A stretch of 64,000 bases of DNA from Candidatus Aenigmatarchaeota archaeon (GCA_039000165.1 JAWBTW010000002.1:3245-67244); one strand, 5' to 3'; shown: positions 1-64,000, counted from the first letter of the stretch. Made by a program: numbers and translations. The notes: a model not told the origin generated them from the sequence alone.

Positions 1-889
1 TTTTGGTCTGCTTGGACCGAACGGAGCAGGAAAAACAACTTTTATTTCAATGCTTTGTACTCTATTGAAACCAACAAAAGGAACAGCAAAAGTTAACGGT
101 TTTGATATAATTAAAGAGCAAAGGAATGTTAGAAAATCTATAGGTATAGTTTTTCAAGACCCTAGCCTAGATAACAGATTAACAGCAAAAGAAAACTTAG
201 AAATGCATGCTCGCTTGTATAGCGTGCCAAAAGAAGAAAGAAAGAAGAGAATAGAAGAAGTTTTAAAATTAGTTGGACTTTATGAAAGAGCTAACGAGCT
301 TGTTAGAAATTATTCTGGAGGAATGAAAAGAAGGTTAGAAATAGCAAGGGGTTTGATACATTACCCAAAAGTTCTTTTTTTAGACGAGCCTACTTTAGGT
401 TTAGACCCTCAGACAAGAGAACACATTTGGGAATACATAAAGAAACTAGCTGAAAAAGAAAACATTACAATTTTACTAACAACTCATTACATGGAAGAAG
501 CTGATGCTTTGTGTGATAGAGTGGCTATAATGGATTATGGAGAAATAAAAGTTTTAGATACTCCTGAAAATTTGAAAAATAGTTTGGAAGGAGATGTCAT
601 AACCTTAGAAGTAAAAAATGCTGAAAAATTTTTGGAAAAAGTTAAAAAGTTAGATTCGATAAGGAAAGTTCAAGTTACAGAAAAGAAAATTAGTATGACC
701 GTTAAAAATGCTGAAAAGTTTACACCAAAGTTATTAGAATTTGCTAGGAAGAATAAATTTTTTGTCGAGTCTATAAGCATAAGAAAACCTAGCCTTGGAG
801 ACGTTTTTCTCCATTATACAGGAAGAGAAATCAGAGAAGAAACAGAAGAAAGCAAAGAAATGATGAAAAGGAGAGCGAGAATGATATGA
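1..889 (+). CDS. ABC transporter ATP-binding subunit (5'-truncated at window edge)
   Basis: The frame is already open at nt 1 inside the Walker A motif (FGLLGPNGAGKTT). It carries the ABC signature YSGGMKRR and Walker B LFLDEPT. Its stop overlaps the start of the downstream permease (ATGA). Confidence 0.85.
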   Translation, partial: FGLLGPNGAGKTTFISMLCTLLKPTKGTAKVNGFDIIKEQRNVRKSIGIVFQDPSLDNRLTAKENLEMHARLYSVPKEERKKRIEEVLKLVGLYERANELVRNYSGGMKRRLEIARGLIHYPKVLFLDEPTLGLDPQTREHIWEYIKKLAEKENITILLTTHYMEEADALCDRVAIMDYGEIKVLDTPENLKNSLEGDVITLEVKNAEKFLEKVKKLDSIRKVQVTEKKISMTVKNAEKFTPKLLEFARKNKFFVESISIRKPSLGDVFLHYTGREIREETEESKEMMKRRARMI

Positions 890-1629
890 GTGAGCTTGAA
901 GGAATTTACACAATATGGCTAAGAGAAATTAAAAGGTACTTGAGAGATAGAGCAAGAATTGTTAGTTCTATAGTTCAACCTTTGCTTTTCTTGGTTGTTT
1001 TGGGTGGTGGCTTTTCTTTTGTTAGGATAAGCGAGTTAAACTATCAAACTTTTTTGTTTCCTGGTATAGTTGTAATTTCCTTAGTTGGTGTTTCAATAGC
1101 TTCAGGAATTTCTGTTATATGGGATAGAGAATTTGGCTTTCTAAAGGAAATTCTCGTTTCTCCTATTTCAAGAACTTCCATATTTGCTGGAAAAGCTTTG
1201 GGAAGTTGTACAGTAGCTTTAATTCAAGGTATTATCATCCTAAGCCTATCATTTATCTTAGGAATTCATGTTACTTTCTACTCATTCTTAATTACCATAG
1301 CTCTAATGGCTGTAATTTCCTTAGGCTTAGTAAGTGTTGGTTTAATAATAGCTTCTTTGATAGAAACGATGGAAAGTTTTGGGTTGATAATGAATTTCAT
1401 AATATTTCCGTTAATTTTCTTAAGTGGTGCTTTTTTCCCTATACAAGAAGCTCCTGAGTGGCTTAAGTTTATCTCTTATTTAAACCCTTTAACTTATGGA
1501 GTAGAGGCTGTAAGGTTTATTTTAATCGGTTTATCTTCTATTCCATTTTATACAAGCTTAGTTGTTATTTGTACTTTTTCTTTTACCATGATTTTACTAG
1601 GTGGAGTTGCGTTTAGCAAGCAAAAATAA
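886..1629 (+). CDS. ABC-2 family transporter permease
   Basis: About six predicted TM helices. Translationally coupled to the upstream ATPase. Typical ABC-2 length of 247 aa. Confidence 0.7.
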   Translation: MSELEGIYTIWLREIKRYLRDRARIVSSIVQPLLFLVVLGGGFSFVRISELNYQTFLFPGIVVISLVGVSIASGISVIWDREFGFLKEILVSPISRTSIFAGKALGSCTVALIQGIIILSLSFILGIHVTFYSFLITIALMAVISLGLVSVGLIIASLIETMESFGLIMNFIIFPLIFLSGAFFPIQEAPEWLKFISYLNPLTYGVEAVRFILIGLSSIPFYTSLVVICTFSFTMILLGGVAFSKQK

Positions 1630-1639
1630 CTTTATTTGT

Positions 1640-2059
1640 TTAACTTTCTATTCTTATTTTCTTCGAAACAGAAGCCAAAAGTGTGTTGTTGTAAACAAGC
1701 TGTACGTTTATTTCATGTTCTCCAGGAGCAATTCCTGTACAAGCGCTACAATAAGGTGCTCTAAAATAAAAATCGAACAAATTTTCTCCTTTTCTCAAAT
1801 TAACAACCTGGTTTGAAGAAATATAGTCTCCATACCTTCCTTTAATTCCAAAAACTTTTATTTCCACATCTTCCAAATCCTTGGAAGAAAAGAATGAAAC
1901 ATTTACTTTAATTTCTTCGCCTTGAGTATAAGCTTCTTTATCAGTAAAGATTTCTAACTTGTTTTCAAATTTTTCGGTTAAATTTTCTTCTGGCTTTAAA
2001 AAATACACTAGCAAAAAGAGCGAAACAAAAAATAAAAGTATTGTAGCTAAGACTTTCAT
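1640..2059 (-). CDS. small secreted/membrane-anchored protein (N-terminal hydrophobic signal)
   Basis: The N-terminus MKVLATILLFFVSLFLLVYFL is signal-like. No recognisable domain. Confidence 0.4.
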   Translation of the reverse strand: MKVLATILLFFVSLFLLVYFLKPEENLTEKFENKLEIFTDKEAYTQGEEIKVNVSFFSSKDLEDVEIKVFGIKGRYGDYISSNQVVNLRKGENLFDFYFRAPYCSACTGIAPGEHEINVQLVYNNTLLASVSKKIRIES

Positions 2060-2064
2060 AAAAT

Positions 2065-3066
2065 TTATTTATCTTGAAGAGCTATTAAAGTTGGTTTTTC
2101 TTTTCTCAAAAAGCCTAAGCTACATTCTATATCTGTAAGCAAATCGCGTAAGTGATTTTCCAAACTTTTTTCTTCCTCTTTTTCCAGTTCACTCAACTTT
2201 TCATTTACACCAAGAGCTTCTGAAAAGTTTTCAAAAATTTTTAAGGATTTTTCATACAAATCCCTTAGCCCAAAATTTTTTAGAAGCTTGTTCAGAGGTT
2301 CCCAACTTAACTTGTACTCCCTAAAATTACTGTCAAAAGCTAAGGCTGACTTTAATTTCTCGTAATATTCTTCAATTTCGCTTACATCTTTTGGCTTTAC
2401 CAAAGCATACTCTCCTGACTCTAAGTAAAGGGAAAGAATCTCATCATAACCTAAAAATTTCTGGCTTAACTTTCTTAAAAATAAGCTCGGGTTACTTTCT
2501 CTGCTTATATTCTTTATAAGAACTCTTATAACTTTTTGATGAATTTTTTCAAGCTCAAGAGGTTTACCACTTATGCCAAAAGTTTGTATGGTTAGTTTCT
2601 TTACATTTTCCCAAAGCTCTTGACAAACCTTAAATCCTTCTAAGCTTCTGTAATCTTCGAAGCTTGATTTTATCTCATGATCAAAAACATAGCCTAAATT
2701 TTCCAAGTAGTTTAAAGTCGTTCTTTCGACCCACTTTCCTATCCCAGTAAAAACTTCTCTCGTTTCTTTTAAATTTTCATCTTCTCTAAAAGGGTTTTCA
2801 ACATTCTCAAGGTAGAACGCATAAGGCTGAAAAAAAGAAATTACACAAGCGCTATACTGTTTTAATCTTCTCTCATCCAAGCTGTAAGAATTTATAAAAA
2901 TTTTAAACTCTCTCTCGTCGAAGTAACCAAAAGTATTTTCAAACTCGCTATTACTTAAATCAGCAAGAATTACTTTTGAAGTATTGGTAAGAGAAAGAAT
3001 GCCTGAAGTAAATGAAAGAACATCATTCTTCACTTTATTTACTAGGTCTTCCGTAAAACTCACCAT
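2065..3066 (-). CDS. hypothetical protein
   Basis: Long ORF with coding-like composition and no motif recognised. Confidence 0.35.
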   Translation of the reverse strand: MVSFTEDLVNKVKNDVLSFTSGILSLTNTSKVILADLSNSEFENTFGYFDEREFKIFINSYSLDERRLKQYSACVISFFQPYAFYLENVENPFREDENLKETREVFTGIGKWVERTTLNYLENLGYVFDHEIKSSFEDYRSLEGFKVCQELWENVKKLTIQTFGISGKPLELEKIHQKVIRVLIKNISRESNPSLFLRKLSQKFLGYDEILSLYLESGEYALVKPKDVSEIEEYYEKLKSALAFDSNFREYKLSWEPLNKLLKNFGLRDLYEKSLKIFENFSEALGVNEKLSELEKEEEKSLENHLRDLLTDIECSLGFLRKEKPTLIALQDK

Positions 3067-4339
3067 CTATTTTACTTTTTGTTAGTTCTTCAATTTTATC
3101 CAAAAAATTTTTCTTTACTACTTCTTTCTCATCCAACTCAGGAACTTTTTCTTTCAACCTAAGATAGATAGAAGAAGCTAAACTTTTAATTTTTTCTTCC
3201 TCAGTTGCGAGTTTAAGCTTCAATACATACTCGTCTAAACCAAAAAAGCTTTTAGAATAGATTGGAGAAAGGATTGAAAGCAGACTTTCTACATAATTGA
3301 GAAACTTTAATTTATTTCCAACCAGATCTTTCCCTTTTTGGATTTCTCTTTCTGTTTCACTTAAACTTAAGCACAGTTTAATAATTTCCATCTCATTTTC
3401 TGGTACCCTTAAGAAATAAGTTATATTCAATAAATCCCATCTTTTAAGGAAGTGTGCAACTATCTTCATGCCCTCGTATCCATTGTAATTCTCTCCCTTT
3501 CTTCTAACCTCAGGTAAACAAACAAAAAATTCATCAAAAACTTCAGGTTTATCAGAAACAAAAATTCTAAAACCAGCTTGTGAGGAAGGAGCTGAATCGC
3601 TTCTTGGATTATCTGTCATAAAAATTGAAAACTTACTTTTGCACCTATAAAAATTTAAAAATTTTTCAAAAGCTTCGGCTTTCTTAAAGTTAAGTCTTGG
3701 TAAAATTATTCCTGTAAACCTATTGTTCTTGTCAAAATTGTAAACAGAACCGAAACAATTTTCTTTTAAAATTCCCAACCTTTCAGCTAAGTATCTCACA
3801 GCTTCTAAGTAAGCTCCAGAGTTAAGTCCTACAGAATAACCTAAGTCTTTGATTTCATTCAAACCTTCAAAAGAATAAGGAATTTTTTCAAATTCTTTTG
3901 CAGCATTTTTTGCAGCCTCGTTCAAATCTTCTTTTTTTAAGTTAAGCTCAGCTAACCTTTTGCCGAATTTTTTGACTAACTTTTTAATGTCTAATTCGCT
4001 TACGTTTAAAAAAGAAGAAACTTTGCCGATTTGACCCATGAGCTCTTTCAATTCGTTTATTTCTTTGCTTTGAAGTGGTAAGCCTTCCAACCATAACGTT
4101 GAAAGATTTTTTGAACCTTCTGGGTTAAGTGTATCATCAACGTCAAACATTATTGCTTTTAAAGAGTTTGAAAAAGTCCCACCCCAACTCTTTTCAATAA
4201 AAAATACAGAACTTAAACTTGGGTCAAAAAATAAGTCTTTCTCAAGATAAAGCTCGCTTAAGACTTTTTTATAATTTTCTCTTTCATTAAAACTTGAAAG
4301 GCTCTGCATTTTTCCACAAACTTTTGAGGTAAACATCAA
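3035..4339 (-). CDS. hypothetical protein with N-terminal HAD-like DxDxT motif
   Basis: IMFDVDDTLNP matches HAD motif I (hhhDxDxT). The rest is unassigned. The start may be an internal Met, since the first 50 nt overlap the TrmB gene. Confidence 0.35.
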   Translation of the reverse strand: MMFTSKVCGKMQSLSSFNERENYKKVLSELYLEKDLFFDPSLSSVFFIEKSWGGTFSNSLKAIMFDVDDTLNPEGSKNLSTLWLEGLPLQSKEINELKELMGQIGKVSSFLNVSELDIKKLVKKFGKRLAELNLKKEDLNEAAKNAAKEFEKIPYSFEGLNEIKDLGYSVGLNSGAYLEAVRYLAERLGILKENCFGSVYNFDKNNRFTGIILPRLNFKKAEAFEKFLNFYRCKSKFSIFMTDNPRSDSAPSSQAGFRIFVSDKPEVFDEFFVCLPEVRRKGENYNGYEGMKIVAHFLKRWDLLNITYFLRVPENEMEIIKLCLSLSETEREIQKGKDLVGNKLKFLNYVESLLSILSPIYSKSFFGLDEYVLKLKLATEEEKIKSLASSIYLRLKEKVPELDEKEVVKKNFLDKIEELTKSKIDGEFYGRPSK

Positions 4340-5075
4340 AAACTTTAACTAAGGAGGCATCACTAGACCATACTGAAGTAAACCTAAAACTTTCTTTTTT
4401 CATTTCGGTATCAAGTCTTAGCAAAATTTCCCTACCATCTATATCAATCATTCTTGGGTGCAAATTTGTCTTAAAAACTCTTATCTCTACTCCATGATCG
4501 TTAAACCATTTTGCTCTTCTGTAGTTTGACTCGTTTATTCCCCCTATCGCAATAGTTCTAATTTTTACTCCTCTTCTTATACAAGAATCAACAGCCTCAG
4601 CAAGGTTAGAAGTCCAAGAAAAATCTCTGCTTACAACATAAGCATAACTTTTTGCTCTATCAAACATATCACAAAGCCTATCTATGAAATCTTTCCATCC
4701 TTTTCCTTGAGAAGTCCAGATTCCATTCAAAACTTGACTCTCAATTCTTGGCTTAAGAATAAAAGAAATTTTTTCTACTTTTTCTTTAGCTTCTCTTATT
4801 TTTCTTTCGTTCTCTTCTATTAAATTTCTAAGCGAAACTTCTGGACTAACTGCCTTAAATTCTTTCGGTCTTATACTATAAACTTCTACCAATTGCCTTT
4901 CGGCTAGCCTCTCAAGAACTTCATAAATTTTTGATTGAGGAACTTTTGACTCTCTACTTATCTCACTTGCTTTAGAAGGACCAAGAAAAACTAAAGCGGA
5001 ATAAACTTTGGCTTCATAATCGTTCATACCAAAGTTTTTAAGTAAATTCACAAGTTCTTCGCTACTTATCTCCAC
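4287..5075 (-). CDS. TrmB-family transcriptional regulator
   Basis: N-terminal wHTH (NDYEAKVYSALVFLGPSKASEISRESKVPQSKIYEVLERL), typical of TrmB, plus a C-terminal effector-like domain. Confidence 0.65.
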   Translation of the reverse strand: MEISSEELVNLLKNFGMNDYEAKVYSALVFLGPSKASEISRESKVPQSKIYEVLERLAERQLVEVYSIRPKEFKAVSPEVSLRNLIEENERKIREAKEKVEKISFILKPRIESQVLNGIWTSQGKGWKDFIDRLCDMFDRAKSYAYVVSRDFSWTSNLAEAVDSCIRRGVKIRTIAIGGINESNYRRAKWFNDHGVEIRVFKTNLHPRMIDIDGREILLRLDTEMKKESFRFTSVWSSDASLVKVFDVYLKSLWKNAEPFKF

Positions 5076-5118
5076 AAATTAAAAGTAAACTCAAGAATAT
5101 AAAAATCTTTTGAATTTT

Positions 5119-5167
5119 ACCACTTGAGTGGTGAATCTAAGAAAACTACAGAAGTGGTAAATTCCAC
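5119..5167. promoter_or_regulatory. two inverted repeats (ACCACTTGAGTGGT and GTGGTAAATTCCAC) in the divergent promoter region between the TrmB-family gene and gene 5236
   Basis: Palindromes seen directly in the sequence. Candidate operator for the adjacent TrmB-like regulator. Confidence 0.35.
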
Positions 5168-5235
5168 GAGTTTTTGTCAAACTATAGTACCATAACTATA
5201 TCATACTTCTTCTTTCAAGCTTAAGTCGTGAGAAA

Positions 5236-5538
5236 ATGAAAGTTGTCAAATTTTTGAAAGGCTACTTTAAACCTTTACCATTATTGGGTGGACTTCTTGG
5301 GTCTGGAGCACTTTACTGGGCAGGTTTTTGTGTGGGCTTTTTGAAAGAAAGTATACCAAACCTTTTACCAAGTTTGGCTAGCGGAAACTATCATCAACTT
5401 TTTTATAATTCCTTTCAAACTGCTTACAACTACGCTGCCCAACTTGGCTTGATTGGGGGAATAAGCGGAACCATTCTCACAAGACATGGTTTGGATTATC
5501 TTGGCAAAAAAATTTGGAAGAAAAAGGAGGTGAAATAA
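5236..5538 (+). CDS. small membrane protein (Gly-rich TM segments)
   Basis: ORF with hydrophobic glycine-zipper-like stretches. First of four co-directional small genes. Confidence 0.35.
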   Translation: MKVVKFLKGYFKPLPLLGGLLGSGALYWAGFCVGFLKESIPNLLPSLASGNYHQLFYNSFQTAYNYAAQLGLIGGISGTILTRHGLDYLGKKIWKKKEVK

Positions 5539-5843
5539 TGGGAATAATTGATTGGTTAAAAACTCCTGAAGGAGCTTTTGTTATTGCTTTGCCTATAGGC
5601 TACTTTGGAGGGAAATGGCTAGAAGGAAAAATTACAGATTACTTACAAAAAAACAGAGAAGTGATGAGAGAAAATATAAAACAGGCTATAAGAGAAGGTT
5701 TAAGTGGTAACCCTGAACCAACCTATTCTTTAATCACGAAAGAAATCCAAAAATTGGAAAACAAACTTGAAAACTTGATTTTAAGCCAATACCAAGAGCT
5801 TAGCTCAAGAATTTCGAAACTTGAAAAATATAAGAAAGAGTGA
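5514..5843 (+). CDS. small membrane/coiled-coil protein
   Basis: One TM segment followed by a coiled-coil-like tail. Overlaps its neighbours. Confidence 0.3.
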   Translation: MEEKGGEIMGIIDWLKTPEGAFVIALPIGYFGGKWLEGKITDYLQKNREVMRENIKQAIREGLSGNPEPTYSLITKEIQKLENKLENLILSQYQELSSRISKLEKYKKE

Positions 5844-6205
5844 TAAAATTGAACAAAAACTTGAAAGATCTAGAAAAAACTCTTTATGTTTTTTCTAGGA
5901 TAAAGGAAATTTTGCCCCAAGTAATAAAAGAATTTGAAGAAGATAAGACAAACTATAACCTAACAGAAGATTTCAAGAAAAACTTTGACTTTTCTTTAGA
6001 TGGCTTTATTGATTTTTTCTTCCCGAATAGCGAAGTTAGCAATTATCTGAAAGCTATGAAAAATGTAGAATGGCCTATTGCCATAAAATTCCTTTCACAA
6101 TTTCTTGAAGGCTATCTAGAAGCTAAGTACAGCAAAGAAAAAACTGTAGAAGAAGTTGTTAAGGACTTTATTGTTAGAAAATTTTTTGATTACATAAAGG
6201 GATAA
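5840..6205 (+). CDS. hypothetical protein
   Basis: Start overlaps the upstream stop by 4 nt. No motif. Confidence 0.3.
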   Translation: MIKLNKNLKDLEKTLYVFSRIKEILPQVIKEFEEDKTNYNLTEDFKKNFDFSLDGFIDFFFPNSEVSNYLKAMKNVEWPIAIKFLSQFLEGYLEAKYSKEKTVEEVVKDFIVRKFFDYIKG

Positions 6206-6207
6206 AG

Positions 6208-6600
6208 TTGAATTTCTTTAAAGAGCTAAGTTACGAAGAAGAATTAATTAAGTTAAGATTAACCGATAACCTAATCAAATACTATCAAGAAAACCCAGAA
6301 AAAAGAGAAGAAGTAGTTAACAAACTTAAATCGCTTAGGAATAAAATAGTGAGCGATGACGAGATTAGAAGCTTCTACAAAGAAAACTTTCTAGCATGGA
6401 TAGAAAAAAATATTAAACGCTTAGAAAACGATAAAAACTTAAGCCTTTTAGAGTTTGGCATTCCGTTCTTCACTTTTCTCCTCGGTTTTGAAACAAGAGA
6501 TAAGCTTGGGAATTTTCTCGAGAAGTATAACAGAGAAATTGCTGCAGATGTTGCTCAAACTATAAAGGAAGAATTAGGTAGAAAGTATGGACAAAGGTGA
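6208..6600 (+). CDS. hypothetical protein
   Basis: Co-directional small ORF. No motif. Confidence 0.3.
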   Translation: MNFFKELSYEEELIKLRLTDNLIKYYQENPEKREEVVNKLKSLRNKIVSDDEIRSFYKENFLAWIEKNIKRLENDKNLSLLEFGIPFFTFLLGFETRDKLGNFLEKYNREIAADVAQTIKEELGRKYGQR

Positions 6601-7051
6601 AAAGTTCGAAATCTTAATCGAAAAACTCTACAGAAAAATGGGCTATAAAGTTGAGAGAAGAAAAGTTTTAAGAGGAATGAGCGGAGCTTATCATGAAATT
6701 GACTTATACGCTTACAAAAATTTTTTGAGCAAAAAAATAGCAATAGAGTGCAAATGGAGAGAAAACTTAGAAGTTGGTAAAAAAGAACTTGCGAACTTTT
6801 TCTTAGTTTTACAAGACACAAAAATTAAAGAAGGGCATATGGTAACAAACTCTTTCTACTCTAAACAAGCAAAAGTTTTGGCAAAAAGTTATGGGATAAA
6901 ACTTATTGATGGGGGAATGCTGAAAAAACTCTTGAAGAAATATTCGCTAGATGCTGAGCTTCCCTTACAAGACTTTTCCTTCACAAAAATTTTAGAGAGT
7001 TTAATTTTTCCTGCGATTGATTTTCTTAACTACAACGGAATAATCTACTAA
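6587..7051 (+). CDS. Mrr-like restriction-endonuclease-fold (PD-(D/E)xK) domain protein
   Basis: YHEIDLYAY...IAIECKWRE matches the Mrr_cat D...(E/D)xK pattern. A paralogous domain occurs in gene 19361. Confidence 0.5.
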   Translation: MDKGEKFEILIEKLYRKMGYKVERRKVLRGMSGAYHEIDLYAYKNFLSKKIAIECKWRENLEVGKKELANFFLVLQDTKIKEGHMVTNSFYSKQAKVLAKSYGIKLIDGGMLKKLLKKYSLDAELPLQDFSFTKILESLIFPAIDFLNYNGIIY

Positions 7052-7482
7052 GCAATACTTTTGAAAGACTCTTCTAAACTTTCTATCTTTTTCTTTATAA
7101 CATTCATTTGTTTTTGGACTTCTGACTTTCTCTGAAGCAAAGCTGCTTTTTTCTCTTCTAACGTTTTAATCGACTGTTCTACTTTTGCTTTTTCGTTTCT
7201 TAATTTTTTTAGCTCTTCTAGCGTTTGATTCAAGTTTTTAAGTATGTCAGAAGAAAGTTCTTTTTCCAATTTTTTCCCTGTTTCTTTCAGAACTTTTATT
7301 TGCTTTTTTATTTCCTTAACAAAAGTTTCCATACCTTTTATTTTTTCTACTTTTGGTTTAGCCACTTTCTTCTTCTCTTTTTTCTTCTCTGTTTTTTTAA
7401 CTTCTGCTTTCTTTTCTTCTTTAACCTCTATTTTTTCTTCTTTCTCCTCCTTTTTTAAGGAAGGAGCTGGAATTTCAAACAT
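7048..7482 (-). CDS. Lys/Glu-rich coiled-coil protein
   Basis: Highly charged heptad-like sequence. Overlaps the upstream membrane protein gene by 8 nt. Confidence 0.4.
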   Translation of the reverse strand: MFEIPAPSLKKEEKEEKIEVKEEKKAEVKKTEKKKEKKKVAKPKVEKIKGMETFVKEIKKQIKVLKETGKKLEKELSSDILKNLNQTLEELKKLRNEKAKVEQSIKTLEEKKAALLQRKSEVQKQMNVIKKKIESLEESFKSIA

Positions 7483-8929
7483 TTTTCACCTCCTTAATCT
7501 CCAGATACTTTCTTCCATCCTCTTCTTTAACTACAGCTTCAACCCAATAAGTGCCTCTATCAATTAGTTTATCATAAGTTCCGTAAATTATTGCACTATC
7601 ATCTTCTAACTTGTAAATATGAGGAATTCCGATAGCATGAAGTGCAACGCTAGCTTTTACTCTTACTATATCTCCAACGTTAAACTTCTTAACTATATCT
7701 TCTATTTTCTTTACTTTTATTTTCTTTGGAACAGCCAACTTAAGAACTTCAGGCTTAACTTCCACTTTTGGAACTTCAAGCCTAACCTCTTCAGGTTTAA
7801 TTTCAGGTTTGGTTGGCTTTTCTTCTAGCACAACTTTTTCCTTCAAAGCCTCTTCTGGCCTGACAATTCTCGGTTTTTCCTCTTCCTCTTTTGGTCTTGG
7901 TGGTTTTGGCTTTGGAAGTTTTATCGGCTTAAAAACAACTTTTTGCTTAACAAAAATTCCTATCAAAGCAATTGCTAGAGCAATTACTACTCCTAAGTAA
8001 ATGAAAGTGAAATCCAAAGCTCTTTCTACTTCGCAACTTCTTTTTTCAACTATTGGCAAGCAAACATAACCAGTTTCATTCCCGCAAACGTACCTTATTC
8101 TGCTTTGCTCATTATTCACGCAAGCAGTCCAATCAGTATCGGAAGGACAAAGAGGACAAGAGGGAATTGGTATAGCCACTTCTTCTTTGTAAGTTCCTAT
8201 TGAAAATAAACTTAAACCCCAACATTGTGAATAGTAATAATAGTAATCAGAATCTTCGTGAATTAGCATTGTAAAAAGTTTTTCCCAACTTTTTTCCTTG
8301 AATTTAAACATAGAAATAATAGAAGCGTTATTTATTCCTTTTTCTCTGAACCAACTCTTTTCAACCTTGAACTTAAACTTTAGCCTGAAAATATCTTGAG
8401 AACTTGAAATAATTTGAATGTAAGTGTAATCGTTTTCGGAAGAAGAGTTAACGTAAGCTGGTTTTTCAAAAAGTCTTTCTATAGTAAGGTTAAGCTCGTT
8501 CAAGTTTGTTTTTGTTTCGACTATTAGAGCAATTATGCTTAGACTTTTTTCAGAAGGAATTTCAACATAAACTGGAATAAAAGAGGAGAGATTTTTAAGG
8601 ACTAAGGAAAAATTGTAAGGCGAAATTGAAATGTTGGGAGGAATATAAATTGTTGGTCCTCCGCCTCCTGGTGGACCTGGGCAAATACCACAGTCTTGTG
8701 GACAATTGCTACAAGTTTCTCCATTTTCACAAACCTCATTGCCACACACATTTGGTTCGAAAACTTTAACGTTTATAGGTGTTTGACCTGAATGAAAAAG
8801 TTGAGCGTAAACTGAAGATGGTACTGTAAGAAATAGTATCAAGAAAAACAAAATGGTTTTTTTCATAATTATATTTTCTCCTTTGAGGTTAAAATAATTA
8901 AAAAACCAAAACGCATATAAGCTACTCAT
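7475..8929 (-). CDS. single-pass membrane protein with Cys-rich extracellular domain and Pro/Lys/Glu-rich cytoplasmic tail
   Basis: Signal peptide, a Cys cluster (CGNEVCENGETCSNCPQDCGICPG), a TM segment at about aa 310-330, KPE repeats and a roughly 75-aa C-terminal domain. Confidence 0.5.
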   Translation of the reverse strand: MSSLYAFWFFNYFNLKGENIIMKKTILFFLILFLTVPSSVYAQLFHSGQTPINVKVFEPNVCGNEVCENGETCSNCPQDCGICPGPPGGGGPTIYIPPNISISPYNFSLVLKNLSSFIPVYVEIPSEKSLSIIALIVETKTNLNELNLTIERLFEKPAYVNSSSENDYTYIQIISSSQDIFRLKFKFKVEKSWFREKGINNASIISMFKFKEKSWEKLFTMLIHEDSDYYYYYSQCWGLSLFSIGTYKEEVAIPIPSCPLCPSDTDWTACVNNEQSRIRYVCGNETGYVCLPIVEKRSCEVERALDFTFIYLGVVIALAIALIGIFVKQKVVFKPIKLPKPKPPRPKEEEEKPRIVRPEEALKEKVVLEEKPTKPEIKPEEVRLEVPKVEVKPEVLKLAVPKKIKVKKIEDIVKKFNVGDIVRVKASVALHAIGIPHIYKLEDDSAIIYGTYDKLIDRGTYWVEAVVKEEDGRKYLEIKEVKNV

Positions 8930-8943
8930 TCGAATTATAAAAA

Positions 8944-9534
8944 GTGAGAGATGTTAAAAAGTCTATTTTTTTACTATTAACTTTCTTTTCTTTAATAAGT
9001 TATCCAGCAAAAGCAGGGCTAATGGTTGTTAAAGGAAGTTTACAACTTAAACCCTTAGATTCCATAGAAGTTTGTGATGCTGCTTGCGTGTTCTCAACCT
9101 ATTCTTCTCCAATAAGTTGTAGAGTAGAAGGAAGTAAAGAAATAAATAAATTTTTAGAACCTTTAGAGTCTTTTCAGTTAACCGAAAATATTCTGGATTG
9201 TCCTTCGGAGCCTGAAGCAAGAAGGGAATGTATAGCTTCAAATTGCTCTTTAACTTCAAACAAAGCAAGGCTTGTTTGCTTAAAGTTTAAGGGTCCTCTT
9301 GAGTTCACTTTCAAGCCTAGCTTTGAACTTTACCCAGAAAAAATAGAATACAGAGGGGCTATAAAAGCAGTTTGTCAGGCTGGAGCTGCCACAACAGTAG
9401 AGCCTTTAGATTTTTGGGTTAATTTCTATCCATTAAATTTATTCCCACTACTTTTAGGAATATGTACAATTGTTTTAGTGTTAATTCTACTATTCTTTTT
9501 AGTAAAAAAAGGTAAAGTAAAAATTGTTCCTTAA
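8944..9534 (+). CDS. secreted protein with C-terminal TM anchor
   Basis: Signal peptide ending AKA, Cys-containing ectodomain, C-terminal hydrophobic anchor plus a basic tail. Confidence 0.45.
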   Translation: MRDVKKSIFLLLTFFSLISYPAKAGLMVVKGSLQLKPLDSIEVCDAACVFSTYSSPISCRVEGSKEINKFLEPLESFQLTENILDCPSEPEARRECIASNCSLTSNKARLVCLKFKGPLEFTFKPSFELYPEKIEYRGAIKAVCQAGAATTVEPLDFWVNFYPLNLFPLLLGICTIVLVLILLFFLVKKGKVKIVP

Positions 9535-9540
9535 GTTATC

Positions 9541-10116
9541 TTACTCACAAATAGCGTTTCCTGCTGTTGCGTTGACACAGTACCAATATGTAGTCTCGTA
9601 AGTTCCGCTTGGAATTCCTGCAGGCACATCTAACCAAAACGCTAAGTAACAAGCATCGTTTTGGTTAAGTCCATGACAAGGTGTAGAAGCTCCACCGATA
9701 GGCTCATAGGTAGTTGTTAATGGATAGTTCCCATCTGTGTTGTAAAGATTTTCTCCGCTTTGAGTGGTATTTGCTTCGTGTGTCAGATTGCCCAAACCTA
9801 TCTTGTAGGTATTAAAGGATAAATCTCCGGTAGCTTTATGCCACAGGTTCACAGGACTTGTAGCGGCAGTAATAGTGATAGAATAATTTGTTGGTGTTCC
9901 AGAATTACCAATAGCTTTATTGTTGTTTGTGCCAGGAGAAACTTGACCGAACCTTATTCCGCCTCCAAGCTCGGGAGATAAGGTTATCGAAATGATTTGG
10001 CCTACTGTTGCATTTATTTTTACACTACTTGAATATACGTCGGATTTTACTGCATAAGCTAGTACCAGAAATACAATTGCTGGAATAATATATCTAAGTT
10101 TTATTTCTACTACCAT
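9541..10116 (-). CDS. secreted Cys-containing surface protein (paralogue of 10161)
   Basis: N-terminal TM/signal, many N-x-S/T sequons. The C-terminal module CYLAFWLDVP...YWYCVNATAGNAICE is shared with the next gene. Confidence 0.45.
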   Translation of the reverse strand: MVVEIKLRYIIPAIVFLVLAYAVKSDVYSSSVKINATVGQIISITLSPELGGGIRFGQVSPGTNNNKAIGNSGTPTNYSITITAATSPVNLWHKATGDLSFNTYKIGLGNLTHEANTTQSGENLYNTDGNYPLTTTYEPIGGASTPCHGLNQNDACYLAFWLDVPAGIPSGTYETTYWYCVNATAGNAICE

Positions 10117-10160
10117 GAATAAAATTTGGTTTTTTTATCTTATAAGGATTATCACTAATG

Positions 10161-11021
10161 TTAACAATCACCACAAATGGAAGAACCTCCTCCTTCATAG
10201 ACAGCACAAAAACAATACCTTCTTTCAAAGTATTGGGAAGAAGTACCTTGTTCTACATCTATAAAATACCTCACCCAGCAACTATTTCCTGGAAATATTG
10301 CACTACAATTTACCGAAGAATTACCCATAATTTTCCATTCACTTGATAAAGTAGTGTTGGAAGAAAACCCTTCAAGCTCGCTTGTTCTACTTGAAGATTC
10401 ATTTATGTATATACTTGAATGAGTTTCGTTTATTCTGTGGTAAAAATCAGCGTTTATGTTTGAGGAAGTACCAAGTGTTAGGTTATACTGCGTTCCGCCA
10501 TTAGGCAAACCTGAGTTGTTCAAAGCAGGTTTACCCACAGTTCCAGGATTAACCAAACCAAAGGATATGCCTTCTATCAAAGCTTGGGAAATTGTTAGCT
10601 CAATATACTTGCTAACATTAAAAGTTGTTGAATTGGTAGCAATATTTCCAGAAGTATCGTTTGCTGTAACATTAATAACCCAGATTCCAGCAGGCTCCCC
10701 TCCAGCTAGAGTATAATTTTTCTCCCAAACAGAACAATTTTCACCACAAGATATAAGAGTATTAAACATAAGTTCATTTGTTAAAACCAGTGTTCCATTA
10801 CTAGCGGTTAGGTTTAACCAAACGTATTGAACATCATTTTCTGTATCACTAACATTTACTCTTATTATAACTTTTTCATTTATTTTGAAGACTGAAATCT
10901 CTACCAAAGATTCGTTAAACGTTAGTGGGATTTCAACAAAAGGAATAGCGTTTATGCTTACAAAAAAAATAAATGAAAAGAATAAGACGAAAAATAAAAG
11001 CTTTTCTTTCATACCACTCAA
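10161..11021 (-). CDS. secreted Cys-containing surface protein (paralogue of 9541)
   Basis: Signal peptide, many N-glycosylation sequons. The C-terminal module CWVRYFIDVE...YCFCAVYEGGGSSICGDC is paralogous to that of 9541. Confidence 0.45.
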   Translation of the reverse strand: MSGMKEKLLFFVLFFSFIFFVSINAIPFVEIPLTFNESLVEISVFKINEKVIIRVNVSDTENDVQYVWLNLTASNGTLVLTNELMFNTLISCGENCSVWEKNYTLAGGEPAGIWVINVTANDTSGNIATNSTTFNVSKYIELTISQALIEGISFGLVNPGTVGKPALNNSGLPNGGTQYNLTLGTSSNINADFYHRINETHSSIYINESSSRTSELEGFSSNTTLSSEWKIMGNSSVNCSAIFPGNSCWVRYFIDVEQGTSSQYFERRYCFCAVYEGGGSSICGDC

Positions 11022-11118
11022 TTTTAATTATTTTTTTGCTCAGAAATATATTTGCGTTTTAAACTCCAATAAATATATGAGAGTTATTCAGGTTATTTAA
11101 CTTATAAAGTGAAAAGTA

Positions 11119-13602
11119 ATGACTTGTATAACAAGACTAACTTTACAAGGTTTTAAAAGTTTCAACAAGAAGATTTCAATTCCTTTTCTTAGGGGTTTCA
11201 ATATAATTTGTGGCCCAAACGGAAGCGGAAAATCTAACATAGTAGATTCTGTATGCTTTGTTTTAGGAAGAATTTCGGCTAAAAGTTTAAGAGCAGAAAG
11301 GCTTCATGAACTTATTTTTCACGGTGGAAATGGAAAGGCTCCTGCTCAGTACGCTTCTGTAACTTTATACCTTGACAATTCAAATAAAGAATTTCCTTTT
11401 GATGAGCCAGAAATTTCTATAACAAGAAAAGTTAACAGAAAAGGAGTTTCCGTTTACAAGCTTCAGGGAAGAACTACAACAAGAGAAAAAATTCTAGAAA
11501 TTCTTTCAGCAGCAAGAATTAGACCAGATGGACATAATATAATACTGCAAGGTGATGTAACAAATATAATAGAAATGAGCCCAATAGAAAGAAGATTTAT
11601 AATAGACGAAATTTCTGGCATAGCCGAATATAACGATAAAAAAGAAAAAGCTCAAAGAGAATTGGAAGCTGTAGATCAAAAGCTCAAGGAAGCAGAAATA
11701 ATAATAACAGAAAGATATGAGATTTTTAAAAAGCTAGAAGAAGAAAGAAATACTGCCATAAAATATCAAACTTTACAAAAACAGCTACAAACTCTCAAAG
11801 CTTCCTTAATTTTTAGAAAAATAAAGAATTTTGAAGAAATGATAAAAACTTTAGATCAAGAAATAGCAAAAGGGGAAGAAGAAAATAGAAAAGTTCAGGA
11901 AGAACTTGAAAGAATAGAGGAAGAGCTTGAGAAAAAAGAAAGAAGTATAAGAGAGCTTGCTGACAAGCTAATTCAGTTATCAAAAAAGGTTGAAATAGAA
12001 AAAGAAATTTCTTACCTGAGAACGAAAATTCTTTTCAACAAGGATAAGCTTGACTCAAACTTGAAAGAAATCGAAAGGTTGGATAGATTAATAGAGAAGC
12101 TACAGGCTTTTGAGGTTAGAGAAGAAGAAATACCCGCAAGTATAAAAGCAATTTTAAGTCTTAACTTGAAGGGAGTGCTCGGAACCTTGAGAAACTTAAT
12201 AAAAACTTCTCAAGAATATCAGCTTGCTGTAGAAATTGCAGCAGGCCATCATCTTAACGATATAATAGTAGAAAATGACGAGATAGCAAGTTTTTGTATA
12301 GACTACCTTAAAAGGGAAAAAATAGGAAGAGCGACTTTTATTCCTTTGAATAAAATAAAACCGAAAAAGCTTGATGAAAAATCTTTTAAAATAAAAGGAG
12401 TTTTGGGAAGCGTTTCAAAAGTTGTTAAATGCGATCAAAAAATTTTACCTGCGATAGAATTTGTTTTTGGAGATACCCTTCTAGTTGAAAATTTAGAAGT
12501 TGCGAAAGCTGTGGGAATAGGAAAAGTTAGAATGGTAACTCTAGACGGTGATTTGATAGAAAGAAGTGGAGCGATGACAGGAGGTTATTTGATAAGAAAA
12601 CATCCTAGAATAGCTGTAGAAACTGCTAAGGAAGAGGTTGAAGAATATATCAAACTTAAAAAAAAGTTGGAAGAAGAAAATGAAACCTTAAAAAAAGAAA
12701 TAAAAGAACTGGAAGAAAAATTGAAAAACTATTCTCAAGCGGAGGAAACCAAAGAAATAATCAATTTAGAAAAAATTAAAATAGATTCCGAGTTTGAGCT
12801 CGACAAGCTTAGAAACGAAAGAAAAAGAGCTTATGAAAAAAGACTTAATATCCAAACAAAGCTAAACAAACTAAAAATTCAAAAAGCAAAGGTTGAAGCT
12901 GAGCTTGAAACTCTAAAAGTAGAAGCTTTACAATATGGTGATATCAAACCTATAGAAAAGGGAATAAAAGCTTTAGAGGAAGCTATAGAACAAACCATAA
13001 GGGAACTTAACTCTTTGGGCGCAGTAAACTTTAAAGCCATAGAACAATACGAGAAATTTAAAGCTGAGTTCGACGAATATAAGAGAAAGTACGAGAAGAT
13101 ACTTGAAGAGAAAAAAGCTGTTTTGGATATGATTGAAAAGATAGAAGAAAAAAGAAGAGAAGTTTTTAATAAATGTCTAAAAGAATTGAGCGAGAAGTTT
13201 AATCAAATATTTAAGAAAATGACAGGTGGTAGCGCAAGTCTTGAGTTAGAAAATCCTTTAGACCTAGAGTCAGGACTTATAATTCAAGCAAACCCAGGAG
13301 GGAAAACCTTACTGAACATAGACTCGCTTTCAGGAGGGGAAAAGACCCTAACTGCTTTAGCTTTTATCTTTGCAATTCAAAGCTATAGACCTGCTCCTTT
13401 CTACATTTTAGATGAGGTTGATGCTGCTTTGGATAAAGAGAATTCTAAAAAAGTTGCTGAACTCATAAAATCTCTTTCAAAAGAAGCTCAGTTTATTGTT
13501 ATAACTCATAACGATGAGACTATTAAATATGGTGATAGGGTTTATGGTGTGACTATGGACAAGGGAGAGTCAAAAATATTAGGGTTGGAGATGCCAGGAT
13601 GA
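11119..13602 (+). CDS. smc: SMC chromosome segregation ATPase (short form, 827 aa)
   Basis: Walker A GPNGSGKSN, hinge-like segment around aa 340-480, signature LSGGEKTLTALAF, Walker B FYILDEVDAALD. ScpA follows directly. Confidence 0.85.
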   Translation: MTCITRLTLQGFKSFNKKISIPFLRGFNIICGPNGSGKSNIVDSVCFVLGRISAKSLRAERLHELIFHGGNGKAPAQYASVTLYLDNSNKEFPFDEPEISITRKVNRKGVSVYKLQGRTTTREKILEILSAARIRPDGHNIILQGDVTNIIEMSPIERRFIIDEISGIAEYNDKKEKAQRELEAVDQKLKEAEIIITERYEIFKKLEEERNTAIKYQTLQKQLQTLKASLIFRKIKNFEEMIKTLDQEIAKGEEENRKVQEELERIEEELEKKERSIRELADKLIQLSKKVEIEKEISYLRTKILFNKDKLDSNLKEIERLDRLIEKLQAFEVREEEIPASIKAILSLNLKGVLGTLRNLIKTSQEYQLAVEIAAGHHLNDIIVENDEIASFCIDYLKREKIGRATFIPLNKIKPKKLDEKSFKIKGVLGSVSKVVKCDQKILPAIEFVFGDTLLVENLEVAKAVGIGKVRMVTLDGDLIERSGAMTGGYLIRKHPRIAVETAKEEVEEYIKLKKKLEEENETLKKEIKELEEKLKNYSQAEETKEIINLEKIKIDSEFELDKLRNERKRAYEKRLNIQTKLNKLKIQKAKVEAELETLKVEALQYGDIKPIEKGIKALEEAIEQTIRELNSLGAVNFKAIEQYEKFKAEFDEYKRKYEKILEEKKAVLDMIEKIEEKRREVFNKCLKELSEKFNQIFKKMTGGSASLELENPLDLESGLIIQANPGGKTLLNIDSLSGGEKTLTALAFIFAIQSYRPAPFYILDEVDAALDKENSKKVAELIKSLSKEAQFIVITHNDETIKYGDRVYGVTMDKGESKILGLEMPG

Positions 13603-14285
13603 ATCAAGAAGAAAATATTTTGGAGTTAATTCTTAAGAAAGAAAGTTGGGAAGAAGTTATTTACCACATAGTGAGCATAGAAAATCTTAATCCTTGGGAT
13701 ATAGATTTGGTTAGACTTGCGGATAGCTTTTTAAGGTATATCCAAAAGATTCAGGAACTTGATTTCAGAATTCCTGCGAAAATTGTTTTTGTCGCTGCAG
13801 TCCTCTTGAGACTTAAAGCTGATTACTTATCATTATTCGAAGAAGAAGAAAGTGTAGAAGAGATTGCTAAAGCCGAACCTTTCGTTGACTTAGGGATAGA
13901 TCCAAATTTAATTCAATTAGGTTTACCTATGAAAAGAATACCAAAGAGACAAGTAACGCTAGAAGAACTTATCAATGCTTTAAGGAAGGCTTTAGCGGTA
14001 AGGGAAAGAAAGATTGAAAGAAAGATTATGTGGAGAGCTAGAATTCAGGCCCAAATAAGCGAAGAAGACATAACAAAAAAGATTAATCATGTAATGAACG
14101 AAATCGACGAGCTTATCCAGAAATTAAAAGTTAATAAAATAAAGTTTAGCCAGATAGTTGAAGATTGGAACAGAGATCAAATAATCGACCATTTTGTTCC
14201 CTTGCTTCATTTAGAGCAAAATGAAAAAGTAGTTACTGAGCAAGAAGATTTTTTTAAGGATATTTTCATAACCAAAAAATCATGA
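13599..14285 (+). CDS. scpA: segregation and condensation protein A (kleisin)
   Basis: Start overlaps the smc stop. ScpA-like N-terminus (LELILKKESWEEVIYHIVSIENLNPWDIDLVRLADSFLRYI). Confidence 0.7.
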   Translation: MNQEENILELILKKESWEEVIYHIVSIENLNPWDIDLVRLADSFLRYIQKIQELDFRIPAKIVFVAAVLLRLKADYLSLFEEEESVEEIAKAEPFVDLGIDPNLIQLGLPMKRIPKRQVTLEELINALRKALAVRERKIERKIMWRARIQAQISEEDITKKINHVMNEIDELIQKLKVNKIKFSQIVEDWNRDQIIDHFVPLLHLEQNEKVVTEQEDFFKDIFITKKS

Positions 14286-14347
14286 GTAAGCTTAAGTTAG
14301 TAAGTTAATTTAAGCTTAAAGTTCATTATATAAGTTCAGGTGAGCAA

Positions 14348-14635
14348 ATGAGTTTTCTTAAAGAATTCATCGATTTTATGAAAAAACAAAACGTAATAGC
14401 AGTAGCTTTAGCTTTTGTCTTAGGTATTGCAACAGCCCAACTAGTTCAAGCACTAGTAACAGACATAATAACTCCAATATACGCTCCGTATCTTGATTTT
14501 TTAAACCCAGAATTGGCCATAGAGATAGGAAAATCTAAGTTTTTAATAGGAGATTTTATAAGACAGCTAGTTAATTGGGTTGTTATTTTGCTAGTAGTTT
14601 TCATAATAGGAACAAAAATAGCAAAAACTAAGTAA
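14348..14635 (+). CDS. mscL: large-conductance mechanosensitive channel
   Basis: MSFLKEFIDFMKKQNVIAVALAFVLGIATAQLVQALVTDIITP has the MscL TM1 signature. Length 95 aa. Confidence 0.8.
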   Translation: MSFLKEFIDFMKKQNVIAVALAFVLGIATAQLVQALVTDIITPIYAPYLDFLNPELAIEIGKSKFLIGDFIRQLVNWVVILLVVFIIGTKIAKTK

Positions 14636-14814
14636 TTTTTTCTTGTTTTTTTAATTTTTTTGAAAAAAAATCAAATAACTCTACCAGTTTCAAGTTCCGA
14701 GAAAAAAGCTTCCTTTTTTTGCTTATTGGATTTACTTTAAATATTAATTAATTATCCAAAAAAGGAGAAAACAATTATTTTAATTTTATATTAATTGACT
14801 CATATAAAAAATCT

Positions 14815-15969
14815 TTAATTTTTAAGAATTAAGGAGATTTGCCTTCCTCTAATTGCTTGAAACTTTTCTTCTGCCTCTTTATTTAATTTTTTAATCTTTT
14901 TTGTCATTTCTTTCACCATTTGCCGGATTTGTTCTGCCGCCTCTTTCATTTGTTTTTCTCTTTCTTTCTCTATTTCTTTTGTTAACATTTCAGTTTTGTA
15001 TCTTAATCCATATTCTTTGAGTAATTTTGGGAAACTAGTGTATTCGCTATCTATATGAGCTCCACCAACAATAACCATAGATCTAGCTTTAGGATTATTC
15101 GCATGAATTTTTGCTATCAAACGAGCCCAATGTTTTTCTCTTTCGTTAAAATAAATATTCCTAAGTTCTTCATTCTCGTAGAATTCTAACTTTTCCTCTA
15201 ATTCTTTTCTCTTTTTATCAGCTAAACCATAAATCTTCTCTAAATTTTCAGGACTAACTTCCCCTACTCCTAAAAGTTTCGAAAGATAAATTCTTCCTAC
15301 TCTTTCAAATTCATAAATAGGTATAGGTTTGTAAAACAACTCTCTAACTCTTTCAAGTTGTTTTTCAGCTATGTCTACATAACCTCTATCCAAGTAGTGC
15401 TTAGCTTGTATCATTAAGAAAAGAAACTCATTAATTCTTTGGATAATCATTTTTAAACTTATAGTTTTTTCAAAAATTTTAACAGCATTCTGTAACGAAT
15501 AAGGTTCCTCCATAGGCACAATTTTACAGCCAACTTTTCTTGCTAGTTCATAAATTTTTTTAAACTTCTCACTTATTTCCTTATCTTCTTCGAAACCTTT
15601 TTCGTCAATTTCCAAAAAAAGATAATCAGGTTTATTTTTTTCAATTAAGTACAATTCCTTTTCTATTTCTTTTTGGTACAGTTGTGGTGGACCACTGAAA
15701 GACATATCTTGAGCATACTCGTGAACCTCTCCTACAAGTAGGATATCATAAGGCTGAGAATACTTAAATACCTTTTTAGCTTTTCCAACAATTTTTGAAC
15801 TTTTTGAAAGAATCCCAACAACAAAAAACAAGAAAAACACAAAAATGCTCAAGATTAGGTTTTGATTTTGAAAAAAACTATTATGAAGAACAAAAAAACT
15901 TGTAAAGCTAGAGAAAAAAACTATAAAAATCAAAAAGAAACATAACAAAACTAGTAGAACTTTTTTCAT
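14815..15969 (-). CDS. TraB/GumN-family membrane protein (tentative)
   Basis: N-terminal TM helices. ILLVGEVHE, LFLEIDE and VIVGGAHI resemble TraB family motifs. Confidence 0.4.
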   Translation of the reverse strand: MKKVLLVLLCFFLIFIVFFSSFTSFFVLHNSFFQNQNLILSIFVFFLFFVVGILSKSSKIVGKAKKVFKYSQPYDILLVGEVHEYAQDMSFSGPPQLYQKEIEKELYLIEKNKPDYLFLEIDEKGFEEDKEISEKFKKIYELARKVGCKIVPMEEPYSLQNAVKIFEKTISLKMIIQRINEFLFLMIQAKHYLDRGYVDIAEKQLERVRELFYKPIPIYEFERVGRIYLSKLLGVGEVSPENLEKIYGLADKKRKELEEKLEFYENEELRNIYFNEREKHWARLIAKIHANNPKARSMVIVGGAHIDSEYTSFPKLLKEYGLRYKTEMLTKEIEKEREKQMKEAAEQIRQMVKEMTKKIKKLNKEAEEKFQAIRGRQISLILKN

Positions 15970-16219
15970 TTTTTCACTTTTCTATTCCAAACCTTTCTAA
16001 ACTTTTGTAATTTTTGATTATTTTTTCAGCTTCGCAACAAATTTTTTCTGCTTTTTTATAAAAATGTTCACTTCCAAAGAGAAATTTTTCAATCGAATGT
16101 AACTTCTCGTAGAAAATTATCAAGAATTTGTAAACTCTCAGTTTTGTTAGTTCCATCATAATTAAAATTTTGATTTCTATGCTTAAATTTTTCAAAAAAA
16201 ATTAAATATTTAAGAGAAA

Positions 16220-16726
16220 ATGAACCTAAAAGCTTTACTTGAAGCTGCACTATTCGTTTCTGACAAACCTTTAAGCCTGGAAAAACTTTCAAAAGTAGTT
16301 GGAATATGCTCAGAAGAAGAAGTTAAAAAGCTTTTAGAGGAGTTAAAAAAAGAGTTAAGTAAAGAAGAGAGAGGTATAGAATTGGTTGAAACACCAGAAG
16401 GCTTTGAGTTGAGAGTTAAAAAAGAGTATAGGGAAAAAGTTGCTAAGCTTGCTCCTTTTGCTGATTTAAGTAATGGAATGATGAGAACTTTAGCAATAGT
16501 TGCTGTGAAGCAGCCTATAAAACAGTCTTTAATAGTAAAGTACCAAGGAAACAAGGCTTATGGTTATGTAGAAGCTCTAGAAAAAAAAGGTTTAATTAAA
16601 ACAGAAAAAGCCGGAAGAACAAAAATTATCACAACTACACCTGAATTTGAAAGATATTTTGGAAAAAGTACAGAGGAATTAAAAAAGATTCTAGAAGAAA
16701 AAGTTTTAAGGGAAAAGAAAATATGA
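16220..16726 (+). CDS. scpB: segregation and condensation protein B
   Basis: LLEAALFVSDKPLSLEKLSKVV plus wHTH repeats typical of ScpB. 168 aa. Confidence 0.7.
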   Translation: MNLKALLEAALFVSDKPLSLEKLSKVVGICSEEEVKKLLEELKKELSKEERGIELVETPEGFELRVKKEYREKVAKLAPFADLSNGMMRTLAIVAVKQPIKQSLIVKYQGNKAYGYVEALEKKGLIKTEKAGRTKIITTTPEFERYFGKSTEELKKILEEKVLREKKI

Positions 16727-16730
16727 AAAA

Positions 16731-17222
16731 TTATTCTTGGTCTGGATACTTTTCCACTTCTTTTTTCTTTATTTCAAGCTTAACTCCTGCTTTTTTAAAG
16801 AATTTTTTTGTCAAAGCTGAGTCGTGATAGTCTTTTTCTGCTACCACTCTTTTAATTCCTGCATTTATTATCATCTTTGCGCAGGTAAAGCAAGGTACAA
16901 ATTTCACGTACAGAGTTGCATCTTTCGTGGAAACACCATGCAAAGCAGCTTGAACTATTGCGTTTTGTTCAGCATGAGTAGTTCTTATACAATGTTTTTT
17001 CTTTTTCCCTGTTACTGGATCTATAGTTTCAGTTAATAAGTGCCCAACATCATCGCAATGTGGTAAACCAGAAGGTGCCCCTACATAGCCTGTAGTTAAA
17101 ATTCTTTTATCCTTGACTATAACTGCCCCGTTTCTTCCTCTATCGCATGTTGCTCTTGTGCCAACAACTTTCGCAATCTCCAGAAAATAATCATCCCAGC
17201 TTGGTCTTTTATATTTCTTCAT
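16731..17222 (-). CDS. dCMP/cytidine deaminase family protein
   Basis: Zinc-binding HAEQNAI and PCFTCAKMIINAGIKRV motifs. Confidence 0.8.
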   Translation of the reverse strand: MKKYKRPSWDDYFLEIAKVVGTRATCDRGRNGAVIVKDKRILTTGYVGAPSGLPHCDDVGHLLTETIDPVTGKKKKHCIRTTHAEQNAIVQAALHGVSTKDATLYVKFVPCFTCAKMIINAGIKRVVAEKDYHDSALTKKFFKKAGVKLEIKKKEVEKYPDQE

Positions 17223-17301
17223 AATCTTTTTTTAAGAAAAAAGAATTATTTAAAACTTTGCTTAGGTCAAAGCTTTAACTTTATTTTTTCTCAAATTTTA
17301 T

Positions 17302-19200
17302 TTGATTAAAATGAGTGGAGAAATAACAAGTTTGGATTTGAGGTTTTTGGTAAAAGAGCTTAAAGAAGCCTTAGAAGGAGGAAAAATTCAAGGGATTAAA
17401 CAAGAAGGCAAAACATTTTTATTCGAAATATACAAAAAAGAAAGGTTTTTTCTTAAAGTTTTGCTTGATAAAGCAATTTATTTAACCAAAAAGAAGGAAA
17501 AATTCGAAAAAGCAACGAGTTTTTGTATGCAACTTAGAAAACATTTGTTAGGAAAAACTATAAGGAACGTTTTCCAAGTTGGTTTTGATAGAATTGTTGA
17601 GTTGGAAATTGATGGCTTAAGCTTAATTTTTGAAATTTTCGGGAATGGAAACTTAATTTTAGCAAATTCTTCTGGCTTGATAATAACTGCTTTCGAAAAA
17701 AGAGAGTGGAAAGATAGAAAAATAATACCAAAAGCTCTGTACAAGTACCCACCTTCTTGTATAAATCCTTTCGATAAAAACTTTTTTGATTTCCAAAAGT
17801 TTTTGAAAGAAAAAAAGAGCGAAATAGTCAAGGTTTTAGCTTCGGATTTTGGTTTATCAAGAAAGTACGCAGAAGAAATTTGTGAGAGATTAGGGTTTAA
17901 AAAAGAAAAAATCTGCTCAGAATTGGATCAAAGTGAAATTGATAAGCTGTTTAGATTTTTTGAAGAACTTAAAAATGTTGAGATTAAGCCACATGTTATT
18001 CTAGAAAATAAAAAAATTATCGATTTTTTTCCTTTTGAAACAGAGAAATTTAAAAAAAATGAAAAAATTTACTTTGAAAACTTTAACCAAGCTATCGAAA
18101 GTTATTTCGAATTTTCCTTAGAATCTAAAAAGTTGGAAGAAAGATTAGAAGAATTTATGAAAAAAGAAGAAAAAATTAGAAGAATTTATGAAAAACAAGT
18201 AGCTCAGCTTGAAAAATTGAAAAAAAATTACGAAAAATACAGCAAAATTGGGAAAATCCTTTACGAAAAATATCAGTACTTCGATGTTTTTCTAAAGAAA
18301 ATCGCTGAATTTATAGAAATGAAGCTAGGTTGGGAAGAGATTAAAGCAAAAATTAAGGCCTTCGATACAGAAAAAATTCTAAAAGAAATCGATGAAACCA
18401 AAGCTACCATAAACTTTTTAATCGATGGAAATGAAATCCAGCTCGATTTTAGAAAAAGTTTAGAGGAAAATGCAAACTTTTATTTTGAAAAAGCAAAAAA
18501 AGTGAAAGAAAAGATTGAAAAATTGAAAAAAGCTCTTGAAAAAATAGAAATTGAAAAAGGGAAAAAAGAGGAAGAGAAGAAAAAAGAATGGTATGAAAGG
18601 TTTAGATGGTTTATAAGTAGTGATAATTTCTTAGTTATAGCCGGTAAAGATGCTAAAACTAACGAGGAAATAGTGAAAAAATACGCTAAAGAACAAGATA
18701 TAATCCTTCATGCAGACATTCATGGAGCACCTTTTGTTCTGATAAGAAATGAAAAGAAAAAAGAAGTACCATTAGAAACTATAATGGAAGCAGCAGAGTT
18801 TGCTGCCAGCTATTCAAAAGCATGGTTTTTGGGTTTGGGTAGCACAGATGTTTTTTATGTAAAGCCTGAACAAGTTGTAAAGGAAGCTTTACCCTTAGGA
18901 AGTTTCAAGATTAGAGGAAAAAGAGAATGGCTTAAGAAGGTTCCACTCAGGGTTTCGATTGGGCTAAAAATTGAAGATGGTATAAAAATCATAGCCGGAC
19001 CAGTAACAGCAATAAAAAAACAAACTCCTTATATAGTTACTCTTTGTCCAGGAGATATTAACTCAGAGAAGTTAGCTAAGGAAATAAAGAGGGAGTTTTT
19101 ATTAAAAGTTCCTTTTGAAGTAAAAAGCTTGGTTGAAAAAATAGATCTGGAAGAAATTAAAAGGCATATTCCTTACGGAAAGGGAAAATTGGTTCTATGA
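17302..19200 (+). CDS. NFACT-family protein (archaeal Rqc2/NEMF/FbpA homologue)
   Basis: NFACT-N like N-terminus, long coiled coil, NFACT-R/DUF814 signature DIILHADIHGAPFVLIR. Confidence 0.75.
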   Translation: MIKMSGEITSLDLRFLVKELKEALEGGKIQGIKQEGKTFLFEIYKKERFFLKVLLDKAIYLTKKKEKFEKATSFCMQLRKHLLGKTIRNVFQVGFDRIVELEIDGLSLIFEIFGNGNLILANSSGLIITAFEKREWKDRKIIPKALYKYPPSCINPFDKNFFDFQKFLKEKKSEIVKVLASDFGLSRKYAEEICERLGFKKEKICSELDQSEIDKLFRFFEELKNVEIKPHVILENKKIIDFFPFETEKFKKNEKIYFENFNQAIESYFEFSLESKKLEERLEEFMKKEEKIRRIYEKQVAQLEKLKKNYEKYSKIGKILYEKYQYFDVFLKKIAEFIEMKLGWEEIKAKIKAFDTEKILKEIDETKATINFLIDGNEIQLDFRKSLEENANFYFEKAKKVKEKIEKLKKALEKIEIEKGKKEEEKKKEWYERFRWFISSDNFLVIAGKDAKTNEEIVKKYAKEQDIILHADIHGAPFVLIRNEKKKEVPLETIMEAAEFAASYSKAWFLGLGSTDVFYVKPEQVVKEALPLGSFKIRGKREWLKKVPLRVSIGLKIEDGIKIIAGPVTAIKKQTPYIVTLCPGDINSEKLAKEIKREFLLKVPFEVKSLVEKIDLEEIKRHIPYGKGKLVL

Positions 19201-19407
19201 ACTCTTCTTGGATTCTAAGAATAGAGGTCCTCTATAGCCACATTTTCTACATTCATAGACTTGACCTAACCAAGGCAAATAGTTTAACTCTTTACTTTTA
19301 CAAAAAGCACATCTCAAAACTCTTTTAAGCATATTTATTAGTTGAAAGTTAAAGATTAATTTGATGGTTTTCGTAGTAAAAGCTGATGGAAGAAAGGAAG
19401 AGTTCAA
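19195..19407 (-). CDS. small zinc-ribbon protein
   Basis: CAFCKS...CRKCGY four-Cys arrangement in 70 aa. Overlaps both neighbours, so uncertain. Confidence 0.3.
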   Translation of the reverse strand: MNSSFLPSAFTTKTIKLIFNFQLINMLKRVLRCAFCKSKELNYLPWLGQVYECRKCGYRGPLFLESKKSS

Positions 19408-20191
19408 AAAAGAAAAAGTTATAAGAACATGTTTAAGGATGGGAGCTTCTCAAGAACAGGCAGAAATAATAGCTAGAGAAATCGAGAAAAGAATCCGTGA
19501 AGAAATAGAAACAAGAAAAATCCTTAAGATGATTTTCAAGTTCTTACAAAAATTTAAACCAGAAATAAAGCATCAAATAGACTTGAGAGAGGCTATTTCT
19601 CTACTTAATCCTAAACCCGATTTTGAGAGGTTTGTTCAACTTCTTTTAAAAGAGCACGGTTATGAAGTTATTCCAAATCAAATAGTTGAAGGATATTGCG
19701 TTGACCATGAAATTGATGCTATAGCAAAAAGAGACGGTCAAACATTCTTAGTTGAGATTAAACATCATGTTAACCACCATGGTTACACTGGAAAAGATGT
19801 TTTTCTTGAGGCCCAAGCTATTCTTGAAGATTTGAAAGAAGGAAGAAAAGTAGGCAAAAATTCTTTAGATTTAACCAAAATTTTAATAGTTTGCAATACT
19901 AAATTTTCTGACCATGCAAAAAAGTACGCTTTATGCAAAGGGATTGATTTTATAGGCTGGAATTATCCAGAAGAAAAAGGCCTTGAAAGGCTTATAGAAG
20001 AGAAAAAACTTTATCCTATAACCATTCTGAAAGGCCTGGATGAAAGGACAAAAGAAAAAATAACAAACGCAGGAATAATTTTGCTCAAACAACTCATTGA
20101 AGAAAGAATAGAAGAGCTTAGAAATAAAACAAAAATACCCAAGAAAAAATTGCTAGTTTTAAGACAGAAAGCTAAGGAAATCTTAACTTGA
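19361..20191 (+). CDS. ATP-cone domain fused to Mrr-like restriction-endonuclease-fold domain
   Basis: N-terminal ATP-cone pattern (VVKADGRKEEFKKEKVIRTCLRMGASQEQAEIIAREIEKRI) followed by GYCVDHEIDAIAKRDGQTFLVEIKHH, a PD-(D/E)xK pattern. Confidence 0.55.
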   Translation: MMVFVVKADGRKEEFKKEKVIRTCLRMGASQEQAEIIAREIEKRIREEIETRKILKMIFKFLQKFKPEIKHQIDLREAISLLNPKPDFERFVQLLLKEHGYEVIPNQIVEGYCVDHEIDAIAKRDGQTFLVEIKHHVNHHGYTGKDVFLEAQAILEDLKEGRKVGKNSLDLTKILIVCNTKFSDHAKKYALCKGIDFIGWNYPEEKGLERLIEEKKLYPITILKGLDERTKEKITNAGIILLKQLIEERIEELRNKTKIPKKKLLVLRQKAKEILT

Positions 20192-20226
20192 TAAATTTTA
20201 ATTTAACTTAAAAAAATAATTAAATT

Positions 20227-20688
20227 ATGGAAAAAAGCTTCTATCTGGTAATTATTTTAACCATAATTATTACCGCCTTTTTTGAAATAATATTTCAACT
20301 AACCTATAAAACGAATCCTGCCATTTCTTATATACAATTCTACTCAACTTTTACGGTCCTTGGTTTTTTAGCTTCCTTTACATCTTTGAGGATGTATAAA
20401 GTTTTTTTCAAAACTAAAGAAATTTCTACAGTTAACTTTATGCTAGAACCTAAAAAGCTAAAGGAAGAAATTAAATTTTTACGTAGTTCGCTAATCGTAG
20501 TTTTTATAGGTTGGATTTGTTATGTTGTAGAAATGTGTGTAGAGAATGTTTTCCCAGAGTTATTTTTTAAGTACGAAATAGTTTTTTCAATCTTGTACAA
20601 TTCCTACATTTTTTCCTCTATTTTGCTAGCTCTTACTCTTATTGCCATCTTAAACAATTGGAGGAGGAGGATTTCGGCTTATGCTTGA
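20227..20688 (+). CDS. polytopic membrane protein
   Basis: Four to five hydrophobic helices. Confidence 0.35.
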   Translation: MEKSFYLVIILTIIITAFFEIIFQLTYKTNPAISYIQFYSTFTVLGFLASFTSLRMYKVFFKTKEISTVNFMLEPKKLKEEIKFLRSSLIVVFIGWICYVVEMCVENVFPELFFKYEIVFSILYNSYIFSSILLALTLIAILNNWRRRISAYA

Positions 20689-21124
20689 AAAAGTAAAGAG
20701 TTTTACTTTTTTCAACTTAATTTTTATGCTCGCTATTATTGTGATAAGCGCATTGATAGAATATTACAATGTTCGGTATTTTTTCAACTTCTTAGCTTCT
20801 TTTGCCATTATAATTATTTCAAGTATAGCAGCATACTTCGGTAAAAAGTTTTTAGAAAATTTTGAAAAAAATGAACAGTATGTAGCTACTCTAATATTCA
20901 TACACCCAAAGATTAGAGAAAGTTTTAAGATAATGTTTTTAGCTACTTTTGTTTTCGGAATAATGTGGAGCTTTTTACTATTGAGATTTGTTTTTTCCTT
21001 ACAGAACATTTTTCAACATTTAATTGTGATACTAGATATAGCTCACCTGTTTTCAACTTACTTTGTGCCTCTTTCTATAGCTTATTTTTTCAAAAACCTT
21101 TATGAAATAACAAAAAGTGATTGA
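20681..21124 (+). CDS. polytopic membrane protein
   Basis: Hydrophobic helices. Overlaps the upstream gene by 8 nt. Confidence 0.35.
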   Translation: MLEKVKSFTFFNLIFMLAIIVISALIEYYNVRYFFNFLASFAIIIISSIAAYFGKKFLENFEKNEQYVATLIFIHPKIRESFKIMFLATFVFGIMWSFLLLRFVFSLQNIFQHLIVILDIAHLFSTYFVPLSIAYFFKNLYEITKSD

Positions 21125-21496
21125 ATGGAATTAAAAAGCGAATTAGAAGGGGTGTTAAAGGAAATAAAAATGATAGAAGGAGTTAGAGGAGCAATAATAG
21201 CTAAAAATGATGGACTACTGATAGCTTCTTACCTTCCTTCTGGTCTTAACGCTAAGCTTCTAGCTGCTTTGGCTGCAGCAATAACAAAAAGCTCTTTCGT
21301 ATCGACAAAAGAACTTGGAATGGGAAGCTTTACTCATACAATAGTAAAAGCTTCTAACGGTTATTATGTGTGTTTCCCTGTTGATAGCGAGATGATTTTA
21401 GCATGTTTACTTGAAAAAGATGCTAACTTAGGGATGGTTTTGATAAAGATGGAAAAGAGTATAAAGGAAGTGGTGAATGTACTAAGAAGTATTTAA
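21125..21496 (+). CDS. Roadblock/LC7 domain protein
   Basis: GVRGAIIAKNDGLLIAS...AALAAAI is the typical Roadblock/LC7 pattern. 123 aa. Confidence 0.6.
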   Translation: MELKSELEGVLKEIKMIEGVRGAIIAKNDGLLIASYLPSGLNAKLLAALAAAITKSSFVSTKELGMGSFTHTIVKASNGYYVCFPVDSEMILACLLEKDANLGMVLIKMEKSIKEVVNVLRSI

Positions 21497-21679
21497 TAAA
21501 CTGAAACATTTACACTTGCTATTTTTCCTTCTTCTATCTTAACTTTTCCAATAAAATAAAAATTTTCTCTTTGGTTTGGAGAAATTTTTGGGAAAAAGGC
21601 TGTGAGGGAAGAAAAAAAGTTTAGTATTAGTAAAAAAAGAAAAACAAACAAAATTACGAGCAAGAGTTTCATGTTATCA

Positions 21680-22084
21680 CTAGAACTTTGCTATAACATC
21701 ATAGCTCCCAGCATAAGCTAAGCCGCAGAAGCTTCCGTTTTCTTGTATTTGAGAAGGAAGTACTTTGAAAGCATAGCCCCAAGTGTCGTTGTAGTAAACA
21801 GAAGTTTTACAAGTGCTGAAAGTAATGTTTTCTGGGATCTCAAGATAAGTCCCAGTTGATTTGTAGTAGCTAGGTAAAGTGCCTTCTGGAACTAACCATA
21901 TTTCTTTTGGTGGCCATACGTATTCTCCAAGCTTAAAATTTATACTCCCTCTTATCATTCCAAAAGAAGCTAACAATTCCTTGTTCCCTATCTCTACTAT
22001 TTCGCCTTCCCTTATGCTAGCTTTAAGGGAATGTACCGCTGGTATCAACAAAAGAAAAAACAAAGCCAAACTTATCCTTTTCAT
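21680..22084 (-). CDS. secreted protein
   Basis: Signal peptide MKRISLALFFLLLIPAVHS. Confidence 0.4.
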   Translation of the reverse strand: MKRISLALFFLLLIPAVHSLKASIREGEIVEIGNKELLASFGMIRGSINFKLGEYVWPPKEIWLVPEGTLPSYYKSTGTYLEIPENITFSTCKTSVYYNDTWGYAFKVLPSQIQENGSFCGLAYAGSYDVIAKF

Positions 22085-22128
22085 ACTTTATGAGTTTATT
22101 GGAAAATGGATAAAAGTTTCTTACCTCT

Positions 22129-22755
22129 TTAAGTAGTAAATTTCAAATTTTTTGATTCATACTTACAAAATTTCACGATTGGACACAAATAGCATCTTGG
22201 TTTTGCTCTACAAATTTCTTTACCAAATTCAACAAAAAGACTATTTATTATTAGCCTATACTTTTGGGGAACAATTTTGTGTAAATCTTCCCTTATTTTT
22301 TCTGGTTTATCATTTTTTGTCCATCCTAATCTTTTTGAAATTGTAGCTACATGCGTATCAACAGCAATTACTGGCATACCGAAAGAATAAGAAAGAACAA
22401 CATCAGCAGTTTTTGGACCAACTCCTGGAAGTTTCATAAGTTCATTTCTTGAAGAAGGAACCTTTCCCTCATACTTTTCAATAATAATCTTGCTCACTTC
22501 CTTGATTCTCTTTGCTTTTTGTCTGTAGAAACCTACTTCTTTAATCAAATTTGCAATTTCTTTTTCATCCAACTTCAAAATTTTTTCTGGGGTATCTGCT
22601 TTTGAGAAAAGTTTTCGCCAGGCTTGAGAAGTTTTCTCATCCCTAGTTCTTTGTGAAAGAATAGTACCGATAAGAAGCTTAAAAGGCTCTTCTCTCCAAG
22701 GCTTAATCTTGTATTTTTCGTTGAGTATGGTAATTATTTTCTCAACACTGCTCAC
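22129..22755 (-). CDS. nth: endonuclease III (HhH-GPD DNA glycosylase with 4Fe-4S cluster)
   Basis: HhH motif LMKLPGVGPKTADVV, catalytic D, and C-x6-C-x2-C-x5-C cluster (CRAKPRCYLCPIVKFC). Confidence 0.85.
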   Translation of the reverse strand: MSSVEKIITILNEKYKIKPWREEPFKLLIGTILSQRTRDEKTSQAWRKLFSKADTPEKILKLDEKEIANLIKEVGFYRQKAKRIKEVSKIIIEKYEGKVPSSRNELMKLPGVGPKTADVVLSYSFGMPVIAVDTHVATISKRLGWTKNDKPEKIREDLHKIVPQKYRLIINSLFVEFGKEICRAKPRCYLCPIVKFCKYESKNLKFTT

Positions 22756-22763
22756 AAGAATAA

Positions 22764-23054
22764 TTATTGTTCAGAATATAAAATTTGCATCATTTGATGA
22801 TATATCTTGAGAAATCTTTTTCCTTTTTCTGTTATTTGGTAAGTTATAGGTGAATTTTTCTGCTCGAGTAAACCACAGCTTAAAACCCTTCTAAGGTAAC
22901 GTTCAAGTTGAGTAAAGCTTAAGTTGGCCTTGTACATTATATGTGTTTTGTTTATTGGTCTTGAGGCGAGAGATAGTATATCTGCTATTATTTTAAATTC
23001 TTCTCTACGCGTTTCTTTCTCTTCTTTTGCAAGATTGTTTTTTAAATAAAGCAT
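22764..23054 (-). CDS. small winged-helix DNA-binding protein
   Basis: 96 aa with wHTH-like pattern. Weak. Confidence 0.3.
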   Translation of the reverse strand: MLYLKNNLAKEEKETRREEFKIIADILSLASRPINKTHIMYKANLSFTQLERYLRRVLSCGLLEQKNSPITYQITEKGKRFLKIYHQMMQILYSEQ

Positions 23055-23179
23055 TTTTTGAATTTGGGTTCAAAGATTTTTAAGCTTTTTGGGTAAAAAA
23101 GATTTAAGAGCAAGACTTATTTTATTATTATTGTTTTTATGGTTAAGCAAATCTATATTATATTCTCCAGAAATGTTTA

Positions 23180-25987
23180 GTGGTAATTATGGTTTTTGAG
23201 CTACTCAATCCCCAACTGAGAAAAATTATAGAAAAAAGGTTTAAGCAACCAACCTTACCACAAAAACTTGCAATTCCACCTATTTTAGAAGGAAAAAATG
23301 TCTTAGTTATTGCGCCTACAGGTACAGGAAAAACTGAAAGTTGCATGCTTCCTTTATTTCATTTTCTTATGGAAAAAAAACCTAAGCCTATAAGTATTCT
23401 TTACATTACTCCCCTAAAAGCCCTTAATCGAGACCTCCTTGAAAGGCTTTTATGGTGGTGTAATGAAATTGGAATAGAGGCTTCTGTTAGACATGGTGAT
23501 ACAAGCTCTTATGAAAGAAAGTTGCAAGTAGAGTTTCCTCCTTCTCTACTTATAACAACTCCGGAAACTTTACAAGCAATTTTGCCTGGGAAAAAAATAA
23601 GGGAACATTTGAGTAATGTAAAATGGGTAGTAATAGATGAAGTGCATGAAATAGCTGACTCAAAAAGAGGAACGCAATTGAGTCTAGCCCTAGAAAGATT
23701 GAGAGAAATTTGTAAAGACTTTCAGGTTATAGGGTTAAGCGCAACCGTAGGTTCACCAGAAAAAGTTGCAAAGTTCATATCGCCTAACAAACCGATAGAA
23801 ATTATAAAAGCGACTTTTCCAAAAGGGATGAAAATAAAGGTAGTATATCCAAAGCCTGAGCTTAAAGACAAAAAAATAAGCGAGAAAATAGTTGCTTCTC
23901 CAGAAACTGCTGCAAGACTTAGGTTTATAATGGAAATGATCAAAAAATCACGTTCAGCTTTGACCTTTACTAACACAAGAGAGTTTGCTGAAATTTTAGC
24001 ATCAAGAGTTAAAGCAATAGATAAAAACTTTCCCGTAGGTGTTCATCATTCAAGCCTGAGCAAAGAAGTTAGAATCAAAACTGAGAAAGAATTCAAGCAA
24101 GAAAAAATAAAAGCAATAATCTCAACAAGCTCTTTACAACTTGGAATAGATGTGGGTAGCGTGGATTTAGTTCTTCAGTACATGAGCCCTAGACAAGTAA
24201 CACAACTAATTCAAAGAGTTGGAAGAAGCGGACATGAAGTTGAAAGAATGGCTAAAGGTATAGTAATTTCAACAGATGAAGATGATATTTTTGAGTCTGC
24301 AGTAATAGCAAGAAAAGCCTTAAAAGAAGAGCTTGAAGAATTGAAGTTTTATGAAAATTCTTACGATGTTTTAGCTCATCAAATAGTTGGCCTAACCCAT
24401 GATTTCTGGAAAATAGAAGTAGAGAAAGCTTACCAAATAGTAAAAAGAGCATTTCCTTACAGGAATTTGAGCTACACAGAATTTTTAGAAGTTTGTAAGC
24501 AACTTCAACAACTCGGTTTGATATTCTTAGATAAAGAAATAAGGAAGAAAAGAAGAGGTTTTGAATATTACTTTTCACAACTTTCAACGATTCCTGACGT
24601 GAAACAATACAAAATATTTAACGCCTTAGACAACAGTTTTGTTGGAGTCTTAGACGAGGAATTTGTTGCCTTGCATGCTCAAGTCGGGAATAGTTTTATA
24701 GTTAAAGGTGAGGCTTGGAGAATTCTTGATATTAAAGAGGATAAGATATTGGTAGAGCCAACTGTTGATGTAGAAGCTGCCATTCCTGCATGGGAAGGTG
24801 AGCTGATTCCTGTACCTTTTGAAGTTGCTCAAGAAGTTGGAAGGTTAAGAAGCCTAATTGCAAACCTGCTTGAAAAAGGAGAAGAAGAAACAACCAAAAA
24901 AATTTTGGAGCTTTATCCTGTGGATGAAAATTGCGCTAGGGAGATGATAGAAACAATAAAAAAACAGCTAAATTATGGTGTTATTCCAGATGATCGAACA
25001 ATTCTTGTAGAAGATTATGAGAATACTATAATAATTCATGCTTGTTTTGGTTCCTTAATTAACGAAACTCTTGGTAGGTTTATTTCTGCCTTATTAGCAC
25101 CAAGGATTGGCTCGGTAGGTTTGAAAACTGATCCGTACAGAATAATCCTTCAGCTACAGATTAAAAATCTTGAAGTTATTAAAGAAATAATTTTCAATTC
25201 CAATCCGAAATTATTAAGAAGTTACCTAGAAATTAGTCTGACAAAAAGTGATTTGTTCGAGTGGAAGTTTGTTCACGTGGCAAAAAGGTTTGGTGTAATA
25301 GCAAAAGATGCAGAATATGGAAAAACTACAATAAAAAGAATAATAGAAGATTATGTTGGTTCACCTATATTCAAAGAAACATTAAAAGAATTGGAAACAG
25401 AGAAGCTTGATATAGAGAAAACCAAAGAAATACTCAAAAAAATCCAAACTGGAGAAATAAAAGTGGTTTTTAAGCAAGGATTATCATTCTTAGGAAAAGT
25501 TGGTTTAAGACATAAGTATTTGGAAGTTCTTGGTCCCTCAAAACCCGAGCAAGAAATTTTTAGACTTTTTAAACAAAGACTTCTAAGCACCAAATTAAGA
25601 TTTGTTTGTTTGAATTGTGGAGAATGGAGCCAAACTTTTGTTTTAAAGAATGTTCCTGAAGACTTGAAATGTAAAAAATGTGAAGCTAGATTGCTTGGAA
25701 TAACTAGAAGTACTAATCAAAAAATATTGAAGATAGTAAAGAAAAAGTTAAGAAACCTTGGGATAACAAAAGATGAGGAAAAACAACTTGAAAGAATAAG
25801 AAAAACTGCAGATTTGTTCTTAACTTATGGTAAAAAAGCTGCTTACTGTTTGGCAGGGAAAGGTATAGGTCCGGACACCGCAATAAAAATATTGTCAAAG
25901 TTTCATAAAAATGAAGAGGAACTTTTCAAAAGCATATTGGAAGCGGAAAGGAATTACTTAAAGACAAGAAGGTACTGGAGTGTTTAA
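23180..25987 (+). CDS. lhr: Lhr-like ATP-dependent DEAD/DEAH helicase
   Basis: Q motif plus Walker A APTGTGKT, DEVHE box, SAT, QRVGRSGH (motif VI). Roughly 930 aa Lhr-core architecture with a Cys4 near the C-terminus. Confidence 0.8.
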   Translation: MVIMVFELLNPQLRKIIEKRFKQPTLPQKLAIPPILEGKNVLVIAPTGTGKTESCMLPLFHFLMEKKPKPISILYITPLKALNRDLLERLLWWCNEIGIEASVRHGDTSSYERKLQVEFPPSLLITTPETLQAILPGKKIREHLSNVKWVVIDEVHEIADSKRGTQLSLALERLREICKDFQVIGLSATVGSPEKVAKFISPNKPIEIIKATFPKGMKIKVVYPKPELKDKKISEKIVASPETAARLRFIMEMIKKSRSALTFTNTREFAEILASRVKAIDKNFPVGVHHSSLSKEVRIKTEKEFKQEKIKAIISTSSLQLGIDVGSVDLVLQYMSPRQVTQLIQRVGRSGHEVERMAKGIVISTDEDDIFESAVIARKALKEELEELKFYENSYDVLAHQIVGLTHDFWKIEVEKAYQIVKRAFPYRNLSYTEFLEVCKQLQQLGLIFLDKEIRKKRRGFEYYFSQLSTIPDVKQYKIFNALDNSFVGVLDEEFVALHAQVGNSFIVKGEAWRILDIKEDKILVEPTVDVEAAIPAWEGELIPVPFEVAQEVGRLRSLIANLLEKGEEETTKKILELYPVDENCAREMIETIKKQLNYGVIPDDRTILVEDYENTIIIHACFGSLINETLGRFISALLAPRIGSVGLKTDPYRIILQLQIKNLEVIKEIIFNSNPKLLRSYLEISLTKSDLFEWKFVHVAKRFGVIAKDAEYGKTTIKRIIEDYVGSPIFKETLKELETEKLDIEKTKEILKKIQTGEIKVVFKQGLSFLGKVGLRHKYLEVLGPSKPEQEIFRLFKQRLLSTKLRFVCLNCGEWSQTFVLKNVPEDLKCKKCEARLLGITRSTNQKILKIVKKKLRNLGITKDEEKQLERIRKTADLFLTYGKKAAYCLAGKGIGPDTAIKILSKFHKNEEELFKSILEAERNYLKTRRYWSV

Positions 25988-26018
25988 AGATAAATACCTA
26001 GTTTGATTAAATTAAATT

Positions 26019-26423
26019 ATGGAAGAACTTGAGATGATACTTAAGTTGCTTCTCTCTGTTTTTCTTGGTAGTTTGATTGGTTATGAAAGACAAATAAGGG
26101 CAAAGCCTGCAGGTTTAAGAACTCATATGCTGATTTGTTTGGGTTCAACTCTTTTAACGATAATGTCTTTAACTGCTTTTCCTAATGCTGACACTTCAAG
26201 AATGGCAGCTTATATAATAGTTGGAATAGGTTTTATCGGTGGTGGCACAATTTTCCAGTTCAAAGATAAGGTTATTGGTCTAACCACAGCAGCCTCTTTA
26301 TGGGTTGTTGCTTCGATAGGAATAGCTGTAGGTGTGGGTTATTATTTGTTAGCAAGTATATCCACTTTGATAGTTTACATAATTCTAAGACTTAGTGTGA
26401 TAGAAAACGGAATAAAAGGATAA
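26019..26423 (+). CDS. mgtC: MgtC/SapB family membrane protein
   Basis: LLLSVFLGSLIGYERQ...AGLRTHMLICLGSTL is the conserved MgtC N-terminal signature. Confidence 0.7.
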   Translation: MEELEMILKLLLSVFLGSLIGYERQIRAKPAGLRTHMLICLGSTLLTIMSLTAFPNADTSRMAAYIIVGIGFIGGGTIFQFKDKVIGLTTAASLWVVASIGIAVGVGYYLLASISTLIVYIILRLSVIENGIKG

Positions 26424-26454
26424 AAATTTATTTATCCCATGCCTTAAAAAAAAT

Positions 26455-27099
26455 ATGGCTGTTTTTGTTGTAAGCATAGATGGACCAGACTTTTGTGGAA
26501 AAACTACTATAGCTAATATAGTCACTGAACTTTTGAGAAGGAAGTATAAGAACTTGAAGATAAAAAGAACCGAATTACCAACAAGCTTTGTTACGGGAGC
26601 TTTTACTGATATCTTAAGAAGTATGAAAGAAACTCCTGCCCAAGAAGTGTTCGCATTAATATATGCAGCAGACCACCTATTTCACTACTTAAACACGATC
26701 AAACCTTTAGAAGAGTTGAAAGAAAATTTTCTTGTCATTCAAGAAAGATCTTTACTCACTACTTATATCTATCAAGGAATTTTAGGAAAAGTAGATTTTT
26801 CTTGGTTGGACGAGATAAATAAGTATGACAAGAATTTACCAATCTTAACTCTAATACTTAAAGTTCCTACAGAGGAGCTTAAAAACAGAAAATACTTGAG
26901 TAAAAGGTTATTCGACTTTTTTGAGGAAGTAAATTATCTTGAAAAACAAGCTGAAATTTACTACAACCTTCCAGAGGAATTGGTCAAAAAGTTTAACGTA
27001 GAGTATGTAGAAGCTAATGTTGAACCCTTAGAAGTAGCAGAAAGATGTACAAAAATAATAAGCGAAAAAATTGAAAAATTATTTAACTTCAAGGCTTGA
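26455..27099 (+). CDS. thymidylate kinase-like P-loop kinase
   Basis: P-loop IDGPDFCGKTT and tmk-like region IYAADHLFH. Family-level only. Confidence 0.5.
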   Translation: MAVFVVSIDGPDFCGKTTIANIVTELLRRKYKNLKIKRTELPTSFVTGAFTDILRSMKETPAQEVFALIYAADHLFHYLNTIKPLEELKENFLVIQERSLLTTYIYQGILGKVDFSWLDEINKYDKNLPILTLILKVPTEELKNRKYLSKRLFDFFEEVNYLEKQAEIYYNLPEELVKKFNVEYVEANVEPLEVAERCTKIISEKIEKLFNFKA

Positions 27100-27513
27100 C
27101 CAAAAAGTTCTTTTCTTTTTCAACCATTTATAGTAATCCTTGATAATTTTTGCATGATCAAAAGCGAGGTTTTTTAAGTTTATTTTTTTAAGTTCGTACC
27201 AGTCAACATCTTGAGCATCTCCTCCTGCTTCTAGTTCGCCACCGGCAACTTCAGCAACAAAAACTATTGAAACTGTATGTCCTCTAGGATCTCTTTCTGG
27301 ATCTGAATACACACCTAAAATCTCTTTCGGTTTGACAACAAGAGAAGTTTCCTCCTCAACCTCTCTTATCAAAGCTTGTTCAACTTTTTCTCCCTCTTCA
27401 ACCAATCCGCCAGGAAGAGCGAGCATTCCTTCAAAAGGTTCTGAAGCTCTTGTTATCAAAAGAATTTTATTTCCTTTTTCAACTATCGCATCAACTGCTA
27501 AATTAATTCCCAT
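27079..27513 (-). CDS. NUDIX hydrolase
   Basis: Nudix box GGLVEEGEKVEQALIREVEEETSL. Confidence 0.8.
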   Translation of the reverse strand: MGINLAVDAIVEKGNKILLITRASEPFEGMLALPGGLVEEGEKVEQALIREVEEETSLVVKPKEILGVYSDPERDPRGHTVSIVFVAEVAGGELEAGGDAQDVDWYELKKINLKNLAFDHAKIIKDYYKWLKKKRTFWSSLEVK

Positions 27514-27535
27514 ATTTTATATTTTGATTTTTAAT

Positions 27536-27892
27536 TTAAAATCGTTTAGTTTCGAACTTCTTGAATTTTTTTTCATTTTTCATCATTTTTTTCAGGTACT
27601 CCTTTTCAATGTCTAGGTTTAGAAGTTGGTCCGCAAGTTTAAGGAAGTAGACGAAAACATCTATTATTTCTTCTTTCAATTTGTTGTATTCTTTTTTTGG
27701 GATTTCTTTTGAGAAGTTGAACTCTCTTAAAATTTTTTTAACAGTATTAGCAAATTCCCCAACTTCTCCTGCTAAAGCTATTGTACCATACTGCAAATGC
27801 TTAATTTTTTCTTCTTTCAAAGATTTAGACCAGTCCCAGCCATGTTTTCTATCAAAATCTCTTTGAAACTTTGCAATTTCTTTCAAATTCAT
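27536..27892 (-). CDS. MazG-like nucleotide pyrophosphohydrolase
   Basis: MazG NTP-PPase motif ALAGEVGEFANTVKK in about 118 aa. Confidence 0.65.
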   Translation of the reverse strand: MNLKEIAKFQRDFDRKHGWDWSKSLKEEKIKHLQYGTIALAGEVGEFANTVKKILREFNFSKEIPKKEYNKLKEEIIDVFVYFLKLADQLLNLDIEKEYLKKMMKNEKKFKKFETKRF

Positions 27893-27893
27893 A

Positions 27894-27964
27894 TGGGCCC
27901 GAGGAGAGTCGAACTCCTTTCTTCGCCGCGTCAGGGCGACGTCCTACCGTTAGACTACGGGCCC
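27894..27964 (-). tRNA. tRNA-Val (anticodon GAC)
   Basis: Reverse complement folds as a cloverleaf: acceptor GGGCCCG/CGGGCCC, anticodon loop CUGACGC, T-arm AGGAG-UUCGACU-CUCCU. No encoded CCA. Confidence 0.85.
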
Positions 27965-28021
27965 ATAATATCTCTTAATTATTCATAATCGCGATTCTTT
28001 AAAAAAATTTCTATGACAAAT

Positions 28022-28846
28022 TTAAACAAAATTTTTTATTAGCATTCCTTTCTTCTTTCTTTTATCATAACAGTAAATTTTTTTAAACCCAACTTCTTTC
28101 AATCTTTCTAAAGCTTCTTTTATCCTATCTCCAGTCCTTTCTGGTAAATGAGCATCTGAACCTATTGTTACAATTTTTACACCAGAATCTAAACAAAGTT
28201 TGAGAAATTCGTAACTTGGAAAGAAATCGTTAACTCCATGAAAAAACCCAGAAGTATTAATTTCAATTCCTGTATCGTTAGTAAGTAAAGCTTCTATTAC
28301 TTTCTCTACAAACTTTCTGTATTTCTCAAAAGGTAACTCTTTTCCGAAAAATTTTGTTGCATTTTTTCTTATGCAATCTGGATGAGCTAAAACATCGAAA
28401 AGATTACTTTCCACAGTTTCGATAACCCTATCGAAGTATATTCTATAAGCTTCTTGTAAGCTCTTGTTCTTAAAAAACCTAATAGAATCTTCAAGACTAC
28501 CAGCTATTAAAATATTGCCAACATAATGAACAGAACCCAAAAGAAAATCGAACTCATGCTCGCCCAAAACTTTTTCTATTTTTTCATGTTCAGAAGCCCA
28601 ATAATCCACTTCTAACCCAAATTTTATTTTCACTCTAAATTCTTTTTTTGCCTTTTCTATGTTCTCAAAATGTTCTGGTATTTGATGAAGAAGTATGCTT
28701 TCCCCTGGAGAGTTAAGTTTAAATATGTTGAAATGATTCGTGAAAGCGATTTCCTTAAGATTCTTTTCATTAGCGACTTTGCAGTAATCTTCAACTTTGC
28801 CTTTGGCATCTTGAGTATAATCTGTGTGAATATGATAATCTATCAT
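28022..28846 (-). CDS. PHP-domain phosphoesterase (histidinol-phosphatase family)
   Basis: N-terminal MIDYHIHTDYT metal-binding motif and PHP-domain histidines. Confidence 0.65.
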   Translation of the reverse strand: MIDYHIHTDYTQDAKGKVEDYCKVANEKNLKEIAFTNHFNIFKLNSPGESILLHQIPEHFENIEKAKKEFRVKIKFGLEVDYWASEHEKIEKVLGEHEFDFLLGSVHYVGNILIAGSLEDSIRFFKNKSLQEAYRIYFDRVIETVESNLFDVLAHPDCIRKNATKFFGKELPFEKYRKFVEKVIEALLTNDTGIEINTSGFFHGVNDFFPSYEFLKLCLDSGVKIVTIGSDAHLPERTGDRIKEALERLKEVGFKKIYCYDKRKKKGMLIKNFV

Positions 28847-28888
28847 TAATTATTTCTGCTGATTAAGAAATAATAAAACTTATAAACA

Positions 28889-28974
28889 CGCCCGGGGCGG
28901 GATTTGAACCCGCAAGAGCCAAAAGGCTCCCTAGCTTAGCAGGCTAGTGCACTACCAGGTTGTGCGACCCGGGC
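28889..28974 (-). tRNA. tRNA-Ser (anticodon GCU)
   Basis: Reverse complement: acceptor GCCCGGG/CCCGGGC, anticodon loop CUGCUAA, long variable arm, T-arm GCGGG-UUCAAAU-CCCGC. Confidence 0.85.
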
Positions 28975-29096
28975 TTAAACGATATTTACCTAATTCAATT
29001 TTTAATTTTTTCACTGAAATTTAAATTTGTTTAAGCTTTTTAAAAATAAGAATCCTTATATTATTTTAAATACAAATTTTATAAGGAGGAATAAAA

Positions 29097-29399
29097 ATGC
29101 CTATAACAGTTAAAGATATTCAAGAGATGTTTGGAAAGGATGTTTTCACAGGAAAGGGTTTTTATTGTGGAAAAGTTTCAGACGTTGAGCTTGACCTTTC
29201 AAGGTTCAAGATTAGAGCTTTAGTAATAGAAGCTGCAAAAGAATCTTTTCTTGCTAAATTGGTTGGGAGTAAAAAAGGCTTAGTAGTTCCTTACAGTATG
29301 GTTCAAGCAGTTGGTGACATAGTAATTATCAAGCACATTCAGACACCAGAAGTTAGCGAAGAAGGAGAGATGGCCGAAACACAAACTGGAGCTGTATGA
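29097..29399 (+). CDS. PRC-barrel domain protein
   Basis: 100 aa with an archaeal PRC-barrel-like pattern (VSDVELDLSRFKIRALVIE...VPYSMVQAVGDIVIIKH). Preceded by a GGAGG RBS. Confidence 0.6.
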   Translation: MPITVKDIQEMFGKDVFTGKGFYCGKVSDVELDLSRFKIRALVIEAAKESFLAKLVGSKKGLVVPYSMVQAVGDIVIIKHIQTPEVSEEGEMAETQTGAV

Positions 29400-29662
29400 A
29401 CGAAGGAAAAAAACCACAAAGAACAAAGGATTTAATTTGGAGTAAAGCTGGAGATGTTTATCTCCTTCTTGATAAGGATACTAACGAAACTTATACTCTT
29501 GATCCAATAGCTTTTCTTGTTTGGATTCAGTGTGATGGAAAATCCGACATAGAGCAAATAGTTGACGTTTTCTCAGTAAACGGAAATAGAGATATAGTTA
29601 AGGCTGCTATTCTCGGGATTTTGGAAAAATTACAAAAATCTGGTTTAATCAAGTGGGTTTAA
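29396..29662 (+). CDS. PqqD-family (RiPP recognition element-like) protein
   Basis: 88 aa. YLLLDKDTNETYTLDPIAFLVWIQCDGKSDIEQIV...LQKSGLI matches the PqqD/RRE pattern. Start overlaps the PRC-barrel stop (ATGA). Confidence 0.6.
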   Translation: MNEGKKPQRTKDLIWSKAGDVYLLLDKDTNETYTLDPIAFLVWIQCDGKSDIEQIVDVFSVNGNRDIVKAAILGILEKLQKSGLIKWV

Positions 29663-29798
29663 AAAAAATAAAAAGAAAAAGGAAGAATCACCAAAACTCT
29701 TCTTCCTCTTCCTCATCCCAGTCGGCATCTTCTAATGGGTCTGGTATATCCTCGTCCATACCATCGCCCCTTTTTAAATGCACCAAAAAAGGTGCATT

Positions 29799-30947
29799 TT
29801 ATCTAATTATATCGATTCCCAATGTTTCGCTGACTTCCTTGACAACTGGTCTTTCGTAAGTTACTGGACCTAGAATGTAAGGTGATTTTACTCCTGTAAT
29901 TATTGCAATAACTTGAACCTTTCCTTCAAATTCTGGTAAAATTCTAGCTCCCCAGAAGACTTGGGCGCTTGGGTCTAAGTGTTGAGAAACAGTTTCTCCT
30001 ATTATGTTTACTTCTTCTAGCTTAAGATCTGGCCCACCTGTGATGTGAATCAAAGCTCCGGTTGCTCCTGTGTAATCAACTTCTAACAAAGGATTGAGCA
30101 AAGCTTTTGTTATAGCGTCTCTTGCTCTATCTGAGCTGTTACTTTCACCAACACCTATTGCAGCAACTCCTCCTGTGTGCATTACTGCTTTAACGTCTGC
30201 GTAATCTAAGTTCACTAGGCTTGGTAAAGTAATGGTTTCGGTTATTCCTTTGACCATGCTTGCTATTAGTTCATCAGCTACCGCAAAAGCTTGCTGTATG
30301 GATAAGTTACCAGCATACTTCAAAAGTTTATCGTTCTCTATTACTATAACGGTATCTGTAACTTGTCTAAGAGCAGCCAAGCCTTGCTCTGCTTTTGAAA
30401 TTCTTGCCCCTTCTAGCTTGAAAGGCATAGTAACTACTGCTATAACAATTGCCCCCATACTTTTAGCAATCTCACAAACTACTGGTATACTTCCTGTACC
30501 TGTTCCTTTTCCCAATCCTGCTATGGCAAAAACTAGGTCGGCTCCTTCCAAAGCTTCTTTAATTTCGTTTCTTGATTCTTCTGCACACTTTCTTCCAATT
30601 TCTGGATAACCACCACAACCTAAACCTTTTGTTAACTCCTTTCCTATCAAAATTTTCTTGTCAGCTTTTCCTACTGCTAAATGTTTTGCGTCTGAATTTA
30701 AAGAAACAGTTGTTGCTCCTTCTATTCCCATTTCTGTTAATCTTGTCACAGCATTTTGACCTGCTCCTCCGCATCCTACTACAACAATTTTCGCTTTCTT
30801 AACTGAAAATCCAAACTCTTGCTCTGCTAGTTTATAATAATCAACACTAGAAAACGTTGCTCCTGAAGTTGATTCTAACCTAAACCTGGTTTGAGGAGAA
30901 TCCTCGCCGAATGTTCTCTTCAAAGCGCTTTGAACAATACTTTCCAT
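29799..30947 (-). CDS. ftsZ: cell division GTPase FtsZ (tubulin/FtsZ family)
   Basis: N-terminal GTP-binding motif VVVGCGGAGQNAV, tubulin signature AGLGKGTGTGS, T7 loop region. About 50-aa N-terminal extension. Confidence 0.85.
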   Translation of the reverse strand: MESIVQSALKRTFGEDSPQTRFRLESTSGATFSSVDYYKLAEQEFGFSVKKAKIVVVGCGGAGQNAVTRLTEMGIEGATTVSLNSDAKHLAVGKADKKILIGKELTKGLGCGGYPEIGRKCAEESRNEIKEALEGADLVFAIAGLGKGTGTGSIPVVCEIAKSMGAIVIAVVTMPFKLEGARISKAEQGLAALRQVTDTVIVIENDKLLKYAGNLSIQQAFAVADELIASMVKGITETITLPSLVNLDYADVKAVMHTGGVAAIGVGESNSSDRARDAITKALLNPLLEVDYTGATGALIHITGGPDLKLEEVNIIGETVSQHLDPSAQVFWGARILPEFEGKVQVIAIITGVKSPYILGPVTYERPVVKEVSETLGIDIIR

Positions 30948-31059
30948 TCCAATCCTCCCATTTTCAACAAAATATATTTTGTTTCATCGAAAACCATTTA
31001 TAAAGGTTTTCCACTATTTTATCTTAGAATTAGTCAAGTCTAAGTTGTAACTAATTCAA

Positions 31060-31114
31060 ACCCGTACAAGACCCGTAATTTAACCCGTAAATTTTAACCC
31101 GTGTTTAAACCCGT
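31060..31114. promoter_or_regulatory. array of five phased ACCCGT motifs (11-14 bp period) upstream of ftsZ
   Basis: ACCCGT at 31060, 31071, 31083, 31097 and 31109, each in an A/T-rich context, 113-167 bp upstream of the ftsZ start codon. Confidence 0.4.
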
Positions 31115-31404
31115 AAAATTCTTTTATTCTAAGTTATTTAAATTGATTATTGTAGAATTTTCTATATTTTTTTGTAACTATTTTTGTTAAACTTTTATGT
31201 TAAGCAAAAATTTTTTTGAAAAAATTTCCCACATAAGTTTAAAGATTTTTGAGGAGGAAAATCTAAAAAAGGTGAGAAGGTTGGGCAACCGTCAAAACTT
31301 TGAAGCAAGAGGATGAAGATTTCTTTAGTTTTATCGCTATTCTTGACGATCGCGGAAGAATTGATGCAATTTGTTTGCGAAGAAGTGAAAAAATGCAAGA
31401 AAGA

Positions 31405-31452
31405 ACTTAAAATTTTTGGGAGGGAAAGGGGTTCAAATCTCCCCCAGAGCGT
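31405..31452 (+). other. orphan tRNA 3'-half-like element (T-arm plus acceptor 3' strand)
   Basis: GGGAG..AGGGGUUCAAAUCUCCCCCAGAGCG has a canonical T-loop with flanking stem and acceptor strand. No complementary 5' acceptor, D-arm or anticodon arm in cis. Confidence 0.3.
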
Positions 31453-31483
31453 AAAAATTTAACTATATTATTAAAAAAATTAA

Positions 31484-32791
31484 GTGATGGAGATGGAATT
31501 TACTGAGATAGAAGAAGTGTTGAAAAAGGGGAAGGAAGGAAAAGTTTTTATTAGAGGTTGGGTTTATGGAAAGAGAAGCTCTGGAGGGATACTGTTTTAT
31601 ATAGTAAGAGATGGTTCTGGCTTCATTCAATGCACTCTTAAAAAAGAAAAGTTTGATGAAAAAACTTTTAAAGATTTGGAAAAACTAACTTTGGAATCAG
31701 TAGTTGAAATAGAAGGAACCTCTAAAAAAGAGCCAAGAGCACCTGGAGGTTATGAAATTGCTGTTGAAAAAGTTAAGGTTATCCACAAATCCTTAGAGGG
31801 ATTTCCTATCGCAAAAAAATACCACGGGCCAGAATTTTTGCTTGATTATAGACACTTATGGTTAAGAAGCGAGAAAATGCAAACGATTCTTAAAATAAGG
31901 TCAAAAGTCTTACAAATAGCAAGAGAGTGGCTTCTTTCTCATGGCTATAAGGAATTTCATTCACCAAGTCTAACAGGAGCAGCATGCGAAGGAGGAGCAA
32001 CACTCTTTGAGGTAAATTATTTTGGAAAGAAAGCTTACTTAACTCAAAGCTGGCAACTTTATGCTGAGGCTGCAATCTCAAGCCTAGGAAAAATTTTTAC
32101 TGTAGCTCCTTCATTTAGAGCTGAAAAGTCAAGGACAAGGAGACATTTAACAGAGTTTTGGCATCTTGAAGTTGAAGAGCCATTTTGTGATTTGGAACAA
32201 ATTATGAAAGTACAAGAAGAATTTATAACCCATATTTGTCATACTCTTGCAAAGGAAATGCCTGAAGAGTTAAAGAAGCTTGGAAGAGACCCTCAAGACT
32301 TACTTAAGATCAAACCACCTTTTCCAAGGATAACTTATGATCAGGCAATAGAAATGCTTCAAAAAGATGGAGTTAAAATTAAGTGGGGTGATGACATAAC
32401 ATGGGTTTTGGAAAAAAAGTTAGCTAGCAAGTTTGATGTTCCTTTCTTCTTAACTCATTTTCCGAAAGGAGTTAAAGCTTTTTACCATAAACCTGATCCT
32501 AAAAGGCCTGAAGTTACTTTAAGTGCAGACATGCTTGCTCCAGAAGGTTATGGAGAAATTATTGGAGGTGGCCAAAGAATTCATGATTTAGAAGAATTGA
32601 TTCAAAGAATAAAAGAAGAAAAACTTGACCCAAAAGCCTACGAGTGGTACATAGATTTAAGAAGATACGGCTCAGTACCGCATGCAGGTTTTGGTTTGGG
32701 AATAGAAAGGTTTATAATGTGGATCTGCAAGCTCAAACATATAAGAGATGCTGTACCATTTCCAAGGTTAATAAACAGAATTTATCCTTAA
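31484..32791 (+). CDS. asnS: asparaginyl-tRNA synthetase (class IIb; AspRS not fully excluded)
   Basis: OB-fold N-terminus, LLDYRHLWLR, motif 2 PSFRAEKSRTRRHLTEFWHLE, motif 3 GFGLGIERFIMW, and a C-terminal ...AVPFPRLINRIYP tail as in archaeal AsnRS. Confidence 0.75.
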   Translation: MMEMEFTEIEEVLKKGKEGKVFIRGWVYGKRSSGGILFYIVRDGSGFIQCTLKKEKFDEKTFKDLEKLTLESVVEIEGTSKKEPRAPGGYEIAVEKVKVIHKSLEGFPIAKKYHGPEFLLDYRHLWLRSEKMQTILKIRSKVLQIAREWLLSHGYKEFHSPSLTGAACEGGATLFEVNYFGKKAYLTQSWQLYAEAAISSLGKIFTVAPSFRAEKSRTRRHLTEFWHLEVEEPFCDLEQIMKVQEEFITHICHTLAKEMPEELKKLGRDPQDLLKIKPPFPRITYDQAIEMLQKDGVKIKWGDDITWVLEKKLASKFDVPFFLTHFPKGVKAFYHKPDPKRPEVTLSADMLAPEGYGEIIGGGQRIHDLEELIQRIKEEKLDPKAYEWYIDLRRYGSVPHAGFGLGIERFIMWICKLKHIRDAVPFPRLINRIYP

Positions 32792-32826
32792 ATTTTCTTT
32801 AATCATAAAAACAAATTGATAATTAA

Positions 32827-32910
32827 GGGCTCGTCCGGTAACCTGGATAGCCGACTGCGCTTCGGTTTTGAGGAAACGCAGTAGTGAGGGTTCAAATCCC
32901 TCCGAGCCCA
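32827..32910 (+). tRNA. tRNA-Arg (anticodon UCG) with a 10-nt intron at 37/38
   Basis: Acceptor GGGCUCG/CGAGCCC, T-arm GAGGG-UUCAAAU-CCCUC, anticodon stem CUGCG/CGCAG enclosing 17 nt. Exon CUUC pairs with intron GAGG, leaving an AAA bulge and a 6-nt loop (BHL). The intron is at 32866-32875. Confidence 0.75.
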
Positions 32911-33755
32911 CTTTTTATTCTTTCTTTCAACCTGCAAAAGCTACATATTCTCATGCTTGTTGGTTCTTTGCAGATTTCACACTCTTTTAAATCAAAAGAT
33001 AAGTTATTCTGTAAAATTCCTGCAACTGAAATTACGCTTTGTAAAAAGTTTTCTCTAAAGTTTGGTTGCCAGCTTGAAATTTCTTTAATAAGCTTGTACC
33101 ATTTTTCTCTTTTTCTGTCCATTTTTTGTTTAAGGATTACGTAAGGACAAACATCTTCTTCAACAAAAGGGATTCCTTCTTTCTTGCAAAAATCTTTTGT
33201 TTCTTCTTGGCTAACAAAGAACAAGGGTCTTATTCTAGTTAATTGCTTATTTCTGCCTTCAAGCTTAGGTAAAAACTTTGAAATCCAAAAGATGTTTTTG
33301 CTTAGCATGTTTTTAAAGAAGAAAACCAAAAAATCATCTGCATTATGTCCTGTACAAAGCTTTGTTGCTCCTTCCTCTCTTGGAATTTTGTTCATAAGAT
33401 ATCTTTTAACCATTCCGCAAAAGCTACAAATTGGTCTTTCTAAATTTGTTAATTTTTCGAAATCTATCCCAAAATTTTTAACATTATAAACCTTGAGCTT
33501 AACCTTGCATATGCTTGCTTGTTTTTTCACTATGTTAAGAACAGTTTTTGGTATAAAATCGCCAAGAATTAAATGAAAAGCGTTTATCTCACAATCTATT
33601 TTATTTTCTTTTACGTATTTTGAAAGCAAAAAGCAAACAGTAGCGCTGTCTTTTCCTCCGCTTAAAGCAACAAAAATTTTGTCTTTGTTCTCGATTAGCT
33701 TGTATTTTGAAATTGTTCTGAAAACCTTTTTCTCTATTTCAAGCATAACTCTCAT
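32892..33755 (-). CDS. PP-loop ATPase, tRNA thiolation family (TtcA/TtuA/NcsA-like)
   Basis: PP-loop SGGKDS, plus N- and C-terminal Cys pairs (CSFCG...; CEICKEP...CSFC). Its 3' end overlaps the tRNA-Arg 3' end on the opposite strand. Confidence 0.65.
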   Translation of the reverse strand: MRVMLEIEKKVFRTISKYKLIENKDKIFVALSGGKDSATVCFLLSKYVKENKIDCEINAFHLILGDFIPKTVLNIVKKQASICKVKLKVYNVKNFGIDFEKLTNLERPICSFCGMVKRYLMNKIPREEGATKLCTGHNADDFLVFFFKNMLSKNIFWISKFLPKLEGRNKQLTRIRPLFFVSQEETKDFCKKEGIPFVEEDVCPYVILKQKMDRKREKWYKLIKEISSWQPNFRENFLQSVISVAGILQNNLSFDLKECEICKEPTSMRICSFCRLKERIKSGLGGI

Positions 33756-33848
33756 AATAAATTACAGACAAAGAAATTAATGTGTTTAAGTTAGATTATA
33801 AAAGGGGAGCTTAAAAATTTTAAAAAATCTTTTTAAATTATAAGTAAG

Positions 33849-33923
33849 GCCCCTGTAGTCTAGCCCGGTCAAGGATACTGGCCTCTCGAGCCGGAGACCC
33901 GGGTTCAAATCCCGGCGGGGGCA
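33849..33923 (+). tRNA. tRNA-Glu (anticodon CUC)
   Basis: Acceptor GCCCCUG/CGGGGGC, anticodon stem-loop CUGGC-CUCUCGA-GCCGG, T-arm CCGGG-UUCAAAU-CCCGG. Confidence 0.85.
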
Positions 33924-33954
33924 TTTAAGATAACAAAAAAACTAATTCTAATTA

Positions 33955-34521
33955 ATGAAAAAGAAAGATAGAAGGAATGTTGCTGGTATCCTAATTTTTG
34001 TAGCAAGCGCGCAATTCATCATAGCTCTAAAGATTGCAGAAGCTTTATACCCTAACTATAACGTTTCTTCAAATTATATCAGTGATTTAGGAGTTGGGCC
34101 TTCTGCTTTCATTTTTAACTCTTCCGTTTTTCTGCTCGGCTTTTTAGCTTTAATTTCTGCTTATTTTCTTTTAATAGAAAAAGAACGAAAAGATTTTCTA
34201 TTTTGCTTAGTTTTGGCGGGAATCGGTGCTATGGGGGTTGGAATTTTTACTGAAGACTTTGGCTTATTACATACCATCTTTTCTTTCATCACATTTTTCT
34301 TTGGAGCTCTAGCTTCTATCTTTTCTTACAAAACCCAAAAATCAACCTTTTCTCTCCTATTTTTATTGCTTGGTTCTATTTCCCTTATTTCCTTGATTCT
34401 TTTTGGTTTAGGAGCTGACCTTGGTTTAGGAAAAGGTGGAATGGAAAGGATGATAGCCTATCCTATTTTAATCTGGGCTTTAGGTTTTGGTGCTTATACA
34501 GCTAAGGAAAAATACTTTTGA
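33955..34521 (+). CDS. polytopic membrane protein
   Basis: Five to six TM helices. No catalytic motif recognised. Confidence 0.4.
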   Translation: MKKKDRRNVAGILIFVASAQFIIALKIAEALYPNYNVSSNYISDLGVGPSAFIFNSSVFLLGFLALISAYFLLIEKERKDFLFCLVLAGIGAMGVGIFTEDFGLLHTIFSFITFFFGALASIFSYKTQKSTFSLLFLLLGSISLISLILFGLGADLGLGKGGMERMIAYPILIWALGFGAYTAKEKYF

Positions 34522-34595
34522 AGAAGTTTAAATTTTTTGACAAAATATTTTTAAAGGATAAAACGATTTATTAATTTGACTTGAGTTAGATTTAG

Positions 34596-34691
34596 GCAGG
34601 GGTCGCCTAGCCTGGTCGATGGCGCAGGGCTTAGAAAATTAGGAAACCCTGTGGCTTAGTGCCTTCCTGGGTTCAAATCCCAGCCCCTGCA
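34596..34691 (+). tRNA. tRNA-Leu (anticodon UAG) with a 10-nt intron at 37/38
   Basis: Acceptor GCAGGGG/CCCCUGC, long variable arm, T-arm CUGGG-UUCAAAU-CCCAG. Anticodon stem CAGGG/CCCUG encloses 17 nt. Exon CUUA pairs with intron UAGG, with an AAA bulge (BHL). The intron is at 34636-34645. Confidence 0.8.
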
Positions 34692-34725
34692 CAAAAATAA
34701 GATTAACAGTAAGAATTAACTACAC

Positions 34726-35709
34726 TTAGCTACTAAAACTTCTCCAGTATTTTATGGCTATGCATTCGTTTAGTTCAAAATTTTTAAAAACTTCAAAAGT
34801 TTCCAATAGTTTTCTTAGTGGTGTTTTTAAACAATTTCCAACAACCAACTTTGGAAAAAAACCGCAAGGACTAACATCCCCATTCGCATAAATTGAAAAA
34901 ACACCATCGCCCATAGGACATTTGAGACGATAAAACTGATCCATAACATTTCCGAACCTTAATTTTTTTAACTTACGATAAATCCATCTTTCTTCTTTAG
35001 GGCTAAGCATTATCTCCAAACTTTCTTTGTTTTCTGGAATAAACCTCATTATTTTCCAAGCGCTTGGTTTAATTTTTTTCTTTATAAACTTAGCAAGTTT
35101 AGGAATCTCTCTGTAATTTAACTTTGTAGGGACGGTTATTATTCTTACTCTTATTCCATTTTCTTTAAGTATTTTAATACTTTCCAAGACCCTATCCCAA
35201 ATATCAGCATTTCTCATCAAGTTATGTCCTTTTTTCATCCCATCTAAACTGACACTTACATAACTTACACAATTTTTTAGTTGGTTTGCCAACTCTTCGG
35301 TCATAGTAGTTCCGTTAGTTGTTATGGAACATGAAGCTCTTTTATAAGTGTATTTCAGAATTTTAATCAAATCTTTTCTTAAAGTTGGTTCACCACCACC
35401 AAAGCTTATGTGTAGTACACCAACCCCAAATACTTGATTAAGGATTTTTGAGAAAGAATTGAAAGGTAGTTCAAAAGGTCTATACCTGTTATGACAATGT
35501 CTGCATTTTAAGTTACACTTATAAGTTAAATCGATAAAAGCTTCGAAAAAATTATTTTCAAATTTAGGCTTAATTATCTTCACTCTGTTTGTACGAAGAA
35601 ATTTAATTAGTTGGTTTTTGTTCAAAAGAAAAAATTCAAAACAGGAGGGGTCATAGCCAATTCCCCCTTCCTTTAAAAGTTTTACCCATTTAGTTTCCCC
35701 ATTTTTCAA
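34726..35709 (-). CDS. radical SAM protein with C-terminal SPASM/twitch-like Cys cluster
   Basis: CNLKCRHC (Cx3Cx2C) with GGGEP. C-terminal CPMGDG...SPCGF...GNC auxiliary cluster pattern. About 55-aa N-terminal extension. Confidence 0.75.
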   Translation of the reverse strand: MKNGETKWVKLLKEGGIGYDPSCFEFFLLNKNQLIKFLRTNRVKIIKPKFENNFFEAFIDLTYKCNLKCRHCHNRYRPFELPFNSFSKILNQVFGVGVLHISFGGGEPTLRKDLIKILKYTYKRASCSITTNGTTMTEELANQLKNCVSYVSVSLDGMKKGHNLMRNADIWDRVLESIKILKENGIRVRIITVPTKLNYREIPKLAKFIKKKIKPSAWKIMRFIPENKESLEIMLSPKEERWIYRKLKKLRFGNVMDQFYRLKCPMGDGVFSIYANGDVSPCGFFPKLVVGNCLKTPLRKLLETFEVFKNFELNECIAIKYWRSFSS

Positions 35710-35768
35710 CAGCTTTCACCTTGCTCTTTTTCTCTTTGAAAACAAGCGGCGAACAACATCTCTTCATT

Positions 35769-36404
35769 TTACCTCACCTGTTTTTTAAATTTTTTAAGGT
35801 CATCGAAAGTATCTATCTCCAATATTGTATGGGGAGTATAAAAATAAAAAATGCTATAGTTATGCGCTAGCAACAGGATTGCTAAGTCTGAATATTCAAA
35901 ATTATCTTCTATTTTCTCTTCTATTTTTTTCAAAATACTTACGTTCCATATGGAAAGTGAAGTCGTAGGTTTAATATATTTCAGAGAACTTACTTTAACA
36001 GTTCTTCTCCTACCTTTTGCATGAAACAAGCAAGCTGGCTGGAGCTTTTTGTAAACTTTTATGCTTTCTCTTATTACCTCACTTGGTTGGATTATGTCAG
36101 AAGGTAGGACTAAAACATCTTTCCCAGACTTAATATTTATTATTTCAAGCATATTACGAACACAATAATCAGAACTTCCTACAAAATAGTTTATCTTTTT
36201 TTGTTGTAAGTAGGGAATGAAAGCTTCATGCCTATATCTGAGGCAAACTACTATGTTTGATTTTTTAATTCCACTTTCTAACAAACTATCAAGAGCATAA
36301 TCTATCAATTTTTTGTTGTTGATTTCAATTAAAGGCTTTGGTATTTCATAAGTAAGTGGTCTTAATCTTTCCCCTTTTCCACCTGCCATTAAAATTGCCA
36401 GCAT
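35769..36404 (-). CDS. nucleotidyltransferase (sugar-phosphate NTP-transferase / MobA-like fold)
   Basis: N-terminal LAILMAGGKGERLRPLT signature. Confidence 0.55.
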   Translation of the reverse strand: MLAILMAGGKGERLRPLTYEIPKPLIEINNKKLIDYALDSLLESGIKKSNIVVCLRYRHEAFIPYLQQKKINYFVGSSDYCVRNMLEIINIKSGKDVLVLPSDIIQPSEVIRESIKVYKKLQPACLFHAKGRRRTVKVSSLKYIKPTTSLSIWNVSILKKIEEKIEDNFEYSDLAILLLAHNYSIFYFYTPHTILEIDTFDDLKKFKKQVR

Positions 36405-36418
36405 AACTTATCTTAACC

Positions 36419-36889
36419 CTATTTATACACTACTATTTTTGTTGTCTCAAAAGCATCTTCCACAACTTTTTTGGGTTCTATTCCCCATTCTTTAATTAAG
36501 TCATGCGTTATATAGATGAAATATCCTTTATCCATTAGGTTTAGAGCTATAGTTACAAGATAGTAGGGATTAAAATTCACCAAAATTGCCTTGTTTAAAA
36601 GTTCTCCTGCGTATTCAGTAGGAAAGATTATTAGTTTCAACCTGTGCTTTGAGTATGGTGCAGGGATTTCAATTTCTTTTATGAAATCATCTATTGCCTT
36701 CTTCAATTTTTTACCTTCAAACACATCGATATAAATCTTAGCAACGTTTACTCTAAACCAATAGCCTTTCCATTCAGCATCAAAATGTGTCTTGCTTATA
36801 TCTTCGAACCTTATTCCTGGGAATTTTTTTCTTAAATTTTTTTTAACAAGATTTTTAATTAACATCTTCCCAATTAAAGTTAGATACAA
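36419..36889 (-). CDS. hypothetical protein
   Basis: ORF co-directional with the NTP-transferase. No motif. Confidence 0.3.
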   Translation of the reverse strand: MYLTLIGKMLIKNLVKKNLRKKFPGIRFEDISKTHFDAEWKGYWFRVNVAKIYIDVFEGKKLKKAIDDFIKEIEIPAPYSKHRLKLIIFPTEYAGELLNKAILVNFNPYYLVTIALNLMDKGYFIYITHDLIKEWGIEPKKVVEDAFETTKIVVYK

Positions 36890-36985
36890 AAAAAGATAAA
36901 AAATTTTCTTTTGATTTGAGAGTTAAACTTAAATCTCAATCTTTAAGTTAAATTATTTGTTTACCAATTTATTAGAGGTGAGAAA

Positions 36986-37756
36986 TTGCCAAGAAGAAAG
37001 GGCTTGCCTGAATGGGGAGAGCTCGTTTTATGTACTGTTCAAAGAATCTCACCTTATGCTGCTTGGTGCAAGCTTGAAGAGTATCCAGAAGCTGAAGGGA
37101 TGATTCATGTCTCTGAAGTTAGCGGAAAATGGGTTCATGATATTAGAGAATTTGTCAAAGTTAATAAGCAATATGTTGCTAAAGTTGTGAAGATAGACTA
37201 TCAAAAAAAGTTTGTAAATTTAAGCCTGAAAAGAGTCAGCGATGAAGAAAAAAAGGAAAAAATGAATTCTTACAGAAAAGAACAAAGAGCAGAAAAAATT
37301 TTAGAACAAGTAGCAAAAGAGTTTGGAAAAACTCTGGAGCAAGCTTATCAAGAGGTTGGATTTCTTTTGCAGGAAAAGTTTGGCAGCATTTATTCTGCTT
37401 TTGAGGAAGCAAGAAAAACACCTGAAATTCTTGAGAAAAAAGGAGTAGCTAAGGAATGGGTAGAAGCTTTAACTAAAGCTATAGAGAAGAGTTTCAAGGA
37501 AAAAGAAGTTAAGATAAAGGCTGAGCTTGAACTCAAAAGCTATGCAAGCGATGGAATAAAAAGAATTAAGGAAATTCTTTTGAACTTACAAAAAAACGGA
37601 ATAAAAGTGAAGTACATAAGCGCTCCTCGCTATAGAGTTGAAATTGAAGGCAAAAACCCGAAAAATCTTGAGAAAAAGCTTGTAGAAAACTTGGAAAACG
37701 CTTTAAGGGAAATAAAGAAAGCAGAAGGAGAGGGGAACTACAGGTTAATAAAATGA
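36986..37756 (+). CDS. eif2a: translation initiation factor aIF-2 alpha subunit
   Basis: S1 domain (LPEWGELVLCTVQRISPYAAWCKLEEYPEAEGMIHVSEVS) and conserved downstream helical and alpha-beta domains. Followed by nop10 as in most archaea. Confidence 0.9.
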   Translation: MPRRKGLPEWGELVLCTVQRISPYAAWCKLEEYPEAEGMIHVSEVSGKWVHDIREFVKVNKQYVAKVVKIDYQKKFVNLSLKRVSDEEKKEKMNSYRKEQRAEKILEQVAKEFGKTLEQAYQEVGFLLQEKFGSIYSAFEEARKTPEILEKKGVAKEWVEALTKAIEKSFKEKEVKIKAELELKSYASDGIKRIKEILLNLQKNGIKVKYISAPRYRVEIEGKNPKNLEKKLVENLENALREIKKAEGEGNYRLIK

Positions 37757-37908
37757 AGATGAGAAAGTGTAATTCTTGCAAAACCTATACTTTTAAGGAA
37801 AACTGCCCAAAATGTAATCAAAAAACTGTTTCGCCTCTACCGCCTCCTTATTCGCCAGATGACAAGTATGGAAAATACAGAAGAAGGTTAAAGAGTGAAA
37901 TGATTTAA
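37753..37908 (+). CDS. nop10: H/ACA ribonucleoprotein subunit Nop10 (51 aa; absent from ORF track)
   Basis: MKMRKCNSCKTYTFKENCPKCNQKT...PPPYSPDDKYGKYRRRL has the Zn-ribbon and DKY..YR motifs. ATG overlaps the eif2a stop (ATGA). Confidence 0.8.
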   Translation: MKMRKCNSCKTYTFKENCPKCNQKTVSPLPPPYSPDDKYGKYRRRLKSEMI

Positions 37909-37940
37909 ATATATTTGTTAAAAAGAAAATATGTGATATT

Positions 37941-38735
37941 ATGGCAACTTGGATAAGAGAACTTGAAAAACCAAAGCTGAAAAATCCTTTGTTTATCGAA
38001 GGTCTGCCAGGAGTAGGTAATGTTGGAAGAATCGCAGCAGGTTACTTAGTAGAAGAATTGAAAGCAAAAAAATTTGCAGAACTTTATTCTTCACATTTCA
38101 TGCCTTTTGTTCTGCTTCATCAAAGCTCTGCAGTGCATGTTTTAAAAAACGAATTTTACTACTGGAAGGCTAAGGAAAAAAACCAAAGGGACTTGATAAT
38201 ATTAATAGGAGATAGTCAAAGTGTTGACCCAGAAGGACATTATGAAATTGTTAACACTATCCTAGACTATATTGAGAAGTTTGGGGTAAAAGAAATAATA
38301 ACTTTGGCAGGCCTAAGCATAGGAGAAATGGTAGAAAAACCAAAGGTTGTGGGAGCAGTAAGTGATGAGGAAATGATTAAAAAATATCGAAAGTACGAGA
38401 TTGACTTCGAGGCAGGAAGTAGAATCGGAACAATAGTTGGTGCTTCTGGCTTGATGATAGGTTTGGGAAAAATAAGAGGGATGAAAGGGGTTTGTCTTTT
38501 GGGAGAAACAGTAGGCTTCCCCATAATTCCAGACCCGAAAAGCGCAGAAGCTTTGTTAAGAGTTGTAGTTAAAATACTGAACGTAAAAATAGACACGAGC
38601 AAAATAGAGAAGAAAGTGAAGGAAATGGAAGAGTTTATAAAGAAAATTGAAGATGTGCAGAAAAGGGCTTTAGGACAACTTCTTAAGCCTATGGAAAAAC
38701 CAGGAAAAGAAGAGAAGCTTAGTTATATAGGTTAA
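37941..38735 (+). CDS. PAC2-family proteasome assembly chaperone-like protein (COG1938)
   Basis: LFIEGLPGVGNVGRIAAGYLVEEL is the PAC2 N-terminal signature. Conserved position after nop10. Confidence 0.7.
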   Translation: MATWIRELEKPKLKNPLFIEGLPGVGNVGRIAAGYLVEELKAKKFAELYSSHFMPFVLLHQSSAVHVLKNEFYYWKAKEKNQRDLIILIGDSQSVDPEGHYEIVNTILDYIEKFGVKEIITLAGLSIGEMVEKPKVVGAVSDEEMIKKYRKYEIDFEAGSRIGTIVGASGLMIGLGKIRGMKGVCLLGETVGFPIIPDPKSAEALLRVVVKILNVKIDTSKIEKKVKEMEEFIKKIEDVQKRALGQLLKPMEKPGKEEKLSYIG

Positions 38736-38739
38736 GAAA

Positions 38740-39330
38740 ATGGCAACAAAACTTTTAATACCTAGAGAGCAATATTTGGCATCTGGAATTCATATAGGAA
38801 TGAAGCAAAAGACTAAGGATATGAAGGAGTTTATATACAAAATAAGAGAAGATGGTCTATGCATTCTAAACCTAAAAAAGGTTGATGAAAGGATAAGAGT
38901 TGCCGCAAAATTTCTAGCCAGGCATAGAAAAATTCTTGTAGTAAGCAGAAAATCTGCAGTCCAAGAAGGAATAAAGAAGTTTGCAGAAATTATAGGAGCA
39001 AAAGCCATTGTTGGAAGGTTCATGCCAGGAACTTTAACGAACCCTTCTTACAAAGAATACTATGAAGCAGAGGTTGTTTTTATTTTTGACCCTTTGATAG
39101 ACTATCAAGCTTTGAAAGAAGCAGTAAAGGCAAGAATTCCTGTAGTTGCTCTTTGTGACACTATAAACGAAACTAAGAATATTGACTTAGTAGTTCCTGC
39201 TAACAACAAAGGGAAGAAGGCCTTGGCAACTATTCTTTGGCTTTTGGCAAGAGAAATACTCAAAGAAAGGAAGGAGATAAAAGCTGACTCAGAGTTTACT
39301 TACAAAGTTGAGGATTTTGCCAAAGCTTAA
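38740..39330 (+). CDS. rps2: 30S ribosomal protein S2 (uS2)
   Basis: LLIPREQYLASGIHIGMKQKTKDMKEFIYKIREDGLCILNL is the archaeal uS2 N-terminus. 196 aa. Confidence 0.9.
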   Translation: MATKLLIPREQYLASGIHIGMKQKTKDMKEFIYKIREDGLCILNLKKVDERIRVAAKFLARHRKILVVSRKSAVQEGIKKFAEIIGAKAIVGRFMPGTLTNPSYKEYYEAEVVFIFDPLIDYQALKEAVKARIPVVALCDTINETKNIDLVVPANNKGKKALATILWLLAREILKERKEIKADSEFTYKVEDFAKA

Positions 39331-40040
39331 ACTCTTAGAACTTCTATCCCGTTTTCTCTTATAACAAAAGGGTGAATCAAAGTAGAATGCTTGCTTCTTC
39401 TCATCTTTCTTATGGTCAAAGTTCTTTGATACTCTTTTGCGATATAAACAAAATCAAGCTTAATTATAGTATCGACAACAAATTCTAGAAATTGCAACCT
39501 GCTTACTCCTGCTTCTGACTCTGGAACTTCTGAGATAAAAATTGTGGTCACACCTCTTTCTTTTAAAGCATCTACTAGCGAAACAACTTCAGAGCGTATC
39601 ATATATTTATCTTTAAACATCATCTCTATTGCTGAGATGGAATCTATAACAAGTCTTTTCGCCTTAATTTTATCCACAGCCTCAAGAATTTTTTGAACTA
39701 TTTGATAAAACCCCATTGAAAGAACTTCCTTTTTCTCCACAGGATGCCAAACCCTTTTTATTCTTAAAGGAAGCCATAAAAGCTTGTTCTTTTTTTCAAA
39801 AGGCTCTAAATCCCAGCCAAAAGTTTCTTCTATATCTTTTTTTATATCCTCGACTCTCTCCTCAAAAGTTACGTAGACTGCAGGCTCGTTTTTTAGCAAG
39901 CCATCGTACAAAAATTGAACTGAAAAAAGAGTTTTACCGCTTCCTGTTTTTCCACTAACCATTATAGAAGAAGAGCGAATAAAGCCTCCTCCCATTAGTT
40001 CGTCCAAACCTTTAATTCCTGAGGAAACTCTTTCTGCCAT
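39327..40040 (-). CDS. KaiC-like RecA-superfamily ATPase
   Basis: GIKGLDELMGGGFIRSSSIMVSGKTGSGKT Walker A plus a KaiC/RadB-like core. Single domain, 237 aa. Confidence 0.75.
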   Translation of the reverse strand: MAERVSSGIKGLDELMGGGFIRSSSIMVSGKTGSGKTLFSVQFLYDGLLKNEPAVYVTFEERVEDIKKDIEETFGWDLEPFEKKNKLLWLPLRIKRVWHPVEKKEVLSMGFYQIVQKILEAVDKIKAKRLVIDSISAIEMMFKDKYMIRSEVVSLVDALKERGVTTIFISEVPESEAGVSRLQFLEFVVDTIIKLDFVYIAKEYQRTLTIRKMRRSKHSTLIHPFVIRENGIEVLRV

Positions 40041-40118
40041 AATATTAATTTCTTTTTCCTTTCTCTTATTTTTAAACTAAAAGAAAAATTTATAAGTTGT
40101 TGGGCTAATAAAAATATA

Positions 40119-40376
40119 GGCGAGCTAGCCAGGTAGCTTCGGCTTTGCATCAAAGCAAAGCTGAGGAAGTTCCCTCCATCCCTTAAGGTGCTGCGCAAGC
40201 AGCAGGCTGAGAAGCCTCTGCCAGAATCAGAAACGAGACCTTTTAGCTTCGCTAACCATGATGCGAAAGCTGAGTTGGGGCTAAAAGGATGAAACGGTCT
40301 GGCAGGCCTGGGATGCAAGTTTGAAACGCTTAGACAAATGCTACCAAAACATAAGAGGGGCTATGGCTAGCACGCC
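40119..40376 (+). ncRNA. rnpB: candidate RNase P RNA (minimal form)
   Basis: GC-rich noncoding island. The 5'/3' ends pair (GGCGAGCUAGCC / GGCUAGCACGCC, P1), followed by a P2-like strand and a P3 hairpin GCUUUGC-AUCAAA-GCAAAGC. Then comes a CR-I-like GAGGAAGUUCCCUCCAU, a GNRA-capped hairpin UGCUGC-GCAA-GCAGCA, and a CR-V-like CAGAAnC region near the 3' side. Confidence 0.5.
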
Positions 40377-40466
40377 TTTCTTTTTTCAATTTTAAAAAGA
40401 AAAAAAGCTAAAAATTTTTAAATTCTTTAAAAAACCTTTTTAAACTCATTTTTCCTACTCATTTTA

Positions 40467-41123
40467 ATGAGTCTTTCGATAATGGGAATACTTTACGATT
40501 TTGACGGAACCATAGTAAAATCAGATAAGTTTATAAGAGAAACTTATTACGAGATTTGTAAAGAAATGGGAATAAAACCTAGCTTGAGTTACAGAATGTT
40601 GCAACGCTTACACTATGACTGGAAAAAATTTTTGAGAAGGCAAAAAATAGATCCAGAAAAAGCAGAAGAAGCTTATAAAAATAAAACTGATAAAATAAAA
40701 GTCATACCAGAAGTGAAAAAGGTTCTGAAGTACAATAAAAAACATGGAAAAATTCAAGGTATAGTAACTCATTCTCCAAGAAGTGCTGTTGAGGAAATAG
40801 CCAGAAAAAATAAAATTGAAGAGTATATAGACGGAATGATAACTTGGGATGAAATAGAGGAAAGAAACTTAAGACCAAAACCTGAGCCTGATGCTTTGGT
40901 TTGCTTGGCAAGAGACTTAAATTTAGAAACAAAAAAATGTCTTTATGTGGGAAACAGCAAGGAAGATATTATCGCTGGAAAAAGGGCTGGCATGTTAACC
41001 TTAGGGTTTTGTTGTGAACGTGATTTAAGAGTTATAGCAAGATTAAGAGCAGCAAACCCGTACTTTGGTGTTATAACTTCGCCTCAACATCTTTATATAT
41101 ATTTCCAACGTCTAATTTTTTAG
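40467..41123 (+). CDS. HAD-superfamily hydrolase (phosphoglycolate phosphatase-like)
   Basis: Motif I LYDFDGTIV, motif II VTHS, motif IV LYVGNSKEDIIAGKRAG. Confidence 0.7.
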   Translation: MSLSIMGILYDFDGTIVKSDKFIRETYYEICKEMGIKPSLSYRMLQRLHYDWKKFLRRQKIDPEKAEEAYKNKTDKIKVIPEVKKVLKYNKKHGKIQGIVTHSPRSAVEEIARKNKIEEYIDGMITWDEIEERNLRPKPEPDALVCLARDLNLETKKCLYVGNSKEDIIAGKRAGMLTLGFCCERDLRVIARLRAANPYFGVITSPQHLYIYFQRLIF

Positions 41124-41242
41124 TATGAAAAGAAAAAATTTGGAAGAACTTGAGTTTGTAAAGTTCCTGAGAATTTCTGAAGAATTCATCCAAAACTTTA
41201 TGGAGGAAGAAAACGTTTATTATTACCCAAACTAGTGGTGCT

Positions 41243-41407
41243 ATGGCAAGAAGAGAAAAACTATACATGCCTATGGGGGCAGGAGGTTTACTCAGATATC
41301 CTGAAGAGGAAAAAGAAGTTATAAAGATAAAACCTGAACATGTTGTTTACATAGTTATTGCTATAATTCTTATGGAAATAATTCTCAGGATTGTTTTTCC
41401 AATTTAG
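41243..41407 (+). CDS. secG: preprotein translocase subunit Sec61beta/SecG-archaeal (54 aa; absent from ORF track)
   Basis: MARREKLYMPMGAGGLLRYPEEEKEVIKIKPEHVVYIVIAIILMEIILRIVFPI has the conserved GAGLIRY..E motif, then a single TM. Confidence 0.65.
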   Translation: MARREKLYMPMGAGGLLRYPEEEKEVIKIKPEHVVYIVIAIILMEIILRIVFPI

Positions 41408-41445
41408 CAAAAATTAATTCTTTTAAAACTTGAAAATAAATTAGT

Positions 41446-42276
41446 ATGATTTGGCTTGGTCCTGCTGGAATTCCTACAGTAGCAAAGGATAGAAGCACAC
41501 TAGGAGGAATTAGAACTGTTTCTGAGCTTAAGCTTAACGCTATGGAAATAGAGTTTGTTAGAAACGTTTATTTGAGCGAGAAAGCTGCAGAAGAAGCTGG
41601 AGAATTAGCAGAAAGCTTAGGAATAAAGCTTTCTGTTCATGCTCCTTACTTTCTTAACCTTTGCTCAGCAAAAAAGCAAACTGTAGAAGCGAGCAAAAAA
41701 TTTATTCTTGATTCCATGGATAGAGCTGAAAGGCTTAAAGCTGAGGTTGTGGTTGCTCACTTAGCTTATTATTCTGGTTTAGAAAAGGAAAAGGCTTTTG
41801 AAATAGTAGAAAGAGAAGTTAAAGATATTTTGGAAAAAGCAAAAGAAAAAGGAATAAAAAAAGTTTTGCTTGCAGGAGAAACTACAGGAAAAGTAAGTCA
41901 GTTTGGAACTTTGGAAGAATTGGTTAAGTTGAGCAAAAGAGTTAAAGGTTTCACTTTAGTTCTAGATCCTGCTCATATATTTGCGAGAAATTGCGGAAAA
42001 ATAGATTACAAGAGAATTTTTGATGAAGTAGAAGAACTAAAACTTAAGCACTTGCACATGCATTTTTCTGGCATAAAGTTCACTCCTGTTAAAGCGACAG
42101 GTTTTGGTAACGAGAAAGAGCATGTTCCTATGGATAATTCACCACCTTTTGAGCCTTTAGCAAAAGAAATTTTGAAAAGAAAGCTTAACGTTACCATAAT
42201 TTCTGAATCGCCGATATTAGAGCAAGACAGCTTAAAGATGAAAAAAGTATTTGAAAGTTTGGGTTATAAGTTTTAG
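41446..42276 (+). CDS. nfo: endonuclease IV-like TIM-barrel (AP endonuclease family 2)
   Basis: HAPYFLNLCS, E/H metal-ligand pattern, 276 aa. Confidence 0.6.
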   Translation: MIWLGPAGIPTVAKDRSTLGGIRTVSELKLNAMEIEFVRNVYLSEKAAEEAGELAESLGIKLSVHAPYFLNLCSAKKQTVEASKKFILDSMDRAERLKAEVVVAHLAYYSGLEKEKAFEIVEREVKDILEKAKEKGIKKVLLAGETTGKVSQFGTLEELVKLSKRVKGFTLVLDPAHIFARNCGKIDYKRIFDEVEELKLKHLHMHFSGIKFTPVKATGFGNEKEHVPMDNSPPFEPLAKEILKRKLNVTIISESPILEQDSLKMKKVFESLGYKF

Positions 42277-42277
42277 T

Positions 42278-42787
42278 ATGAAAAGTAAGCTAGAAGAATT
42301 GATTGAGAGATTTAGCGAAGAGGTTTTTAAACCATCTCTTTATGATAGCAAGTTGGTAGAAGAAATAATTGAAAAATCAAGAAGCGAAAGTTTTGATAAA
42401 TTTTCAAAGTATTTTGAAAAGAGTGGATTAAAAAAAGAGGAGAGAAAAGCAGTAAAAGATTTTCTTGAAAAATTTTGTAAAAAAACTGGCTATGCTTGGA
42501 AGCCTGGGTTATGTAGATACATTCCGAAAGTTGTTGAGCTAGCAAAACAAACTTTGAAAGAGTCTTGTGCAAAAAATTATTTTTATGAAATTGTCTTGAA
42601 AAATTATGATGATAGGCATTTCTTCTTGCTGATGCTTTCTTTTGAAGGAAAAAAATTTGTTGTTGACCCTACAGGAGTTCCTGAAAAAGAAAGGACATGG
42701 GCTTTTCCAGACGATATAAAACCTTATTTTGGTTTAATAGAAAAGGCAAAGGGTTTTCATAAAGTAGTTTATCAAAATTCACTCTGA
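42278..42787 (+). CDS. hypothetical protein
   Basis: ORF directly after nfo. The start is taken at the first ATG after the nfo stop. Confidence 0.3.
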   Translation: MKSKLEELIERFSEEVFKPSLYDSKLVEEIIEKSRSESFDKFSKYFEKSGLKKEERKAVKDFLEKFCKKTGYAWKPGLCRYIPKVVELAKQTLKESCAKNYFYEIVLKNYDDRHFFLLMLSFEGKKFVVDPTGVPEKERTWAFPDDIKPYFGLIEKAKGFHKVVYQNSL

Positions 42788-43471
42788 GAATTTTTTGAGA
42801 ATTAAAGTGAAAAGAAAGCCGAAGATAAAGCCACCAACATGGGCAAAAAATGCTATACCACTTCCTATTCCTCCAAGAAAGCTTATAGTACCAAAGAGAA
42901 ACTGAATAAAAAACCAAAAGCCTATGACTATGAAAGCTGGGATTCTTACAAACATATAGCCAAACCTTGTTAAAATCGTTTCTCTTGGGAAAAGAAGCAA
43001 GTAAGAGCCTAGAATTCCTGAAATTGCTCCGGAAGCTCCTATTGCAGGAATTTCTGAGTTTAAGTTTGTTATGTAGTGAAGGAAAGTTGCTCCTATTCCT
43101 GAGAGAAAGTAGAGCAAAAGAAACTTTATTTTTCCTAGCTTATCCTCAACGTTATCACCAAAAATCCAAAGGTACCACATGTTTCCAAAAATGTGGTCTA
43201 TGCCGCCATGCAAAAACATAGAAGTGAAAATCATTGCTATCGATGAAAAAGAGAAAAAAGAAAATTTTGCTGGAATAAAACCATACCTTATGTAAACTTC
43301 TGGAATTAATACACGCTCGCCTTCAATAACATAAGGAACTTCTTCTGAAGTTAGGCTCCAGATAAAAATCGAAACGTTTAGAATTATTAAAAGAATTGTT
43401 AAAATTGGGAAAGTTTTTCTTGGAGCTGAGTCTGCAAAAGGAAAGAATTGACCTTTTTTGCTTTTAACCAT
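42779..43471 (-). CDS. rhomboid-family intramembrane serine protease
   Basis: Catalytic GASGAISG (GxSG) and the H in a C-terminal TM, plus the MFLHGGIDHIFGNMWYLWIFG motif. Confidence 0.8.
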   Translation of the reverse strand: MVKSKKGQFFPFADSAPRKTFPILTILLIILNVSIFIWSLTSEEVPYVIEGERVLIPEVYIRYGFIPAKFSFFSFSSIAMIFTSMFLHGGIDHIFGNMWYLWIFGDNVEDKLGKIKFLLLYFLSGIGATFLHYITNLNSEIPAIGASGAISGILGSYLLLFPRETILTRFGYMFVRIPAFIVIGFWFFIQFLFGTISFLGGIGSGIAFFAHVGGFIFGFLFTLILKKFSE

Positions 43472-43612
43472 ACTGTAGATTTGCTTTTCAAAAATAAAAA
43501 TTTTAAAAATTTGTTACAAGTTTGCGTCGTAAGAATTTTAAAGTAAAAGGAAGTTAACCTTAAAAAAAGAAAGATTTTAATACATTTTTTTTAAAATTAT
43601 TTTAGGGAGAAA

Positions 43613-44134
43613 ATGTCGATAAGAAGTACTTTTTACGAGGAATTAGTAAGATACGGAATAGATCCTTTAGAAGTGGTTAAAATCGAGTTTAAGAAAAGTA
43701 GGAAAGGAACTAAAGTAGTTGTTCATACAACGAACAAACCGATTAATATATCCGACCCCTATTTTGTAACGCTAGCTAAAGCGACAGCCTTACAAGTTCC
43801 GTTAGAAAAACTTTTTTCCAGGGATTACTTACTTAAAAGGCTTTACGGAATAATCACCGTTTTTGAAGGAAAGGAAATGCCGTTTTCTGAATTTCTCCTT
43901 TTGAACGCAAAGGTATCAACAGAAGAAATAGCCAAAAGGTTGGAAGAGTTAGAAAGAAAGTATTCCGTGGATAAGCATTTGAAAGATTACAAGGAAGGGT
44001 TGAAAATAAGAATTTATAAAAAATTAGCCTTAACTTGCGGTATATCCTTTAGAGATTTCGAAAAAGATAACGAAGACAGCACTACTGAAAACCTGATAGA
44101 TGTTTTAGCCCATTACTATTATCAAAGCACGTAA
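43613..44134 (+). CDS. hypothetical protein
   Basis: ORF. No motif. Confidence 0.3.
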   Translation: MSIRSTFYEELVRYGIDPLEVVKIEFKKSRKGTKVVVHTTNKPINISDPYFVTLAKATALQVPLEKLFSRDYLLKRLYGIITVFEGKEMPFSEFLLLNAKVSTEEIAKRLEELERKYSVDKHLKDYKEGLKIRIYKKLALTCGISFRDFEKDNEDSTTENLIDVLAHYYYQST

Positions 44135-44997
44135 GACAAATAATCCAAGAAACCGCTAAGCTTAAGGATTTCTTCGATATAATTTTTAAAATTCTCTCTT
44201 TCGGCCCTTATTTTCAAGGAATTCCCCACACTTAGAAGTTCTCTGTATGTTCTTTTCATCAAAGACTCTTCTATTTTCTTTTTTTGGCCGTTTGAGGCAA
44301 GCACTATTCTTTTTATTCCCTCTTCTGGAATCTCGTTCAATAAAATTTGCTTTGTTTCTTTATTTCTTAGAAGTTTTTGTAAGATTGAAGGATCGTTATA
44401 AGAGTCAATAACGCAGAAAGTTAGGAAACCAAGCTCCTCACTAGAATTTGGAGAATACTTAAATTCCCAAGCCTTTGTGAAAGTTATCAAAGCTTCTTTA
44501 AAACTTTTAACCAAATTCTTCATTTGCTCGTTGTTAACAAAGTACCAATACCTGAGAAGGTTTGCTCCGTTCCTGTAATCAAGGTAGGTTTTAACTCGAG
44601 AAAGGCTGTCGCTTACTTCAATCCATTCCTGAGGCAGAAAAATTAACTTGTTTTCCCTTTGATTTTTGATGCTTGGAATCGTTTCGTAAATCATTTTCTT
44701 TACTGGTTGAAGAAAGTTTTCATATAAGTTATGCATTACAAAAAGTTCTTTTTGCATTGCTGGAATCTCTGTTACAAGTTGGGATGTTAGTTCTTCCAAC
44801 TTTTTGAACTGAGTTGAAATGCTTTCGTACAAGGGTAAAGAGACTTCATAGCCTCTATCTTCGCTTAGGTAAGCGTCAAGCCATGTTCTGTCCCAAAAAA
44901 CATCCAAAGAAGAAATTATCTGGTAAAAGCTTCTTTCATCTTCCAAGTATTTCTCCAGCAAACCCCAATTTTCAAACTTTATTTTTTCTTCTTTCAT
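44122..44997 (-). CDS. hypothetical protein
   Basis: ORF. No motif. Confidence 0.3.
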   Translation of the reverse strand: MKEEKIKFENWGLLEKYLEDERSFYQIISSLDVFWDRTWLDAYLSEDRGYEVSLPLYESISTQFKKLEELTSQLVTEIPAMQKELFVMHNLYENFLQPVKKMIYETIPSIKNQRENKLIFLPQEWIEVSDSLSRVKTYLDYRNGANLLRYWYFVNNEQMKNLVKSFKEALITFTKAWEFKYSPNSSEELGFLTFCVIDSYNDPSILQKLLRNKETKQILLNEIPEEGIKRIVLASNGQKKKIEESLMKRTYRELLSVGNSLKIRAERENFKNYIEEILKLSGFLDYLSYVL

Positions 44998-45092
44998 TCT
45001 TTAACCTTTTTTAAAATGAAAAAGATAACTCTTTTTTAACTTATATAAGGAAGTAAGTTTTTTAAAAGTTTCTGTTTGCTGACTTTTTTTAA

Positions 45093-45108
45093 TGTTAGAC
45101 GTCTAACA
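45093..45108. repeat. 16-bp perfect palindrome TGTTAGACGTCTAACA, copy 1
   Basis: Exact copy. Sits in the divergent intergenic region between genes 44122(-) and 45194(+). Confidence 0.9.
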
Positions 45109-45193
45109 GAAAAGCAGCCAACAAACATTTCATAGATTTTTTTGGAATATTCCATACATAACTTATAAATACTTTATGGAATATCCTTAAATT

Positions 45194-45490
45194 ATGGAAA
45201 AAACCTTTGAAGAAATGCTTGAAAGCGTAAGAGTAAAGAAAGTCTCTCAACTTACAGCAAAAGTTTTTGAAATTATTCATTCTAGATGGCCCACAAATCC
45301 GCTAGAAGTTGCTGAGATTTTAGGAGATAAAGGAAAAGAGAAAACGCTTTCTGCAAAGTACCTTTACCATTTTCGCAAGCTTAAGGAAATGGGGTTAATA
45401 GACATGAAAAAAGTTGGAAACACTTACATAGCATGGCCTACTGAGATTGAAAAGCTTAGGGTTGTGCATGAATTATTAAAAGGGTTGTGA
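45194..45490 (+). CDS. small winged-helix protein (putative regulator)
   Basis: 98 aa with a wHTH-like pattern. First gene after palindrome copy 1. Confidence 0.4.
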   Translation: MEKTFEEMLESVRVKKVSQLTAKVFEIIHSRWPTNPLEVAEILGDKGKEKTLSAKYLYHFRKLKEMGLIDMKKVGNTYIAWPTEIEKLRVVHELLKGL

Positions 45491-45499
45491 GGTGAGAGA

Positions 45500-46036
45500 A
45501 TGGGGATAGCTGTTATGTTGAAAAAACTTTTGCTTGGAAGGGCTTTTTCTGCTGAAGAAGGAAGGGTTACGATTTTGGGAAGATATAACGTAACTTTAGT
45601 GGAAAGTTGTGGATTTGCGTATCTTCATCAGAAAATATTTGAAGAACTTGGAGAAAAAAAGGCTTTTAAAATTTTAATGGAAGCTACAGAAATTGCAATC
45701 GAAAACGCAACAAAAGCATTTGGACTAGTACCTTTTTTTATGAGCATAGAAAAACTTTTACCTTTAACAGATTTTTATGGATTAGGGAAATTTAGCGTAA
45801 TTCACAAAGAAGAAAATGAAAAAAAAGTTGTATTGTTAATTAAAGTTGAAAATTCTCCACTTACAGAATATGCCAAACAAAAATGGGGAAAGAATTCAAA
45901 AATATGTAAAATAGTAGAAGCAAATTTAATTGTGACGGCTAAACTTATCTACAAAAAAACACCAAAAGTAGAGGAAATTTCCTGCTACACTAAAGGTGCT
46001 CCTTATTGTACATTTCGTGTAGAAATAGAAAAGTGA
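45500..46036 (+). CDS. V4R-domain (small-molecule binding) protein
   Basis: About 178 aa with a C-terminal CYTKGAPYCTFRVE Cys pair typical of V4R domains. Confidence 0.45.
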   Translation: MGIAVMLKKLLLGRAFSAEEGRVTILGRYNVTLVESCGFAYLHQKIFEELGEKKAFKILMEATEIAIENATKAFGLVPFFMSIEKLLPLTDFYGLGKFSVIHKEENEKKVVLLIKVENSPLTEYAKQKWGKNSKICKIVEANLIVTAKLIYKKTPKVEEISCYTKGAPYCTFRVEIEK

Positions 46037-46041
46037 TTTCT

Positions 46042-47493
46042 ATGATTGAAAAAATAGCATCTTGGTATGTTAAAAGAAAAAGAAATGAAATAGCAAAAAA
46101 AGTGAGAAAAGCAATGCTTTCCATTCCATTCTACAAACAACAAATTAAAAAAAATTCAATCGATTTACATGAAGTAAGAGAAATCAACTCAATAGAAAAA
46201 CTTGATAAATTTCTTCAAAAACATAAAATAAATTGGTTAGAATCTACCGAACTAATGAGAAATGATTTTTCTTCTCATTTAAGTCTCGCTCCTACAAATA
46301 AAAGAATATGGGTGCAAGTATCTTCTGGCTATAGTTTGGTAGAAAAATTGAGAAGTGGAGAAAATTTTTTAGAAAGTGTACAAAAATTTAAAAGAAAAAA
46401 AGTAGCCTTTACTCAAAAAGATTTAGAACTTGTGATAAAAGAAGTTTATCTACGTGGGGCTAAAAGAATAGCCTCAAATGATTCGATACCAACTATTTCT
46501 ATTTTTTCCAGAATGTATATTTATGGTGGTTCAGGAACATATCCTTTTGCAGCTCTTGTAAGAGTATCACAGAAGTTTCCTTTAAGAATTTTACCCTACG
46601 GTGAACCGTTAAGCCAGGAACAACTTTGTGATTATGTACTTGATTCCGTAGAGAATAACACTAACTGGATAATCACTACACCATCAATTTTAAGCGACAT
46701 AGGTAGATTTATGGTAGAAAATAATCTAAGGTACAGGAATCTAAGGTATGTAGGTATGGGTGGATTTAAACCAAGTAAAGAAGTTGTAAATCTAGGACAT
46801 GAAATAGGAGCTAAAATAATTATAGACGCTTACAGTGTTCAAGAATGTATGCCACTCGGTTGTATAGCCTCTGGAACTATATCAAGTGAAGACAAAAATT
46901 GGGAAACTAATGAAGGATTAATGGTTATGGGAAATTTGTGTCATGTAAGAGTAGTCGATAAAAATGGGGAAAACGTTAGTGAAGGTGAAGAAGGAGAAAT
47001 AAGAATAACTTCACCCTTTGAAGGAACGTTTTTAATTGACTATGCTCCTGGTGATATCGGTAAACTTTTAAGTTATACTTCTAGTGTCAGTTTAGATAGT
47101 TCTAGGGTAAATCTTCCTTTTCCTTTACTTTCCTATGACATAAGAAGAAAAGAAGAAAATGAATATGTAAAGATAAAAGAGTATCCAGTTTCTGTTGGCA
47201 TTCTAAAAGAAATCTTAACATCTTATGTTGATTATAATTTTGCGATTTGCAAGCCACAAACAAAGGGAGAACTGCTAATATTAATTCCAAGTAATATTGA
47301 AGAGAGAAATTATGAAGAAATGTGTAAAAAGATAAGATATACAGTTTGCCCTTTACGATATAGCCTCCTTAGATTCAAAAAAATAGACGAGAGTAAACTT
47401 AAAAAAATTGTTTTCCCAAGTTTACACCACAAGCCACACAATCTTATCCTCTCGCCCTCAAAAGAACTAGAAAGTGAGCTCTATGCCAGCTAG
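46042..47493 (+). CDS. divergent adenylate-forming enzyme (PaaK/F390-synthetase/LuxE-like ANL superfamily), tentative
   Basis: SSG.. P-loop remnant (VQVSSGYS), YAPGDIG (Y.TGD-like) and GEIRITSP. The start is chosen at ATG 46042 after the V4R stop; the ORF track starts at 46006. Confidence 0.4.
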   Translation: MIEKIASWYVKRKRNEIAKKVRKAMLSIPFYKQQIKKNSIDLHEVREINSIEKLDKFLQKHKINWLESTELMRNDFSSHLSLAPTNKRIWVQVSSGYSLVEKLRSGENFLESVQKFKRKKVAFTQKDLELVIKEVYLRGAKRIASNDSIPTISIFSRMYIYGGSGTYPFAALVRVSQKFPLRILPYGEPLSQEQLCDYVLDSVENNTNWIITTPSILSDIGRFMVENNLRYRNLRYVGMGGFKPSKEVVNLGHEIGAKIIIDAYSVQECMPLGCIASGTISSEDKNWETNEGLMVMGNLCHVRVVDKNGENVSEGEEGEIRITSPFEGTFLIDYAPGDIGKLLSYTSSVSLDSSRVNLPFPLLSYDIRRKEENEYVKIKEYPVSVGILKEILTSYVDYNFAICKPQTKGELLILIPSNIEERNYEEMCKKIRYTVCPLRYSLLRFKKIDESKLKKIVFPSLHHKPHNLILSPSKELESELYAS

Positions 47494-48187
47494 CTTAACT
47501 GATTTGCTCTGGGAAATCTATCCATTTTTTTACGACTCCCTAAACAACTTTGCTCCATACAAAAAAATGATAAGAGATACTGCTGAAAGCTTAAACTTTA
47601 GTAAAGGGAAGAAATTTCTTGACGTTGGTTGCGGAACAGGAAATTTGATTCAATATCTAGTTAAAAATTCTAAGGAAATCGAGGTTTGGGGTATAGATGC
47701 TTCAGAGCAAGCGCTTAAAATTGCCTCAAAAAAAATTAAAAATTCAAACGCTAACGTCAAGCTTTGCCAGTACTATTTTGAAGAAAAGCTTCCTTTTAAT
47801 GATAACTACTTTGACGGAATCGCTGCTGTTAACTTTATAAACTACTTAAGCCCAAGCTCTTTACAAAATTTTGTAAGGGAAGCGAGGAGAATTTTAAGAA
47901 AGGGGGGAAGGCTAAGCTTAGTCTACACAAGCGAAGTAGAATACTTTAAGGGAAAAAGCGGCTTTAAGTACTCTTTAAAAGAAAAACCGAAACAAACGAT
48001 TTTATCCCTTCCTTTCTGCGTGGCTGTTGGCTTGATGAACATTCCCATGAAATTAAAAGTCAACCTTATCCCTTATTCTAAAACTTATGTAGAAAAACTT
48101 CTTGAGGAAAACAACCTCAAGATCCTTAACACAAAAACAACTTATTATTCTCATAGTACCTTGCTAACAACTAGCGAAAAAATTTAA
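47474..48187 (+). CDS. class I SAM-dependent methyltransferase
   Basis: Motif I LDVGCGTGNL. Motif post-I and II spacing is typical. Confidence 0.75.
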   Translation: MSSMPASLTDLLWEIYPFFYDSLNNFAPYKKMIRDTAESLNFSKGKKFLDVGCGTGNLIQYLVKNSKEIEVWGIDASEQALKIASKKIKNSNANVKLCQYYFEEKLPFNDNYFDGIAAVNFINYLSPSSLQNFVREARRILRKGGRLSLVYTSEVEYFKGKSGFKYSLKEKPKQTILSLPFCVAVGLMNIPMKLKVNLIPYSKTYVEKLLEENNLKILNTKTTYYSHSTLLTTSEKI

Positions 48188-48194
48188 AAAACTT

Positions 48195-48827
48195 TTGGAA
48201 TATTCCAATTTATCTTTTAACAAACAAATTAATTATATGTTTGAACCTCCAAAAGGTTATGAAAAATATTGCGAACCAACTTTTTTGTGCGAATCTAACC
48301 TGCCAGAAATAAAAGAGCTAGCCCAAGCTTTAGCAAAAGATAAAAAAACTCCTGAAGAAGCTGCTAGAGCATTTTTTTATTGGGTAAGGGATAATGTTGC
48401 TTGGAAAGTAGAAGAGATAGTTGGTGCTAAGGAAACGCTAAAAAGAAACCCTATGCATGGAGTATGTGCAGATAAAGCTAATCTCTTCATAGCTCTTTGC
48501 AGAGCTGTTGGAATTCCTGCAAGGTATCTTTTAATATTTAGATGTCAGCTTAACGCTAAGGTAAAGGATTTTCCAAAAAAAGTTGGGCATGTAGCTGCTA
48601 AAGTTTACTTAAACAATGAATGGAAAGTTGTAGATCCAACTTTTGGAAAGGATACGGAAAAGCTAATTCCTTTAAGTGAGTTTGACAGACCAAGCTGGAA
48701 AAGAATTGCTGGAGTCTTGAGAGTAAGAGAGCTTTCTGTTTCCTTAGCTTTATTTTCCATGCTTATTCTAAGGTTTAGTCGCTCTAGCCTAAAGATGAAA
48801 GAATTGATAGAAAGTTTGAGAAAATGA
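48195..48827 (+). CDS. transglutaminase-like cysteine protease-fold protein
   Basis: GVCADKANLFIALCRAVGIPARYL has the catalytic Cys context. Downstream GHVAAKVYL...WKVVDPT supplies His and Asp. Confidence 0.6.
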   Translation: MEYSNLSFNKQINYMFEPPKGYEKYCEPTFLCESNLPEIKELAQALAKDKKTPEEAARAFFYWVRDNVAWKVEEIVGAKETLKRNPMHGVCADKANLFIALCRAVGIPARYLLIFRCQLNAKVKDFPKKVGHVAAKVYLNNEWKVVDPTFGKDTEKLIPLSEFDRPSWKRIAGVLRVRELSVSLALFSMLILRFSRSSLKMKELIESLRK

Positions 48828-48839
48828 AAAGGTTGTTAA

Positions 48840-48855
48840 TGTTAGACGTCTAACA
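48840..48855. repeat. 16-bp perfect palindrome TGTTAGACGTCTAACA, copy 2
   Basis: Exact copy, 13 bp after the transglutaminase-like gene stop. Confidence 0.9.
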
Positions 48856-48990
48856 ATTTCTAAACTAACCACTTCCACAAAGGTTTGAAAACAATTTTTT
48901 TGTTTTCTATTTTTAATTGATCTTCATAATCCCAGGTTATCACTAGCAAATCCTTGCATTTAAGCAAGGAGGATGCTTTAAAATTGTTAA
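48856..48990 (-). pseudogene. 5'-truncated 3'-terminal fragment of a COG1373/DUF4143 AAA ATPase paralogue
   Basis: Reverse strand translates in frame to KASSLLKCKDLLVITWDYEDQLKIENKKIVFKPLWKWLV*. This matches the C-terminus of gene 50356-51639 (KASKELKCKDLLVITWDYEGQQKIKNKKIVFKPLWKWLLVDFF*). About 85% nt identity over roughly 110 bp. Confidence 0.6.
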
Positions 48991-48999
48991 ATGTCTAAC
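48984..48999. repeat. degenerate copy (13/16) of the TGTTAGACGTCTAACA palindrome
   Basis: TGTTAAATGTCTAACG, 12 bp downstream of the serS stop. Confidence 0.5.
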
Positions 49000-49010
49000 G
49001 TATAAAAAAC

Positions 49011-50291
49011 TCATTCACCCAAAACCTCAATTCCGTTCATGTAAGGAACCAAAACTTTTGGAATTTTCACGCTCCCGTCTTTTTGCTGGAAGTGTTCGAG
49101 AATGGCTAGCATGGTCCTGCTTGTCGCTAAGGCAGTAGAGTTTAAAGTATGGACAAAACCTTTTGGTTTTTCTCCTTCCTTTTCTCTAAACCTAATGTTA
49201 AGCCTTCTTGCTTGGTAATCTGTGCAATTAGAGTTTGAGCCTATTTCCCTAAACTTTCCGTCAACCATCCAAACCTCTGTATCGTACTTTTTTGCCGCTA
49301 CTGTTCCTATATCTCCTGTGCAAACGTTTACTACACGGTAATGCAAACCTAAAGCTTGATAGAGCTCCTCACAATTTCTTTGCAGCTCTTCGTGCAAATC
49401 CCAGGAATCTTCTGGCAAGCAAAAAATGAATTGCTCAACCTTGTTAAACTGATGCATCCTGAAAAATCCTTTCGTGTATTTTCCGTGCGTACCTATTTCT
49501 TTTCTAAAACATGGACTTATTCCAACAAACTTCAAAGGCAAGTCTTTTTTATTTAAAATTTCATTCATGAACATTGCTCCTATAGGATGCTCAGAAGTTG
49601 CTATCAAGTATAAATCTTCATTCTCTATTTTGTAAGTTACCATTTCAAAATCGCTTGGGTCTATCATTCCTTCGTAAGCTTTTCTGTTTATCATGAAAGG
49701 AGGCTCTACAGGAATATAGCCTTTTTTAATCATAAAATCTAGAGCAAACTTTTGAATGGCTAGATCGAGCAAAACCAATTCTTTTTTTAAGTAGAAAAAG
49801 CCTGCCCCAGCAACTTTTGCTGCCCTTTCTTGATCTACCAAACCCAACTCTAAAGCAATTTCTAGATGATTTTTTGGTTTAAAGTTAAACTTTGGTGGGG
49901 AACCAACTCTTCTTATTTCAACATTATCGTTTTCATCTTTACCAAAAGGTACAGAATCGTGCAAAATGTTCGGTAGCTTGAGCAAAATATCCCTTACTTC
50001 TTTTTCCAGTCTGCTCGACTCTTCTTCCATTCTTTTTATTTCGTCATGGATTTTCTTAGCTTCGTTTAAGATTTTGCTTGTATCCTTGTTTTCTTTCTTC
50101 AACCTTGAAATTTCTAAAGTAAGTTTGTTCCTTCTGTTTCTCAGCTTGTTTATTTCTGTTTTGAGGCCACGCAATTTCTTGTCAAGCTCTAAAAGCCTTT
50201 CGAACATTTTCAATTTTTCCGGGTCTTGCCTCTTTTCCAAATTTTTCCTTACAAACTCTGGCCTCTCTCTTATCAATTTAATGTCAAGCAT
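49011..50291 (-). CDS. serS: seryl-tRNA synthetase
   Basis: N-terminal coiled-coil arm (MLDIKLIRERPEFVRKNLEKR...), class II motifs FRKE and GSNSNCTDYQARRLNIRF. 426 aa. Confidence 0.9.
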   Translation of the reverse strand: MLDIKLIRERPEFVRKNLEKRQDPEKLKMFERLLELDKKLRGLKTEINKLRNRRNKLTLEISRLKKENKDTSKILNEAKKIHDEIKRMEEESSRLEKEVRDILLKLPNILHDSVPFGKDENDNVEIRRVGSPPKFNFKPKNHLEIALELGLVDQERAAKVAGAGFFYLKKELVLLDLAIQKFALDFMIKKGYIPVEPPFMINRKAYEGMIDPSDFEMVTYKIENEDLYLIATSEHPIGAMFMNEILNKKDLPLKFVGISPCFRKEIGTHGKYTKGFFRMHQFNKVEQFIFCLPEDSWDLHEELQRNCEELYQALGLHYRVVNVCTGDIGTVAAKKYDTEVWMVDGKFREIGSNSNCTDYQARRLNIRFREKEGEKPKGFVHTLNSTALATSRTMLAILEHFQQKDGSVKIPKVLVPYMNGIEVLGE

Positions 50292-50339
50292 GTTTTTACC
50301 TTAATTTCAATTAATTAAAGGTTGCTCAAATATTTTCTT

Positions 50340-50355
50340 TGTTAGACGTCTAACA
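50340..50355. repeat. 16-bp perfect palindrome TGTTAGACGTCTAACA, copy 3
   Basis: Exact copy. Abuts the AAA ATPase stop codon and lies 49 bp upstream of the serS start. Confidence 0.9.
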
Positions 50356-51639
50356 TTAAAAAAAGTCAACCAATAACCATTTCCACAAAGGCTTAAAAAC
50401 AATTTTTTTGTTTTTTATCTTTTGTTGACCTTCATAATCCCAGGTTATCACTAGCAAATCTTTACATTTAAGTTCTTTGCTTGCCTTTATTAAAGACCTA
50501 ATTTCCCTTTTCTCAACCTCATCTTTACTAGAAGCATAAGTAACTTGAATTAGTTGATTGATTTTTAAACCTTTTTTCACGGCAAAATCTACCTCAAAAT
50601 CGTTCGATTTGAAGTAAAAAATTTCATCAACTTTTCCTTCAAACTTTTTTCTCAAAAGAGAAATAGCTACCAAGTTTTCCATTTTTTTCCCAAAATCTTT
50701 TGAAAACCTTGGTTCAATCGCAAAGTAAACATTATCTACCAAATAAATCTTTGCAGGATACTTTGCTCTTTCTCTGTACTTTAAAGAAAATCTTTTTATC
50801 GGAAAAACAAACAAAGCCTCTTCCACATACCTCAAATAATTCGCTAAGGTTTTTTTGCTAACTTTCAAGCCGATCGATTTCAATTCTTTTTCAATTTTTG
50901 TTAATGAGATATAGGAGGAAGAGTTTGCTATGCAATACCTAACAAAATAATCCATAAGTGTAACATTTTTTATTTTAAACCTTTCTATCAAATCCTTAAA
51001 AAATACGGTAGTAAAATAGGTTCTTGCTATTTCAATTTTCTTGTTTTTCTCGTCAGCAAGAAGAATTTCAGGATACCCTCCAAAATCAAGAAATTCTTTC
51101 AAAAGCATTAAAATTTCACCAACCTTTGCCTTAGAAATTTCTTCCCTAACTACAAACTTTTTTAGCTTAAGAAACTCTTTAAAGGTAAAAGGAAAAATTA
51201 TATAAGGAATACACCTTCCCCTTAGCTCGGTTGAAATCTCTCTGCTTAAAAGTTTTGAAGAAGAACCAGAAATTATTATTTTATATTTTTGGAAATTGTG
51301 CAAAGTTCTAACGAACGAAGGCCATTCTTCTAACTCTTGAATTTCGTCCAAGAAAAGAAAAACTTGATTTTTAAACAGTGAATTTACTTCCTTTAAAAAC
51401 TCAGAAACACCAATTTTTCTTACTCTTGGGTCGGTAAAATCTATGTAAACAACATTATCTTTGGAATTATTCTTTTCAAAGAGCTCTTTTATTAGCTGGA
51501 ACATAAAATAGGTTTTACCAGCTCTTCTTGGTCCTATAAGGGAAACTATGTGCTTGTTTATCCATACCTTTAAATCTCTCTCGATTATATCTTGCGGTAG
51601 TTCTTTCTCTTTCCACTCTAGTAAAACCTCTCTTAGCAT
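50356..51639 (-). CDS. AAA+ ATPase, COG1373/DUF4143 family
   Basis: Walker A GPRRAGKT, Walker B FLDEIQ, C-terminal DUF4143-like region. 427 aa. Confidence 0.75.
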   Translation of the reverse strand: MLREVLLEWKEKELPQDIIERDLKVWINKHIVSLIGPRRAGKTYFMFQLIKELFEKNNSKDNVVYIDFTDPRVRKIGVSEFLKEVNSLFKNQVFLFLDEIQELEEWPSFVRTLHNFQKYKIIISGSSSKLLSREISTELRGRCIPYIIFPFTFKEFLKLKKFVVREEISKAKVGEILMLLKEFLDFGGYPEILLADEKNKKIEIARTYFTTVFFKDLIERFKIKNVTLMDYFVRYCIANSSSYISLTKIEKELKSIGLKVSKKTLANYLRYVEEALFVFPIKRFSLKYRERAKYPAKIYLVDNVYFAIEPRFSKDFGKKMENLVAISLLRKKFEGKVDEIFYFKSNDFEVDFAVKKGLKINQLIQVTYASSKDEVEKREIRSLIKASKELKCKDLLVITWDYEGQQKIKNKKIVFKPLWKWLLVDFF

Positions 51640-51709
51640 AAAAGAAATATAGGAAACAAAAATATATATTTTTTGTTTCCCTTAGGGAAATTTTAGAAAG
51701 TTGGTTTTT

Positions 51710-51725
51710 TGTTAGACGTCTAACA
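51710..51725. repeat. 16-bp perfect palindrome TGTTAGACGTCTAACA, copy 4
   Basis: Exact copy, 71 bp upstream of the AAA ATPase start codon. Confidence 0.9.
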
Positions 51726-51754
51726 CAAAAAATCCTTATTTATACTTTTAAATG

Positions 51755-51991
51755 CTAACTTTCGTTTAAATTTTCATAATTTTTATTCTCTCCAAATTTC
51801 TTTTTTCCTAATAAATAGCCTAGAATAGCTCCATAACAAAAAGCAAAATCTTTTTCTTTTCCTTCTGCTAGCTTTATTCCGAACTTTAAGCCTTTGATAA
51901 AAGAATCCAAGTATTCTTTTCCTTCTGCCTCTTCAAAAAATTTTTCCATCAAAACTTTTGTAAAATTTAAGTATCTTTTTTCTTCTTCCAC
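51755..51991 (-). CDS. hypothetical small protein
   Basis: 78-aa ORF. No motif. Confidence 0.25.
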   Translation of the reverse strand: MEEEKRYLNFTKVLMEKFFEEAEGKEYLDSFIKGLKFGIKLAEGKEKDFAFCYGAILGYLLGKKKFGENKNYENLNES

Positions 51992-52040
51992 AAAGAAAAA
52001 ATGAAAGAAAAAGTATTTAAGTACTTGAAAAAACTCAAAA

Positions 52041-52346
52041 TTATTCCATCTTTTTCCCTTCTTTATATCCTCTTAAAAGCTTCTCCATCTCTTTTTCATA
52101 TTCTTTTCTAAGCTCAGAAATCTTGCCCAAATAATCTAGCGTTAAAGACCTTATTTTTTCCTGAGCTTCGCTTCTACCTTCTAAAAACTCCCTAAACAAA
52201 GAATAAGCTATGTTACCAGCCAGAAGAGAAGAAATCAGACTTTCCCAATTCCTCACGTAATCCAAATCCTTCTTTATTTCTTCAAAACTTCTCATACTTT
52301 TAAAATAAAGAATAAATTTTAAAAAACTATTCTTTCTTAACAACAA
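52041..52346 (-). CDS. hypothetical small protein
   Basis: 101-aa ORF, overlapping the upstream KaiC-like gene end by 20 nt. Confidence 0.3.
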   Translation of the reverse strand: MLLRKNSFLKFILYFKSMRSFEEIKKDLDYVRNWESLISSLLAGNIAYSLFREFLEGRSEAQEKIRSLTLDYLGKISELRKEYEKEMEKLLRGYKEGKKME

Positions 52347-53055
52347 TTCCTTTATTAGTAATTTCTATGGGATAAATGTCAGTTCCATGCTTAGTGTGAC
52401 GCATCTTTCTTATAAGCAAGCTTCTTGGTGTTCCTCCTCCTGTAAATTCCAAATAATGCAAAACTATTACTGCATCTACTATAAATTCCTCAAAACCAAA
52501 TCTTGATAAGGCTTTTGTTGCTTCTGGTATCTCTCCAACTATCAAGCTTGTTACTCCATACTGTTTTAACCTCATTATTAGCTCGAAAACCTTTGCCCTT
52601 AGCTCAGTAGGGTCAGAAGCCTTTGCAGCAAAAGCTACCAAGCTTAAACCATCTAGAACAAAACGAGTAGCGTTTACTTCCTTTATCCTCTTAAAAATTT
52701 CATAATCCAAATCATCACAAGATTTAGGAAAAACATACTCTATTATACATCTTCCTTGTTGAATGTAAGGCCTGAAGTCCATCCCAAACTGCAAAGCTTG
52801 CGAGATTATATCTTCTGCTGGCTCTTCCAAGGTTATGTAAACTACATTTTCACCCTTTTGCAAGCCATGCCAAATGTATTGAGTACAAAAAATCGTTTTT
52901 CCTGTTCCTGTTTCTCCTGCTATCAAAACTGCTGAGCCTTTAACAAAACCTCCTTCTATTAGTCTATCCAAACCAGGAATTCCTGTTTCTACCCTTTCAG
53001 GTTTTCCTTCCTCTTTTGGTTTTTCAGAAACTTTTTTCATCTTTTTCTTCATCAA
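52327..53055 (-). CDS. KaiC-like RecA-superfamily ATPase (second copy)
   Basis: GIPGLDRLIEGGFVKGSAVLIAGETGTGKT Walker A plus a KaiC-like core. 242 aa. Confidence 0.75.
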   Translation of the reverse strand: MMKKKMKKVSEKPKEEGKPERVETGIPGLDRLIEGGFVKGSAVLIAGETGTGKTIFCTQYIWHGLQKGENVVYITLEEPAEDIISQALQFGMDFRPYIQQGRCIIEYVFPKSCDDLDYEIFKRIKEVNATRFVLDGLSLVAFAAKASDPTELRAKVFELIMRLKQYGVTSLIVGEIPEATKALSRFGFEEFIVDAVIVLHYLEFTGGGTPRSLLIRKMRHTKHGTDIYPIEITNKGIVVKKE

Positions 53056-53151
53056 AATAAAATTTAGTTTTTTGGGTTAATAAATTTAAAGAAAAAAGAA
53101 AAGAAAGATAATCTTGATTATTTATTTTTAGGCTTTGGATAATTCAACTGT

Positions 53152-53643
53152 TTATGCTGATTCTACAGGACCTGTAATTCTTGCTGTAAAGTCGTGAGAT
53201 ACGTCACCTGTAGTATAATACTTCCCTGATACGTCAATTGTGTAGCAATCACCAACAGCTACGGAATCTGGATCTGCGCTGGTTATGTCTACTGTTATCT
53301 CTGCGGTTTGACCTGTCTGTAAAGTTGTATCTGCACCTGGCCAAGTTGCTGTATCACCTGTTGGCGACATACTAAAAGTTAGAGGAGAAGCAGCCTTAAA
53401 AGTTATAGCCTCTGGCAAACCATTCGTTATTCTCATCTGCAATCTATTTCCGTTTGCTATCTGTGTTACTTTTATATAACTTCTATCAGTAGAAAAACCT
53501 CCTGGAACAGTTACTTGTGTTCCTGTCCATCTGCAAGGCTTTGTTAGCCCTAGAGCATACAAAGCAGCTACTACGATTATCACTATTAGGATTGCCCATC
53601 CATAAGTCATCAAATACTCCAAAGCGGTTTGTCCTTTCCTCAT
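53152..53643 (-). CDS. archaeal type IV pilin-like protein (class III signal peptide)
   Basis: MRKGQTALEYLMTYGWAILIVIIVVAALYALG has the KG|Q prepilin-peptidase site plus a hydrophobic helix (DUF361-like). Confidence 0.65.
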   Translation of the reverse strand: MRKGQTALEYLMTYGWAILIVIIVVAALYALGLTKPCRWTGTQVTVPGGFSTDRSYIKVTQIANGNRLQMRITNGLPEAITFKAASPLTFSMSPTGDTATWPGADTTLQTGQTAEITVDITSADPDSVAVGDCYTIDVSGKYYTTGDVSHDFTARITGPVESA

Positions 53644-53685
53644 TTTCTCACTAAAATTGAATTTCTTTTTCTTTAAATATAAGCT

Positions 53686-54684
53686 TTATGCTGGCAAGAA
53701 AAACAGGTTTGCTAACAAAAGCCTTGCTCCAATAAAAACCAAAAGCCCTACAGCGATTAAAGCAAAAACAAATTTTATTCCTGCCTTTTCCTTTCCTGCC
53801 TCTATTAAACCAATAATTATTCCTCCAAAAGTTGTTGTTATGATAATGGCTGCCATGGAAAAGTTAAAGATAAATTGAGGATCAATAGAAGGAGCAGCAA
53901 ATTTAATTATGCTTAATCCTCCTACTGCAGAAGTTTCAGGCATCTCTATTCCTGCGCTAACCCTTATTATCATCTCTACTAAATGAGTTGAAATTGCATA
54001 AAGCAAAGGAGCACCAATAGCTACAGCAAAAAGAATAAACATTCCGTACATAGCAACATTAGCCCTTACTTCTTTTCTTAAAGATTGAGTTTGTCTTGCA
54101 TCGTTTGCAGTTTCATCAAGCAAAGTAGCTAGTTCTCCTCCTGAACGCAAGCCTTCAACTATAAGCCTTATAGCTCTGTTAAGCATTTTCGACTCAATCC
54201 TCTTAGGAATTTCAAGCAAAGCGTCCTCTATGGTTCTTCCTGTTAAAGCTTCCTTTGCCGCCCTTTTTATTTCTATTTCTAAGGGCCCAAACTCAGGTCT
54301 TGCAGCAAGAAGCAAAGCTCGATCAGGAGTAATTCCTGCCCTAATGTTTGCTGCCATTAGTTGCAAGGCATCTGGTAAAATTTCATCAACAAAAGAAGCC
54401 TTCCTGTCAGCTATTAGAATTAGAATAGCATGCTCAACCAAAACAAAAACACAGAGAAAACCAAGAAAAGCAATTATAAAGTAGAGAAAATTTATGAAAC
54501 CGATCAAGAAAAGGGAAAGGCTTATTATGAAGCTGAGGAAAATTTCTACCAATAAAGTAAAGCCGATAAAAATATCAACGCTAGTTGGAATTCCACAACA
54601 AACAAGTTTTCTTTCTAGATATTCTCTATAACCTTTTGGCATCGCTCTTCCGATTTTCCTGTAAATCTTAACAAAACTTATCAT
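53686..54684 (-). CDS. TadC/FlaJ-like pilus assembly membrane protein (T2SSF domain), C-terminal half-equivalent
   Basis: T2SSF-type cytoplasmic domain between TM blocks. Separated from the upstream T2SSF gene by 1 nt. Confidence 0.65.
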   Translation of the reverse strand: MISFVKIYRKIGRAMPKGYREYLERKLVCCGIPTSVDIFIGFTLLVEIFLSFIISLSLFLIGFINFLYFIIAFLGFLCVFVLVEHAILILIADRKASFVDEILPDALQLMAANIRAGITPDRALLLAARPEFGPLEIEIKRAAKEALTGRTIEDALLEIPKRIESKMLNRAIRLIVEGLRSGGELATLLDETANDARQTQSLRKEVRANVAMYGMFILFAVAIGAPLLYAISTHLVEMIIRVSAGIEMPETSAVGGLSIIKFAAPSIDPQFIFNFSMAAIIITTTFGGIIIGLIEAGKEKAGIKFVFALIAVGLLVFIGARLLLANLFFLPA

Positions 54685-54685
54685 C

Positions 54686-55594
54686 TTATACCTCCAGGCT
54701 TGGCCTCCTAACTTTTATCAAACCAATAAACATGAATTGGAAGATTATCAAGAATCCCAAAATTAGGTATAGGAAAATGTCTAAGGGCAGGAATGAAAGA
54801 CCAAAGAAAGAAGAAAGAATTATTATGAAAGTTATTCCTAGAGTTGGAATAATAACTGCAGTCATCAAATACATCAAAGCCATAGGATTAAGCTGAGCTC
54901 CATACCTTCTAATCTCAATTCTCTGGTCTATTGCTAAGCCATTAACTATTTCTCTTAAAGTTGTTGCTATGTCTGAGCCAGCTCTCATTCCATTAACTAG
55001 TTGCCAAATAACCCTTCTAAAGTAGAGAGAAGGATTCCTAAAAGACATGTTTTCCAAAGCTTCTATCTCAGAAACTCCTGCGTTTATTTCCTTTACTGCT
55101 TCTTCAAATTCTTCTGAAACCAAACCATAATCTCCTGCAGCAACAGAAACCATAGCGTTAAAAAGAGTAACTCCTGACCTAACTTGAATCAGCAAATGCC
55201 TTAAAGCATAGAGCAAATCTCTTTCCAAAAGCCTTATTTTCTTAATCAAGAGCATTTTTGGGTAAAGAATTACGTAATAAAAAACAAAGAAAGTTATTCC
55301 TATATCTAGGGAAAGCATGGTAACAAGATAAGTTGGAGTAAAGGCAGCTAAAGGATTTAAAGGATTAGAAATTATCCCCAAGAAAATTGTTATGAAAATC
55401 ATTAGAGCAAAATAAAAAAATGCGGTAAAAATTGCTAAGGCAATGTATTCCCTAGGGTTCAAATCAACCTTTGCTTGTTTAAGCTCATAACTTAAAGAAG
55501 GAAAAAGCTTTGCCATCTCTTTGCTTACTCCAAAAAACTTCCTTGCATAATTCAAAGCTACTTCTGTTTTGAAAGGAAGTAGGGGAATCCTCAA
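54686..55594 (-). CDS. TadB/FlaJ-like pilus assembly membrane protein (T2SSF domain), N-terminal half-equivalent
   Basis: T2SSF-like domain plus TM helices. Start overlaps the ATPase stop by 4 nt. Confidence 0.65.
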   Translation of the reverse strand: MRIPLLPFKTEVALNYARKFFGVSKEMAKLFPSLSYELKQAKVDLNPREYIALAIFTAFFYFALMIFITIFLGIISNPLNPLAAFTPTYLVTMLSLDIGITFFVFYYVILYPKMLLIKKIRLLERDLLYALRHLLIQVRSGVTLFNAMVSVAAGDYGLVSEEFEEAVKEINAGVSEIEALENMSFRNPSLYFRRVIWQLVNGMRAGSDIATTLREIVNGLAIDQRIEIRRYGAQLNPMALMYLMTAVIIPTLGITFIIILSSFFGLSFLPLDIFLYLILGFLIIFQFMFIGLIKVRRPSLEV

Positions 55595-58500
55595 GTTTTC
55601 AACTCCTTCATCAAATCTCCTAACAATCTCTCTGGACTAATATTAGCTTTTATTGCACTTATTATTTTTTCTGGTTCAGAATAATACTCAGAAATAACAA
55701 AACCAACAGTATTGACAGTATTAATATTGTGCCTAACTAACCAATCAAGAACCATTTGCCTTTGAGCAAGCTCTTGAGCTATTTCTTGATCTGTCATTCC
55801 TGTGTAAAGCCTTAAGTCGTCCATTATTCTCATGCTTGTCTTGAAAGGAATAATTTCATCCTTATCTGCTCTCCACCTAAACAAAGTGTTAAGCTGAACT
55901 CCTCTTTCACTTGGAATAATTTCAGAAACTTGAAAAACTCTCCTTATTCCTTTTCTTCTGTCTCTGTGCATTGCTAGTATAATATGCAAAGCTTCTAAGA
56001 GCATTTCTGGCACGTTTATCGGTGGATTAACTAATCTTCTAACAGTTTGCTCTGCAGTGTCTGCATGCAAGGTTGAATAAACTGAATGACCAGTGTGCAT
56101 AGCTTCGAACAAAACTTCTGCTTCCCTTGCCCTTCTTATTTCTCCTACTATTATTCTGTCTGGCCTCATTCTCAAAGCGTTTACCATTAAATCTAACATA
56201 GAAACTTCTCCCTTTCCTTCAGGGTTCGGCTCTCTTGTTGTTAGAGGGACCCAGTGCAAGAAATCTGGCAACTGAATTTCTCTTGTGTTGTGCGCTATTA
56301 TATTGTTACAAACAAAACTTTCATTTCCTGGAACACTTATATCATAAACATAACCTTCAAACTCTCTTTCCTTTATTTCCTTTACTCTATCCCAAAAGAT
56401 GTCGTTACTAGCTAACTTTATTAAAATTTCATTTCCACCATCGTTTGCAATCTTACTCACAATTTCTTTCAACAATTCTCTCCCTATGTTAGATTTCATG
56501 TAATTTCTGTGCCAAGATTTCCATCCCTTATAACTTCTTTTTACTCCAACCTCTTCTTTTAACAATTTTTTAAGTCTGAGATAAAAGTGCTTTGGCAAAG
56601 GAACTACATCAGAAACATCATGGACTTTTTTATGCAACAAACTAAAAAGTTTTTCGTTGTTTTTCTCTTGCAAAAATCCAACTTCATAAAAGAAAGTTTT
56701 TAAAAATTTTGAACCAGAGATTGTTGCTTGATAAGTATTATCCTTAAACTTTTTTCCTATTCTTAAAGGAATTCCAAACCTTAGCAAAAGTGTTTGAATA
56801 TCTTTTAGAAGATTGAATGAAACAGAAGAAACTGCAACATCCTTTGACCTTACCCAACCATCTCCTGAAAAGTATCCTTTTAAAAATGCTGCTAGCTCTT
56901 CTTTTTCCAGACCAAAAACCCAACTTGGAACTCTTTTAGTATAGACATTTCCTTCTAACCCTAAAACTTCTTTGAAAAATGTTTTAAACAGTTTTGAATT
57001 AAGCATCAAGGAAATTTTATCACTATGCAATTTACAACCCATTCTAAACCTTTTTGCAATTTTCCTAATAATTTTTTTACTTTCCTCATCAGTAACAGAA
57101 AAAATAACAGAATTTCTATCGTAACAGCCATCTGCAAGCCAAAGCCCAGCTACTAATGCTAAATCTTTATTTACGCTAACTTTTAAAGGTAAGAAAGAAC
57201 CGCTTCTAGATTTTATTTTTCCTTTTCTTGGTTTAACGTTTAGCTTCTGCAGCACTTCAGCTTTCAAAACTCCTTTTTTTAAGTAATAGTAAGCTTGTTG
57301 CTTTGATAAAAGTTTTGATTCTACCAGCTTTTTAAAGTTTTTTCTAATAAATTCTTTGTCCACTTCAACAAAACATCCTTTGAATTTCTCAAGCTCTAAG
57401 GAAAGGTCAAAAACTTTCTTTTTTCCTTCATAAGGGAGTATTCTTGGTACTGCAATAAAACTTCCAACTTTTATTTCTTTTCCAGGAATTGGCACTATTT
57501 CACCGTTTTCGTTCAAACCAAAAAGAGAATGATCTTCTGTAACTGAAATCTTTCTTCCGCTAGCTAAAATTATATCTAAAACTTTCTTTTTTACTTTATG
57601 CCTAATAAAGTGGGAAGGTAGAGCAAGCTTAATTTTTCCATCTTTATCCATGGAAAAAATTTTTATGTTATCTTTGTTTTCAACTTTTTCTTCACCATCG
57701 GGGAGTAAAGAATCTATTAGTTCGCCAATAGCCTTTCTAAAGATTTCTCCTTTCCTTTCAAAAAGGATTTCACAATCGCCAGTGACGCTATCCTCTATCG
57801 AAACAATTCTATGGTTTGGTGGAATGAAAGTTGTTAAAACGTTCAGAATAGAAGTTTTTCCTGTTGCAGTCCCCCCAGAAACTATTATGTTCATTTCATA
57901 ATGAATGGCAAGCCAAAGCAAGGAAGCTACCTCTTTGTTTATTGTATTGTTTCTTATCAAGTCAGTTATCGTCCAAGGTTTTCTCGCAAATTTTCTTATC
58001 GTAATAGTATTTCCTTTTGTTGAAATCGGGAATAAAGTTGCGTTAACTCTGTCTCCTGTTGTTAGGTGCGCATCCATCAAAGGGTTTAAACTAGTTATTT
58101 GCCTTCCAACTTTCCTTCCTATCATGCTTGCATAGTTGTAAATTTCCAAATCACTTTTTATTACTATGTTAGTCTTAAGCCAACCATACTTTTTATGATA
58201 AACCCACAAAGGCTCTTGAGAATTGTTTATAACTATTTCTTCCAGATTTTCATCCTTAAGCAAAACTTCAACTTTTCCCAAGCCTAGCATCTCATGAACT
58301 AAAGTACCTGCCAAAATTCTTTTTTCTTCCTCAGAAATTCTTGGTAATTGTCTTTGAATTAGTTCTAAAGCCTTGTTGAAAAACCTTTGCTTCAAATCTT
58401 CCATCACTCTTGGGTCAAGAATTTCCTGAACTTTCACTCCAACTTCAGTTATTAACCTTTCCCTTATAGCAGATAAAACTGCTAGGGTTGCTTCCTCAAA

Positions 58501-58611
58501 CTTTGGTAAAGAAACTTCATAAATGGGAACAAATTCACCTTCTATTTTAACTATGTTAACCTCTGCAGGCACACCTTCTGCAACAAGCTTATAGCTATCC
58601 AATATTCTCAT
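55591..58611 (-). CDS. type IV pilus/archaellum-type secretion ATPase (TadA/FlaI/KlbA-like) containing an intein
   Basis: Walker A GGTATGKTS. Extein Asp box RIVSIED|TREIQLP is interrupted. Walker B DRIIVGEIR and a His box are present. The 505-aa extein is normal for the family. Confidence 0.85.
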   Translation of the reverse strand: MRILDSYKLVAEGVPAEVNIVKIEGEFVPIYEVSLPKFEEATLAVLSAIRERLITEVGVKVQEILDPRVMEDLKQRFFNKALELIQRQLPRISEEEKRILAGTLVHEMLGLGKVEVLLKDENLEEIVINNSQEPLWVYHKKYGWLKTNIVIKSDLEIYNYASMIGRKVGRQITSLNPLMDAHLTTGDRVNATLFPISTKGNTITIRKFARKPWTITDLIRNNTINKEVASLLWLAIHYEMNIIVSGGTATGKTSILNVLTTFIPPNHRIVSIEDSVTGDCEILFERKGEIFRKAIGELIDSLLPDGEEKVENKDNIKIFSMDKDGKIKLALPSHFIRHKVKKKVLDIILASGRKISVTEDHSLFGLNENGEIVPIPGKEIKVGSFIAVPRILPYEGKKKVFDLSLELEKFKGCFVEVDKEFIRKNFKKLVESKLLSKQQAYYYLKKGVLKAEVLQKLNVKPRKGKIKSRSGSFLPLKVSVNKDLALVAGLWLADGCYDRNSVIFSVTDEESKKIIRKIAKRFRMGCKLHSDKISLMLNSKLFKTFFKEVLGLEGNVYTKRVPSWVFGLEKEELAAFLKGYFSGDGWVRSKDVAVSSVSFNLLKDIQTLLLRFGIPLRIGKKFKDNTYQATISGSKFLKTFFYEVGFLQEKNNEKLFSLLHKKVHDVSDVVPLPKHFYLRLKKLLKEEVGVKRSYKGWKSWHRNYMKSNIGRELLKEIVSKIANDGGNEILIKLASNDIFWDRVKEIKEREFEGYVYDISVPGNESFVCNNIIAHNTREIQLPDFLHWVPLTTREPNPEGKGEVSMLDLMVNALRMRPDRIIVGEIRRAREAEVLFEAMHTGHSVYSTLHADTAEQTVRRLVNPPINVPEMLLEALHIILAMHRDRRKGIRRVFQVSEIIPSERGVQLNTLFRWRADKDEIIPFKTSMRIMDDLRLYTGMTDQEIAQELAQRQMVLDWLVRHNINTVNTVGFVISEYYSEPEKIISAIKANISPERLLGDLMKELKT
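56287..57789 (-). mobile_element. intein (501 aa) with LAGLIDADG homing-endonuclease domain in the secretion ATPase
   Basis: Block A SVTGDCEIL (Ser1), block B TEDH, two LAGLIDADG motifs (LVAGLWLADGCY, LAAFLKGYFSGDGWV), C-terminal ...IIAHN followed by +1 Thr. Inserted at the conserved IED|T site. Confidence 0.8.
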
Positions 58612-59258
58612 TTTCTCATCCTTAGCTCAGGTTCGCCTATTGCAGGATAAAAAATTTCAGCCAAACCATGATCTTCCAAAATCTTTGCCCATTCTTCTAT
58701 AACTTCTTTGCTTACATTAAACATTTTTTCCAGCTCGCTAAACTTTACTCTTTTCTTTTCCTTTATAACAGCAAGTATTCTGTCTATATCAGTTTCCATC
58801 ATGCTCGGAACTTTTTCCACAGTAGAGACTTTTTCAGAAACTGCTTCTGCCATGAGCTTAGCAAGAGATTTTATTATATCGTCTCGAGCAATTATTCCTA
58901 CAATATTATTCTTTTTATCAACTACAGGAAGCCTTTTAACTTTGTATAAACTCATCAATAAAACAGCTCTATCTAAACCATCCTCTTCATTAGCTACTAT
59001 AACAACTTTTTTCATTATTTCCTTTACTTTTGTCACACCTTTTTCTTTTAAGGCTCCTTCATCTATTGCTAACAAATTTTTCTTTCCTACCAAATCCAAA
59101 ATGTCTGCTTCTGTTATTATTCCAACTATTTTTCCTTCTTTAACAACAGGTAAGCCTGAAACTTTTGATTCTGCAAGAATTTTTACAACTTCCATTATGC
59201 TTTGTTCAGGAGAAACTGTAATAACATTTTTTGACATAACATCCTTTACTTTAAGCAT
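58608..59258 (-). CDS. CBS-domain pair protein
   Basis: Two CBS repeats (VMSKNVITVSP...SGLPVV; VKEIMKKVVIVANEE...KRLPVV). C-terminal about 70 aa possibly wHTH. Stop overlaps the ATPase start. Confidence 0.75.
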   Translation of the reverse strand: MLKVKDVMSKNVITVSPEQSIMEVVKILAESKVSGLPVVKEGKIVGIITEADILDLVGKKNLLAIDEGALKEKGVTKVKEIMKKVVIVANEEDGLDRAVLLMSLYKVKRLPVVDKKNNIVGIIARDDIIKSLAKLMAEAVSEKVSTVEKVPSMMETDIDRILAVIKEKKRVKFSELEKMFNVSKEVIEEWAKILEDHGLAEIFYPAIGEPELRMRK

Positions 59259-59296
59259 ACTTATCTAATAATTAATTTGATTTTCTTAATTAAAAT

Positions 59297-60310
59297 TTAG
59301 CAAGGATTAAGCAAAGGATTCCCAAAAAGTTGATATTTCATTAAACGTTGCTGATCGTCAATTTCATTATCAATTCTAAACCAGTTTGGTACATCTGGGT
59401 TGTTTATCCAATAACAACTCAAATCTTCTGACCGAATCGAAGAGTTCCAGTAAAGAAAATCTACAACAGTCCTGTTTGGCTGAGGTTCTATACCTAAAGC
59501 TTTTAACTTTTGAATATTAACAAAACTTTCCAACCCTATTAACATTGAACTCTGATAATTTGCTACCAGCCTTCCTTCCAGTCTATCTAAAAAGCTTGGC
59601 CCGTATAGCGAAGAATGAAAATACCCATTTTCTGCATCGTTAGCTAAATTTTCGAAATGATAGTTTCCTGAAGAATCTTGATAAGTATGATTGCTTTCAA
59701 AAGGACACTTCCAAATTGTTTTTCTATATCTTCCATTGGTATATAAAGGTGCTAAAGGATCCTCTAAACCTTCAATAGAAATCAAAACTTCCTTTTGCCC
59801 ATTTCTATAAATCCTTATTGTTTCAGTGTTATCAGAAATGTTTATCGTGAAATTTATTCTGAAAAGGATGTTGAAACTATCAAAAGGCTTTATTTCTATT
59901 TCGCTTGTGTTTAGCTTGAATTTAAAAGTTTTGTTTGCTTTTTTCTCTATTTCTTCCATCCAGTAGGTTATGCTATTATTGTACATGATATCATTTCTGC
60001 TTCCTTCTAGGGTTCCATTTTGAGCTAGTTCAAAAATTTTTTCTATAGCTTTACCTTGTTCAAAAGGTTTTCCTCCTAAAGTAACGTTATCAACAGCTGC
60101 GATCAAAGCCCTTTTTGCTGAAATTCTTAAAGCTCTTTCTATATCCTCTTCTATATTTTTTGCAAAATAGTGCAATTGGTCAGAAATAATTTTTTCTGCT
60201 GCATCTTTCCTTAAGGAATAGGAAATGTTTAAGTAAGTGAGTAGAATTGCTACTACCGAAGCTACAATCAAAACTGAAATTATAGTATAGATTAAACCTT
60301 TCATGCCCAC
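59297..60310 (-). CDS. pilin-like/membrane-anchored protein
   Basis: N-terminal MGMKGLIYTIISVLIVASVVAILL has a KG-hydrophobic class-III-like signal. Many N-x-S/T sequons. Confidence 0.4.
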   Translation of the reverse strand: MGMKGLIYTIISVLIVASVVAILLTYLNISYSLRKDAAEKIISDQLHYFAKNIEEDIERALRISAKRALIAAVDNVTLGGKPFEQGKAIEKIFELAQNGTLEGSRNDIMYNNSITYWMEEIEKKANKTFKFKLNTSEIEIKPFDSFNILFRINFTINISDNTETIRIYRNGQKEVLISIEGLEDPLAPLYTNGRYRKTIWKCPFESNHTYQDSSGNYHFENLANDAENGYFHSSLYGPSFLDRLEGRLVANYQSSMLIGLESFVNIQKLKALGIEPQPNRTVVDFLYWNSSIRSEDLSCYWINNPDVPNWFRIDNEIDDQQRLMKYQLFGNPLLNPC

Positions 60311-63213
60311 ACCTTTATTTCAAGATTAGTCAAACCCCAAAGAGAAGGAACTGCTGCAACGTACAAAGTTTCGAACAAAATCTCTGGAGTTATCATTATG
60401 TCTATTGGGTTATTCTCGGTTCCTGGCCACCAATTTCTATCACTAATATCTAAGGGATTTTCTGGCAAGTCAGGTGGTCTGATAAAGTTCAATTGGTTTA
60501 AAAGCATAAGAAAAGCATAGTCAACTGCGTTATGTGTAACGTTTAAATCTTGAACTCTTCCCAAAGTTGCGTTAAATTTAGGAACGTTTCTTCCTATTAC
60601 TACCGCATAAGAACCGTCTGCAGTTCCATCATGATCTCTATCATAGTAAACAGTTATGTTTCTCCCTTCTATGTAAGGAAAAACGATTGAGGAATAAGCT
60701 GTATAAGACTTAAAGCTTGCTGTATAAATTACTCTATCACGAGAGGAGCAAATGCTACTAGTATTAGTTGGGCCTAAGCCTAAAACAAGCCCAACAGTAT
60801 TGTTTTCACCAGATTTTATATAGCTAGGAGAAAACTGAATGCTGAAAGGATCACCAAGGTAAACGTAATTGCTTCCAAAAGAGTCTAAACTCCAAGTAAT
60901 ATTCCAGTTATGAGCTGAGTTGTTAACATAAACCTTTCTTGACCAGAAATCAGAAGAATAGGAAGTTCTTATTACATCTAAAACTTTTACTTGTTGAGGA
61001 ACAAAAAATGTTCCATTACAACCAAAAGGGTTTGTTTCAACTTTTAAAGAAATTTCCCCGTATTCTTCTTTTGCTTCAGGTTCGTAGTAGAATTCTATGT
61101 AAGAGTCTGGATAAAGATAATTTCCTTTAAAAACTTCCCCTGTTATGTTTATTCTTTGAGCGACATAAGCTCCTGCAAAATATTCTGCAAACTGCTTGTA
61201 AATTCTTTTTAGTTCTTCATAATCATTACTTTGAGCGTATCTTACTGCTCTACAATCAGCTGTACTTCCATTTGGTAGTGTTACTTGACCTATCCAAGTA
61301 TTTGAAGAACAATTCCAACAGGCTATTCTTTGAAGAGTATATTCGTCTGCCTCGTCGCCAAAAGCAACAGCAAAAACTACATAACCTTTATTTCTTGCTT
61401 CACACGCTTTATATACACTACAATTTACAGGATTATCCCATGGTGATGGACAAGAACCGCAAGATGTCATTCTATTTGCAATACCGTCGCTCATCACTAA
61501 CATACCTCTAAACTTTTCAGAAGAACTTAAAGTATCTAGCATTTGGATTGCCATATTTATTCCGCAACATATACAAGTGGTAGACAAAGGCCTATAAGAA
61601 TTAATTTGATTAATAAGCTGAGTTGTATTATTAGTCAAACTAAGCACTCGGTCTACATCCTGGCTATAACTTACTAACCCAACTCTATTACCAGAGACAT
61701 TTAAAACTGTATAAACAAAATCTCTATCAACTTCCCTTGCCATATCCATTTTTTGTCGACAATATCTTCTTTGAACGTCGCAATTTGGAAAACCTATATA
61801 TGGGCATCTTCCTCGACTATACCTGCAATAATAACTCCAGCAAAAGTTGCCAATAAATCTTATACCGCACCATTCGTTTGTATAATTGAAATTAGTAGAA
61901 TCGCCTAAGACATCAACGCCTTCCATACTTCCTGAAACATCAGTTATCAAAACAGCATCAGCCAATCCTACACCACCATAAGCTTGAAACTCTTCACTTC
62001 CAAACCTTATCGGCACAGTTCTGTTGCTAACATTTCCTTTCAAAGCATTTATTCCACCAAATTTTTCAGAAATATTTTCAAAACTTAAATCAATAGTTAC
62101 TTCACCAGTAGCGTTCGTTCTGTTAAGTTCTATTCCACCTATGTTTAAAAACATCTCAATTCCTATTCCATCGGGAGTTGTTAAGTTACTATAATAGTGT
62201 AAATGAATTCTCATTCCATTAGTTTCATCTAAGGTTCCTGGCAAGTAAAAAGAATCATAAAGGTTTATCAAACCATAAATTCCTGGGAAATAATACCTAT
62301 AAACATTTTTTCTAGGAGAAGCAAATTCCGTAGTATCATAAGTAACTTTTATATAGCCACCTCCGATAAACTGCTCGTTTATATCAGGAGAGGTAAAGTT
62401 TATGTCAAAAGCAGTCTCATTGCCATAACCTTTGTTTATTTGGTTCAAACAGTGTTGCCCGTTACTTTCATTAATAACAAAGCTATCTACTGCAAAATAA
62501 CCAGAAGAAGTTTTGTTAAAAATCCCACAAAAAGTTTTGTTCACATAAAGAGTAAAATTGCTCCCAAAAGTCCCCTCTATATAAATTGAGGAAATGTTAG
62601 CATCCAAAGGAATATCTCTAATTATTGCTGTTATGTTTCCTTGACCAACAAAACCTCCAAAGTAAAAGTAAGAAGCTGTGTTTTTCCCTAAAATTTTTTC
62701 CAAATAAGCCCTTGCAGTATATCCTTCTACTGGTTTGCCAACAGCATAACCTGAAACTGTTGTTTTTGAAACCGAAAGCAAGCTTTTTACTGGTTTGCTC
62801 CTATTTGCTAAAGAAGTTCCATCCATAGAAACTTCATAACCCAAATTCTCAGGAATAGTTAGGTTAAGAATCGATTCTGTTATGTTTTTTGCCATGTTTT
62901 TTGCTTCTTCAGTTCCGTTAACCCACAAGCTTCCTATAACATCTAGCAAACTTTTATCCATATCTTCCTCTCTCAAAATTCCTTGATCTTTCAAATCCTT
63001 TATCGCAGGAAACTTATCTACAACATAAGAAACTTTTGTTTTTGTTAAGAGTTCTAAGGAATCTTGTGCAAGGTAGTGAAACCTTTCATAAGTTTGATGC
63101 TGAACAAAAGAAGTCGTTCCTATAAAAGAAACAACTATAGCAAAAATTACTAATAAAGAAATTGCCAGAATTGCCTCTAATGAAAAAACCTGACCTTTCA
63201 TTTTTATCGCCAT
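60301..63213 (-). CDS. large pilin-like protein with von Willebrand factor A domain (candidate tip adhesin)
   Basis: N-terminus MAIKMKGQVFSLEAILAISLLVIFAIVV is a class III signal. MIDAS motif LITDVSGSMEG. 970 aa with numerous glycosylation sequons. Confidence 0.6.
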   Translation of the reverse strand: MAIKMKGQVFSLEAILAISLLVIFAIVVSFIGTTSFVQHQTYERFHYLAQDSLELLTKTKVSYVVDKFPAIKDLKDQGILREEDMDKSLLDVIGSLWVNGTEEAKNMAKNITESILNLTIPENLGYEVSMDGTSLANRSKPVKSLLSVSKTTVSGYAVGKPVEGYTARAYLEKILGKNTASYFYFGGFVGQGNITAIIRDIPLDANISSIYIEGTFGSNFTLYVNKTFCGIFNKTSSGYFAVDSFVINESNGQHCLNQINKGYGNETAFDINFTSPDINEQFIGGGYIKVTYDTTEFASPRKNVYRYYFPGIYGLINLYDSFYLPGTLDETNGMRIHLHYYSNLTTPDGIGIEMFLNIGGIELNRTNATGEVTIDLSFENISEKFGGINALKGNVSNRTVPIRFGSEEFQAYGGVGLADAVLITDVSGSMEGVDVLGDSTNFNYTNEWCGIRFIGNFCWSYYCRYSRGRCPYIGFPNCDVQRRYCRQKMDMAREVDRDFVYTVLNVSGNRVGLVSYSQDVDRVLSLTNNTTQLINQINSYRPLSTTCICCGINMAIQMLDTLSSSEKFRGMLVMSDGIANRMTSCGSCPSPWDNPVNCSVYKACEARNKGYVVFAVAFGDEADEYTLQRIACWNCSSNTWIGQVTLPNGSTADCRAVRYAQSNDYEELKRIYKQFAEYFAGAYVAQRINITGEVFKGNYLYPDSYIEFYYEPEAKEEYGEISLKVETNPFGCNGTFFVPQQVKVLDVIRTSYSSDFWSRKVYVNNSAHNWNITWSLDSFGSNYVYLGDPFSIQFSPSYIKSGENNTVGLVLGLGPTNTSSICSSRDRVIYTASFKSYTAYSSIVFPYIEGRNITVYYDRDHDGTADGSYAVVIGRNVPKFNATLGRVQDLNVTHNAVDYAFLMLLNQLNFIRPPDLPENPLDISDRNWWPGTENNPIDIMITPEILFETLYVAAVPSLWGLTNLEIKVWA

Positions 63214-63713
63214 ACTATCATCTGCATCATAGCCAAATCTCTATTTCCGTTAAAGTCTATCAGGAAATACCTCTTTATTGAAACTACAATTTTTGGGTTG
63301 TTCGGAAAGCTTCCTATCTCATAAGGGTTTGCTGGGTCGAAATCCTCTCCTGTAATGTTAGCAAATCTTATGTATAAATTGTAGCCACCAAAACCAAGAC
63401 TACTTTTAATTTTATCTATACCTGCACTCAAAAATTTTGAAATTTTCTCTTCGCTCACTATATATTCTGTATCTCCTGCCAAACCAAAAGCTTTCACGTT
63501 ATTTGAATCCCAATCTTCTGGTACTCCTTTGCTTCTTATAAGCAGGTCAGAAGCCCTTTGCAATTTTTTATCGAGCATGTTAATTTCATAAGCATAACTT
63601 GCCTGTTCAACTAACTGATTGGTTATCAAAAGCCAAATTGTAAAAACACTAACAAAAAATATTAAGCTCATGAAAACATCAAAAGTGAAAACTTGAGCTT
63701 TTTTCTTAAGCAC
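63204..63713 (-). CDS. pilin-like protein (class III signal peptide)
   Basis: MLKKKAQVFTFDVFMSLIFFVSVFTIWLLI is a KKA|Q-type prepilin-like N-terminus. Confidence 0.5.
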   Translation of the reverse strand: MLKKKAQVFTFDVFMSLIFFVSVFTIWLLITNQLVEQASYAYEINMLDKKLQRASDLLIRSKGVPEDWDSNNVKAFGLAGDTEYIVSEEKISKFLSAGIDKIKSSLGFGGYNLYIRFANITGEDFDPANPYEIGSFPNNPKIVVSIKRYFLIDFNGNRDLAMMQMIVWR

Positions 63714-64000
63714 TTATGTTCACCATCCCATTAATATTTTTAATTAAATTTTTTCCAAAAGTAAAGTTTCCATTAATATTGCTTGTGATTAATGCAACGG
63801 AATAGGAAGTTTTTGTTGTGTTTATGGTTAAAACATTTCCGTAAATGGTTATGTTATAAATAAACGTCCCTATTTTTTCAGGCAAGTAATATTCTTTTGA
63901 AAATCCGTCTCCACTTAAATGAGCTAAATTTATTTGATTTGCAGCCTCATCACCTATTCTCTGAACCTCAAAAATCATGCTTTGCTCTTGAATTTGAGTA
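63706..64000 (-). CDS. pilus-operon protein, 5' end beyond window (partial)
   Basis: The ORF frame remains open to the window edge. Co-directional with the pilin genes. Confidence 0.3.
   Translation of the reverse strand, partial: TQIQEQSMIFEVQRIGDEAANQINLAHLSGDGFSKEYYLPEKIGTFIYNITIYGNVLTINTTKTSYSVALITSNINGNFTFGKNLIKNINGMVNISA

Follow-up and report, generated by a model that had tools for sequence, protein, structure and literature searches.

A class 1 intein at the Asp box of a type IV pilus assembly ATPase gene in an Aenigmatarchaeota archaeon

Among inteins in archaeal ATPases of the VirB11/KlbA type, the classical one is that of Mja KlbA (MJ0781, 2jmz/2jnq), whose host protein falls in the same secretion-ATPase superfamily as the gene described here. 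It is a class 2 mini-intein of 168 residues, starts with alanine (Ala1, ALAYDE), lacks an endonuclease, and is flanked in the 2jmz chain by MNTGHDG-ALAY...VSA-SSGTLHH (hyphens in such strings mark the splice junctions), which is the His-box motif of the family. Inteins of this host family were catalogued in 2015 in archaeal VirB11 (COG0630, 21 inteins) and CpaF (COG4962, 5 inteins), with carriers among Crenarchaeota, Euryarchaeota and "other Archaea" (Novikova et al. 2016, PMC4760082, Table 3); the main text of that survey gives no insertion sites.

Here we describe a pilus ATPase gene that carries a genuine class 1 intein, found in a stretch of 64,000 nucleotides (hereafter the window) from a tiny hot-spring archaeon of the Aenigmatarchaeota (DPANN), a presumed episymbiont. 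In contrast to Mja KlbA, this intein is full-length, begins with Ser1 and lies in the Asp box, whereas the Mja KlbA site is about 67 residues downstream of that box; in the window protein the equivalent HTGHS follows the insertion site by 64 residues. The contrast with KlbA-type ATPases already drawn in a first-pass annotation of the window is thus borne out.

Precursor gene and splicing motifs

The precursor and the motifs referred to below are located as follows:

55591-58611, minus strand: precursor open reading frame of 1006 residues, comprising N-extein, intein, C-extein and stop codon (ORF call, in silico splicing, Pfam)
57790-58611, minus strand: N-extein, residues 1-274, with the N-terminal domain, Walker A and SIED (NCBIfam ATPase models match up to residue 275)
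57850-57879, minus strand: Walker A, SGGTATGKTS, in the N-extein
57790-57801, minus strand: first half of the Asp box, SIED, in the N-extein
56287-57789, minus strand: intein, residues 275-775 (501 residues), in which a HINT splicing domain is joined by a LAGLIDADG endonuclease with two motifs and by additional helical regions (PF14890, PF14528, PI-PkoII match, AF2 model, Foldseek)
57763-57789, minus strand: block A, SVTGDCEIL, with the Ser1 codon at 57787-57789 (Ser1 at least 90% conserved in alignment A1)
57520-57543, minus strand: block B, VTEDHSLF, with intein Thr84 and His87 (VT.DHSLF at least 90% conserved in 75 sequences)
57118-57156, minus strand: LAGLIDADG motif 1, LVAGLWLADGCYD, intein residues 212-224 (conservation in 75 sequences and A1)
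56851-56883, minus strand: LAGLIDADG motif 2, LKGYFSGDGWV, intein residues 303-313 (D310 and G311 at least 90% conserved)
56287-56355, minus strand: blocks F and G, GYVYDISVPGNESFVCNNIIAHN, with Asp483, His500 and Asn501
55594-56286, minus strand: C-extein, residues 776-1006 (in silico splicing, alignment to solved ATPases)
56284-56286, minus strand: Thr+1 (Thr776), in the C-extein
56266-56286, minus strand: second half of the Asp box, TREIQLP, in the C-extein
56134-56163, minus strand: Walker B, PDRIIVGEIR, in the C-extein
56062-56097, minus strand: His box, HTGHSVYSTLHA, in the C-extein

In translation the intein extends from SVTGDCEIL, starting at residue 275, to ...IIAHN, ending at residue 775, and is followed directly by TREIQLP. 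The insert is in frame, measures 1503 bp and sits between Asp274 and the threonine of the Asp box (SIED-TRE), so that on the precursor the T2SSE domain (PF00437, 1.9e-30, Pfam) is broken into two parts and the NCBIfam ATPase models end at residue 275 and restart at 774. Upon its removal in silico a 505-residue ATPase is obtained in which the Asp box is whole again, equal in length to the intein-free orthologue P0001 and 94% identical to it over 100% of the length. Moreover, the best 120 of 7830 matches to the spliced sequence (E <= 1e-10) are 491-589 residues long and without an intein domain, and this match to the orthologue and to the family is far beyond chance. The first-pass annotation, which had proposed a full-length LAGLIDADG intein in an open reading frame at 55591-58611, a spliced product of 505 residues with SIED-TREIQLP restored, Ser1 in block A, TEDH in block B, two LAGLIDADG motifs, a terminal HN and Thr+1, is confirmed in all these points.

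The residues expected of a class 1 intein are all present, namely the N-terminal nucleophile Ser1 (Ser275 of the open reading frame), the TxxH of block B (VTEDH, intein residues 83-87), the aspartate of block F and the terminal HN (blocks F/G read YVYDISVP...NNIIAHN) and Thr+1, together with the precise in-frame insertion and a HINT profile and fold. Thr84, His87, Asp483, His500 and Asn501 are invariant in alignment A1, whose 26 sequences were chosen independently of the Ser1 pattern, and Thr84 and His87 are also at least 90% conserved across 75 site-sharing sequences. Since the 74 related loci were gathered with a pattern requiring Ser1, this residue is no independent evidence there; at the other junction, readable in 75 related loci, 73 carry Thr+1, one has serine and one reaches the end of its contig. 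Among the profiles, Intein_splicing (PF14890, Pfam) matches residues 293-775 at 1.9e-27 (96.4 bits against a cut-off of 35.8), intein_Nterm (TIGR01445, NCBIfam) passes with 43.4 against a cut-off of 24.5, and LAGLIDADG_3 (PF14528, Pfam) matches two stretches at 3.1e-19. Both LAGLIDADG motifs are at least 90% conserved in the 75 homologues and in A1 and keep their acidic catalytic residues (GLWLADG, YFSGDG), and the AF2 model of the intein (pLDDT 91.5) displays a predicted LAGLIDADG fold matching PI-PkoII, PI-PfuI, I-DmoI and I-Tsp061I. An insert that failed to match intein or endonuclease profiles, one way in which the first-pass annotation might have been wrong, is therefore not what we find.

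The other way would be an ordinary ATPase domain, in this case one particular to the lineage and never excised. The continuous reading frame, and nothing else, speaks for such a domain; against it, orthologues with extein identities of 94, 81 and 74% lack precisely this segment, which matches intein and LAGLIDADG profiles and folds and cuts the active site in two, with Walker A on one side and Walker B and the His box on the other, so that we attach practically no probability to it. The intein is real and well supported.

Host ATPase, pilus operon and dependence on splicing

Walker A, Asp box, Walker B and His box follow in this order in the spliced sequence, and the four motifs align with those of afGspE2 (2oap), S. 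acidocaldarius FlaI (4ii7/4ihq) and CpaF (8rkd/9e24), with E values of 3e-74, 7e-58 and 4.5e-54, respectively. These three ATPases are all intein-free, unlike the ATPase of the window, and afGspE2 reads VVSIEDTREIKL without a break across the insertion site. The spliced host is a PilT/VirB11-like secretion ATPase of the FlaI/GspE2 clade. The earlier label "TadA/FlaI-like" needs qualifying in that the host is an archaeal ATPase of this clade and neither a bacterial TadA nor an archaellum FlaI equivalog. The archaellum FlaI/ArlI equivalog (NF058587) was also considered and rejected, with 269.9 bits, scored on the precursor, where the cut-off is 550; the surrounding genes form a pilin/T2SSF operon and not that of an archaellum, and no archaellin gene was noticed among them.

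The neighboring genes are the following:

52327-53055, minus strand: KaiC/RecA-like ATPase, 242 residues (TIGR03880 3e-49, below its cut-off)
53152-53643, minus strand: archaeal type IV pilin-like protein, 163 residues, with the N-terminus MRKGQTALEYLMTYGWAILIVIIVV, class III signal peptide-like
53686-54684, minus strand: T2SSF-family platform protein 2, 332 residues (PF00482 4.6e-16)
54686-55594, minus strand: T2SSF-family platform protein 1, 302 residues, its start overlapping the ATPase stop by 4 nt (PF00482 2e-15)
58608-59258, minus strand: CBS-domain protein, 216 residues, its stop overlapping the ATPase start by 4 nt (PF00571 3.4e-30)
59297-63213, minus strand: two genes with pilin-like hydrophobic N-termini, one of 337 residues and one of 970 residues with a VWA domain

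Two PF00482 genes thus lie directly downstream of the ATPase gene, followed by the 163-residue gene, whose product has no NCBIfam match and which we take to be pilin-like from established knowledge of archaeal prepilin signals. Taken together, the two platform genes, the pilin gene, the further genes with pilin-like N-termini and the KaiC-like ATPase mark the locus as a type IV pilus operon; judged from this gene content, the filament may be a pilus for adhesion or some other filament of the type IV class.

The Asp box contributes to the nucleotide site in related enzymes, in which Mg2+ is coordinated by E312 of CpaF and E357 of PilB (PMC11300603, PMC5424180). Chain position 312 of CpaF aligns with the glutamate of TRE, if the 501-residue PDB chain index is taken as the native numbering, and by analogy Glu+3 of the Asp box is probably the Mg2+-coordinating glutamate here. 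As the Asp box with this residue lies between Walker A and the Walker B and His boxes, the unspliced precursor should be inactive, and pilus assembly should therefore depend on splicing, which we consider a sound expectation. Splicing would start with an N-O acyl shift at Ser1, aided by Thr84 and His87 of block B; an attack of Thr+1 on the ester would then give a branched intermediate, cyclisation of Asn501, aided by His500 and by Asp483 of block F, would free the intein, and an O-N shift would yield the 505-residue ATPase, its Asp box now complete. The endonuclease, in turn, would cut intein-free alleles between ...TCTATCGAAGAT and ACTAGAGAAATT..., and repair would copy the intein in. Splicing by Ser1/Thr+1 inteins can be slow or depend on temperature. 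We regard it as very probable that this pilus assembly ATPase is interrupted by a class 1 intein, that splicing gives the active enzyme and that endonuclease homing was recent.

Homing and spread of the Asp-box allele

At this site, alleles without an intein exist alongside others with a full-length or a mini-intein. In the intein-free allele L001, which has the same flanking genes and 86% nucleotide identity, the insert is missing exactly between GAT and AC(A/T). Compared with the 96%-identical sister strain L005, only 10 of 1503 nt differ in the intein and 100 of 1518 in the exteins (0.67% against 6.6%, about 10-fold less in the intein; Fisher p = 2e-20), with 7 and 86 synonymous differences, respectively. 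The edges of the low-divergence block fall no more than 3 nt (C side) and 54 nt (N side) from the intein borders, and inside it lies an unbroken run of 844 identical nt. The intein is also lower than the exteins in GC (31% against 35-37%) and GC3 (23% against 29-30%). The divergence contrast points to recent homing in this lineage, but it could partly reflect strain-chimeric assembly or ordinary recombination, both sequences being metagenome-derived.

Taken further, the latter thought implies that the intein splices while its endonuclease is inactive, is inherited vertically and owes its low divergence to chimeric assembly or general homologous recombination. The identity of the flanking genes to L005 likewise varies, from 92.6 to 97.3%, the latter value belonging to T2SSF-1, which is also below extein divergence, and there is no co-conversion tract on the C-extein side, with mismatches at +3, +6 and +9 nt. 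Nevertheless, the coincidence of the low-divergence block with the intein borders, the intact LAGLIDADG motifs with their conserved acidic residues and the patchy distribution among close relatives all argue against an inactive endonuclease, which we hold to be unlikely, and for homing.

Besides the window, an intein at this site is found in 74 further DPANN species-representative genomes, mini-inteins included, and in many metagenome proteins, some labelled by NCBI "LAGLIDADG family homing endonuclease" or "TadA, partial". The allele spans Aenigmat-, Iain-, Micr-, Woese-, Pace-, Nano- and Nanohalarchaeota and at least three distinct extein clades. Decayed and mini versions at the site measure 206-410 residues, P0196 has a 186-residue mini-intein without intein residues 117-463, and several hosts carry two or three inteins within one ATPase, the extra ones at other sites. 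The first-pass annotation, which had called an endonuclease-containing intein at this site notable, hence overstated its rarity; inteins of COG0630 and CpaF ATPases were also already listed in Table 3 of PMC4760082. No description of the allele itself was met with among the papers searched, and no published demonstration of splicing or DNA cleavage by any of its members was found.

The presence of the intein in several extein clades, together with the frequency of T2SSE paralogues in DPANN genomes, might also suit a splicing-dead relic, the ATPase gene being effectively a pseudogene and a paralogue elsewhere in the genome powering the pilus. The evidence at the locus makes this highly improbable: the frame of 1006 codons is intact with all splicing residues present, extein change relative to L005 is mostly synonymous (86 nt against 14 in amino-acid-changing codons), overlapping start and stop codons tie the gene to its operon neighbors, and no second T2SSE gene is found within the 64-kb window.

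Assuming a functional intein, we may also ask whether it was co-opted as a putative conditional switch, with temperature, metal ions, nucleotide or another cue gating splicing, pilus assembly and host attachment. The insertion at a motif of the Mg2+/nucleotide site, the retention of the allele across many DPANN lineages even as endonuclease-less mini-inteins, and the multiple inteins in one ATPase are compatible with such a role, and conditional protein splicing is documented in other inteins (for instance, PMC6195587 and PMC7360933). Redox control, however, would have no catalytic cysteine to act on, the nucleophiles being Ser1 and Thr+1 and the exteins containing no cysteine, and a selfish element better explains why the intein is patchily distributed and missing from close relatives; we consider co-option improbable. 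In its broader form, in which the Asp-box and other inteins of DPANN type IV filament ATPases would act beyond selfishness as a putative post-translational gate on pilus assembly, the proposal appears slightly more doubtful still. If true, ATPase activity and host attachment of episymbiotic archaea would be allowed only when temperature, Mg2+ or nucleotide permit splicing, at the very motif that itself binds Mg2+-ATP. A homing intein that is removed by splicing remains our preferred reading.

Comparison with known inteins

Close relatives of the window intein are those at the same ED-S...HN-T site in other DPANN T2SSE ATPases (for example, P0122-P0130, P0136-P0139, P0196, P0214; L005-L084), which share Ser1 and Thr+1 and are 35-50% identical to it over the whole intein, with L005 reaching 99%; some of them are mini or decayed, unlike the full-length window intein. 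Inteins of archaeal myo-inositol-1-phosphate synthases likewise combine Ser1 with Thr+1 (NIGGN-SVTGD...VHN-TDFLNM) and show about 29-36% identity over the whole intein, but their host enzyme and target site are unrelated. Sequence similarity to the Mja KlbA intein is weak (1.1e-4), and identity with the KlbA allele is ruled out by Ser1 and by the site, SIED-TRE and not NTGHDG-(C/S)xGTLH.

Among solved structures, the best match both by sequence (9e-24) and by fold (Foldseek with the AF2 model, E 4e-30, TM 0.75/0.70) is PI-PkoII, the Pol-2 intein of Thermococcus kodakarensis (2cw7), and Foldseek also retrieves the TliVMA intein (7qss) and PI-PfuI (1dq3). These, too, are large archaeal class 1 inteins in which, as in the window intein, a HINT domain is combined with a two-motif LAGLIDADG endonuclease and with further DNA-binding regions, although their structure-based identity to it is only about 15-23% and their hosts differ (DNA polymerase, ribonucleotide reductase and V-ATPase). 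The intein of the window is a textbook case common to many related archaea and represents no new kind of biology.

An insertion in the ATPase gene

The precursor and the element within it are read as follows.

55591-58611, minus strand: precursor open reading frame, 1006 aa (ORF reading)
56287-57789, minus strand: intein insert, 501 aa, residues 275-775, starting with SVTGDCEIL and ending with ...NNIIAHN, then TREIQLP

Removal of the insert leaves an ATPase of 505 aa, and the three sizes are exactly those proposed in the first-pass annotation (1006, 501 and 505 aa). In the Pfam search the ORF displayed a split T2SSE match (1.9e-30), Intein_splicing (1.9e-27) and LAGLIDADG_3 in two stretches (3.1e-19), while the NCBIfam ATPase models break off at residue 275 and restart at 774, and TIGR01445 (intein N-terminal region) scored above its curated cut-off on the precursor. 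The protein spliced in silico is 94% identical over its full length to P0001, a database protein of 505 aa, and the best 120 of its 7830 matches (E <= 1e-10) are all 491-589 aa long and without an intein domain; the source names among these 120 are FlaI, type II/IV secretion ATPase or TadA, and the named proteins come from Aenigmarchaeota and other DPANN archaea. In the contig encoding P0001 (L001; NCBI GCA_037440965.1) each flanking gene is homologous to its counterpart in the window (78% and 84% nt identity), the ATPase gene is equal in length to the spliced gene of the window (86% nt identity), and comparison of the two places the 1503-bp element exactly between GAT (Asp) and AC(A/T) (Thr), the empty site reading ...CCAAACCACAGAGTAGTTTCTATCGAAGAT↓ACTAGAGAAATTCAGCTTCCAGATTTT... 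(arrows mark junctions). Likewise, the Asp-box region is uninterrupted (VVSIEDTREIKL) in the closest solved structure, GspE2 of Archaeoglobus (2oap, 3e-74), which is followed by FlaI and CpaF. The 501-aa segment is an insertion and not a domain, the native-domain reading being rejected because the orthologue P0001 has the same 505-aa length without it. A pseudogene reading of the ATPase gene was also considered and rejected, as was an assembly artefact, since the same insertion is present in two independent assemblies, the window and the sister-strain locus L005.

All class 1 splicing residues are in place, namely Ser1, Thr84 and His87 (block B, VTEDH), Asp483 (block F), His500-Asn501 and Thr+1. 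In an alignment of 26 sequences, comprising relatives from several host proteins, T84, H87, D483, H500 and N501 are invariant, and S1 and the Asp-Gly of the second LAGLIDADG motif are at least 90% conserved. Across 75 inteins sharing the site, the same level of conservation (at least 90%) holds for the two LAGLIDADG motifs, GLWLADGCYD and YFSGDG; this set was gathered by a pattern demanding ED↓S and HN[TS], and consequently Ser1 and His-Asn are not independent evidence within it. The best solved match by sequence is PI-PkoII, the Thermococcus Pol-2 intein endonuclease (9e-24), which also heads the PDB fold matches (E 4e-30, TM 0.75), before the TliVMA intein and PI-PfuI, of an AlphaFold2 model of the intein (pLDDT 91.5, pTM 0.91) in which only residues 416-431 are poorly defined. 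The central domain of the model is matched by free-standing LAGLIDADG enzymes such as I-DmoI. Judged by its sequence and predicted fold, the element is a LAGLIDADG intein of the canonical class 1 type, and inteins have long been known from its host family; the first-pass interpretation was essentially right.

After splicing, Walker A, Asp box, Walker B and His box follow in the usual order, and all four align with those of GspE2, FlaI and CpaF; the score with the archaellum FlaI equivalog of NCBIfam (270 bits) is well below its cut-off of 550. The Asp-box glutamate is a ligand of the catalytic Mg2+ in PilB and CpaF (PMC5424180, PMC11300603). Since the Glu of TRE aligns with position 312 of the 501-residue CpaF chain, the intein lies three residues before the Mg2+-coordinating glutamate. 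With Walker A on one side of it and the Asp-box Glu, Walker B and the His box on the other, the active site is split in two, and the unspliced precursor is expected to be inactive. Splicing would proceed by the standard four steps via Ser1, Thr+1 and Asn501, and would give the ATPase in its active form (505 aa) and set free the endonuclease (501 aa), for which the stretch around TCTATCGAAGAT↓ACTAGAGAAATT of intein-free alleles is the putative target. Redox gating is known in some inteins; here it is unlikely, because cysteine is absent from the exteins and serves as nucleophile at neither junction. A temperature or metal dependence of splicing is possible.

The pilus-like locus

The following features surround the ATPase gene or were located elsewhere in the window.

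Upstream of the ATPase gene: CBS-domain gene (domain search)
Downstream of the ATPase gene: two T2SSF platform genes (domain search)
53152-53643, minus strand: type IV pilin-like gene, 163 aa, N-terminus MRKGQTALEYL...
52327-53055, minus strand: KaiC-like ATPase at the distal operon end, adjoining the pilin-like gene (TIGR03880, 3e-49, below cut-off; weak FlaH/ArlH similarity)
59297-60310, minus strand: protein of 337 aa, pilin-like at its N-terminus, immediately upstream of the operon (ORF reading)
60301-63213, minus strand: 970-aa protein with an archaeal pilin-like N-terminus, MAIKMKGQVFSLEAILAISLLV..., and a VWA domain (PF00092, 5e-8)
40120-40375, plus strand: archaeal RNase P RNA (135.8 bits)

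At both ends of the ATPase gene, start and stop codons overlap by 4 nt, and by its predicted gene content the locus is type IV pilus-like. The 163-aa pilin-like gene had no match in NCBIfam. DPANN type IV filaments are thought to mediate host attachment. The 337-aa protein is syntenic in the sister strain (L005, 1-1493) with only ~40-70% protein identity, compared with ~93-97% nt identity for the ATPase operon beside it, and has the appearance of a rapidly evolving surface or filament protein. Many N-x-S/T sequons are found in the 970-aa VWA protein, which may be a pilus-tip adhesin. An AAA_14/DUF4143 ATPase gene is located near the operon (50356-51639, minus strand), and the same domain pair occurs near a mini-intein-bearing operon in the distantly related locus L002 (14156-15442), so that it may be a conserved operon neighbor. 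The RNase P RNA identifies the window as archaeal. A tRNA called by Rfam at 32827-32910 (plus strand, 46.6 bits) was not reported by ARAGORN; perhaps it contains an intron or departs in some other way from the usual archaeal tRNA.

Distribution and probable recent mobility of the Asp-box allele

The distribution is patchy: no intein interrupts the nearest extein relatives (94, 81 and 74% identity), whereas the site is occupied in a sister strain of 96% identity, Candidatus Aenigmatarchaeota archaeon DRTY-6_201808_bins_93 (JAVZHQ010000001.1; 96.35% over window positions 53464-59297). Compared with this strain, the window shows 10 differences in the 1503 nt of the intein (0.67%) and 100 in the 1518 nt of the exteins (6.6%; Fisher p 2e-20). 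Of the synonymous differences, 7 and 86 fall in the intein and the exteins, respectively, a ten-fold deficit that purifying selection does not account for. Both sequences are metagenome assemblies, and such a low intein divergence could also arise from a contig that joins two strains; against this, the low-divergence block coincides with the borders of the intein, the first extein mismatches lying 3 nt past the C-junction and 55 nt past the N-junction. Both GC and GC3 are lower in the intein than in the exteins. Most simply read, the sequences place the arrival of the intein in one or both alleles later than the split of the two strains. No candidate vector of the intein turned up among the viral contigs scanned.

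A search with the intein alone returned many proteins, distributed over three or more extein clades, whose junctions read (I/V/L)ED↓SV(T/A)GD...(A/V)HN↓T(R/L/Q)E(L/I); several already bear the NCBI names 'LAGLIDADG family homing endonuclease' or 'TadA, partial'. Scanning one genome per GTDB species yielded 104 relatives, 80 of which were kept and 75 had readable junctions; the Asp-box site and Ser1 are found in all 75, and Thr+1 in 73, one of the others having Ser+1 and one running off the contig end. Apart from two odd labels ('bacterium' and Methanosarcinales), the hosts are labeled as DPANN or as unclassified archaea (Aenigmat-, Iain-, Micr-, Woese-, Pace-, Nano- and Nanohalarchaeota). The first-pass annotation had called the allele notable; as a claim of rarity this does not hold, the site being distinct from that of KlbA yet widespread in public DPANN genomes. 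Decayed inteins of 375-410 aa and mini-inteins of 206-217 aa occupy the same site, and P0196 carries a 186-aa mini-intein without residues 117-463. Full-length, decayed, mini and empty alleles are the stages expected of a homing cycle, and together with the strain comparison these sequences point to an element that is mobile or was so until recently.

In ten loci, with host ORFs of 1583-1861 aa (DPANN T2SSE ATPases), extra large inserts accompany the Asp-box intein. L021, L050, L053, L056 and L080 carry one near Walker B that ends ...FGGI(I/L)LHN↓TEA(L/K/R)ALYEAMR, and L039 one at that Walker B-side position; the remaining inserts lie at extein positions ~303/304 (L018) and ~205 (L055) or, in L042 and L073, comprise ~700 aa in the P-loop region just upstream of the Asp box. 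With the Asp box and the His-box site of KlbA, these four positions bring the apparent insertion points of a single ATPase family to at least six, and the DPANN type IV filament motor ATPase is a multi-site intein hotspot.

Comparison with KlbA and other known inteins

The Asp-box intein is real, and it leaves the current understanding of inteins unaltered; what it adds is a clear signature of recent homing and the recognition of filament ATPases as multi-site hotspots. The whole homing cycle is represented at one site in uncultured DPANN archaea, with a nucleotide-level sign of very recent spread between two co-occurring strains. Because annotation pipelines name such genes 'partial TadA' or 'homing endonuclease', inteins need to be removed in silico before phylogenetic or structural work. 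Judging by the isolate name, the source appears to be a hot-spring lineage, and its Ser1/Thr+1 inteins could find use as splicing tools.

The classical intein of the secretion-ATPase superfamily is Mja KlbA. Its extein context, obtained by probing PDB chain 2jmz with guessed flanks, is MNTGHDG↓ALAY...VSA↓SSGTLHH; an LPDG↓C flank in the N-terminal domain was ruled out on this chain and NTGHDG↓S fits, while a protein search with the intein for full-length MJ0781 returned only one weak, irrelevant match. The KlbA site is the His-box motif (AMNTGHDGSMGTLHAN in CpaF, AMHTGHSVYSTLHA in the window), 64 residues downstream of the Asp box. In contrast to the Ser1 (class 1) intein of the window with its LAGLIDADG endonuclease, Mja KlbA has Ala1 (class 2) and no endonuclease, and the former is consequently a different allele and class, which bears out the contrast drawn in the first-pass annotation. 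Novikova et al. (PMC4760082) count 21 inteins in archaeal VirB11/COG0630 and 5 in CpaF ATPases, the sites being absent from the main text. A literature search on inteins in FlaI, type IV pili, DPANN or GspE, taking in the main text of that paper, found no description of the Asp-box allele, and in the two papers that had seemed candidates inteins come up only in contexts without bearing on it. Inteins ~29-36% identical to that of the window form a large group (P0144-P0191) in myo-inositol-1-phosphate synthases of Hadarchaea, Aenigmarchaeota and others, with the junctions NIGGN↓SVTGD...VHN↓TDFLNM, and this similarity suggests that one intein lineage has colonized an unrelated host gene.
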